From assembly GCA_043735365.1 (NCBI GenBank), contig JAYTEJ010000101.1, positions 1 through 30,972 on the forward strand: a stretch of 30,972 bases of DNA, read 5' to 3'. Made by a program: the position numbers and the translations under genes. Positions 1-30,972 of the stretch are shown here, piece after piece. Source of the stretch: Acidobacteriota bacterium (GTDB lineage: Bacteria > Acidobacteriota > Vicinamibacteria > Vicinamibacterales > 2-12-FULL-66-21). A model generated the notes under the pieces. It did no database searches. It had not been told where the DNA came from and was given only the letters and a program-made list of their open reading frames with translations. Numbering within the stretch: the stretch's first letter is position 1; each line of letters starts with the position of its first letter.

Positions 1-2
1 AC

Positions 3-131
3 GTCGAGTCGCGGGTGGACCCGGCGATCATCGGCGGCGCCATCACCAGGATCGGCAGTACCGTCTACGACGGCAGCGTCACGCGGCAGCTCGCGAAGAT
101 GAGAGAGACCCTGGCGGCGAGCGCCGGATAG
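3..131 (+). CDS. atpH: ATP synthase F1 delta subunit, C-terminal fragment (runs off left edge)
   Basis: Manual translation from position 3 gives [42 protein letters not shown], matching the VDPxIIGG...YDGS motif of delta. It lies directly upstream of atpA. Confidence 0.92.
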
Positions 132-155
132 GCGCCGCAGCGAACGAAAGAGCGC

Positions 156-1685
<1,530 letters not shown>

Positions 1686-1700
1686 TGGCGGGACACTAGG

Positions 1701-2585
1701 ATGCCGTCCCTCATCGACATCCGGCGGCGGGTGCGCGCGGTCAAGTCGACGCAGCAGATCACCAAGGCGATGAAGATGGTCGCGGCGTCACGGCTGCGGC
1801 GTGCGCAGGAGCGGGTGCAGCAGGCGCGGCCGTTCGCCTCGGAGATGCGGCGGGTCCTCGAAAGCCTGGCGGCGCGCGTCGATCCGACGACGCATCCGCT
1901 GCTCGACGAGCGGGCGGCGCCGCGGGCCGGCGGCCGGGCGCTGCTGGTGGTGATCACCGCGGATCGCGGGCTGTGCGGCAGCTTCAACACCAACGTCATC
2001 AAGGCGTCGGGAGTCTTCGTCGCCGAGCAGAGCGCGCGGCAGGTCTCGCTCGGCCTGGTCGGCCGCCGCGGCCGCGACTTCTTCGCGCGGCGCGGCCTCG
2101 AGGTGCGCTACGAGCAGGTCAACCTCTTCGCCAGCCTGAAGTACGAGCACGCCCAGGAGATCGCCAGGATGGCCATCGATGCCTTCGTCGGCGGCGAGGT
2201 CGACAGCGTCTACCTGGCGTTCAACGAGTTCCGGTCGGTGATGGTGCAGCACGTGGTCGTCGAACAGCTGCTGCCGATCCCGCGCGGGACGTTCAGCGGC
2301 GGCGCGGACGCGGCGGCGGACGCCCCGGTGGTCGATTATCTCTACGAGCCGGAGCCGGCGGCGCTGTTCGCGCACCTGCTGCCGAGCTACGTCGAGGTGC
2401 AGGTGTTCCGGGCGCTGCTCGAGTCCAACGCCGCCTTCTTCGCGGCGCAGATGACCGCGATGGACGCCGCCACCCGCAACTCGGGGGAGATGATCGAGGC
2501 GCTGACGCTCTACATGAACAAGGTGCGCCAGGCGGCGATCACGCGCGAGATTATCGAAGTCGTCTCGGGGGCGCAGGCGCTCTAA
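1701..2585 (+). CDS. atpG: ATP synthase F1 gamma subunit
   Basis: QQITKAMKMVAAS, ITADRGLCGSFN, C-terminal RQAAITREIIEVVSGAQAL. Confidence 0.99.
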   Translation: MPSLIDIRRRVRAVKSTQQITKAMKMVAASRLRRAQERVQQARPFASEMRRVLESLAARVDPTTHPLLDERAAPRAGGRALLVVITADRGLCGSFNTNVIKASGVFVAEQSARQVSLGLVGRRGRDFFARRGLEVRYEQVNLFASLKYEHAQEIARMAIDAFVGGEVDSVYLAFNEFRSVMVQHVVVEQLLPIPRGTFSGGADAAADAPVVDYLYEPEPAALFAHLLPSYVEVQVFRALLESNAAFFAAQMTAMDAATRNSGEMIEALTLYMNKVRQAAITREIIEVVSGAQAL

Positions 2586-2589
2586 CGGG

Positions 2590-4162
<1,573 letters not shown>

Positions 4163-4168
4163 CCCGCG

Positions 4169-4618
4169 ATGGCCCTGCCCACGCACATCGATCTGCAGAT
4201 CGTCACGCCGGAGCGGCGCATCGTCCAGGACCAGGTGGACGAAGTGGAGATTCCAGGCGCCGAAGGCTACTTCGGCGTCCTGCCCGGACACACGCCGCTG
4301 CTGGCCGCGCTCGCCGTCGGCGAGCTCTGGTACCGCAAGGGACAGGAGAAGTTCTACCTGTCGATTGCCTCCGGCTTCGCCGAGGTCCTACCCGACCGGG
4401 TGACGATTCTCGCCCGGATCGCCGAGCGCGCCGAGGAGATCAGCGTCGAACGCGCCGAAGCGTCGAAGAAGCGCGCCGAGGAGCGGCTCGCGAAGGCGGT
4501 GTCGGACATCGATTACGAGCGCGCCCGGCTGGCGCTGATGAAGTCCATCGCCAGGCTCGATGTGTCGGCGCGCGTGCCGGGGAGCGGCAGGCGGCTGCGT
4601 GACGCCGTGAAGGGCTAG
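4169..4618 (+). CDS. atpC: ATP synthase F1 epsilon subunit
   Basis: LQIVTPERR, GYFGVLPGHTPLL, SGFAEV, C-terminal helices. Last gene of the F1 cluster. Confidence 0.97.
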   Translation: MALPTHIDLQIVTPERRIVQDQVDEVEIPGAEGYFGVLPGHTPLLAALAVGELWYRKGQEKFYLSIASGFAEVLPDRVTILARIAERAEEISVERAEASKKRAEERLAKAVSDIDYERARLALMKSIARLDVSARVPGSGRRLRDAVKG

Positions 4619-4627
4619 GGCGCCATC

Positions 4628-5410
4628 ATGACGCCGGCGCATTCGCTCTCGTGGGCGGTCAGCACGGACCCGGGTCTCAGACGGACGAGCAACGAAGACA
4701 GCTACGCGACCCGCGCCGACGTCGGCCTGTTCGTGGTCGCCGACGGCATGGGCGGGCACGTCGCCGGCGAGGTCGCGTCGCGGGTGGCGGTGGAGGCGAT
4801 CGCAGCCTTCGTCGAGGAAACCGCCGTCGTCGACAAGAACCGCACCTGGCCGTTTCCGTTCGATCCCGGCCTCAGCCTCGAGGCCAACCGGCTCAAGGCG
4901 GCCTTCCGGCTCGCCAATCGCCGCATCGCGTCGGCGATCGCCGACTCCCAGGATCTGCGCGGCATGGCGACGACCGCCTCCGCGGTGCTGATCGGGAAGG
5001 CCTCGGCCAGCGTCGGCCACGTCGGCGACAGCCGGGTCTACGTCCTCAAGGACGGCGCGCTCTCCCAGATCACCCACGATCACTCCTGGGTCGAGGAGCA
5101 GGTCCGCGCCGGAACGCTGACCCCGACCGCGGCGCGCCAGCATCCCTGGCGCAACGTCGTCACTCGCGCGCTTTCGGGAGGGGACGATCCGGAAGTGGAC
5201 GTCGTCGAGGTCGCGCCAGCCCCCGGCGAGCGCTACCTGCTCTGTTCGGACGGGCTCTTCGGCGTCGTGCCTGACGACCGCATCGCCGCCATTCTCGGGC
5301 AGACCGACGTGCCGCTCGAGAACATCTGCCGCGGCCTGATCGATGCCGCCAATGAAGCCGGCGGCCCCGACAACATCACCGCCCTCGTCCTCGCCCTCGA
5401 TGTTCCATAA
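4628..5410 (+). CDS. PP2C/Stp1-family Ser/Thr protein phosphatase
   Basis: TDPGLRRTSNED, FVVADGMGGH, GHVGDSRVY, LLCSDGL, GGPDNIT. Confidence 0.95.
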   Translation: MTPAHSLSWAVSTDPGLRRTSNEDSYATRADVGLFVVADGMGGHVAGEVASRVAVEAIAAFVEETAVVDKNRTWPFPFDPGLSLEANRLKAAFRLANRRIASAIADSQDLRGMATTASAVLIGKASASVGHVGDSRVYVLKDGALSQITHDHSWVEEQVRAGTLTPTAARQHPWRNVVTRALSGGDDPEVDVVEVAPAPGERYLLCSDGLFGVVPDDRIAAILGQTDVPLENICRGLIDAANEAGGPDNITALVLALDVP

Positions 5411-6188
5411 CCTGGCGCGGCTGTTCCGCTACCGCGGGCTGATCCAGAGCCTGGTGGCGCGCGAGCTCAAGGCCCGCTATCGCGGATCGGTGCTCGGGTT
5501 CTTCTGGTCGTTCATCAACCCGCTGCTGCTGCTGACCATCTACACCCTGGTCTTCAAGTACGTGATGCCCGGCACCCACACCGGCGTCGAGCCCTACGCG
5601 GTGTTCATGTTCTGCGGCATCCTCCCCTGGACGTGGTTCTCGTCGTCGCTGGCCGAGTCGGCCAACGTGCTGATCTCCGGCGGCAACCTGATCAAGAAGG
5701 TGCTCTTCCCCGCCGAGATCCTGCCGATCGTGACGGTGCTGGCGAACATGATTCACTTCTTCCTGGGGATGACCATCCTGGCGGCGTTCCTCGCCTGGTA
5801 CCGCCTGCCGCCGGGGCTGACGCTGCTGTGGCTGCCGGTGGTGGTCTTGATTCAGCTGATCCTGACGGTCGCCTTCGCGCTGGTGCTGTCGGCATTGACG
5901 GTGCACTTTCGCGACATCCGCGACATCCTCTCGAACCTGCTGACGTTCTGGTTCTTCGCCACGCCAATCATCTACCCCTGGTTCCAGGCGCCGCCGCTGG
6001 CGAAGCAGTTCCTCAACCTCAACCCCTTCACCCATCTCGCGGTCTCGTATCAGGAGATCCTGTTCTTCCGCGGCGACTTCGGCCATCTCCGCTGGCTGCT
6101 GCTCCTCGGCGCCATTTCGGTGGCGTTCTTCCTGTTCGGCTATTTCATCTTCGACCGGCTCAGAGACACGTTCGCGGAGGAAGTGTGA
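5400..6188 (+). CDS. wzm: Wzm-type ABC-2 permease of a glycan (O-antigen/cell-surface polysaccharide) exporter
   Basis: RELKARYRGSVLGFFWSFINPLL, NLIKKVLFPAEILP, FRDIRDIL, FFATPIIYP, LNPF. Start moved to ATG 5400 (MFHNL), overlapping the phosphatase stop. Confidence 0.9.
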   Translation: MFHNLARLFRYRGLIQSLVARELKARYRGSVLGFFWSFINPLLLLTIYTLVFKYVMPGTHTGVEPYAVFMFCGILPWTWFSSSLAESANVLISGGNLIKKVLFPAEILPIVTVLANMIHFFLGMTILAAFLAWYRLPPGLTLLWLPVVVLIQLILTVAFALVLSALTVHFRDIRDILSNLLTFWFFATPIIYPWFQAPPLAKQFLNLNPFTHLAVSYQEILFFRGDFGHLRWLLLLGAISVAFFLFGYFIFDRLRDTFAEEV

Positions 6189-6189
6189 G

Positions 6190-6282
6190 CCAGTCGCCAG
6201 TATCCAGTAGCCTGTCACCAGAGAGCCAGACACGAACTGGCTACCGGCGGCTGGAAACTGGAAACTGGAAACTGGCGACTGA
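6190..6282. repeat. Second inverted heptamer array pair (CCAGTNN then NNACTGG)
   Basis: ccagtcg/ccagtat/ccagtag/cctgtca/ccagaga/g/ccagaca, then gaactgg/ctaccgg/cggctgg/aaactgg x3/cgactga. Fills the wzm-wzt intergenic space. Confidence 0.9.
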
Positions 6283-6285
6283 GTC

Positions 6286-7624
<1,339 letters not shown>

Positions 7625-7635
<11 letters not shown>

Positions 7636-8122
7636 TCGCGCCGCCGGCGGATTGCTGGACAACGCCGGGATCCGGGCGTTCGTCCGCGGCCACAGCGAGG
7701 CAGGCCGGACCGTGGTCTTTTCCAACGGCGTCTTCGACCTCCTCCACCCAGGCCACGTCCGCTACCTGCAGCAGGCGCGGGCGCTCGGCGACGCGCTGGT
7801 CATCGGGCTGAACGCCGACGAGTCCGTCCGCCGCAACAAGGGGCCGGCGCGCCCGATCAACCCGCAGCAAGAGCGCGCCGAAGTACTGCTGGCGCTCGCC
7901 TGCGTCGACGCGGTGGTGCTTTTCCTGGAGGACACCCCCGACCGCATCATCCGGCTGGTGCAGCCGCACGTGCTCGTCAAGGGAGCGGACTGGGCCGCGG
8001 ACGCCATCGTCGGCCGCGACATCGTCGAAGCCAGCGGCGGACGCGTCGTCCGGATAGCCGTCGAAGAGGGCTATTCGACGACCTCCCTGGTGGAGAGAAT
8101 CAAGAGTGCGGCCGGGCCGTAG
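7625..8122 (+). CDS. D-glycero-beta-D-manno-heptose 1-phosphate adenylyltransferase (stand-alone RfaE/HldE domain II)
   Basis: [13 protein letters not shown] (HxGH), [36 protein letters not shown]. Confidence 0.88.
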
Positions 8123-8141
8123 CGCCGCGTTCGAGGAGCCA

Positions 8142-8164
8142 TCCCTGCGCCGGCCCGGCAGGGA
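8142..8164. terminator. GC-rich hairpin between convergent genes (possible terminator, no U-tract)
   Basis: tccctgc-N9-gcaggga inverted repeat between the stops at 8122 (+) and 8202 (-). Confidence 0.3.
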
Positions 8165-8201
8165 AGGCCCGGCGGGACAGATGCACCACTCGTTGGACGG
8201 C

Positions 8202-8492
8202 CTACTGCACGTCGACTTCGATCCCGCCGACCAGTCCAGCCAGCACGTTGTAGAGCCAGGCGCAGAGGAGACAGCCGACGAAGCCGATGGCTCCGTAGAG
8301 GATCGGGAAGAGGACCACGGCGCCGAGACCCAGGCCCATGCCCCAGGGAGTGCCCGTGGCCTGTCCCCGTGATACCAGCCCGCTGGCCGCGGTCACCATG
8401 GCAAAGACCACCCCGCCCAGAAGTCCCAGAAGCGCGTAGAGCGTTCCGCCAATCCTGGCGAACGACAGTGGGCCGACACGCTTGACTATCAT
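8202..8492 (-). CDS. Small two-TM membrane protein (DUF3566-like)
   Basis: 96 aa MIVKRVGPLSFARIGGTLYALLGLLGG...GIEVDVQ with an AGGAG Shine-Dalgarno before ATG 8492. The longer 8855 start overlaps mfd and is rejected. Family name from recall only. Confidence 0.75.
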   Translation of the reverse strand: MIVKRVGPLSFARIGGTLYALLGLLGGVVFAMVTAASGLVSRGQATGTPWGMGLGLGAVVLFPILYGAIGFVGCLLCAWLYNVLAGLVGGIEVDVQ

Positions 8493-8655
8493 CGATACTT
8501 CTCCTGCGCTGGATGGCGTTTGATCCTGCCCTCGGACGGATGTCCCGCTGAGCCCGGTCATCATCGCACCCGGCGAGCCCAGCCGCAAACGCCGGCAGGG
8601 CCGTGGCCGCTGCACCCGCGCGATACGGTAAAATAGAAGGTTCAACGCCGCGCCG

Positions 8656-12183
<3,528 letters not shown>

Positions 12184-12225
12184 ATTTGTTAAGATACTCG
12201 GCTACAGTAACTTAGGGTGCATGTG

Positions 12226-13302
12226 ATGAATCTCAAGCTGATTGCCGGCGGGCTCCTTGCGGTGGCGATGGCGGCGCCGGCGCGCGCCCAGATCATCGAG
12301 CGCGTGCTGGTGAAGGTGAACGGCGACATCATCACGCAGACCGAGCTCGAGGAGAAGCAGACGGCCGCGATCCGCCAGCGCATCGGCGGCGGCGAGCTGA
12401 AGCCGGACGTCGCCAGCGACGCCGATGCGCTGAAGAAAGCGATGGACGAGGTCACGCCGCAGATTCTCGTCGACTCGGTGGACGAGCTGTTGCTCCTGCA
12501 GATGGGCAAGGAGAAGGGCTACCACCTCAGCGACGAGCAGTTCAAGAGCTGGATGGACAACCTGCGCAAGGAACAGAAGCTCCAGGACGACCAGAAGTTC
12601 TATGCGGCGCTCAAGCAGGAAGGCATGACGCTCGAGGATCTGCGCCACAACGTCGAGAAGCAGTTTCTCGTCGGCCAGGTGCAGCGCGACGAAGTCGGGT
12701 CCAAGCTGCAGATCACCGAAGAGGAAGCCCGCCAGTACTACCTGACCCATCAGAATGAATTCGTCCAGCCCGCCACCGTGACGCTCCGCGAGATCCTCCT
12801 GGAGGTGCCGACGACCACGAAGGGCGGCCAGGCGACGCTCAACGTTGGCAAAGACGATGAGGTGGCCCAGCAGGCGGCGGCGGTGCGGGCGCGGGTCGCC
12901 GGTGGGGAGGATTTCGCGCGTGTCGCGGCGGAAGTGTCGGCGTCCTCCTCCAAGGCCAACGGCGGCCTGATTGGTCCGATCAACCTCGCCGAACTGGCGC
13001 CGTCGCTGCAGCAGCTGATTGCCAAGATGAAGGCCGGCGACGTGACCGAGCCGCTGCGGGTGCCGCGCGGCTTCCAGATTCTGCGCCTCGAGTCGCTCAA
13101 GCCGGCGGCGCCGCAGCCGTTCGACAGCGTCCGCGATCTGGTCGCCGACAAGGTCCACGACGCCCGGCAGCAGGCCGAGGTGCGGAAGTTCCTGGCGCGG
13201 GTCCGTGGCCAGGCGATCATCGAGTGGAAGAACGACGACCTGCGCAAGCTCTACGAGAAGCAGCTGGCGCAGGTCCCGGCGCCCGGCGCGCCGGGCAACT
13301 GA
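12226..13302 (+). CDS. SurA/PrsA-like periplasmic parvulin PPIase chaperone
   Basis: Signal peptide ending APARA-Q, VLVKVNGDIITQTEL, rotamase motifs GEDFARVAAEVS, NGGLIG, PLRVPRGFQILRL. Alternative GTG start at 12217. Confidence 0.88.
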   Translation: MNLKLIAGGLLAVAMAAPARAQIIERVLVKVNGDIITQTELEEKQTAAIRQRIGGGELKPDVASDADALKKAMDEVTPQILVDSVDELLLLQMGKEKGYHLSDEQFKSWMDNLRKEQKLQDDQKFYAALKQEGMTLEDLRHNVEKQFLVGQVQRDEVGSKLQITEEEARQYYLTHQNEFVQPATVTLREILLEVPTTTKGGQATLNVGKDDEVAQQAAAVRARVAGGEDFARVAAEVSASSSKANGGLIGPINLAELAPSLQQLIAKMKAGDVTEPLRVPRGFQILRLESLKPAAPQPFDSVRDLVADKVHDARQQAEVRKFLARVRGQAIIEWKNDDLRKLYEKQLAQVPAPGAPGN

Positions 13303-13334
13303 CCGGGTCCAGCGCGACGCCGCCGGAACCAGCC

Positions 13335-13838
13335 ATGACCGAGCTTCCCCGCGAGCCCTGGTACGCGATCTGGACGCGGTCGCGCCACGAGCAGGTCGTG
13401 CGCGACCAGCTGCAGATCAGGGGATTCGAGACCTTCCTGCCGACCATCACGCGGTGGAGCCGCTGGAAGGATCGCAAGAAGAAGGTCGACTGGCCGCTGT
13501 TTCCCGGCTACTGCTTCGCGCGCTTCGACAGCCGCGACCGGCTCCCCATCCTGAAGTGCACCGGCGTTGTCAGCATCGTGTCCTTCGACAACGAAGTCGT
13601 CCCGATTCCAGACGCCGAAATCGACGCCGTGCGGCGGGTGGTCGAGAGTGAGCTGCAGTTCGATCCCTGTCCGCTGATCCGGGAAGGGGCGATGGTCGAA
13701 GTCATCCACGGGCCGCTCAAGGGGGTGGTCGGGCGGCTGGTGCGCAAGGGCGCGCACGCGCGGCTGGTGCTGGCGGTCGATCTGATCGGCCAGGCGGTCA
13801 GCGTCGAGGTCGACGCCGCCGACGTCAGGGGATTATGA
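13335..13838 (+). CDS. UpxY/RfaH/LoaP-type specialised NusG paralog (transcription antiterminator)
   Basis: WYAIWTRSRHEQVV, FLPTITRWSRWKDRKKKVDWPLFPGYCFARF, KOW segment MVEVIHGPLKGVVG. ATG at 13335. Confidence 0.9.
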   Translation: MTELPREPWYAIWTRSRHEQVVRDQLQIRGFETFLPTITRWSRWKDRKKKVDWPLFPGYCFARFDSRDRLPILKCTGVVSIVSFDNEVVPIPDAEIDAVRRVVESELQFDPCPLIREGAMVEVIHGPLKGVVGRLVRKGAHARLVLAVDLIGQAVSVEVDAADVRGL

Positions 13839-13842
13839 GCCG

Positions 13843-13874
13843 GGTGCCAGGGGTCAAGGTGCCGGGGTGCCGGG
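13843..13874 (+). repeat. Short GGTGCCRG octamer repeat
   Basis: ggtgccag (13843), ggtgccgg (13858), ggtgccgg (13866) between the NusG paralog and dus. Confidence 0.6.
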
Positions 13875-13885
13875 GTGGTGATGCG

Positions 13886-14986
13886 ATGAAGATTGGCAAG
13901 ATTGAGTTGTCGCCTCCCTACGCCCTTGCGCCGATGGCGGGGATGACGGACACCGCCTTCCGGCGCCTGGTGAAGCGGAAGGGGGGCTGCGGGCTCGTCG
14001 TCACCGAGATGGTCAGTTCGGAGGGGCTCGTCCGCGGCATCGATCGCACGCTGGAGTACGCGGAGTACACCGAGGAAGAGCGGCCGGTCTCGATTCAAAT
14101 CTTCGGCGGCGATCCGGCGAAGATGGCGGCGGCGGCGCAGATCGTCGAAGGGATGGGGGCGGACATCGTCGACGTCAACATGGGCTGCCCGGTGCACAAG
14201 ATTGCCAAGCACAGCGCCGGGTGCAGCCTGATGCGCGAGCCGGCACACGCCGCCGAGGTGGTGCGTGCGATGACCCGCGCGGTCAAGATTCCGGTCACGG
14301 TCAAGATGCGCGCGGGATGGGACGAGGGGGCGATCAATGCACCCGAGCTCGCCCGGCGGCTGGAAGAGGCCGGCGCGTCCGCGGTCGCCGTGCACGGACG
14401 GACGGCCGCGCAGTCGTACTCGGGCGTCTCCGACTGGAACCTGATCGGACGGGTTGCCGCAGGGCTCTCGATTCCGGTGTTCGGCAGCGGCGACTGCACC
14501 GAACCGGCGCATGTGGTCGAGCGGATGCGCGGCGCCAGCGTCGGCGGTGTCCTGGTCGGGCGCGGGGCGCTCAGGAACCCGTGGATCTTCCAGCAGGCGG
14601 CCGATCTCGCCGCGGGGCGCCCGGCGCGCGCGGTTTCAGCCGTCGAGCGCGGCCGCTTCCTCCTCGACTACATCGAGATGCTGATGCAGGAGCGGCTGTG
14701 GGAAGCGGAAGGGTTTCGCCACGTCGCACCCGGCCAGCCGGCTGTGCCGGATCCGTCGCTGCCGGCGCGCGGCCACGATCGCTGGGTGATCAACAAGCTG
14801 CGGGCGCTGAACTCGTGGTACACGAAGGGGCTCGACAACGGTTCGCACCTGCGGGTGGCGATCAACGCCGCCGAATCGATTCCCCACCTGCGGGCGATCG
14901 TCGAGGACTTCTTTCTCTCCCCCGCCGCGGAACAAATGGATCAGTCGACGAGCGCGCTGGCCTCTGCGGCTTCCCCCATCTCGTAG
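13886..14986 (+). CDS. dusB: tRNA-dihydrouridine synthase, DusB-like
   Basis: LAPMAGMTD, VTEMVSSEGL, QIFGGDP, DVNMGCP, PVTVKMRAGWD, AVHGRT, FGSGD. Confidence 0.88.
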   Translation: MKIGKIELSPPYALAPMAGMTDTAFRRLVKRKGGCGLVVTEMVSSEGLVRGIDRTLEYAEYTEEERPVSIQIFGGDPAKMAAAAQIVEGMGADIVDVNMGCPVHKIAKHSAGCSLMREPAHAAEVVRAMTRAVKIPVTVKMRAGWDEGAINAPELARRLEEAGASAVAVHGRTAAQSYSGVSDWNLIGRVAAGLSIPVFGSGDCTEPAHVVERMRGASVGGVLVGRGALRNPWIFQQAADLAAGRPARAVSAVERGRFLLDYIEMLMQERLWEAEGFRHVAPGQPAVPDPSLPARGHDRWVINKLRALNSWYTKGLDNGSHLRVAINAAESIPHLRAIVEDFFLSPAAEQMDQSTSALASAASPIS

Positions 14987-15288
14987 TCGTAGGCGAGCGA
15001 CCGCGCGGCCGACACGGTGAAGTGGCCTCCGAGCGACTGGTGCGACGGATGCGCCAGATAGGCCGTCAGCCCGGCGGCATCGTCGAACTCGACGATCGCG
15101 GCGAACTCGTAGTCGTCGCGCATCATCTGCTCGTAACCCGGCAGGCCGTGCCGGATGCGCTTCCCGACCTTGAAGCGCCGGATGGTGGGAATGTCCGCCG
15201 CGGCGGCGGTGAGCGCTTCCAGCAGGCTGCGCCGATCGTCGGGCGTCAGCTCAGGCCGGGGGCTGAAGAGGATGACGTGGGCGATCAC
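14941..15288 (-). CDS. Dabb-family (stress-responsive alpha/beta barrel) protein
   Basis: MIAHVILF...IPTIRRFKVG...YEFAAIVEFDDAAGLTAYLAHPSH. GTG start overlaps the upstream stop. Confidence 0.85.
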   Translation of the reverse strand: MIAHVILFSPRPELTPDDRRSLLEALTAAAADIPTIRRFKVGKRIRHGLPGYEQMMRDDYEFAAIVEFDDAAGLTAYLAHPSHQSLGGHFTVSAARSLAYDYEMGEAAEASALVD

Positions 15289-16535
15289 CGCCCCTGGCCC
15301 CCGCCGCCGCCTCGGCCGCCGCCGCGCGGCGGGCGCGGCGGAAAGCGGCCGGGACCTCCCGGTGGACGGCCCGATCCCGGGCGCCCGTCTCCAGGAGGAC
15401 GCTCACGGCTTCTATCGCCTGATGGTGGACGGTCCGATGGTGGACGGTCCGACCGCGGCCTGTCGGCATCGGCCTGGCGATCCTTCGACCACGGACGCGG
15501 CCCCGGCGGGCGATCCTTCGACCACGGACGCGCGGTGGGCGGCCGATCCTTGGACCAGGGCCGCGGCGACGCCGGCCGGTCCTTGGTCCACGGTCCTGAT
15601 CGCGACGGCCGCCCTGAGCTGCTGTCGCCAAACGACGAGCCCTCGCGCCCGCCGCCGGTTGAAGAGGCCGGTGCTTCCCACGGCTTCCGCGGACCGCCCG
15701 CGGGTGGACGGCTCCAGGGCTTCGGGTGTCCACCCGCCGGCTTGCCGCCGTCTGCCTGATCCCGCCTCCACGGCGGCTTGGCACCGTGCTGGTCGTCGCG
15801 CCGCCACGGCGGCTTGCCGGTGCGAGTCTCGTCCCGCTTCCATGCCGGCTTGGCGCCGCGCTCGCCTTCGGGTTTCCACGCCGGTTTGGCGCCACTCTCG
15901 TGGTCGCGATTCCCGGCAGGGGTGTCGCCCCCGGCCTGATCCCGCCGCCACGGCGGCTTGCCGGTGCGAGTCTCGTCCCGCTTCCATGCCGGCCTGGCGG
16001 CGCGCTCGCCGTCGAGCTTCCCGGCCGGTGTGTCGCCACCCTCGCGGTTGCGTTTCCAGGGCGGTTTGCCGGCGCGGGCGTTGTCTCGCTGCCGGCGCGG
16101 CGTCCCTTCACCGGCAGCCCGCGGCGGTCGGTCCGGCGCGGGCGGCGCGCCTTCGGGCGGCGCCTCGTCGCGCGGCGTCGCCGGACGCTCGCGATGCAGA
16201 TTCTCGGCGAAGCGGCGCCGCTTCTCGTCGCGCGGGATCTTGAAACGATCGCGCGGGTCCTTGTGCTCCCCGCCCGGCCGCCACTCCTTGCCGCGGCGGT
16301 CGCCCGAAGGAGGCCGCCGCTCGCCCATCGGCGGCCGGCGCCGCGCCGCTGCGTCGTTCCGCTCGGCCTCCTGCGACTCCCAGAGACGGCCGCGCGCGAA
16401 CCACTTCATCACCGCATCGGGATGCCGGGCCTGCAGCTGCTTCAGCGTCGGCAACAGCTCTTCCTGCTCGGCGGCGCGGAACGCCGTGGGCTTGTCGTCG
16501 ACGATGATGGTCCAGTAATTGTGCCGGGGAGGCAT
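15285..16535 (-). CDS. Hypothetical 416 aa protein: small N-terminal domain plus long R/P/G/D-rich disordered tail with 13 Trp-centred repeats
   Basis: ATG 16535 (MPPRHNYWTIIVD) lies 8 nt after the activator stop, and the stop overlaps the Dabb start. Repeats KPPW(K/R)R, (K/R)PAWK and RPWSKDRP. Confidence 0.8.
   Translation of the reverse strand: MPPRHNYWTIIVDDKPTAFRAAEQEELLPTLKQLQARHPDAVMKWFARGRLWESQEAERNDAAARRRPPMGERRPPSGDRRGKEWRPGGEHKDPRDRFKIPRDEKRRRFAENLHRERPATPRDEAPPEGAPPAPDRPPRAAGEGTPRRQRDNARAGKPPWKRNREGGDTPAGKLDGERAARPAWKRDETRTGKPPWRRDQAGGDTPAGNRDHESGAKPAWKPEGERGAKPAWKRDETRTGKPPWRRDDQHGAKPPWRRDQADGGKPAGGHPKPWSRPPAGGPRKPWEAPASSTGGGREGSSFGDSSSGRPSRSGPWTKDRPASPRPWSKDRPPTARPWSKDRPPGPRPWSKDRQADADRPRSDRPPSDRPPSGDRSRERPPGDGRPGSGRPPGGPGRFPPRPPRGGGRGGGGGQGR
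15799..15993. repeat. Exact 51-nt direct repeat, 144 nt apart, inside the Trp-repeat gene
   Basis: cgccgccacggcggcttgccggtgcgagtctcgtcccgcttccatgccggc at 15799-15849 and 15943-15993, encoding PAWKRDETRTGKPPWRR on the minus strand. Confidence 0.9.
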
Positions 16536-16543
16536 ATGGACGA

Positions 16544-17947
16544 TTATGGCAGCTTTACGGCGGCGGCCGTCGGCTCGAGCCGCTTCAATTTCTCGATCAG
16601 CGTCGTCCGCTTCAGGTTCAGCAGCTTCGCGGCCTGCCGCTTGTTCCCCTGGGTCCGTTCGAGCGATCGCCGGATCAGCGACAGCTCGACCCCCTCGATA
16701 TAGCGCTCGAAATCCAGCCCTTCGTCCGGGAACCACACCGCGGCGGCATCGACCGGCGCGGCCTGCGTCTGGATGTCCGGCGGCAGGTCCTGAACGTCGA
16801 GATGCAATCGGCCGTGGTTGAACGCGAGCGCCCGCTCGACGATGTTTTCGAGCTGGCGGACGTTGCCGGGCCATGGGTAGGCCATCAACCGCCGCAGCGC
16901 GTCCTGCGAGACGGTCACGTGGCCGCGTCCTGACTCTCCCGCCAGCTTCTGGAGGAAGTGCTGGACTAGCAGCGGCACGTCCTCGCGGCGCTCGCGCAGC
17001 GCCGGCAACTGCACCGGGATGACGTTGAGCCGGTAGAAGAGATCCTCCCGGAAGCTGCCGTCGGCCACCATCCGCGACAGGTCCGAATGGGTGGCGGCGA
17101 TGATGCGCACGTCGATCTTGACGGTGTGCGAGTCGCCGACCCGCTCGAACTCCCGCTCCTGCAGCACGCGCAGCATCTTGGCCTGCAGCGCCGGGCTCAT
17201 CGTCCCTACTTCGTCGAGGAAGAGCGTCCCCTTGTGGGCCTGTTCGAGCTTGCCTTGCCGTGTCGCGATCGCCCCGGTGAAGGCGCCGCGCACGTGACCG
17301 AAGAGCTCGGCCTCGAGCAGCGTCTCTGGGATGGCGCTGCAGTTGATGGCCACGAAGCGGTTGGCGCGGCGCGGGCTGTTGTGGTGGAGCGCCCGCGCGG
17401 CGAGCTCCTTGCCGGTGCCGGTCTCGCCGGTAATCAGCACGGTGCTCGACGTCGCCGCGACGGTCTGCAGCAGCTGAAAGAGATTGCGCATCGGAGCGCT
17501 CTGTCCGACCAGTCCCTCGATGCGGTAGCGATCTTCAAGCTGCGAGCGGAGATACGCATTCTCGGACTTGAGCCGCCGTTGCTCGAGTGCCGAACGGACC
17601 ACGTGGAGGAGAGCATCGAACTGGAACGGCTTGGTGATGAAGTCGGCGGCCCCCTGCTTGATGGCCTCGACGGCGTCCTTCACCGTGCCGTAGCCGGTGA
17701 TGACGATCGGGATGATCTCCGGGTAGCGCTCGAGCGCCGCGTCGACGACCTGGCGGCCGTCGATGCCCGGCAGGCGGAGATCGGTGATGAGGATGTCGAA
17801 GGCGAACTCGGCCAGGCGCTGCAGCGCCGCTTCCCCGCTGCCGGCCTGTTCGACCACGAAGCCGTGATCCGCCAGGCGCTCGGCGATGGCCTCGCGCAGC
17901 GCGGCCTCGTCGTCCACTATCAACAGATGCTTGGGATCTTCAGCCAT
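16544..17947 (-). CDS. Sigma54-dependent response regulator (REC-AAA+-Fis HTH), FleQ/FlrA-like C-terminus
   Basis: REC LLIVDDE...LITDLRLP...TKPF; [49 protein letters not shown]; [19 protein letters not shown]. Confidence 0.95.
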
Positions 17948-17958
17948 GGAGGCAGATG

Positions 17959-17972
17959 GTCGGTATTTTGAC
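17959..17972. promoter_or_regulatory. Candidate bEBP binding box upstream of the activator gene (autoregulation)
   Basis: GTCGGTATTTTGAC. Its reverse complement GTCAAAATACCGAC matches the 18610-18623 box at 12/14 positions. Lies 11 nt from the ATG. Confidence 0.5.
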
Positions 17973-18046
17973 ACCCCCAGGGTCCGGCGGTCAACGAGAG
18001 CCGCGGCGCAGGGCCAGAATGAGGGCGCGCGCGTGTGCGCGGCAGC

Positions 18047-18075
18047 CTACAGCGGGGCGCCCACCCGTCCGATAA
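18047..18075 (+). promoter_or_regulatory. Candidate sigma28 promoter for the HTH/mini-DHp pair
   Basis: CTACAG-N15-TCCGATAA. The -10 is 7/8 to GCCGATAA; the -35 is TACA versus TAAA, with a spacer 1 nt longer than the enteric consensus. Confidence 0.45.
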
Positions 18076-18141
18076 CATTCTCGAACTTCGAATGCGGTAA
18101 CCCGTTCCGGTCCGGTTCATCCGGGCGTGGCGATGAGAGCG

Positions 18142-18342
18142 ATGATCAACGATCGCAAGACGATTTCGATCATGAAGGCGTGCGAGATGGTCGGGGTGAG
18201 CCGACGCACGATCTACAACTGGATTGCCGGCGGCAAGGTCGAGTATGTGCGTACGGCCGGCGGATCCGTTCGCATCTTCGTCGATACCCTCTGGCGGGAC
18301 CCCGGCCGGGCCGGGGAGCTGACCGGCAAAGAAGCGTCATGA
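18142..18342 (+). CDS. 66 aa HTH_17/MerR-like DNA-binding protein, BldC-like
   Basis: ISIMKACEMVGVSRRTIYNWIAGGKVEYVRTAGGSVRIF follows the W-x3-GK-x4-RT-x-GG-x2-R pattern. Confidence 0.88.
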   Translation: MINDRKTISIMKACEMVGVSRRTIYNWIAGGKVEYVRTAGGSVRIFVDTLWRDPGRAGELTGKEAS

Positions 18343-18578
18343 GGGGGGCCACCGATGCCCACTCCGCGAGGATGCCCGTGAGCGAACGGCCGGATCTGGG
18401 CTTGCTGTTTCACCGGCTGAACAACCAGTTGGGGATCATCCTGGCCAACGCCGAGCTGCTCGAGGCCAAGGCGGCCGACGAGATGACGCGGGCGCGCGCC
18501 TCGCAGGTGGTCGCGAGCGTGCTCGACGCCATGGCCACCGCGCGCGAAGTCCGCCTCCATTCGAAGCTCCCGAAGTAG
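18339..18578 (+). CDS. Stand-alone HisKA/DHp-like mini protein (68-79 aa)
   Basis: LLFHRLNNQLGIILANAELL is an H-box (His codon 18411), followed by a second helix and a stop, with no ATPase domain. ATGA overlap with the HTH gene; alternative ATG at 18372. Confidence 0.8.
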   Translation: MRGATDAHSARMPVSERPDLGLLFHRLNNQLGIILANAELLEAKAADEMTRARASQVVASVLDAMATAREVRLHSKLPK

Positions 18579-18579
18579 C

Positions 18580-18623
18580 GTCAAGGTTTTGGCAACACAT
18601 GCCACGCTCGTCAAAATATTGAC
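18580..18623. promoter_or_regulatory. Tandem candidate enhancer (bEBP UAS) boxes
   Basis: GTCAAGGTTTTGGC (18580-93) and GTCAAAATATTGAC (18610-23, inside the perfect inverted repeat TCGTCAA-N4-TTGACGA), 30 bp apart. Confidence 0.6.
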
Positions 18624-18693
18624 GAACCGTTCGGCACGCTTCCGCCCGTACCTGCGCACACCTTCACACTGATTCACGCTTTAAGTTGTTAAA

Positions 18694-18706
18694 AATAAGC
18701 TAGTTA
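18694..18706 (+). promoter_or_regulatory. IHF-like site
   Basis: AATAAG-CTAG-TTA is one mismatch from WATCAR-N4-TTR and sits in an AT-rich patch between the enhancer boxes and the -24/-12 promoter. Confidence 0.45.
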
Positions 18707-18756
18707 CGCTGAGTCTGCGTCTGCGGGGAAGGTTCGTCTTTTCATCGCTTTGTGTC

Positions 18757-18772
18757 TGGTACTCCCGTTGCG
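18757..18772 (+). promoter_or_regulatory. Sigma54 (-24/-12) promoter of the sigma28 gene
   Basis: TGGTAC-TCCCG-TTGCG has exact GG-N10-GC spacing and ends 55 nt before the ATG. Confidence 0.75.
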
Positions 18773-18827
18773 GTTGGGGTGGCAGGTCTGCCGTTGTGGC
18801 AGCCAGCACTTCTGGAGGAACCGAGAC

Positions 18828-19739
18828 ATGCAGCGTCAGCCCCTTGCCGCCCATCATCAGGACCGAATTGCCGCCGGACTGCCATTCGTGGAGTCGCTGG
18901 CGCGTCGGGTGGCCGCCTCGATGCCGCATTCAATCGAGCTCGGAGACCTGGTGCAGGACGGCATGATCGGCCTCATCGACGCCGCCTGCCGCTTCGACGA
19001 AGCCCGCGGCATCAAGTTCGAGACCTTCGCCGAGCGGCGCGTCCGCGGGGCAATGATCGACGCGCTGCGCCGCGACGCCTGGCCGCGCGGCGTCCGCCGC
19101 CAGCGGCGTGAGCTCGAAGCGGCGCGCGAAGCGCTGCGCCGCGAGCTCGGCGCCGAGCCCTCACTCGCCGATCTGGCCAAGCGCGTCGGTTCCGACGAGG
19201 CGCGGCTCGGCCGCACTATCGTCCGCATTCACACCATCGAGTCGACGTCGCCGATGTCGGCCGCTGAGCACGTCGACCACGCCTCGCTTCCCGCGGTCCT
19301 CGTCCCCTGCGAGCCGCCGACGCCCGACAAGGCCTACGAACAGCAGGAAGTACGCGACCGCATGCGCGCCGCGATCGCCTCGCTGCCGCCGCGCGAGCGC
19401 CGGGTGATCGCGCTCTATTACTATGCGGAAGCGACGATGAAGGAAATCGGGGCGGAGATTGGCGTCAACGAGTCGCGGGTGTCGCAGCTGCACGCCCGCG
19501 CGGTGCAGCGGTTGAAGAAGGCGCTTGGCGCCGAGTGCTTCGCCGAGGCGCCGATGAGCCCGGCGATTCTCTCGTTCCAGGCCACCATCCGCCGCCGCCG
19601 CATGGCCAAGGCCGATCTGCCGCAGGGGCCCGGCGTGGTGTTGCAGTACCGCGCGCCGGAAGCGACGGCGCCGGTGCGGCGGCAGACGGCGGCGTCGCGC
19701 CGGCCCGCGGCCGTCGGCGCGGTCGCAGCCGCGCGCTGA
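18828..19739 (+). CDS. fliA: FliA/WhiG-family (sigma28) RNA polymerase sigma factor with C-terminal extension
   Basis: DLVQDGMIGLIDA, FETFAERRVRGAMIDALR, WPRGVRR, EATMKEIGAEIGVNESRVSQLH. GGAGG SD before ATG 18828. Confidence 0.9.
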   Translation: MQRQPLAAHHQDRIAAGLPFVESLARRVAASMPHSIELGDLVQDGMIGLIDAACRFDEARGIKFETFAERRVRGAMIDALRRDAWPRGVRRQRRELEAAREALRRELGAEPSLADLAKRVGSDEARLGRTIVRIHTIESTSPMSAAEHVDHASLPAVLVPCEPPTPDKAYEQQEVRDRMRAAIASLPPRERRVIALYYYAEATMKEIGAEIGVNESRVSQLHARAVQRLKKALGAECFAEAPMSPAILSFQATIRRRRMAKADLPQGPGVVLQYRAPEATAPVRRQTAASRRPAAVGAVAAAR

Positions 19740-19749
19740 TCACCGCGCA

Positions 19750-21294
<1,545 letters not shown>

Positions 21295-21375
21295 TTCGCG
21301 GGATTATAAGCGTCTTCCCCGCGCGCCGCGCGGTCCGGCGTGGACATCGTCGGCACGCACCGGTAATCTGATGCG

Positions 21376-22170
21376 ATGTTTGCTCCCGGGCTGCTCTCGA
21401 ATCGCGTCGCCGTCGTCACCGGCGGAGGCACCGGTCTCGGCCTGGCGATTGCCGCGCGACTCGGCGCGCTCGGCGCGCTCGTCGCCATCGGCAGCCGCAA
21501 CGCCGCCCACCTCGAACGCGGCACCGCCGAGTTGCGACACGCCGGCCTCGATCCGCAGGCGATCCAGCTCGACGTGCGCAAGCCCGAGCAGGTCGCCGAG
21601 ATGGTGACGCGGGTGACTCGTCACTTCGGCCGGATCGACATTCTGATCAACAACGCCGCCGGGAATTTCGTCTGCCCGGCCGAAGACCTGTCCACCAACG
21701 GCTGGGACGCCGTCGTCGGCAGCGTCCTGAACGGCAGCTTCTACTGCGCGCGCGCGGTCGGGCGCCACATGATTGCCAGGGGCGGCGGCGGCTCGATCGT
21801 TTCCATCCTGGCCAACTACGTGTGGACCGGAAGCGCCGGGACCGTCCATTCGGCGGCTGCCAAGGCGGGCGTGATGTCGATGACCCAGACGCTGGCGGTC
21901 GAATGGGCGCGGCACCGGATCCGGGTCAATGCCGTGGCGCCAGGCCCGATCGAATCAGCAGGGGCGGCGCGGCAGCTGTGGAATTCTCCCGAGGCGCTGC
22001 AGCGCGTCACCGACATGGTGCCGCTCGCCCGCCTCGGCCAGCCCGGCGAAGTGGCCGATGCGGTCGCATTTCTGGTGTCGGACCACGCCGGCTACATCAC
22101 CGGGGAAACCCTGACCATCGACGGCGGTGCCTGGATGGGCCGGGGCTCTTTCGGGTTCCTCAAACGCTGA
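21376..22170 (+). CDS. SDR oxidoreductase, 2,4-dienoyl-CoA reductase-like
   Basis: VTGGGTGLG, INNAAGNF, HSAAAKAG (His in place of the catalytic Tyr, as in DECR-type SDRs), RVNAVAPGPI. Confidence 0.85.
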   Translation: MFAPGLLSNRVAVVTGGGTGLGLAIAARLGALGALVAIGSRNAAHLERGTAELRHAGLDPQAIQLDVRKPEQVAEMVTRVTRHFGRIDILINNAAGNFVCPAEDLSTNGWDAVVGSVLNGSFYCARAVGRHMIARGGGGSIVSILANYVWTGSAGTVHSAAAKAGVMSMTQTLAVEWARHRIRVNAVAPGPIESAGAARQLWNSPEALQRVTDMVPLARLGQPGEVADAVAFLVSDHAGYITGETLTIDGGAWMGRGSFGFLKR

Positions 22171-22225
22171 TGACGCCGCGCATGGCGCCCCCGCTCTTTC
22201 GCCCGGCGCGAACACGGACGCGTTC

Positions 22226-23203
22226 GTGACCGACACCTCACACCGCCAGCGCCGCTACGCCTATATCGCCTGGGTCATGGTCTGTCTGATCTGGGGGACG
22301 ACCTACCTGGGCATCAGGGTGAGCCTCGAATCGATGCCGCCGGCCCTGATGGGCGGGCTGCGCTGGACGATCGCCGGCGCCCTGCTGGGCGCCTTCGTGC
22401 TGGCGCGCGGACACGCGCTCCCGCCGTTGTCGCGCTCGCCCGGGATCCTGCTCCTCGGCTTCCTGCTCCTCGTCCTCGGCAACGGGGGCGTGGTGCTGGC
22501 GGAGCAGTGGGTGCCGAGCGGGCTTGCCGCGGTGCTGGTGGCGTGCTCCCCCTTCTGGATGGCGGGCGTCGAAGCATGCCTTCCCGATGGGGAGCGGTTG
22601 CGGCCGAACGTGGTGGTCGGCCTCGTCGTTGGCTTTGCCGGCATTCTGGTGCTGGTCTGGCCCGACCTCCACCTGAGCACCGGATCGAGCCGCGCTTTTC
22701 TGATGGGAGTGCTGGCGCTGCAGATTGCCGCACTCGGATGGTCCCTCGGCTCCGCCTACTCGCGGCGCCACGGCCGCGCCGACAACGTGCTCGGCACCAC
22801 CGCGGCGCAGATGCTGGCCGGGGGGCTGATGATGATCGCCGCCGGCACCGTCACTGGCGAGTGGTCGCGCCTTTTTTTCACCACCCGGACCGCGATTTCG
22901 CTCGCCTATCTGGCAACCGTCGGGGCCATCGGCGGCTTCGTGGCGTACACCTACGCGCTCCGGCACCTGCCCGTGTCCTTCGTCTCGCTCTACGCGTATA
23001 TCAATCCGGTGATTGCCGTCGCCCTCGGCGTCTTCTTCCTCGGCGAGCCCTTCAACCGCCGCATGGCCGGGGCCGCCGCCCTGGTCTTCATCGGCGTCGC
23101 CATCGTCCGCGCCCGCCGTCCGCGTCCCGCCGCGATCTCCGAACAGCCCAACCTCTCCGCCCAGTTCGCCACATCCGATCCCCCGGGCCCGACGAAGCCC
23201 TGA
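22226..23203 (+). CDS. EamA/DMT-family transporter (YedA-like)
   Basis: IWGTTYLGIR, GNGGVVLAEQWVPSGLAA, SLYAYINPVIAVALG, about 10 TM segments. GTG start chosen. Confidence 0.9.
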   Translation: MTDTSHRQRRYAYIAWVMVCLIWGTTYLGIRVSLESMPPALMGGLRWTIAGALLGAFVLARGHALPPLSRSPGILLLGFLLLVLGNGGVVLAEQWVPSGLAAVLVACSPFWMAGVEACLPDGERLRPNVVVGLVVGFAGILVLVWPDLHLSTGSSRAFLMGVLALQIAALGWSLGSAYSRRHGRADNVLGTTAAQMLAGGLMMIAAGTVTGEWSRLFFTTRTAISLAYLATVGAIGGFVAYTYALRHLPVSFVSLYAYINPVIAVALGVFFLGEPFNRRMAGAAALVFIGVAIVRARRPRPAAISEQPNLSAQFATSDPPGPTKP

Positions 23204-23275
23204 ACCCCGACCCCGACCCCGAACCCCGAACCCCGAACCTGGAACCTGAACCCGGAACCCCGAGCCCGGAACCTG
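23202..23275 (+). repeat. One-directional GAACCYS 6-7-mer tandem array (11 units)
   Basis: gaacccc/gacccc/gacccc/gaacccc/gaacccc/gaacctg/gaacct/gaacccg/gaacccc/gagcccg/gaacctg. Confidence 0.88.
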
Positions 23276-23287
23276 CTACGATTTCCC

Positions 23288-24247
23288 ATGTCCCGCCTGC
23301 CCCCGGTTTCCGAGCTCGATGACTCCAGCGCGGGATGGTCCTTCTACCTCTGCACCCGGAAGGAGCTGCGCACCGGTCGCAGCGGCAGCCCTTTCCTGTC
23401 GCTGATGCTGCAGGACGCCTCCGGCCAGATCGCGGCGAAGGTCTTCGACGAGGTGGCGAAGCTTGGGGAGGAGTTCGACGAAGGGGAATTCGTCAAGGTG
23501 CAGGCCCACGCCGAGCGCCATCGCGACAGGGTCGAGCTGGTGGTGGAGCGCATCCGCCGCGTCAATCCGGATCAGGATATGCGCGAGGGCTTCAGCGAGG
23601 ATGCCTGCGTGCCGAGCGCGCCGCGGCCGATCGACGAGATGTGGGCGGAGCTCGAGGCGCGGGTCGGGGCCGTCGTCAACCCGTGGGTCCGGGCGCTGCT
23701 GTCAGAGGTGCTGATGACTCACGGCGCGCGGCTGAGGATCTGGCCGGCGGCGCTAACCGTACATCATGCGTATCGCGGCGGCCTGCTCGAACACGTGCTG
23801 AAGCTGACGGAGGTGGGAACGCTGCTGGCGGCGGCCTACGGCGCCGATTCAGATCTACTGATCGCGGCGGCGATCCTGCACGACATCGGCAAGCTCGAGG
23901 AACTGCACTACGAGGCCGCGACCTCGTATTCGCCCCGCGGCAATCTCATCGGCCACATCACGCTGGGGGTGATGCTGGTGCGCGACGCGGCCCGGCGGAT
24001 CGACGCATTCCCCGAGGACCTGCTGACCCGCATCGAGCATGTCATCGTTTCGCACCATGGCAGTCGGGAACATGGATCGCCGGTCGAGCCGATGAGCGTC
24101 GAGGCCTTCATCTTCTCGGCGATGGACGACCTCGACGCGACATTGCACCAGGTCCGCCGCCACGTGACGGATGACCGCGGCGGCGGGCAGTTCACGTCGT
24201 ACTATCCGCGCCTGGGGCGCGTCCTGCTCAAACCCTCCGGCCGCTGA
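23288..24247 (+). CDS. YhaM/Cbf1-like OB-fold + HD-domain 3'-5' exoribonuclease
   Basis: N-terminal OB fold (FLSLMLQDASGQIAAKVF), HHAYRGGLLEH, ILHDIGK, GNLIGH, SHHG, DDLDA. Confidence 0.88.
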   Translation: MSRLPPVSELDDSSAGWSFYLCTRKELRTGRSGSPFLSLMLQDASGQIAAKVFDEVAKLGEEFDEGEFVKVQAHAERHRDRVELVVERIRRVNPDQDMREGFSEDACVPSAPRPIDEMWAELEARVGAVVNPWVRALLSEVLMTHGARLRIWPAALTVHHAYRGGLLEHVLKLTEVGTLLAAAYGADSDLLIAAAILHDIGKLEELHYEAATSYSPRGNLIGHITLGVMLVRDAARRIDAFPEDLLTRIEHVIVSHHGSREHGSPVEPMSVEAFIFSAMDDLDATLHQVRRHVTDDRGGGQFTSYYPRLGRVLLKPSGR

Positions 24248-24374
24248 TCAGCCGCACGAGGAAGAGGATGATCGCGACGACCAGCAGAACGTAGATGAAA
24301 TTGCCGAGTGTGTAGCCGCTGACCATCCCGAGAAGCCAGAGAACAATCAGGATGATCGCAATAGTTTCGAGCAT
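24228..24374 (-). CDS. 48 aa lmo0937-family (DUF5670-like) small membrane protein, absent from the ORF track
   Basis: Manual translation MLETIAIILIVLWLLGMVSGYTLGNFIYVLLVVAIILFLVRLISGRRV* with an AAGGAG SD upstream. Confidence 0.88.
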   Translation of the reverse strand: MLETIAIILIVLWLLGMVSGYTLGNFIYVLLVVAIILFLVRLISGRRV

Positions 24375-24432
24375 GTGCCTTCTCCTTGGCGCCGGCAGCC
24401 GTGCCGCGCGTTATCCGCTGCCATTACAGCAG

Positions 24433-24448
24433 AGCAACGGCTGTGCCG
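24433..24448 (-). promoter_or_regulatory. Sigma54 promoter of the small membrane protein gene
   Basis: Minus strand CGGCAC-AGCCG-TTGCT has exact GG-N10-GC spacing, about 60 nt upstream of ATG 24374. Confidence 0.65.
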
Positions 24449-24492
24449 TTCGTCGTCACTCCCGGCTGCAATGGCTGAGAACGGCCTTAGTC

Positions 24493-25104
24493 GTGGCGCT
24501 GGCATCACTTGCGGGCTCGGCCGACGTGGTGGCTCAGCCGGAGGCTGCGCCGCCCTCGCATCCGGACGAGTCGGCAGGGAAGCGGATTGCATCTTTTCTG
24601 GCGGGGGCGGTCACAGGGCTGGCCACCCACGAAACCGGACACGTGATCGTCGATCTGGCGGTCGGCGAGAAGCCCGGGCTTCGCAAAGTCGACTTCCACG
24701 GCCTGCCATTCTTTGCCATCACCCACTCGTCCGGGCTGCCGCCGAGGCGGGAGTTCGCGATCTCGTCGGCCGGCTTCTGGGTCCAGCATGCAGAGAACGA
24801 GTGGCTGCTGCGGGGCGGCGGCGGGCGAGGGCGTCCGGGCACCCCCTTCACCCGCGGCCTCTTCGCCTTCAACGTCATCACCTCGGCCGCCTACGCGGGC
24901 GCCGCGTTCGCGCGCACCGGCCCCGAGGAGCGCGACACGCGCGGAATGGCGGCGTCGGCGCGCGTCGACGAGCGCGTGATCGGCGCGCTCGTCCTGGCCC
25001 CGGCGCTGCTCGATGCGTGGCGCTACTACCATCCCGGCGCGCGATGGGCCGCCTGGACGTCGAGGGGGGTGAAGGTTGGAATGGTGGTGATGATCGCGCG
25101 GTAG
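24493..25104 (+). CDS. Hypothetical membrane/secreted protein with HExxH motif (possible Zn metallopeptidase)
   Basis: LATHETGHV within hydrophobic segments. The frame is open from 24352; the true start is uncertain (CTG 24475 or GTG 24493 would give a signal-peptide-like N-terminus). Confidence 0.65.
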   Translation: MALASLAGSADVVAQPEAAPPSHPDESAGKRIASFLAGAVTGLATHETGHVIVDLAVGEKPGLRKVDFHGLPFFAITHSSGLPPRREFAISSAGFWVQHAENEWLLRGGGGRGRPGTPFTRGLFAFNVITSAAYAGAAFARTGPEERDTRGMAASARVDERVIGALVLAPALLDAWRYYHPGARWAAWTSRGVKVGMVVMIAR

Positions 25105-25108
25105 AGCG

Positions 25109-25573
25109 TCAGACCGGCTGGGCGGCGTCGTTGCGCGGCCCCAGGGCGAACGTCATCGTGCCCTCGACGACGACCTCGCCGTTGACGCGGGCGACGCCGC
25201 GCAGCAGCCCCATGCGGCTTCGCAGCCGCCGCACGTGCGCTTCGATGACGACCACGTCCCCGGGGTGGACCGGACGACGGTAGCGGACGCGCTCGATGCC
25301 CATGAAGTAGATCAGCTTCTCGCGGTTCTCCGGCTTCGCCAGAATCATGATCGCCCCGACCTGCGCCACCGCCTCGGTCAGAATCGTCGGCGGCAGCACC
25401 GGCGCCTCTCCCGGGCGATGCGCCAGGTAGCGCTCGTTGAGGGTCACGTTCTTGATGCCCACGATCCGCTTGTCGGCCTCGAACTCGGTGATCCGATCGA
25501 CCAGCAGAAACGGGTAGCGATGCGGCAGGATGCGCTCAATGGCGCTGTAGTCGAGAGGAAGCGTGATGTCCAT
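25109..25573 (-). CDS. FabZ-like hot-dog dehydratase paralog with divergent active-site loop
   Basis: LPHRYPFLLVDRI, GIKNVTLNE, EAVAQ, RYRRPVHPGD. The FxGHFP motif is replaced by YLAHRPG. Confidence 0.85.
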   Translation of the reverse strand: MDITLPLDYSAIERILPHRYPFLLVDRITEFEADKRIVGIKNVTLNERYLAHRPGEAPVLPPTILTEAVAQVGAIMILAKPENREKLIYFMGIERVRYRRPVHPGDVVVIEAHVRRLRSRMGLLRGVARVNGEVVVEGTMTFALGPRNDAAQPV

Positions 25574-25606
25574 CGGGGTGCGGGCGCTCCGGCGCCCGTA
25601 GAGAGC

Positions 25607-25614
25607 AGTATAAT
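25607..25614. promoter_or_regulatory. Overlapping back-to-back -10 hexamers (bidirectional promoter candidate)
   Basis: TATAAT on + (25609-14) and TATACT on - (25612-07), between the divergent FabZ-like and GAF-SpoIIE genes. Confidence 0.5.
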
Positions 25615-25647
25615 CTGGATTTTGCAGCGGAAGGACGACACCTCTCA

Positions 25648-27444
25648 GTGAGCCAGGGCATCCCCTCGGACAGCGCCGAGGCCGGCGCGGCGCCCGGCGC
25701 CACCGCGGCCGAACACGACCTCGTCACTACCCTGTTCGACCTGGGCCGGCAGGTGACCAGTGTGCTCGACCTCGATGAGCTGCTGCACCAGATTCCGCGG
25801 CTCATCGGCAGGCTGATTTCCTTCGAGGCCTTCGCGGTCTACCTCCTTGACGATCGCCGCGCCGAGCTGCGCGCGGCCTATTCGGTGGGCTATCCCGACA
25901 GCGACCGGCCGCTGCGGCTGAAGCTCGGCACCGGCCTCATCGGTGCCGCCATCTCCAGCGAGCAGCCGCTCCTCGTCAACGACCTGCTGGCGGACTCCCG
26001 CTACATCGAGGCCGTTCCCGGGATGCACTCGGAAGTGGTAGTGCCGCTGATGCACAAGTCGCGGCCGATCGGCGCGCTCAACATCCTCAGCCGCAACCCC
26101 GGTCACTTCATCCCCCGCGACGTCGAGATCGTGCGCCAGTTCGCCGCCCATGTCGCCGTGGCGCTGATCAACGCCAGGCTCTTCGAGCGCAGCCGCAGCG
26201 ACACCGAGGCGTTCGAGACGCTCGCCGAGATCGCGCACGAAGTGGCCTCGGTCCTCGACCTGGACGAGCTGTTCGCGCGGATCGCCCAGCTGACCAAGCG
26301 GCTGATCGACTATCGCACCTTCGGCATCCTGCTCCTCGACGAAGCCAGCGGCGAGCTCGAGATGAAGCTCGCGCTCCAGTACGGTGAAAAGGTGCAGGTG
26401 CCGCCGCTGCGGCTCGGCGAAGGGCTGGTCGGCTACGCGGCGCTCCACCGCGAGCCGGTGCTGGTGTCGGACGTCTCGCAGGACCCGCGCTACATCAAGC
26501 TGGTGCCCGATGTCCGCTCGGAGCTGGCCATCCCGCTGCTGCTCAAGGATCGCTGCATCGGCGTCGTCGATCTCGAGAGCCCCGAGCTCGACGCCTTCAG
26601 CAAACGCGACGTCGAAATCCTCACCCTGCTCGCCAGCCAGGCGGCGGTGGCCATCGAGAACGCGCGGCTCTATGAGGAAGTGCGCTCGAACGAGGAGCGG
26701 CTGGAGAAGGAGCTGCGCTTCGCCCAGCGGGTGCAGACCGCGTTGCTGCCCACCGGTCCGCCGAAGCGCCTCAAGGGTATCGATGTTGCCGCCGCGTTCG
26801 CGCCCGCGCGCGAGCTCGGCGGCGACTTCCACGACTACCTGTCGCCGGAGTCCAACACGCTGGTGGTGGCCGTTGGCGACGTCTCAGGAAAGGGAGTGCC
26901 GGCGGCGCTCTACAGCGTCTTCGCCGCGGAGCTGATACGCGGCCGCACCTTCCGGCGGCGCTACCTGCCCGACCGCTCGAGCCCCGCCGGCGTGCTCTCG
27001 TCGGTCAATACCATCCTGCAGCAGCGTCAACTCGAGGAGTACTACTGTACGCTCTGCTACGTGGTCTTCGATCTCAAGCGCCGCTCGATGACGATGGCCA
27101 ACTCCGGCCTGCCCTATCCGATTCGGTGCACCGGCGACAGCTGCGGCCAGATCGAGCTTCCCGGAGTGCCGCTCGGGGCGTTGCAGGGATCGACCTACGA
27201 CGAAGTCACCTTCGCGCTGCACGCCGGCGATCTCTTCGTGTTCTGCACCGACGGGGTCTCCGAGGCGATGAACGCGCGCGGCCAGGAGTTCGAGGCCTCG
27301 CGCCTGCTCGAGGTCGTCGGCAAGGTCCGCGATCAGCCGCCCGCCACCGTCGTCGGGGCGATCTTTGACGCAGTACATGCCTGGCGCGGCGATACGCCCC
27401 CGAACGACGACATGACCGCTGTCGCCGTCCGCATCACCACCTGA
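25648..27444 (+). CDS. GAF-GAF-SpoIIE (RsbU/RsbP-type PP2C) phosphatase
   Basis: Two GAF repeats; ELGGDFHD, AVGDVSGKG, FCTDGVSEA, DDMTAV intact. Confidence 0.92.
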   Translation: MSQGIPSDSAEAGAAPGATAAEHDLVTTLFDLGRQVTSVLDLDELLHQIPRLIGRLISFEAFAVYLLDDRRAELRAAYSVGYPDSDRPLRLKLGTGLIGAAISSEQPLLVNDLLADSRYIEAVPGMHSEVVVPLMHKSRPIGALNILSRNPGHFIPRDVEIVRQFAAHVAVALINARLFERSRSDTEAFETLAEIAHEVASVLDLDELFARIAQLTKRLIDYRTFGILLLDEASGELEMKLALQYGEKVQVPPLRLGEGLVGYAALHREPVLVSDVSQDPRYIKLVPDVRSELAIPLLLKDRCIGVVDLESPELDAFSKRDVEILTLLASQAAVAIENARLYEEVRSNEERLEKELRFAQRVQTALLPTGPPKRLKGIDVAAAFAPARELGGDFHDYLSPESNTLVVAVGDVSGKGVPAALYSVFAAELIRGRTFRRRYLPDRSSPAGVLSSVNTILQQRQLEEYYCTLCYVVFDLKRRSMTMANSGLPYPIRCTGDSCGQIELPGVPLGALQGSTYDEVTFALHAGDLFVFCTDGVSEAMNARGQEFEASRLLEVVGKVRDQPPATVVGAIFDAVHAWRGDTPPNDDMTAVAVRITT

Positions 27445-27449
27445 ACGCC

Positions 27450-27815
27450 TCAGCGCCGCCGGAAGTTGATGCCGGTCTGCTCCAGATGCAGGCCGACCGA
27501 AGAACCCCCGAACGTGGCGATGTCGCTGACCCGTCCCTTGACGCGCACGTGGGCGCCGCGGGTCGGCACCCGGCCGTGCTGCGCCAGCACCGTCATCTCC
27601 CCGGTCCCGTCGTCGACCTTATAGAGTTTGAAGGGCATCAGCGGCACCCCCCAGGAGCTGGTCACGACGCCGTCGATGGAGACGGTGCGGTTCTGATACC
27701 GGCCGGGGTTGTACTTCAGCTCGGCGACGCTCGGGTGTCCGGTCGTCAGCGCGCAGCCCGAAAGCGTTGCGACGAGCGCAAGCGGTGCGAGACGCCGCCA
27801 GATCGATCCTGCCAT
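27450..27815 (-). CDS. Small lipoprotein with extracytoplasmic OB-fold-like domain
   Basis: Lipobox LSG-C, VSIDGVV, YKVDDGTGEMTV, VRVKGRV. AGGAGG SD. Confidence 0.8.
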   Translation of the reverse strand: MAGSIWRRLAPLALVATLSGCALTTGHPSVAELKYNPGRYQNRTVSIDGVVTSSWGVPLMPFKLYKVDDGTGEMTVLAQHGRVPTRGAHVRVKGRVSDIATFGGSSVGLHLEQTGINFRRR

Positions 27816-28088
27816 GACACCCTCCTGAAAAATGCAAGCGCCGCGCGGAATCGGAGAAATGAGGCGGGATGCGGCGATGCCAGCGCCTGCCTGAGTTACG
27901 CACCCCGTTGATTCCGCGCGACATCTGTCGCTACATCAAACCGCGTGCCCGGCATGCCGCGGAGAATCTCCCAGCAAACCGCGGGCCCGGCCGGTTGCTC
28001 GTCCATTCGAGTGGACGACAGGTGACCTCGCGTCGGGACGCGGCGTCGGTGGAGCAGCAGCGCAGGAACGGCCGGCGGGCCGAGCTCG

Positions 28089-29300
28089 TCAGAAGCGCTG
28101 GATCAGGCGGACGCCGGCGCGGTGGAGGCGGAGGCCGTCGGGCCGCCCGTCCTGGTAGTCGTAGGAGACGGTGAAGGAGGTCAGAGACGACGCCCAGACC
28201 TCCACCGCCGCGGTCCAGGTGTTGGCGTGAAAGAGCCCCAGGCGATCGACCGACAGCAGCTCGGGATGATCGAGGCCGCGGGTGTAGTCGCCGAGGAGGC
28301 GCAGCCGGTTCGGCAGCGTCACGGACAGCCCAACCGTGCCGGAGTTGACTCCGAGCGATGCGGATCCGTCAGGACTGGTGATGCTGCGGAAGTAGTTCGC
28401 GTGGGTTTCGAATCCCCGCGGCAGCCGCACCAGCACGCCGGGGCCGCCGAGCCACAGATCGGCGGTGGCGAAGTGGGCGTAACGGCTGGCGGCGCTCCAT
28501 GTCGCGCGGCCGGCGTCGACCGCGACGCTGCCGAAGACATCGGCGCGCGGCAGCACGGTCGTGTCGCTGGCGAAGCGTCCACCCGCCGCGACCCGCACAT
28601 CCGGGCGCGCGGCGAATTCGACACCGCCGCCGCCGCGGTTTTCCACGGTCGAGAATTTGCGCTGCCGCTCGGCGGTCGCGAAGACGCGAACCGCGTCGCT
28701 GGCGCGCAGGTTCAGCGACAGGTGTCCCGCGTGCGCGGACGGCACCTCGTGATCGAAGTTCTCGAAGACGTAGCCCGCCTCGACGCGATGGGCGTTGGCG
28801 GCCCGGAGGGCGCCCGCGCCGGCGCGGGCCTCGAGATTGCCCGGCGCGAGCGCCTGTGCCCGCAGGAAGTAGGCGTCGGCCAGCTGGCGCTGCCCGGCAG
28901 CGCCATGCAGCCGGCCTTGCGCCGCGAGCACGGCAGGATTATCCGGCGCCATGGCCTCGGCGCGATCCAGCGCGGTGGCAGCTTCCTCGTACCTCGCCGT
29001 CGTCACCAGCGCGTTGCCGAGCTCGACCAGCGCCTGCACATGGTCCGGGTGGACGGCGAGCACGGATCGGAAGACGTCGATGGCCCGCTGCGGATGGCCG
29101 AGGGCGGCGTGGAGCCGCCCAATCCAGATCCGCGCCTCGAGATCGTCGGGATTCGCCGCCGCGATCGCCTGGAACCCGGCAAGCGCCGCGGCGTTGTCGC
29201 CGGCCCGGGCCAGCCGCTCCGCTTCCGCACGGCGGTCGGGCCCCTGGGGGGCGGCCGACAGAAGCGTTACGAGCACGAGCGTCGAACAGACAGCGAGCAT
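28089..29300 (-). CDS. TPR-repeat protein fused to a YaiO-like outer-membrane beta-barrel
   Basis: Signal peptide, about 4 TPRs (NPDDLEARIWIG, HPDHVQALVELG, APDNPAVLAAQG), alternating beta strands and terminal Phe (LIQRF). Confidence 0.8.
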   Translation of the reverse strand: MLAVCSTLVLVTLLSAAPQGPDRRAEAERLARAGDNAAALAGFQAIAAANPDDLEARIWIGRLHAALGHPQRAIDVFRSVLAVHPDHVQALVELGNALVTTARYEEAATALDRAEAMAPDNPAVLAAQGRLHGAAGQRQLADAYFLRAQALAPGNLEARAGAGALRAANAHRVEAGYVFENFDHEVPSAHAGHLSLNLRASDAVRVFATAERQRKFSTVENRGGGGVEFAARPDVRVAAGGRFASDTTVLPRADVFGSVAVDAGRATWSAASRYAHFATADLWLGGPGVLVRLPRGFETHANYFRSITSPDGSASLGVNSGTVGLSVTLPNRLRLLGDYTRGLDHPELLSVDRLGLFHANTWTAAVEVWASSLTSFTVSYDYQDGRPDGLRLHRAGVRLIQRF

Positions 29301-29360
29301 GGCTGACCTCAGGAGTGAACATGCCGCACTGGCGGCCTGGCTGGATGCGGGAGCAGGCGA

Positions 29361-29369
29361 ATTGTACCA
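29361..29369 (-). promoter_or_regulatory. Extended -10 promoter candidate for the TPR/barrel gene
   Basis: Minus strand TG-g-TACAAT, 60 nt upstream of ATG 29300. Confidence 0.45.
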
Positions 29370-29378
29370 CTGCCCGAT

Positions 29379-29405
29379 TCAACCTTTTCCGGCGGGGTGC
29401 CGTCT
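29379..29405 (+). promoter_or_regulatory. ECF-sigma-type promoter candidate for the PDZ gene
   Basis: tcAAC-N17-CGTCt with a T-tract after AAC, the generic ECF -35/-10 pattern. Confidence 0.45.
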
Positions 29406-29479
29406 CATCGCCATGGCCCGCTCGAGACGCGGGCCCGAACCGTGGCGGGTGCACGGAACACGTCGCAGGAGGTTCGCAA

Positions 29480-30406
29480 ATGAGTGCTTCATGGAAGGGC
29501 GTCGCCGCCGCAGCGGTGCTGACCGCGGTCGCCGCGGCTGGCGCCTGGGCGCCGGCGCTAGAGGGGCAGGCGCGTGACGAACGTCCGCGGGCGCGCGTGA
29601 TGCAGCTGATCACCGGGCGCGGCAGCGAGATCGGCGTGTCGATTCGCGACCTGGACGAATCCGAAGGCAGCGCCGCCGCGGCGGGCCGGTCCGGCGTGCT
29701 GGTCGAAGAGGTGACCGCAGGCGGTCCGGCCGCCACTGCGGGCGTCAAGAAAGGGGACGTGGTCGTGGAGTTCGACGGCGAGCGCGTCCGCAGTGCGCGG
29801 CAGTTCTCGCGGCTGGTCGAGGAAACAGCGCTCGGCCGGAAAGTTCCCACGGTGGTGTCGCGGGACGGTCAACGGGTAACGGTGACGGTCGAGCCGTCCG
29901 AGAGCGACAGGATCCGCTTCGGCGGGGAGCTCGACGCCGCCCGGATGATGAGGGACTTCGACGGCGACTTCAGCGCCGTCTTCCCGCCCGCGCCTCCCGC
30001 CCCGCCGGCGCCGCCGCGCGCACCCGCCGTCCCGCCGGTGCCGCCCGTCCCGGCCGTGCCGAATCTCGATCGATTCATGTTCAGCAGCCAGGGGCGGCTC
30101 GGGATCACCATCAGCTCGCTGTCCGACCAGCTGGCCGGGTATTTCGGGGTCAAGCACGGGGTGCTGGTGACGGCCGTCCAGGAGCGCTCCGCGGCTGCCG
30201 CGGCCGGGTTCAAGGCAGGCGACGTGGTGACCTCCCTCAACGGCAGCGACGTCTCGGACCCGATGGAGCTCCGGCAGCGGAGTGCCCGCCTCGAGGACGG
30301 GTCGGACTTCACCGCCGGGGTGGTGCGGGACCACAAGACGATGACGTTGAAGGGGAAGATGCAGCGGCCGGCGACGGCGCGAAGAGCCACGCCGGTTTCG
30401 CCATGA
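29480..30406 (+). CDS. Secreted protein with two PDZ domains and a Pro-rich linker (no protease domain)
   Basis: AGGAGG SD, signal peptide, PDZ1 (EIGVSI...GVLVEEV..GGPAATAGVKKGDVV), PPAPPAPP linker, PDZ2 (RLGITI...GFKAGDVV). Confidence 0.85.
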   Translation: MSASWKGVAAAAVLTAVAAAGAWAPALEGQARDERPRARVMQLITGRGSEIGVSIRDLDESEGSAAAAGRSGVLVEEVTAGGPAATAGVKKGDVVVEFDGERVRSARQFSRLVEETALGRKVPTVVSRDGQRVTVTVEPSESDRIRFGGELDAARMMRDFDGDFSAVFPPAPPAPPAPPRAPAVPPVPPVPAVPNLDRFMFSSQGRLGITISSLSDQLAGYFGVKHGVLVTAVQERSAAAAAGFKAGDVVTSLNGSDVSDPMELRQRSARLEDGSDFTAGVVRDHKTMTLKGKMQRPATARRATPVSP

Positions 30407-30462
30407 TCGCCTGGGACGAGCCGCGTCAACTCCGGGACTGAGCGGCGAGGTGCGCGTCGCGC

Positions 30463-30972
30463 TCAGGCGCCGGTGGCCTCGACGCGGGCCTGGGCCCTGG
30501 CCGAGGGAGGGCCGACCAGGGTGGCGAGCTGCGCCGCGACGATCGCGGCGATGGCGAGCTTGCCGGCGTCCTCTTCGCCCGCCTGCCGCACTTCCGCCGC
30601 CATCACGCCCACGCATCCGGCCGGGGTGACCAGCGGCGCTGCGATGGCGCCGTTGGACACGGCGTCGGCTCTCACCGTCTGGAGCAGCGCGGTCCGGAAC
30701 GCCGAGGCGGTCGCGTTCTCCGCGTCGCGGCCAATCGTGCCCAGCCGGGACACCAGCTGCTGCGGATAACCATGAGTCACGACCGCGCTGAGCTCGCGGC
30801 CATCGGGATCGGCGATCCAAAGGACGATGCCGGGGGCGTCGAGTACGGCGGCGGCGCGCGCGAGCAGCGACGGCAGCGCCTGCGTGTCCACGACGCGGGC
30901 CAGGTCGGAGCACAGCGAGGCGACGCCGGGGAGATCGACGGGTGGAGCAGTGAGCGCCGCGGGGATCGGCGC
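30463..30972 (-). CDS. C-terminal GAF-like domain of a protein that runs off the right edge
   Basis: The frame is open from 30972 with no stop (APIPAALTAPPVDLPGVASLCSDLARVVDT...). GAF-like IVLWIADPDG, IAAPLVTPAGCVGVMAAE. Confidence 0.7.
   Translation of the reverse strand, partial: APIPAALTAPPVDLPGVASLCSDLARVVDTQALPSLLARAAAVLDAPGIVLWIADPDGRELSAVVTHGYPQQLVSRLGTIGRDAENATASAFRTALLQTVRADAVSNGAIAAPLVTPAGCVGVMAAEVRQAGEEDAGKLAIAAIVAAQLATLVGPPSARAQARVEATGA

What the first reader, a model, noticed from the sequence alone, without database searches (positions are those of the whole stretch)
18047..18342. BldC-like mini regulator behind a sigma28-like promoter
Seen: 66 aa protein with WIAGGKVEYVRTAGGSVRIF, preceded by CTACAG-N15-TCCGATAA. 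Established, from recall: Streptomyces BldC is a ~68 aa MerR-like protein containing WAKAGKLTSIRTLGGHRRY that oligomerises head-to-tail on DNA. Inference: this is a chromosomal BldC-type regulator in the sigma28 regulon rather than an excisionase. Its pairing with a WhiG-family sigma outside Actinobacteria is notable.
Basis: partly seen in the sequence, partly recalled or inferred. Interest (0 to 1): 0.7.

Follow-up and report, generated by a model that had tools for sequence, protein, structure and literature searches.

The report
Small DNA-binding regulator behind sigma-28 promoter
A real, very strongly conserved 66-residue DNA-binding protein of soil Acidobacteria (order Vicinamibacterales), annotated in databases as an 'excisionase', is instead a chromosomal regulator gene behind a conserved sigma-28-type promoter inside a five-gene signalling island; what it controls is still unknown.

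Summary
Window 18142..18342 (+) encodes a 66-aa winged helix-turn-helix protein, and CTACAG-N15-TCCGATAA lies at 18047..18075.

The gene is single copy. It was found in 40 of 41 relatives, across all 17 families sampled, and in none of about 185 Acidobacteriota outside the order. In 77 of 80 species-level loci it sits in the same island: sigma-54 activator (-) | HTH, 79-aa DHp mini-protein, FliA/WhiG sigma (+) | hybrid kinase (-).

The two-box motif precedes the gene in 78 of 79 loci. Its spacer is always 15 nt and varies in sequence. Elsewhere the motif mostly sits just upstream of genes for secreted proteins or lipoproteins. A sigma-28-type promoter is therefore well supported, though untested at the bench. 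The contig carries no integrase, so the gene is not a phage Xis.

'BldC-type' holds only for the fold. The BldC family model scores 22 bits against a cut-off of 77. A phage Xis matches slightly better than BldC in both sequence and structure.

Three genomes keep promoter, DHp gene and sigma gene but lack the HTH gene, so it is an accessory member of the operon. Its target is unknown.

The scan noted this cassette earlier in other Vicinamibacterales genomes, mainly for the DHp protein.

The parts
18047..18052 (+). -35-like box CTACAG of the sigma-28-type promoter
   Evidence: Read. CTA[C/T/A]AG is found in 69 of 79 orthologous loci and CTAATG, CTATTG or CTACTG in 9 more. The P. aeruginosa fliC -35 element is TCTAAAG (PMC12784957).
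18068..18075 (+). -10-like box TCCGATAA, against the sigma-28 consensus GCCGATAA
   Evidence: nCCGATA lies exactly 15 nt after the first box in all 78 loci that have the motif. The consensus is taken from PMC12784957.
18083..18083 (+). predicted transcription start (inference only)
   Evidence: Placed by analogy with the P. aeruginosa fliC promoter, where GCCGATAA spans -15 to -8. No RNA data could be obtained.
18083..18141 (+). predicted 59-nt 5' leader
   Evidence: It folds no better than shuffled sequence (z +0.98). Leader length and sequence differ between clades.
18142..18342 (+). 66-aa stand-alone winged-HTH protein (HTH_17, 'excisionase family' domain)
   Evidence: Pfam HTH_17 scores 34.1 bits against 27 and TIGR01764 scores 36.7 against 28.8. 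The AF2 model has pLDDT 80.9, a beta-alpha-alpha-beta-beta fold and a low-confidence tail from about residue 51. 31 columns are invariant across 18 sequences from 17 families.
18339..18578 (+). 79-aa DHp-like mini-protein with an invariant His, translationally coupled to the HTH gene (ATGA overlap)
   Evidence: F24, H25, L27, N29, Q30, L31 and G32 are invariant. It matches no Pfam or NCBIfam family. It was found in 37 of 41 relatives.
18757..18771 (+). sigma-54-type promoter TGGTAC-N5-TTGC ahead of the sigma-28 gene
Evidence: Read directly. Here I only confirmed that it is present.
18828..19739 (+). FliA/WhiG-family sigma factor gene (probable start ATG 18828)
   Evidence: TIGR02479 scores 200.6 bits against 189.6. 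It is the only match above the cut-off in the genome. A GGAGGA box precedes ATG 18828.
16544..17947 (-). divergent NtrC-type sigma-54 activator (REC, AAA+ and Fis-type HTH domains); probable start ATG 17947
   Evidence: Alignments to relatives begin at about residue 10 of the longer ORF.
17965..17994 (-). sigma-70-type promoter-like site for the activator gene (TTGACC-N18-CAAAAT with TG)
   Evidence: Its two boxes are the most conserved 7-mers of the intergenic region, present in about 65 of 77 loci.
19750..21294 (-). convergent PAS hybrid histidine kinase (HisKA, HATPase and REC domains)
   Evidence: It is syntenic in 80 of 80 loci.

Best explanation
The gene encodes a stand-alone winged helix-turn-helix DNA-binding protein of the MerR/Xis/BldC fold. 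It is a lineage-specific chromosomal regulator of Vicinamibacterales and not a recombination directionality factor. It is the first cistron of a two-gene operon (HTH, then a DHp-like His mini-protein). That operon is transcribed from a conserved sigma-28-type promoter, most likely by the FliA/WhiG-family sigma encoded about 490 nt downstream, whose own gene carries a sigma-54-type promoter. This places the HTH protein in the last tier of a cascade: hybrid kinase and NtrC-type activator, then sigma-54, then sigma-28. Shown here: the gene, its fold, its conservation, its synteny, and the conservation and architecture of the promoter. Inferred: which sigma uses the promoter, and that the protein binds DNA. 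It probably binds through the recognition helix (R21-W27) and the wing (R37-R44). It would then act as a late-tier output or feedback regulator, possibly at sigma-28-dependent promoters of envelope-protein genes. Its DNA targets are unknown.
For: Gene and fold: HTH_17 and TIGR01764 score above their cut-offs. The AF2 model has pLDDT 81 with a beta-alpha-alpha-beta-beta fold. The best structural matches are Pukovnik Xis (TM 0.74-0.77), BldC bound to DNA (0.70-0.76) and MerR-family N-domains. Not mobile: the gene is single copy, was found in 40 of 41 relatives across all 17 families, and lies in the same five-gene island in 77 of 80 loci. The contig carries housekeeping genes and no integrase. 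Strong selection: 31 invariant columns, with core identity above that of every neighbouring protein. Promoter: the two boxes keep an invariant 15-nt spacer in 78 of 79 loci, while the spacer sequence and the distance to the ATG vary. The boxes resemble the TCTAAAG and GCCGATAA elements of a structurally characterised sigma-28 promoter. The motif is enriched in these genomes (109 against 34 reversed-control hits). For 18 of 22 other hits examined, a high-GC3 open reading frame starts 6-108 nt downstream on the same strand, and most of these products look secreted or lipoprotein-like by eye. They include an orthologous lipoprotein of about 390 aa in three families. No sigma-70-like site lies upstream on the + strand. 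The motif stays in front of the DHp gene in three genomes that lack the HTH gene, so it is not the HTH protein's own operator. There is only one FliA-family sigma above the cut-off in this genome and no flagellin. One same-order genome that lacks the island's sigma, DHp and HTH genes has no motif hit.
Against: There are no expression data, and no RNA run could be listed. The spacer is 1 nt longer than in the P. aeruginosa fliC promoter, and the -35 box usually reads CTACAG and not CTAAAG. Assigning the promoter to this sigma therefore rests on resemblance and co-occurrence only. No conserved candidate operator for the HTH protein was found in the island's intergenic regions, beyond the promoter boxes and the activator-type boxes. 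Three genomes run the island without the HTH gene, so it is dispensable for the core circuit. DNA binding is inferred from the fold alone.
Confidence: 0.6

Rival explanations
1. It is a true BldC-family regulator. It would oligomerise head-to-tail on direct repeats, distort DNA, and repress or activate developmental-type genes.
For: It has the same stand-alone wHTH architecture and size. BldC-DNA complexes are among the top structural matches (TM 0.70-0.76). The local motif W..GK....RT.GG..R is shared, and Thr27, Trp31 and Arg48 of BldC are kept as T23, W27 and R44. The M. tuberculosis putative DNA-binding protein Rv0500A also appears among Swiss-Prot fold matches; that it is the BldC homologue is my recollection.
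Against: NF033787 scores 22.2 bits against a cut-off of 77 for the window protein. All 18 orthologues match that model only weakly (best E 7e-6), while all match the 'excise' domain model (best E 5.6e-11). A phage Xis matches better than BldC. The BldC wing residues His46 and Arg47, which read the AT-rich minor groove, are Ser and Val here, and Lys33 and Thr29 are also changed. No direct-repeat array was found in the island.
Confidence: 0.15
2. It works mainly through protein contacts, like E. coli TorI, an excisionase-fold protein that inhibits a response regulator. Here it would act on the adjacent NtrC-type activator, on the DHp mini-protein or on the sigma factor, giving negative feedback on the cascade.
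For: It is encoded beside a response-regulator activator and is translationally coupled to the DHp gene. TorI appears among the fold matches (rank 26). The extreme conservation of nearly the whole 50-residue core would fit several interaction surfaces.
Against: No test here supports any such contact. Either gene of the pair can be lost while the other stays: the HTH gene in G031, G123 and G182, and the DHp gene in G039. That argues against an obligate HTH-DHp complex. The basic recognition helix and wing are typical of DNA binders.
Confidence: 0.12
3. The conserved two-box element is not used by the neighbouring sigma-28. It would be read by another sigma factor or be a regulator binding site, so the gene would lie outside the sigma-28 regulon.
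For: The spacer is 1 nt longer than the canonical one, and the -35 box deviates (CTACAG). A strict canonical pattern found almost nothing in five relatives that carry a second FliA paralogue. Sigma dependence was not measured.
Against: nCCGATA(A) is the hallmark sigma-28 -10 element. The fixed spacer with a variable distance to the ATG, and the correct orientation upstream of many other genes, fit a promoter and not an operator. The two boxes are neither direct nor inverted repeats of each other. The motif co-occurs with the island's sigma gene.
Confidence: 0.15
4. It is a phage or ICE excisionase (recombination directionality factor), as its database annotation says.
For: TIGR01764 'excise' scores above its cut-off. 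The best PDB match is mycobacteriophage Pukovnik Xis. JGI and NCBI name its homologues 'excisionase family DNA binding protein'.
Against: No integrase or other mobile-element gene lies on the 31-kb contig. The gene is single copy. It keeps the same housekeeping and regulatory neighbours in 77 of 80 species-level genomes and in all 17 families. It shares 77-100% identity with the best match in most relatives across the order, which points to vertical inheritance.
Confidence: 0.03

Closest known systems
BldC of Streptomyces (PDB 6AMA, 6AMK; NCBIfam NF033787)
   Same: A stand-alone MerR-like winged HTH of about 66-68 aa with no effector or dimerisation domain, chromosomal and regulatory. The structures superpose with TM about 0.7-0.76 over 45-48 columns at 23-24% identity. 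The W..GK....RT.GG..R motif is shared. BldC also acts at whiI and whiH (PMC6428758), which I recall as sigma-WhiG-dependent genes (own knowledge).
   Different: It falls far below the family cut-off (22 against 77 bits). The wing residues His46 and Arg47, and Lys33 and Thr29, are replaced. It belongs to a different phylum. It is co-transcribed with a DHp mini-protein, beside its sigma gene. Head-to-tail oligomerisation has not been tested.
Mycobacteriophage Pukovnik Xis gp37 (PDB 4J2N) and the HTH_17 / TIGR01764 'excisionase family' domain
   Same: This is the best sequence and structure match: phmmer E 9e-4, profile E 1.7e-5, 34% identity, TM 0.74-0.77, rmsd 1.0 A. It has the same minimal beta-alpha-alpha-beta-beta fold.
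   Different: There is no integrase and no mobile element. The gene is single copy, inherited vertically and fixed in a regulatory island.
Chlamydia EUO (early upstream ORF product)
   Same: The DNA-binding domain has the same wHTH fold (Swiss-Prot fold matches at ranks 4, 10 and others, TM by query about 0.63). From my own knowledge, EUO represses late promoters, including sigma-28-dependent ones, in a non-flagellate bacterium.
   Different: EUO is about 180 aa with an extra C-terminal domain and shares 24-27% identity. It is expressed early, not from a sigma-28 promoter. No link beyond the fold was tested here.
E. coli TorI (response-regulator inhibitor with excisionase fold)
   Same: A 66-aa Xis-fold protein tied to two-component signalling. 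It appears among the fold matches (rank 26).
   Different: TorI is prophage-encoded and also serves as that prophage's excisionase (own knowledge). Identity is 15%. No interaction was shown here.
Sigma-28 (FliA/WhiG/SigD) promoters, such as P. aeruginosa fliC
   Same: The boxes are CTAnAG and nCCGATAA against TCTAAAG and GCCGATAA, with a GC-rich non-conserved spacer.
   Different: The spacer is 15 nt between the boxes as written, against 14 nt in fliC. C or T is preferred at the fourth position of the -35 box. No flagellin was found in the genome. The downstream genes encode regulators and envelope proteins.

Membership tests
BldC family transcriptional regulator (NCBIfam NF033787) | Score at or above the curated cut-off of the family model (77 bits) | tested here: not met
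   The window protein scores 22.2-22.3 bits. All 18 orthologues hit the model only weakly (best E 7e-6).
BldC family transcriptional regulator (NCBIfam NF033787) | Protein consists only of a MerR-like wHTH, with no coiled-coil or effector domain | tested here: met
   The protein is 66 aa. The AF2 model shows E7-9, H10-17, H21-29, E35-37 and E43-46, then a low-confidence tail. It matches the BldC structures with TM 0.70-0.76.
BldC family transcriptional regulator (NCBIfam NF033787) | Conservation of the BldC DNA-contact residues (Asp24, Thr27, Thr29, Trp31, Lys33, His46, Arg47, Arg48) | tested here: not met
   Using the alignment and the residues named in PMC5859096, T23, W27 and R44 are kept. 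The other positions read S20, Y25, A29, S42 and V43.
BldC family transcriptional regulator (NCBIfam NF033787) | Cooperative head-to-tail oligomerisation on DNA direct repeats | not testable with these tools
   This needs footprinting or a co-crystal structure. No direct-repeat array stood out in the island's intergenic regions.
Excisionase / recombination directionality factor | HTH_17 / TIGR01764 DNA-binding domain | tested here: met
   TIGR01764 scores 36.7 bits against 28.8 and PF12728 scores 34.1 against 27.
Excisionase / recombination directionality factor | Encoded in a mobile element next to its integrase, with patchy or multi-copy distribution | tested here: not met
   None of the three PF00589 matches in the genome lies on this contig. 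The neighbours are ATP synthase, Mfd, SurA, Dus and regulators. The gene is single copy and syntenic in 77 of 80 loci.
Classical MerR family (PF00376 plus a coiled-coil dimer) | MerR HTH model above its cut-off, and a C-terminal dimerisation and effector region | tested here: not met
   PF00376 scores 25.5 bits against a cut-off of 28.2. There is no structured region after residue 50.
Sigma-28 (FliA/WhiG) regulon member | Promoter matching the sigma-28 -35 and -10 consensus at a suitable distance upstream of the gene | tested here: met
   CTACAG-N15-TCCGATAA ends 66 nt before the ATG. It is conserved in 78 of 79 loci. The spacer is 1 nt longer than in P. aeruginosa fliC.
Sigma-28 (FliA/WhiG) regulon member | A FliA/WhiG-family sigma factor present in the genome | tested here: met
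   TIGR02479 scores 200.6-201.8 bits against 189.6. It is the only match above the cut-off in the genome.
Sigma-28 (FliA/WhiG) regulon member | Transcription that depends on that sigma factor | not testable with these tools
   No RNA run could be listed. This needs in vitro transcription or a sigma mutant.

The most novel reading that the evidence does not exclude
The stand-alone wHTH is a dedicated partner of the non-flagellar sigma-28. It would be made by sigma-28 RNA polymerase and would then bind at sigma-28-dependent promoters to shape their output. If so, a pairing of 'MerR-like mini-regulator plus FliA/WhiG-type sigma' would recur independently in Actinobacteria (BldC at whiI and whiH), in Chlamydiae (EUO at sigma-28 late promoters) and in Acidobacteria. 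The evidence does not exclude this. No operator was found, and the three HTH-less genomes show that it would be a modulator and not a requirement.
Probability: 0.15. Interest if true: 0.7.

Novelty: new member of a known kind. Interest (0 to 1): 0.4.

Why it matters
Thousands of database entries call this protein an 'excisionase family DNA binding protein'. Here it is the most conserved product of a regulatory island present in all but one of the Vicinamibacterales families sampled. That order is abundant in soil and almost unstudied genetically. The result corrects the annotation. It also adds a clear chromosomal example to the stand-alone Xis/BldC-fold regulators, and it gives a sharply defined promoter motif (CTAnAG-N15-nCCGATA). 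With that motif, the regulon of a non-flagellar sigma-28 can be predicted and tested. The interest is moderate. The logic, an alternative sigma driving a small regulator, is ordinary. The protein's targets are unknown. The more unusual parts of the island, the sigma-54 to sigma-28 cascade and the DHp mini-protein, are separate findings already noted by the scan.

Tried and rejected
1. Complex prediction with two copies of the DHp mini-protein plus the HTH protein gave no verdict (score 0.31, mark 0.32). It is not used as evidence either way.

2. The look-up of sequencing runs for RNA listed no RNA holder, so TSS mapping with read laying was not possible.

3. The 5' leader was folded as RNA. 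It is no more stable than shuffled sequence (z +0.98), so I make no claim of a structured leader.

4. I searched for a sigma-54 promoter in front of the HTH gene. GGCAG-N6-AGC near 18041-18054 is one base out of register, so I rejected it by eye. The genuine sigma-54-type site lies ahead of the sigma gene.

5. A strict canonical flagellar-type pattern (CTAAAG-N12-16-GCCGATA) was searched in five relatives that carry a second FliA paralogue. It gave one hit in all, so nothing can be said about spacer-length insulation between the two sigma paralogues.

6. I tested the idea that the gene is a recently domesticated Xis. Its nearest paralogues (42-54% identity) are themselves chromosomal: four lie between an SBP_bac_5 gene and a subtilase gene, and one lies beside housekeeping genes. 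There is no support for the idea.

7. A k-mer conservation scan of the two intergenic regions looked for an extra conserved block that could be the HTH operator. It recovered only the promoter boxes, the TTTTGACAC and GGTCAA boxes and the sigma-54 elements.

8. RsiG-like or FlgM-like anti-sigma identity for the 79-aa neighbour found no support. There is no family hit, and the RsiG motif, recalled from memory, was not seen by eye.

Full report
**Observation**

An ORF runs from ATG 18142 to TGA 18340-18342 and encodes 66 aa (one search shows the longer GTG-initiated version). Alignment of the upstream regions of 20 same-genus loci shows that ATG 18142 is the conserved start. The in-frame GTG 18127 and ATG 18133 are not conserved.

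CTACAG lies at 18047-18052. Exactly 15 nt follow, and then TCCGATAA at 18068-18075. GC3-based gene calling and family scans give the neighbourhood:
- a divergent NtrC-type sigma-54 activator (16544-17947, minus strand)
- the HTH gene
- a 79-aa ORF that overlaps the HTH stop codon by ATGA (18339-18578)
- a FliA/WhiG-family sigma gene (TIGR02479, 200.6 bits against a cut-off of 189.6)
- a convergent PAS hybrid histidine kinase (19750-21294, minus strand)

**What the protein is**

Pfam HTH_17 (34.1 bits against 27) and NCBIfam TIGR01764 'excisionase family DNA-binding' (36.7 against 28.8) both score above their cut-offs. The BldC family model NF033787 scores 22.2 bits against a cut-off of 77, and classical MerR scores just below its cut-off. 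All 18 orthologues scanned behave the same way.

Against solved structures, the best sequence match is mycobacteriophage Pukovnik Xis (E 9e-4 for the single sequence, 1.7e-5 for the family profile). BldC scores E 0.3-0.5.

An AlphaFold2 model built on the orthologue alignment has mean pLDDT 80.9. It shows a beta-alpha-alpha-beta-beta winged HTH over residues 7-46 and a low-confidence tail from about residue 51. Foldseek ranks Pukovnik Xis first (TM 0.74-0.77, rmsd 1.0 A, 34% identity). BldC-DNA complexes follow immediately (TM 0.70-0.76, 23-24% identity), then MerR-family N-terminal domains, RdfS and RacA. Reviewed UniProt entries with the same fold include M. tuberculosis Rv0500A, Chlamydia EUO, SoxR and CueR N-domains, and TorI.

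It appears in the alignment. I mapped the BldC DNA-contact residues listed in PMC5859096 onto that alignment:

| BldC residue | This protein | Kept? |
|---|---|---|
| Thr27 | T23 | yes |
| Trp31 | W27 | yes |
| Arg48 | R44 | yes |
| Asp24 | S20 | no |
| Thr29 | Y25 | no |
| Lys33 | A29 | no |
| His46 | S42 | no |
| Arg47 | V43 | no |

His46 and Arg47 are the wing residues that read the AT-rich minor groove in BldC.

The protein therefore shares the fold and the 'wHTH only' architecture with both BldC and Xis. It is not a member of the BldC family as NCBI defines it. In sequence it is marginally nearer to Xis.

**Chromosomal or mobile**

The gene is single copy in this genome. A close homologue (77-100% identity in most relatives) was found in 40 of 41 relatives, covering all 17 families sampled from the order. 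It was found in none of about 185 Acidobacteriota genomes outside the order at E 1e-10.

Public homologues number in the thousands. The best 120 clusters share 82-97% identity with the query. The few that carry an organism name are Acidobacteria or Vicinamibacterales, and JGI calls them 'excisionase family DNA binding protein'. The records fetched are likewise titled Acidobacteriota or Vicinamibacterales. Two very short contigs binned elsewhere are the exception.

In 20 loci from 17 families, and again in 80 species-level loci, the order 'activator (-) | HTH, DHp, sigma (+) | hybrid kinase (-)' recurs. It is complete in 77 of 80 loci; the other three show no sigma-gene match within the stretch fetched.

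The whole contig carries housekeeping genes: ATP synthase, Mfd, a SurA-like gene, a NusG paralogue and Dus. The genome's three integrase-family matches all lie on other contigs. The excisionase reading is therefore rejected.

Across 18 sequences, 31 columns are invariant. The HTH core is more conserved than any neighbouring protein of the island.

**The promoter**

In 78 of 79 loci with enough upstream sequence, a CTAnnG box is followed after exactly 15 nt by nCCGATA. Of these, 69 read CTA[C/T/A]AG. The spacer sequence varies freely, and the distance to the start codon ranges from 16 to 176 nt. That is the behaviour of a two-box promoter and not of a leader element or an operator.

The boxes resemble the sigma-28 elements seen in the P. 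aeruginosa sigma-28 open complex: TCTAAAG at -36 to -30 and GCCGATAA at -15 to -8. The fliC promoter printed in that paper has 14 nt where this lineage always has 15 (PMC12784957).

The pattern is enriched genome-wide. It occurs 3 times against 0 for the reversed control in this genome, and 109 times against 34 in 41 relatives. I examined 22 hits outside the island. For 18 of them, a high-GC3 ORF starts 6-108 nt downstream on the same strand. By eye, most of these ORFs begin with a signal peptide or lipobox. One lipoprotein of about 390 aa carries the motif in three different families.

No sigma-70-like site lies upstream on the plus strand. No intrinsic terminator separates the DHp gene from the sigma gene.

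This genome has one FliA-family sigma above the cut-off and no flagellin match, at 91.5% completeness. One same-order genome (G026) lacks the island's sigma, DHp and HTH genes and has no motif hit, although it has a higher-scoring FliA paralogue that is presumably flagellar.

It remains inference: no RNA data could be obtained.

**What the comparison adds**

Three genomes from two families lack the HTH gene: G031, and G123 and G182. All three keep the activator gene, the same promoter motif placed directly in front of the DHp gene, the sigma gene and the kinase gene. Two conclusions follow:
- The motif is not the HTH protein's own operator.
- The constant cargo of the promoter is the DHp gene, and the HTH gene is an accessory first cistron.

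Conversely, G039 keeps the HTH gene but has a 454-aa ORF that I read as an IS256-type transposase (not scanned against a family library) where the DHp gene should be. G025 has about 8.7 kb inserted between the DHp gene and the sigma gene. Either partner of the pair can therefore be lost, which argues against an obligate HTH-DHp complex. A complex prediction gave no verdict (listed under Tried and rejected only).

The sigma gene has its own TGGTAC-N5-TTGC element at 18757-18771 and GTCAA-N4-TTGAC-type boxes upstream. The island then reads as: kinase and activator, then sigma-54, then sigma-28, then the HTH-DHp operon.

**Mechanism**

Most likely (about 0.6) the protein is a DNA-binding late-tier regulator. 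It would be produced when the island's sigma-28 is active, and it would act on promoters as output or feedback. Its sites are unknown. A k-mer conservation scan of the island's intergenic regions found only the promoter boxes, the TTTTGACAC and GGTCAA boxes and the sigma-54 elements.

The rivals are:
- a genuine BldC-like head-to-tail oligomeriser (0.15)
- a TorI-like protein-binding inhibitor of the activator or another island protein (0.12)
- a promoter read by something other than this sigma (0.15)
- an excisionase (0.03)

**Comparison with known systems, and novelty**

The BldC paper already states that BldC-like stand-alone wHTH proteins are widespread in bacteria and structurally close to Xis (PMC5859096). 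A chromosomal regulator of this fold outside Actinobacteria is therefore not new in kind.

What is specific here:
- an order-wide, near-invariant orthologous group that is mis-annotated as excisionase
- a sharply conserved sigma-28-type promoter
- co-transcription with a DHp mini-protein, beside a non-flagellar FliA/WhiG sigma gene

The parallel with Streptomyces is functional at most. BldC binds whiI and whiH (PMC6428758), which I recall as sigma-WhiG targets. No gene linkage between bldC and whiG is known to me.

The scan has noted this cassette before in several other Vicinamibacterales genomes, mostly for the DHp protein. Those notes agree with the picture here, and I did not use them as evidence.

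One of the 41 relatives (G022) is unpublished. It enters only the tallies, and no claim depends on it.

**Verdict**

The gene is a new member of a known kind of small regulator, in an interesting but separately reported island. Interest 0.4.

Noticed in passing
L049 (G031:C13:564000-576000); L154 (G123:C220); L155 (G182:C140): Three genomes from two families carry the island without the HTH gene. The CTACAG-N15-kCCGATA promoter sits directly in front of the DHp gene, followed by the sigma gene.
   Followed up: yes
L029 (G039:C3), about 4365-5729 minus strand; L050 (G025:C8): In G039 a 454-aa ORF, which I read by eye as an IS256-type transposase (not scanned), occupies the place of the DHp gene between the HTH and sigma genes. 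In G025 about 8.7 kb is inserted between the DHp gene and the sigma gene.
   Followed up: partly
window 17965-17994 (minus strand): TTGACC-N18-CAAAAT with a TG extension lies just upstream of the activator's probable start (ATG 17947). Its two boxes (TTTTGACAC and GGTCAA on the + strand) are the most conserved 7-mers of the intergenic region. A sigma-70-type promoter for the activator gene is an equally good reading.
   Followed up: partly
window 18757-18771 and 18580-18625: A sigma-54-type element TGGTAC-N5-TTGC lies ahead of the sigma-28 gene (probable start ATG 18828, preceded by GGAGGA). Upstream are GTCAA-N4-TTGAC-type palindromic boxes.
   Followed up: partly
own genome G000:C21:4280-4307 (-) and G000:C166:16727-16754 (+): These are the only two other hits of the promoter pattern in this genome. 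One is a canonical-looking CTAAAG-N15-GCCGATAT, 6 nt before an 83-aa ORF. The other is CTACAG-N15-GCCGATAG, 8 nt before a 157-aa lipoprotein-like ORF. Both recur in a close relative (G023).
   Followed up: partly
L134 (G004), L144 (G029), L149 (G038): An orthologous lipoprotein of about 390 aa, with a lipobox followed by a conserved SSTP.SPS.AGPI segment, carries the same promoter motif 36-62 nt upstream in three different families. It is a likely core member of the non-flagellar sigma-28 regulon.
   Followed up: partly
relatives G025, G026, G028, G029, G033, G035, G039, G123, G182: These genomes hold a second FliA paralogue that scores 225-249 bits, against about 184-208 for the island's sigma. 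It is presumably the flagellar one. The window's genome has only the island copy and no flagellin match.
   Followed up: partly
window 18181-18183 (Cys14 of the 66-aa protein): A single cysteine in helix 1 (motif K-A-C-E) is invariant in all 18 orthologues aligned. Its role is unexplained. Redox sensitivity is conceivable.
   Followed up: no
L156, L158, L159, L160 (G028, G032, G025, G031): A second conserved stand-alone HTH_17 paralogue (42-49% identity to this one) lies between an SBP_bac_5 solute-binding gene and a subtilase gene; these neighbours were scanned in two of the four genomes. This suggests the order uses several chromosomal 'excisionase-type' mini-regulators.
   Followed up: partly
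L059 and L095: Two contigs of 2.7-2.9 kb that carry this gene at 86-89% identity are binned as Candidatus Udaeobacter and Gemmatimonadaceae. These are probably mis-binned Vicinamibacterales fragments.
   Followed up: no

Follow-up and report, generated by a model that had tools for sequence, protein, structure and literature searches.

Spo0B of Bacillus is a kinase-derived DHp phosphotransferase that moves phosphate between REC domains and does not autophosphorylate. ChpT of Caulobacter (PMC3433190) and PhyT of Sphingomonas (PMC5898713) are likewise phosphotransferases of the DHp type that shuttle phosphate between RECs without autophosphorylation. In the window studied here, that is, the whole stretch of 30,972 nucleotides that was analysed, from a member of the Vicinamibacterales, a gene of 79 codons encodes what appears to be the hairpin of such a protein and little else (henceforth referred to as the mini-DHp). 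Its likeness to Spo0B, ChpT and PhyT lies in a kinase-derived DHp hairpin with a putatively phosphorylatable His and in the type of pathway served, which is hybrid or HPt-less. The three described proteins are 190–250 aa long and have a C-terminal CA-like domain, whereas the mini-DHp consists of the hairpin only, and a profile search of PDB sequences with the mini-protein returned nothing but chance matches (E >1), i.e. no detectable sequence relationship to any of them. A histidine without autokinase activity is a further trait of these phosphotransferases, which the mini-DHp shares as far as can be read from its sequence. By analogy, it would work most like Spo0B, ChpT or PhyT. All three keep a dead ATPase domain, and the mini-DHp bears on the question of whether the hairpin alone suffices, in nature, for the specific docking of RECs and for phosphotransfer. 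In the papers covered by full-text search, a natural free-standing or DHp-only protein is nowhere described. The Vicinamibacterales are a very abundant and hardly studied soil order, and literature searches on Vicinamibacter signalling found nothing relevant.

Several other small helical proteins invite comparison. The Spo0E-family phosphatases and the KinA inhibitor Sda are helical hairpins of 46–85 aa that act as late or checkpoint brakes on REC~P or on the kinase DHp. They resemble the mini-DHp in size class and in the helical hairpin itself, but have no H-box or conserved His and no sequence relation to it (Pfam, E<=1). HPt proteins (PF01627; e.g. ShpA, HptB and Ypd1) are also small, all-helical and His-bearing and serve hybrid kinases, but they are monomeric four-helix bundles of another family; the mini-protein had no match to PF01627 at E<=1 and its model has two helices only. 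A precedent for regulation of one DHp by another through direct helix-bundle contact is the RetS-GacS heteromer (PDB 7n0e). RetS is a large multi-domain kinase-like protein, unlike the mini-DHp.

The mini-DHp gene and its conservation

The features of the locus are collected in Table 1. An earlier note, made from the letters of the window alone, had described a two-helix protein of 68–79 aa with an intact stop and no catalytic domain, and this description stands. The AlphaFold2 model, built with 47 homologues (mean pLDDT 85, and >90 over residues 20–75), is a hairpin, and the chain ends after helix 2 with no domain beyond it; HATPase_c, which follows DHp as the hallmark of sensor histidine kinases, is absent, the stop coming directly after residue 79. 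Residues 1–19 are of low confidence in the model and were read as disordered. The H-box is F-H-R-L-N-N-Q-L. An alternative in-frame ATG at 18372 would give a protein of 68 aa. The 79-aa form is the likelier one, since residues 1–11 are moderately conserved overall (A4 and D6 are kept in at least 90% of the homologues) and a purine-rich stretch precedes the start at 18339. A consensus scan found no terminator 3' of the gene.

Table 1. Genes, residues and putative regulatory sites of the module, in coordinates of the window.
Feature	Position	Strand	Details
NtrC-type bEBP (REC, sigma-54 AAA+, Fis HTH)	16544..17974	-	divergent from HTH/mini-DHp operon
Putative sigma-28-type promoter of HTH/mini-DHp operon	18048..18075	+	TACA-N17-CCGATAA
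Excisionase/BldC-type HTH gene	18127..18342	+	HTH_17 3.3e-8; TIGR01764 'excise' 4.6e-9
mini-DHp gene	18339..18578	+	79 codons, stop TAG
mini-DHp helix 1	residues 20-44		AlphaFold2 model
mini-DHp His25	18411-18413		codon CAC
mini-DHp Asn29 (H+4)	18423-18425		
mini-DHp helix 2	residues 48-75		AlphaFold2 model
Two inverted repeats (candidate bEBP sites)	18580-18593, 18610-18623	strandless	GTCAA-N4-TTGAC/TTGGC, ~30 bp apart
Putative sigma-54-type promoter of sigma gene	18757..18771	+	TGGTAC-N5-TTGC
FliA/WhiG-family sigma factor, 303 aa	18828..19739	+	TIGR02479 2.7e-59, above cut-off
PAS-HisKA-HATPase_c-REC hybrid kinase without HPt	19750..21294	-	convergent with sigma gene

Homologues of the same length, for which the note had proposed a search, are abundant. 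A word-indexed search returned 6664 of them, those listed being ~65–86 aa long and all the named ones coming from Acidobacteriota/Vicinamibacterales. HMMER, run exhaustively over 1.8 billion representatives, gave 278 clusters at 50% identity, and the 150 cluster representatives listed range from 56 to 182 aa with no full-length kinase among them. A truncated kinase was accordingly rejected as the identity of the mini-DHp, the listed homologues all being short. Nine positions (H25, L27, N29, L31, G32, E39, L40, A54 and A64) do not vary at all among 47 diverse family members with identities down to ~40%, so that the conservation expected of the His, and the retention of Asn at H+4, hold across the whole set. 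The replacement of the acidic H+1 residue by Arg, also remarked upon in the note, is true of most members, but others carry Gln, Glu or Thr at this position, and it is best described as not consistently acidic.

The composition of the gene by codon position (GC 0.68/0.46/0.92) is like that of the genuine genes of the window. Its NG86 dN/dS is 0.175 between the nearest pair and 0.39 in the median, well below 1, and these values are overestimates at that, since a GC3 of 92% constrains the synonymous sites. A single copy of the gene is present in 55 of 61 sampled genomes of the Vicinamibacterales. The mini-DHp is a real gene under purifying selection. In soil RNA libraries we found low-depth fragments of the HTH and mini-DHp genes of relatives, which are no proof of transcription; none of the runs contained the window's own genome.

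Relationship to kinase DHp domains

Whether the hairpin is a DHp domain depends on the tool. Pfam found no match for HisKA (PF00512) or any other family at E<=1, including FlgM (PF04316), and the only match returned by Pfam/NCBIfam, a Rho-binding antiterminator at E 0.054, was taken as chance. Profile methods gave another picture. The mini-DHp family profile weakly but repeatedly matches dozens of ORFs of ~300–1350 aa (presumably kinases) throughout the phylum, among them the hybrid kinase of the window itself. BLASTP places residues 25–51 of the mini-protein on residues 162–188 of this neighbouring kinase, gapless and with 52% identity over 27 residues, His25 falling on His162. An hhalign comparison of the mini-DHp family with the DHp of the neighbouring kinase from 21 genomes scored 93.5% (E 2.3e-7) over 43 aligned columns, again with His on His. 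Judged from these three independent profile results the mini-protein is DHp-derived, yet it lies outside Pfam HisKA by that family's threshold, and the DHp identity proposed in the note is upheld with this proviso.

Structural comparisons are of the same tenor. Among PDB folds, the model comes closest to the GacS DHp (chain 7n0e_A of the RetS-GacS complex; target-normalised TM-score 0.82, rmsd 1.5 A, 19% identity, E 0.37), with further matches to the DHps of ERS1, ZraS and LOV kinases, and the structural neighbours in the Atlas are kinase DHps. All fold matches have E >0.3, since a two-helix hairpin is generic, and the match to 7n0e reflects this generic geometry.

Within the module, the DHp of the hybrid kinase (residues ~150–215) has the H-x-L-N-N-x-L box in common with the mini-DHp and the same length of helix 1 and loop. 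The two differ at H+1, which is Glu in the kinase and Arg in the mini-DHp, and in helix 2 and lower helix 1; the mini-DHp also has no sensor, CA or REC domain. At H+11, H+12 and H+15, positions that we take to contact REC in other kinases, the mini-protein reads T/W/R against A/N/L in the kinase.

A five-gene module and its flagellar counterpart

The mini-DHp gene belongs to a compact module that also encodes a hybrid kinase and a bEBP, the likely partners of the mini-protein. The order bEBP(-), HTH(+), mini-DHp(+), sigma(+), hybrid kinase(-) is well conserved: four of the genes are syntenic in 20 of 20 relatives, and the HTH gene precedes the mini-DHp gene in 19 of the 20 (tblastn). The remaining genes of the window (ATP synthase, Mfd, SurA, Dus and others) have housekeeping functions. 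The gene upstream of the mini-DHp gene, to which it had been described as coupled, is not a signalling gene but an excisionase/BldC-type HTH gene according to both Pfam and NCBIfam, its score with HTH_BldC (8.9e-5) being below that family's cut-off; it encodes 71 aa from GTG 18127 or, likelier, 66 aa from ATG 18142. As for the coupling itself, the ATG at 18339 does overlap the TGA of the HTH gene (18340–18342) as ATGA, but this 4-nt overlap is found only in the window and in its closest relative (L033). At the other loci the first aligned mini-DHp residue lies 5 to ~90 nt past the HTH stop, and at one (L038) the mini-DHp match runs back across the HTH end. The closest resemblance of the module kinase is to kinases of the CckA and EspC types, which act through relays. 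Beta-4 of its REC reads F-V-T-G-D, by eye an incomplete match to the FATGUY-type Rec-inter signature (PMC9981736).

Of the 61 genomes of the order, 57 have an orthologue of the sigma factor (E 1e-90 or better); across the set this sigma gene and the mini-DHp gene occur together, and three genomes have neither. One apparent absence of the mini-DHp gene is a contig edge. In two genomes of one genus (G399 and G415) an IS256-like transposase stands in place of the mini-DHp gene and the kinase, bEBP, HTH and sigma genes are all kept, so that the module can persist without it.

Searches of the window's own genome (91.5% complete, 637 contigs) gave no match to Hpt (PF01627), FlhA or the sigma-54 DNA-binding domain. 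In five complete or near-complete relatives, FlhA is absent from all five and sigma-54 present in all five; three have no PF01627, and the other two have it only inside ORFs of 740–790 aa. A search for FlgM in three of these five, all with the sigma factor, was negative. With neither FlhA, FlgM nor a conventional HPt, these bacteria would be non-flagellated organisms that keep a FliA-type sigma factor and a hybrid kinase without the usual HPt.

Promoter patterns were tested on 21 loci (the window and 20 relatives). A sigma-28-type pattern, TA[CA]A or TAAT followed after ~16–17 nt by CCGATA, is present in the bEBP-HTH intergenic region of 21 of 21, on the strand of the HTH gene. The whole genome holds four sites of this type, one of the others just upstream of a PilC/PilB-type (T2SSF-T2SSE) operon. 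A sigma-54-type pattern, TGG[CT]A[CT]-N5-TTGC, lies between the mini-DHp stop and the sigma gene in 20 of the 21 loci; in the window it falls inside the listed ORF that begins at TTG 18750, so the sigma gene starts at ATG 18828. Farther upstream, ~100–180 bp before the sigma-54 promoter, 19 of 21 loci have one or two GTCAA-N4-TTGAC repeats, ~30 bp apart where there are two. Binding sites of bEBPs are usually arranged in this way, and the repeats at 18580–18623 are candidate sites of the bEBP upstream of the sigma gene. With a sigma-54 promoter before the sigma gene and a sigma-28-type promoter before the HTH and mini-DHp genes, the mini-protein comes in the last tier of the cascade, whose order, as predicted from these promoters, is kinase/bEBP, sigma-54 promoter, FliA-type sigma, sigma-28-type promoter and, finally, HTH protein and mini-DHp. 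The module would be a complete and compact three-tier circuit in a hardly studied soil order.

This layout, a kinase and REC-bEBP acting on a sigma-54 promoter, a FliA-type sigma and a late gene, is the same as in the FlgS-FlgR and FlrB-FlrC cascades. As in FlgM/sigma-28 feedback, the late gene may feed back on the system, although the mini-DHp is a DHp hairpin and not an anti-sigma factor. Flagellar hierarchies differ in the company they keep, the Vicinamibacterales genomes searched having neither FlhA nor FlgM.

The link to flagella is more direct in a distant subfamily. The mini-DHp family profile finds proteins of 81–83 aa in another class of the phylum, in which the hairpin is complete and H-R/K-L-R-N-x-L-G is retained; the two subfamilies align by hhalign at 96.6% (E 6e-10, 71 columns), and His25 and Asn29 are kept at ~25% identity. 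The gene contexts examined are flagellar in six of six: a mini-DHp-fliA-flgM operon beside an MCP gene (G045), flgD/flgE-mini-DHp, mini-DHp-fliL-fliN/O-fliP-...-flhA and mini-DHp-fliF-fliH-fliI-fliJ. In three genome loci, tblastn detected neither a hybrid kinase nor a bEBP up to 6 kb from the gene, and no HTH gene adjoins it. These flagellated relatives carry a separate true FlgM. The module bEBP has a 56%-identical match in two of the three flagellated genomes, on other contigs, and no clear orthologue of the module kinase was found among the dozens of paralogues in the three. The presence of the distant subfamily in flagellar clusters without kinase or bEBP argues that the link to the sigma-28 regulon is older than that to the kinase and bEBP. 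In the Vicinamibacterales, a hierarchy of the flagellar type seems to have survived the loss of the flagellum, which suggests that the regulation outlived the organelle.

Possible roles of the mini-DHp

The account that we favour, while giving it slightly less than an even chance, is that the mini-DHp is a kinase-less DHp dimer that swaps phosphoryl groups with the RECs of its own module through His25, as a form of feedback. The mini-protein would pair into a four-helix bundle, like any DHp, and dock the REC of the NtrC-type activator, that of the hybrid kinase, or both; His25, aided by Asn29, would then exchange phosphoryl groups with the REC Asp without ATP. It would be made only after the kinase/activator pair had fired. 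Most likely it would strip phosphoryl groups from REC~P, either as a sink by reverse transfer or as a phosphatase; alternatively, still as feedback, it might re-route phosphoryl groups between the two RECs. That the protein dimerises, docks RECs and accepts a phosphoryl group at His25, and which way such groups would move, is inferred.

The note had offered three roles, a ChpT/Spo0B-like relay, a dedicated phosphatase and a dominant-negative inhibitor of dimerisation, and its interpretation is partly borne out. What points towards the favoured account is, first, the pattern of conservation. The helix-1 surface below the His (G32, I/V33, A36, N/H37 and L40) is nearly frozen in the family, at positions which, going by the HK853-RR468 and EnvZ work, we assume to make the REC contacts and to serve phosphatase or transfer chemistry. 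As Willett and Kirby reportedly found in 2012, the H+1 acid serves autokinase activity and Thr or Asn at H+4 serves phosphatase activity. The lack of a consistently acidic H+1 fits the missing ATPase domain, and the invariant His25 and H+4 Asn, together with the character of H+1 and the frozen helix 1, favour a REC-directed exchange over mere helix mimicry. The non-HPt context of the module fits a role like that of ChpT or Spo0B. The synteny of the module, the joint absence of the mini-DHp and sigma genes from three genomes, and promoters and repeats kept in 19–21 of 21 loci likewise speak for the favoured account. Prediction of the complex with the RECs, which the note had proposed, gave no such help: with two mini-DHp chains, the bEBP REC, the kinase REC and the sigma factor the median score was 0.43, in a multi-chain design that is outside calibration, and the best control, in which the sigma factor was replaced by an unrelated protein, reached 0.33, which is no support for binding; no interface was reported for the two mini-DHp copies, and the score is not taken as evidence in either direction. 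Covariation of mini-DHp columns with the two RECs over the 21 loci gave top pairs that are noise from single sequences; the helix-1 contact positions of the mini-protein hardly vary across these loci. Several other findings tell against the favoured account: Pfam HisKA misses the protein and fold matches are weak, the residues at H+11, H+12 and H+15 differ from those of the neighbouring kinase, the module persists without the mini-DHp gene in one genus, and the oldest conserved link of the family is to fliA and flagellar genes instead of these RECs.

A wider claim may be put forward as possible though rather doubtful: that this is the first natural DHp-only phosphotransferase or phosphatase, born in the flagellar sigma-54/sigma-28 hierarchy of the Acidobacteriota, and retained with that hierarchy in the non-flagellated Vicinamibacterales, whose cascade would now serve a type IV filament operon. 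If true, a hairpin of ~60 residues would, as a dimer, accomplish by itself all that Spo0B or ChpT does, or else the phosphatase part of the work of a HisKA kinase. A conserved, single-copy DHp-only protein would also offer a minimal natural system in which to study REC docking and phosphotransfer.

The mini-DHp could instead be an obligatory link in a forward relay, a miniature ChpT or Spo0B that takes phosphate from kinase His162 via the kinase's own REC to His25 and on to the bEBP REC. The hybrid kinase has no HPt, which the mini-protein would replace; PF01627 is missing from the window's genome and from three of the five complete relatives, and the kinase is nearest to relay kinases of the CckA and EspC types. 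The invariant His, the absent CA domain and an H+1 that is not consistently acidic all agree with such a role, as does the conserved synteny of the genes for the two REC proteins, seen in 20 of 20 loci. Its difficulty is one of order. A sigma-28-type promoter places the mini-DHp gene later in the cascade than the activator that the mini-protein would have to phosphorylate, so the relay could not start without basal expression. One genus has moreover lost the gene and kept the remaining module, three loci of the distant subfamily have no adjacent kinase or bEBP, and the complex prediction is not supportive. Production after the activator has fired, together with the genus that has no mini-DHp gene, makes feedback likelier than an obligatory relay, which we regard as unlikely.

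Feedback need not involve phosphate at all. The hairpin might enter a mixed four-helix bundle together with the hybrid-kinase DHp, in the manner of RetS and GacS, and block autophosphorylation of the kinase as a late shut-off for which phosphorylation of His25 would be unneeded. The best fold match of the model is, after all, the GacS DHp from the RetS-GacS co-complex, helix 1 and loop match the neighbouring kinase in length and, around the His, are 52% identical to it, and late expression suits a shut-off role. We nonetheless hold this to be quite improbable: a pure dimer mimic needs no invariant His and H+4 Asn across subfamilies that are ~25% identical, helix 2 and lower helix 1 differ from the kinase so that only 43 columns align, and the fold match has an E of 0.37.

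That the mini-DHp is a small helical partner of the sigma-28-type factor or of the HTH protein, anti-sigma-like or a co-regulator, with the H-box a relic, seems very unlikely. Gene order is its best argument, the mini-DHp gene lying directly upstream of a FliA-type sigma gene in both subfamilies (mini-DHp-fliA-flgM in G045), behind a sigma-28-type promoter like that of flgM in flagellar systems, and translationally coupled to the HTH gene; moreover, no FlgM was found in three complete Vicinamibacterales genomes with the sigma factor. But Pfam at E<=1 links the mini-protein neither to FlgM nor to any anti-sigma family, a true FlgM is also present in the flagellated relatives, no HTH gene adjoins the genes of the distant subfamily, and a relic H-box would not remain invariant. 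The complex score barely fell when the sigma factor was swapped (0.43 against 0.33) and is not to count as evidence. Among known anti-sigma factors, the RsiG-type c-di-GMP-dependent kind was rejected as a candidate: inspection of helix 2 by eye shows that the motif E-x3-S-x2-R-x3-Q-x3-D, which we take to be its signature, is absent.

There is next to no chance that the ORF is non-functional, be it a chance ORF or the remnant of a truncated kinase: GC-rich DNA does hold many long spurious ORFs and Pfam finds no domain in the protein, but this reading is already refuted by the conservation data, with thousands of same-length homologues sharing invariant columns, a single copy in 55 of 61 genomes, the codon-position GC of real genes and a dN/dS of 0.18–0.39.

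Upstream region and start of the sigma gene

The FliA/WhiG-like sigma gene lies downstream of the gene for the mini-DHp, a 79-aa free-standing histidine-kinase hairpin protein. Inverted repeats of the GTCAA-N4-TTGAC type, located 5' of the sigma-54-type promoter of this gene, are kept in 19 of the 21 loci compared (the window and 20 module loci of relatives) and are candidate binding sites for the bEBP. The mechanically listed start of the sigma ORF, a TTG at 18750, was ruled out because the conserved sigma-54 promoter (18757-18771) would then fall within the ORF. Translation probably starts at the ATG at 18828, which has GGAGGA in front of it.

Features located in the window and in other loci of the same genome
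Feature	Location	Strand	Remark
529-aa ORF, Pro/Arg/Gly-rich, repetitive	window 15285-16874	-	listed ORF
Two GTCAA-N4-TTGAC-type inverted repeats	window 18580-18593 and 18610-18623		~30 bp apart; begin directly 3' of mini-DHp stop codon
T2SSF (PilC/GspF) and T2SSE (PilB/MshE) operon	L069 660-1904 and 1920-2999		sigma-28-type match just 5' of operon, contig C530:613
165-aa protein gene	L070 746-1243		preceded by sigma-28-type match, contig C8:5671

Other sigma-28-type promoter matches and an overlapping ORF

A genome-wide scan of the window's own genome with the sigma-28-type pattern TA[ACT]A-N16/17-CCGATA[ACG] returned only four matches. Given the position of one of them just 5' of the T2SSF/T2SSE operon, a type IV filament system may be under the control of the FliA/WhiG-like sigma factor in these bacteria, which are not flagellated. 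The 165-aa protein encoded behind another match has a hydrophobic N-terminus that, judged by eye, is signal-peptide-like, and a search against Pfam gave no match for it. The 529-aa ORF, likewise without a Pfam match, covers, in its listed extent, the last ~330 nt of the bEBP gene, and some relatives carry comparable ORFs at the same place.

Module variants and a distant subfamily

The mini-DHp gene is absent in one genus, in which the kinase, bEBP, HTH and sigma genes are all intact. In G399, a genome of this genus, a 454-aa ORF (L061 6297-7661) that by eye looks like an IS256-family transposase occupies the place between the HTH and sigma genes where the mini-DHp is missing. The usual adjacency is broken in another relative (G098 contig C8, locus L062) by an insert of ~8.7 kb that separates the sigma gene from the HTH/mini-DHp operon.

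Another acidobacterial class contains a small subfamily of H-box hairpin proteins (8 clusters, 80-105 aa), found within flagellar gene clusters in all six contexts read (L054-L056, L072-L074), one of which is a mini-fliA-flgM operon.

Follow-up and report, generated by a model that had tools for sequence, protein, structure and literature searches.

Organization of the locus

The window, that is, the whole 30,972-nucleotide stretch of DNA that was analyzed, is contig C101 of a Vicinamibacterales MAG of 3.48 Mb (637 contigs, 68% GC). It harbors a module of five genes, the order of which is kept in approximately 80 loci according to synteny comparison. The first gene, on the reverse strand (positions 16544 to 17974), is an open reading frame of 476 amino acids for a bEBP composed of a receiver (REC) domain, an AAA+ domain with the GAFTGA motif, and a Fis-type helix-turn-helix (HTH), identified by the Pfam families Response_reg, Sigma54_activat, AAA_lid_14, and HTH_8. 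Its true start is probably the ATG at 17947. A consensus scan places a sigma-70-type promoter of this gene at 17965 to 17994 on the same strand, formed by TTGACC, a spacer of 17 to 18 nucleotides, and a TG-extended CAAAAT. On the forward strand, a sigma-28-type promoter (CTACAG-N16-CCGATAA, 18047 to 18075), recognized by a pattern conserved across loci, precedes two small genes. These encode a 69-amino-acid excisionase/MerR-like HTH_17 DNA-binding protein that is weakly BldC-like (18133 to 18342, forward strand) and a 79-amino-acid DHp-like mini-protein (18339 to 18578, forward strand) for which the alignment of orthologs revealed an invariant H-box, LLFHRLNNQLGIILANAELL. The stop codon of the former overlaps the start codon of the latter (ATGA).

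The intergenic region that follows contains all of the elements reported in a preliminary description of this DNA. Two GTCA-type boxes are found 30 bp apart, start to start: the distal one, GTCAAGGTTTTGGC (18580 to 18593), deviates from GTCA-N6-TGAC by one mismatch (TGGC), and the proximal one, GTCAAAATATTGAC (18610 to 18623), has perfectly palindromic arms. The AT-rich tract resembling a site for IHF spans 18680 to 18707, between the boxes and the promoter, with the core TAAGTTGTTAAAA at 18682 to 18694 and TTAC at 18704 to 18707. The sigma-54 promoter TGGTAC-N5-TTGC is present ahead of the sigma gene as TGGTACtcccgTTGC at 18757 to 18771 on the forward strand, with GG at 18758 to 18759 and GC at 18770 to 18771. 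Two further elements on the same strand are the direct repeats TTCACActgaTTCACG (18663 to 18678) and a T-rich repeated element, TTCGTCTTTTCATCGCTTTG (18733 to 18752), which abuts the −24 element on its upstream side. A Shine-Dalgarno sequence, GGAGGA (18814 to 18819, forward strand), then precedes the ATG at 18828 of a gene for a 303-amino-acid sigma factor of the FliA/WhiG family (18828 to 19739, forward strand; TIGR02479). The module closes with a hybrid histidine kinase gene, convergent with the sigma gene (19750 to 21294, reverse strand), for which Pfam domains give the order PAS-HisKA-HATPase-REC.

The preliminary description had treated the bEBP as the immediate neighbor of the boxes. 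It does belong to the same locus and is divergently oriented, but it is not directly adjacent, as the two small open reading frames lie between. The synteny of the bEBP and sigma genes survives even in loci without the small open reading frames. A search for terminator-like sites from 17900 to 19900 was negative, so that none separates the small genes from the sigma gene. An Rfam scan at an E value of ≤1 retrieved no RNA element, giving just a sub-threshold CRISPR-DR match (20 bits versus 39).

Conservation of the sigma-54 promoter and the upstream boxes

The control region was compared over 96 distinct orthologous upstream regions, with the boxes counted over 94. This phylogenetic footprinting of orthologous intergenic regions, which the preliminary description had proposed as a check, recovered the promoter in 94 of 96 regions, the proximal box in 89 of 94, and the distal box in 70 of 94, allowing up to one mismatch per box. 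The strict promoter pattern TGGYAY-N5-TYGC occurs in 88 of the 96 regions and the relaxed form in 94, with the GG, the A, and the GTTGC of the −24/−12 element invariant or nearly so. The position of the GC at 18770 to 18771 predicts a transcription start near 18783.

Measured from the TGG of the −24 element, the proximal box is located approximately 147 bp upstream, with offsets of −144 to −152 in 70 loci, −134 to −138 in 16, and −155 to −157 in 3, the two minor classes being shifted by about one helical turn relative to the main one. The distal box is found 29 to 33 bp upstream of the proximal one. The arms of the boxes are conserved across loci, whereas the 6-bp spacer is AT-rich yet variable, resulting in the consensus GTCAA-wwww-TTGAC. 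The distance from promoter to ATG ranges freely from 23 to 194 bp, whereas that from promoter to box is constrained and phased, which indicates a face-of-helix constraint between enhancer and promoter. The boxes therefore have the attributes of an enhancer (UAS), being dyad-symmetric sites located more than 100 bp upstream whose position and helical face are constrained relative to the promoter. On these counts, the architecture of enhancer, IHF-like site, and sigma-54 promoter that had been proposed for this locus is real and conserved across an order.

Two other assignments were considered and rejected. The palindromes do not qualify as an RNA hairpin or terminator, given that their stems are of 4 bp and AT-rich and that their arms are invariant without compensatory change. 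A candidate third enhancer box at the start of the activator gene turned out to consist of the hexamers of the promoter TTGACC-N17-TGnCAAAAT, and its left half is not GTCA. The sequence G(G/C)CGGTATTTTGAC is conserved at this position in about 72 of 77 loci because the sigma-70-type promoter of the activator gene, TTGACC...CAAAAT, lies there.

The composite of boxes and promoter is essentially unique to this locus. The 3.48-Mb genome contains 47 sites of the form TGGYAY-N5-TYGC, of which only the one in the window has two upstream boxes with AT-rich spacers. The pattern GTCA-N6-TGAC-N118-146-TGGYAY-N5-TTGC, searched in 61 Vicinamibacterales genomes from 19 families, was found in 29 of them and exactly once in each, whereas a reversed pattern used as the control gave one match over all 61 genomes. 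All 29 matches lie directly upstream of the ortholog of the sigma gene, with the activator, small open reading frame, and kinase alongside. The gene for sigma-54 itself, rpoN, was not found among the 637 contigs of the window's own MAG. As 25 of 25 relatives carry rpoN, we attribute this to a gap in the assembly. At least 25 sigma-54-interaction domains are encoded in the MAG.

IHF-like tract and other conserved elements

The core of the IHF-like tract presents two mismatches to the reverse of the IHF consensus, YAANNNNTTGATW, which is that of Escherichia coli. Across loci, the IHF match WATCAANNNNTTR at up to one mismatch occurs in the −110 to −30 region of 33% of the sequences versus 4% of shuffles, an enrichment of about 8-fold. 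The AT content peaks at the tract, with conserved columns TAA (approximately −76) and TT (approximately −53) counted from the TGG, and one HU/IHF protein of the genome attains the cut-off of the IHF-beta model (NF001222). A genuine IHF-like bend site in the window is plausible on these grounds, and it is graded no higher because of the two mismatches in its own core.

The two repeated elements also recur. Motifs of the form (T/G)CAC with a period of about 10 to 11 bp are seen, by eye, at the same place as the direct repeats in most aligned loci, and the TTCGCTTTTtgATCGnTTT part of the T-rich element upstream of the −24 element is kept in most genus- and family-level loci. The TTCAC repeats (18663 to 18678) and the T-rich repeat (18733 to 18752) may bind other factors.

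The activator has a FleQ-type DNA-binding domain and a canonical receiver

The C terminus quoted for the activator in the preliminary description (GLDFERYI...) is indeed part of the 476-amino-acid frame. The best match in the PDB to residues 405 to 476 is FleQ of Pseudomonas aeruginosa (8p53_C; E = 6e-7), followed by ZraR (5e-3). The activator and FleQ have in common the pattern PxEGLD..Y...E..LI...L...G...AA..L..RTTL(I/V)EK, which ends in the recognition helix, KRTTLIEK in the activator versus RRTTLVEK in Pseudomonas FleQ. This helix, K-R-T-T-L-(I/V)-E-K-L-K-R, is invariant in 61 to 70 of 70 orthologs, and among the at least 25 bEBPs of the genome only the activator of the window carries a FleQ-like helix. 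The earlier characterization of the boxes as FleQ-box-like is borne out by the published FleQ box, GTCaNTAAAtTGAC (PMC6120874), and by the inverted repeats GTCAAT/ATTGAC by which FleQ boxes are described (PMC10723142), both of which they match. Because the DNA-binding domain is closest to that of FleQ, the boxes match, neither the helix nor the box arms vary, and the synteny is kept, we strongly infer that the neighboring activator binds the GTCA-N6-TGAC boxes.

The receiver domain is of a different kind from that of FleQ, as had been anticipated. The residues D21/D22, D65 (the phospho-acceptor), T93, and K115 are conserved in 76 to 77 of 77 orthologs, so that the canonical D-D-D-T-K set is retained, whereas the receiver of FleQ is phosphorylation incompetent (PMC10723142). 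The GAFTGA motif is conserved in 75 to 76 of 76 activator orthologs. The promoter of the activator gene is likewise maintained, with TTGACC/TTGACG at 17-nucleotide spacing in 50 of 71 loci and a conserved CAAAAT hexamer. Having its own sigma-70-type promoter is compatible with a response regulator that is constitutively made and awaits a signal.

The sigma factor belongs to the FliA/WhiG family but is not the flagellar one

The preliminary description named the target a sigma-28 gene. This holds for the family, as the protein scores 201 bits against the family model TIGR02479 (cut-off, 189.6), but not for the flagellar sigma-28, as it scores 179.5 against the FliA-specific model NF005413, below the cut-off of 201, and no flagellar genes were found. 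An ortholog of this sigma factor is present in 26 of 26 relatives, with or without flagella. Searches of 16 genomes of the genus, several of which are 95 to 100% complete, retrieved neither FlhA nor flagellin, and FlhA was also not found in the window's own MAG. Elsewhere in the order, FlhA was found in 5 of 10 other genera, and these 5 also have flagellin.

Each of these five flagellated genomes has an extra FliA, 37 to 41% identical to the sigma factor of the module and encoded on the same contig as flhA, a few kilobases downstream of it. This extra FliA passes NF005413 with 222 to 231 bits. These genomes also carry an extra FleQ-like activator with a REC domain, 51 to 57% identical over its full length and with the helix SRTTLIDK, which in four of the five is located on the flhA contig. 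A scan of the flagellar clusters of these five relatives found no equivalent composites of boxes and promoter. The flagellar hierarchy implied in the preliminary description is contradicted by the lack of FlhA and flagellin hits in the 16 genus genomes and by the separate FliA and FleQ-like activator of the flagellates. Because flagellated relatives hold a second FliA/activator pair within the flagellar cluster, the module looks like a flagellum-independent paralog of a flagellar pair made up of a FleQ-like activator and FliA.

Small genes, kinase, and putative regulon

The 69-amino-acid protein scores 36.6 against TIGR01764 (cut-off, 28.8) and 34.2 against PF12728 (cut-off, 27), and its match to the BldC model NF033787 is weak, at just 22 bits for a cut-off of 77. 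Its orthologs in 78 loci are 71 to 100% identical. The 79-amino-acid DHp-like protein has no Pfam or NCBIfam match. A profile built for it retrieves, as the second-best match genome-wide, the H-box of the neighboring hybrid kinase (E = 0.0066), which is itself syntenic in nearly all loci.

Of 77 loci, 62 have a sigma-28-type promoter before the small genes that follows the strict pattern, and 76 have one that follows a looser pattern; the spacer is N16 in 75 of these 76. Distant loci show TTAAAG...GCCGATAG, the canonical sigma-28 form. As a 12-base pattern, CTAYAG-N16-CCGATA gives 38 matches in 17 genus genomes versus 5 for a control pattern and stands ahead of the module in 17 of 17. Among its other targets, three recur: an OMP_b-brl outer-membrane protein (7 genomes), the gene of which, in the four genomes that have it on the same contig as the module, is located downstream at a distance of about 30 kb; a 157-amino-acid lipoprotein (3 genomes, including contig C166 of the window's genome); and a lipoprotein of about 385 amino acids with Ig-like domains (4 genomes). 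The sigma factor of the module probably reads these promoters. Since a promoter of this type precedes both the small genes and a few genes for envelope proteins, the pattern suggests feedback on the small-gene operon together with a small, non-flagellar envelope regulon.

Occurrence beyond the order

The composite is rare among 201 genomes of the phylum, in which the control pattern has 0 matches. One other non-flagellate genus, from a second acidobacterial family, carries it four times per genome, before four different genes, in three genomes, in none of which was FlhA found. One of these composites lies between a REC-bEBP gene and the gene for the only FliA/WhiG-family sigma factor of these genomes, and further ones stand ahead of genes for a T2SS-G-like pseudopilin and an FG-GAP/fn3 protein. 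The presence of the bEBP/enhancer/sigma arrangement in a second acidobacterial family indicates that it is older than the order.

Proposed mechanism and alternatives

The reading that we regard as likely is that positions 18580 to 18771 form the control region of a dedicated sigma-54 promoter, at which a FleQ-type phospho-activator, two boxes, and an IHF bend would direct the synthesis of a non-flagellar sigma factor. Its component events, namely, binding, phosphorylation, looping, the transcription start, and the sigma regulon, we infer from sequence. Dimers of the activator would bind the two boxes, which are centered about 166 and about 196 bp upstream of the predicted start, three helical turns apart. 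Phosphorylation of the receiver, presumably by the neighboring hybrid kinase, either alone or together with the DHp mini-protein, would cause the activator to oligomerize. The IHF-like bend near −95 would then loop the activator onto the sigma-54 holoenzyme at TGGTAC-N5-TTGC, where ATP hydrolysis by the activator would open the promoter, and the resulting FliA/WhiG-family sigma factor would read CTAYAG-N16-CCGATA at the small HTH/DHp operon (feedback) and at a few outer-membrane and lipoprotein genes.

A genuine flagellar hierarchy, in which a FleQ/FlrA-type regulator activates the flagellar fliA as in Vibrio, Legionella, and Pseudomonas putida and the flagellar genes are merely missing from the assemblies, would account for the logic and the box sequence, both of which match FleQ systems (PMC6424431), and the MAG is fragmented to the point that even rpoN is absent. 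This explanation is nevertheless highly improbable. FlhA and flagellin were found in 0 of 16 genus genomes, several of them 95 to 100% complete, versus 5 of 10 other genera. The flagellates, moreover, have a second FliA by flhA that passes the FliA model, which the sigma factor of the window fails. Their flagellar cluster also includes another FleQ-like activator, and the recurrent putative targets of the sigma factor of the module are envelope proteins. It is also possible, but unlikely, that the promoter is sigma-54 dependent and the boxes are bound by another protein, either a different bEBP or the excisionase/BldC-like HTH protein. In favor of this are the at least 25 bEBPs of the genome, the conservation of the HTH_17 protein as part of the module, and the four different genes that the composite precedes in the other acidobacterial family. 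However, the FleQ-like recognition helix is found only in the neighboring bEBP, and this helix and the box arms are invariant across the order. A 14-bp palindromic core suits a dimer of Fis-type HTH domains (PMC10723142), positions of −166 and −196 with helical phasing are typical of enhancers and not of a small MerR-like protein, and the bEBP-sigma synteny is kept where the small open reading frames are missing.

The boxes could also represent a sigma-70-type promoter with its −35 and −10 hexamers, or read-through from the sigma-28-type promoter could account for most transcription of the sigma gene, leaving the −24/−12 match as incidental or vestigial. A consensus scan does return TTGGCA-17-CAAAAT at 18589 to 18617, the sigma-28-type promoter upstream is conserved, and no terminator-like site lies between the small genes and the sigma gene. 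All four arms of the boxes (GTCA and TGAC in each) are nonetheless conserved, whereas the would-be −10 positions vary freely, and TGGYAY-N5-TTGC is near-invariant in 94 of 96 regions and helically phased to the boxes, unlike a vestige. Such a replacement of the sigma-54 promoter is accordingly rated as improbable, and read-through may add to this promoter rather than replace it.

Implications

Under the preferred reading of a sigma-54 promoter controlled by the FleQ-type activator, a cascade known from flagellar control appears to be reused, probably for proteins of the cell envelope, because the switch sits in Acidobacteria in which no flagellar genes were found. The persistence of the step in which a bEBP switches on sigma-28 in such lineages would be a case of regulatory reuse, and the conservation of the FleQ-type DNA-binding domain together with its box extends from Proteobacteria to Acidobacteriota. 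A broader and tentative proposal, to which we give somewhat less than an even chance, is that of a flagellum-independent cascade leading from a two-component FleQ-like activator through sigma-54 to a FliA/WhiG-type sigma factor, with feedback on a BldC-like protein and a free DHp mini-protein. This cascade would stem from an ancient duplication of the flagellar FleQ-FliA pair and would have persisted in at least two non-flagellate acidobacterial lineages. It could serve as the switch that commits cells to an envelope or cell-differentiation program, with a logic like that of Streptomyces WhiG/BldC.

The Vicinamibacterales are abundant in soil, and almost no genetics exists for them. The present analysis defines, from sequence alone, a complete, testable circuit consisting of a kinase, an activator and its boxes, a sigma-54 promoter, a sigma factor, its probable motif, and its first targets, and the exact boxes and promoter are direct handles for experiment.

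Comparison with known systems

A literature search on FliA with sigma-54 in Acidobacteria found nothing relevant. Paralogs of the module within the order are the flagellar-cluster pairs of flagellated Vicinamibacterales, with which it shares a bEBP that is 51 to 57% identical, with REC domain and similar HTH, and a sigma factor that is 37 to 41% identical. Unlike the module, these copies lie beside flhA and flagellin genes in flagellated genomes only, their FliA passes NF005413, and no composite was found with them.

The known systems nearest to the module are NtrC-type enhancers assisted by IHF and the control by FleQ and sigma-54 of operons that contain fliA, such as flhA-flhF-fleN-fliA in P. 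putida (PMC6424431). FleQ boxes are likewise known from P. aeruginosa. The arrangement in the window resembles FleQ systems in combining a bEBP with a Fis-type HTH, GTCAAT-N2-ATTGAC pseudopalindromes, and a sigma-54 promoter leading to a sigma-28-family factor (PMC6424431, PMC6120874, PMC10723142). It differs in that the receiver is canonical and adjoins a hybrid kinase, whereas FleQ is controlled by FleN and c-di-GMP. FleQ also acts at many promoters, of flagellar and biofilm genes, whereas here there is one composite per genome, at the sigma gene, and the lineages that carry it include some in which no flagellar genes were found.

Two-component enhancer-binding proteins of the NtrC/DctD type, which act with IHF-assisted looping at glnAp2, dctA, and Pu, share the REC-AAA+-HTH organization, the two same-face dimer sites more than 100 bp upstream, the AT-rich bend site, which is putative in the module, and the −24/−12 promoter. 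The NtrC box is TGCACC-N5-GGTGCA. Unlike NtrC, the box and the recognition helix of the module are of the FleQ type, and the target is a sigma factor gene and not a metabolic operon. Judged from sequence features, the module would thus differ from both FleQ and NtrC-type systems in its predicted phosphoregulation, in having a single target in the order, and in its presence in lineages where searches for flagellar genes were negative.

Sigma factors of the FliA/WhiG family that are not flagellar are known from Streptomyces (WhiG) and Chlamydia (sigma-28), and the factor described here is similarly a sigma-28-family factor outside motility with a putative promoter type featuring a GCCGATAA-like −10. 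Compared with the TAAA-N15/16-GCCGATAA type, its putative cognate promoter is CTAYAG-N16-CCGATA, in 62 to 76 of 77 loci. In Streptomyces, BldC is a separate, small regulator of development that resembles MerR. The predicted circuit likewise includes a small HTH protein of BldC-like/excisionase-like type, although its match to BldC is weak (22 versus 77). WhiG is controlled posttranslationally by the anti-sigma factor RsiG and c-di-GMP, whereas in the Acidobacteriota, a different phylum, a sigma-54 enhancer stands ahead of the sigma gene.

Promoters and small proteins of the locus

The activator gene is preceded by a conserved sigma-70-type promoter on the reverse strand (TTGACC-N17-TG-extended CAAAAT, positions 17965 to 17994 of the window). 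The start codon of the activator (ATG, 17947) lies 17 to 20 nt past the end of this promoter, indicating a very short leader without a Shine-Dalgarno sequence. The element G(G/C)CGGTATTTTGAC, which might be read as a third enhancer box, is conserved because it belongs to this promoter, and that reading was rejected.

A conserved sigma-28-type promoter, CTAYAG-N16-CCGATA (18047 to 18075, forward strand), precedes the operon of two small genes. Within the genus, this motif is also found upstream of genes for an OMP_b-brl protein, a 157-amino-acid lipoprotein (in the window's own genome, G000, at contig C166, 16727 to 16754), and a lipoprotein of approximately 385 amino acids with Ig-like domains. 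Several sites lie just 2 to 25 nt from the start codon, which suggests that the predicted mRNAs are leaderless or have short leaders.

The first gene of the operon (18133 to 18342, forward strand) encodes a 69-amino-acid excisionase/HTH_17 protein that is weakly BldC-like and retains 71 to 100% identity over 78 loci. That it targets the TTCAC direct repeats inside the sigma promoter region (18663 to 18678) is pure conjecture. The second (18339 to 18578, forward strand) encodes a 79-amino-acid protein consisting of a DHp-like hairpin and nothing else, with an invariant FHRLNNQLGIILANAELL. Genome-wide, the next-best match to its profile is the H-box of the neighboring hybrid kinase (E value of 0.0066). 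Candidate roles for the protein are phosphotransfer, modulation of a kinase, and action as an anti-sigma-like partner. Next to the −24 element, a T-rich direct repeat, TTCGyCTTTT-ATCGCTTT (18733 to 18752, forward strand), is kept at the genus and family levels and is a candidate second regulator site or UP-like element.

Completeness of the genome

No rpoN was found in the whole G000 assembly, despite the presence of at least 25 sigma-54 activator genes. The assembly measures 3.48 Mb, versus 3.6 to 9.6 Mb for genomes of the same genus, which indicates that the completeness estimate of 91.5% is probably too high.

Related systems in other genomes

Flagellated Vicinamibacterales (genomes G016, G017, G019, G020, and G024; flagellar clusters L173 to L182) have a second REC-AAA+-HTH activator, with the helix SRTTLIDK. 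In four of these five genomes, the activator gene shares a contig with flhA, at a distance of approximately 16 kb. In G020, the phospho-acceptor aspartate of this activator is substituted (VAVQLPD). A sigma-54-like promoter lies upstream of its gene in G016 and G020.

Outside the order, a nonflagellate genus from another acidobacterial family (g51; L186 to L188) has four copies per genome of the composite of enhancer box and sigma-54 promoter. The composite is found upstream of the only FliA/WhiG sigma gene of these genomes, beside a REC-bEBP, and also upstream of genes for a T2SS-G-like pseudopilin and an FG-GAP/fn3 protein. Four composites ahead of different genes point to a predicted activator regulon that is wider in this genus than in the order of the window.
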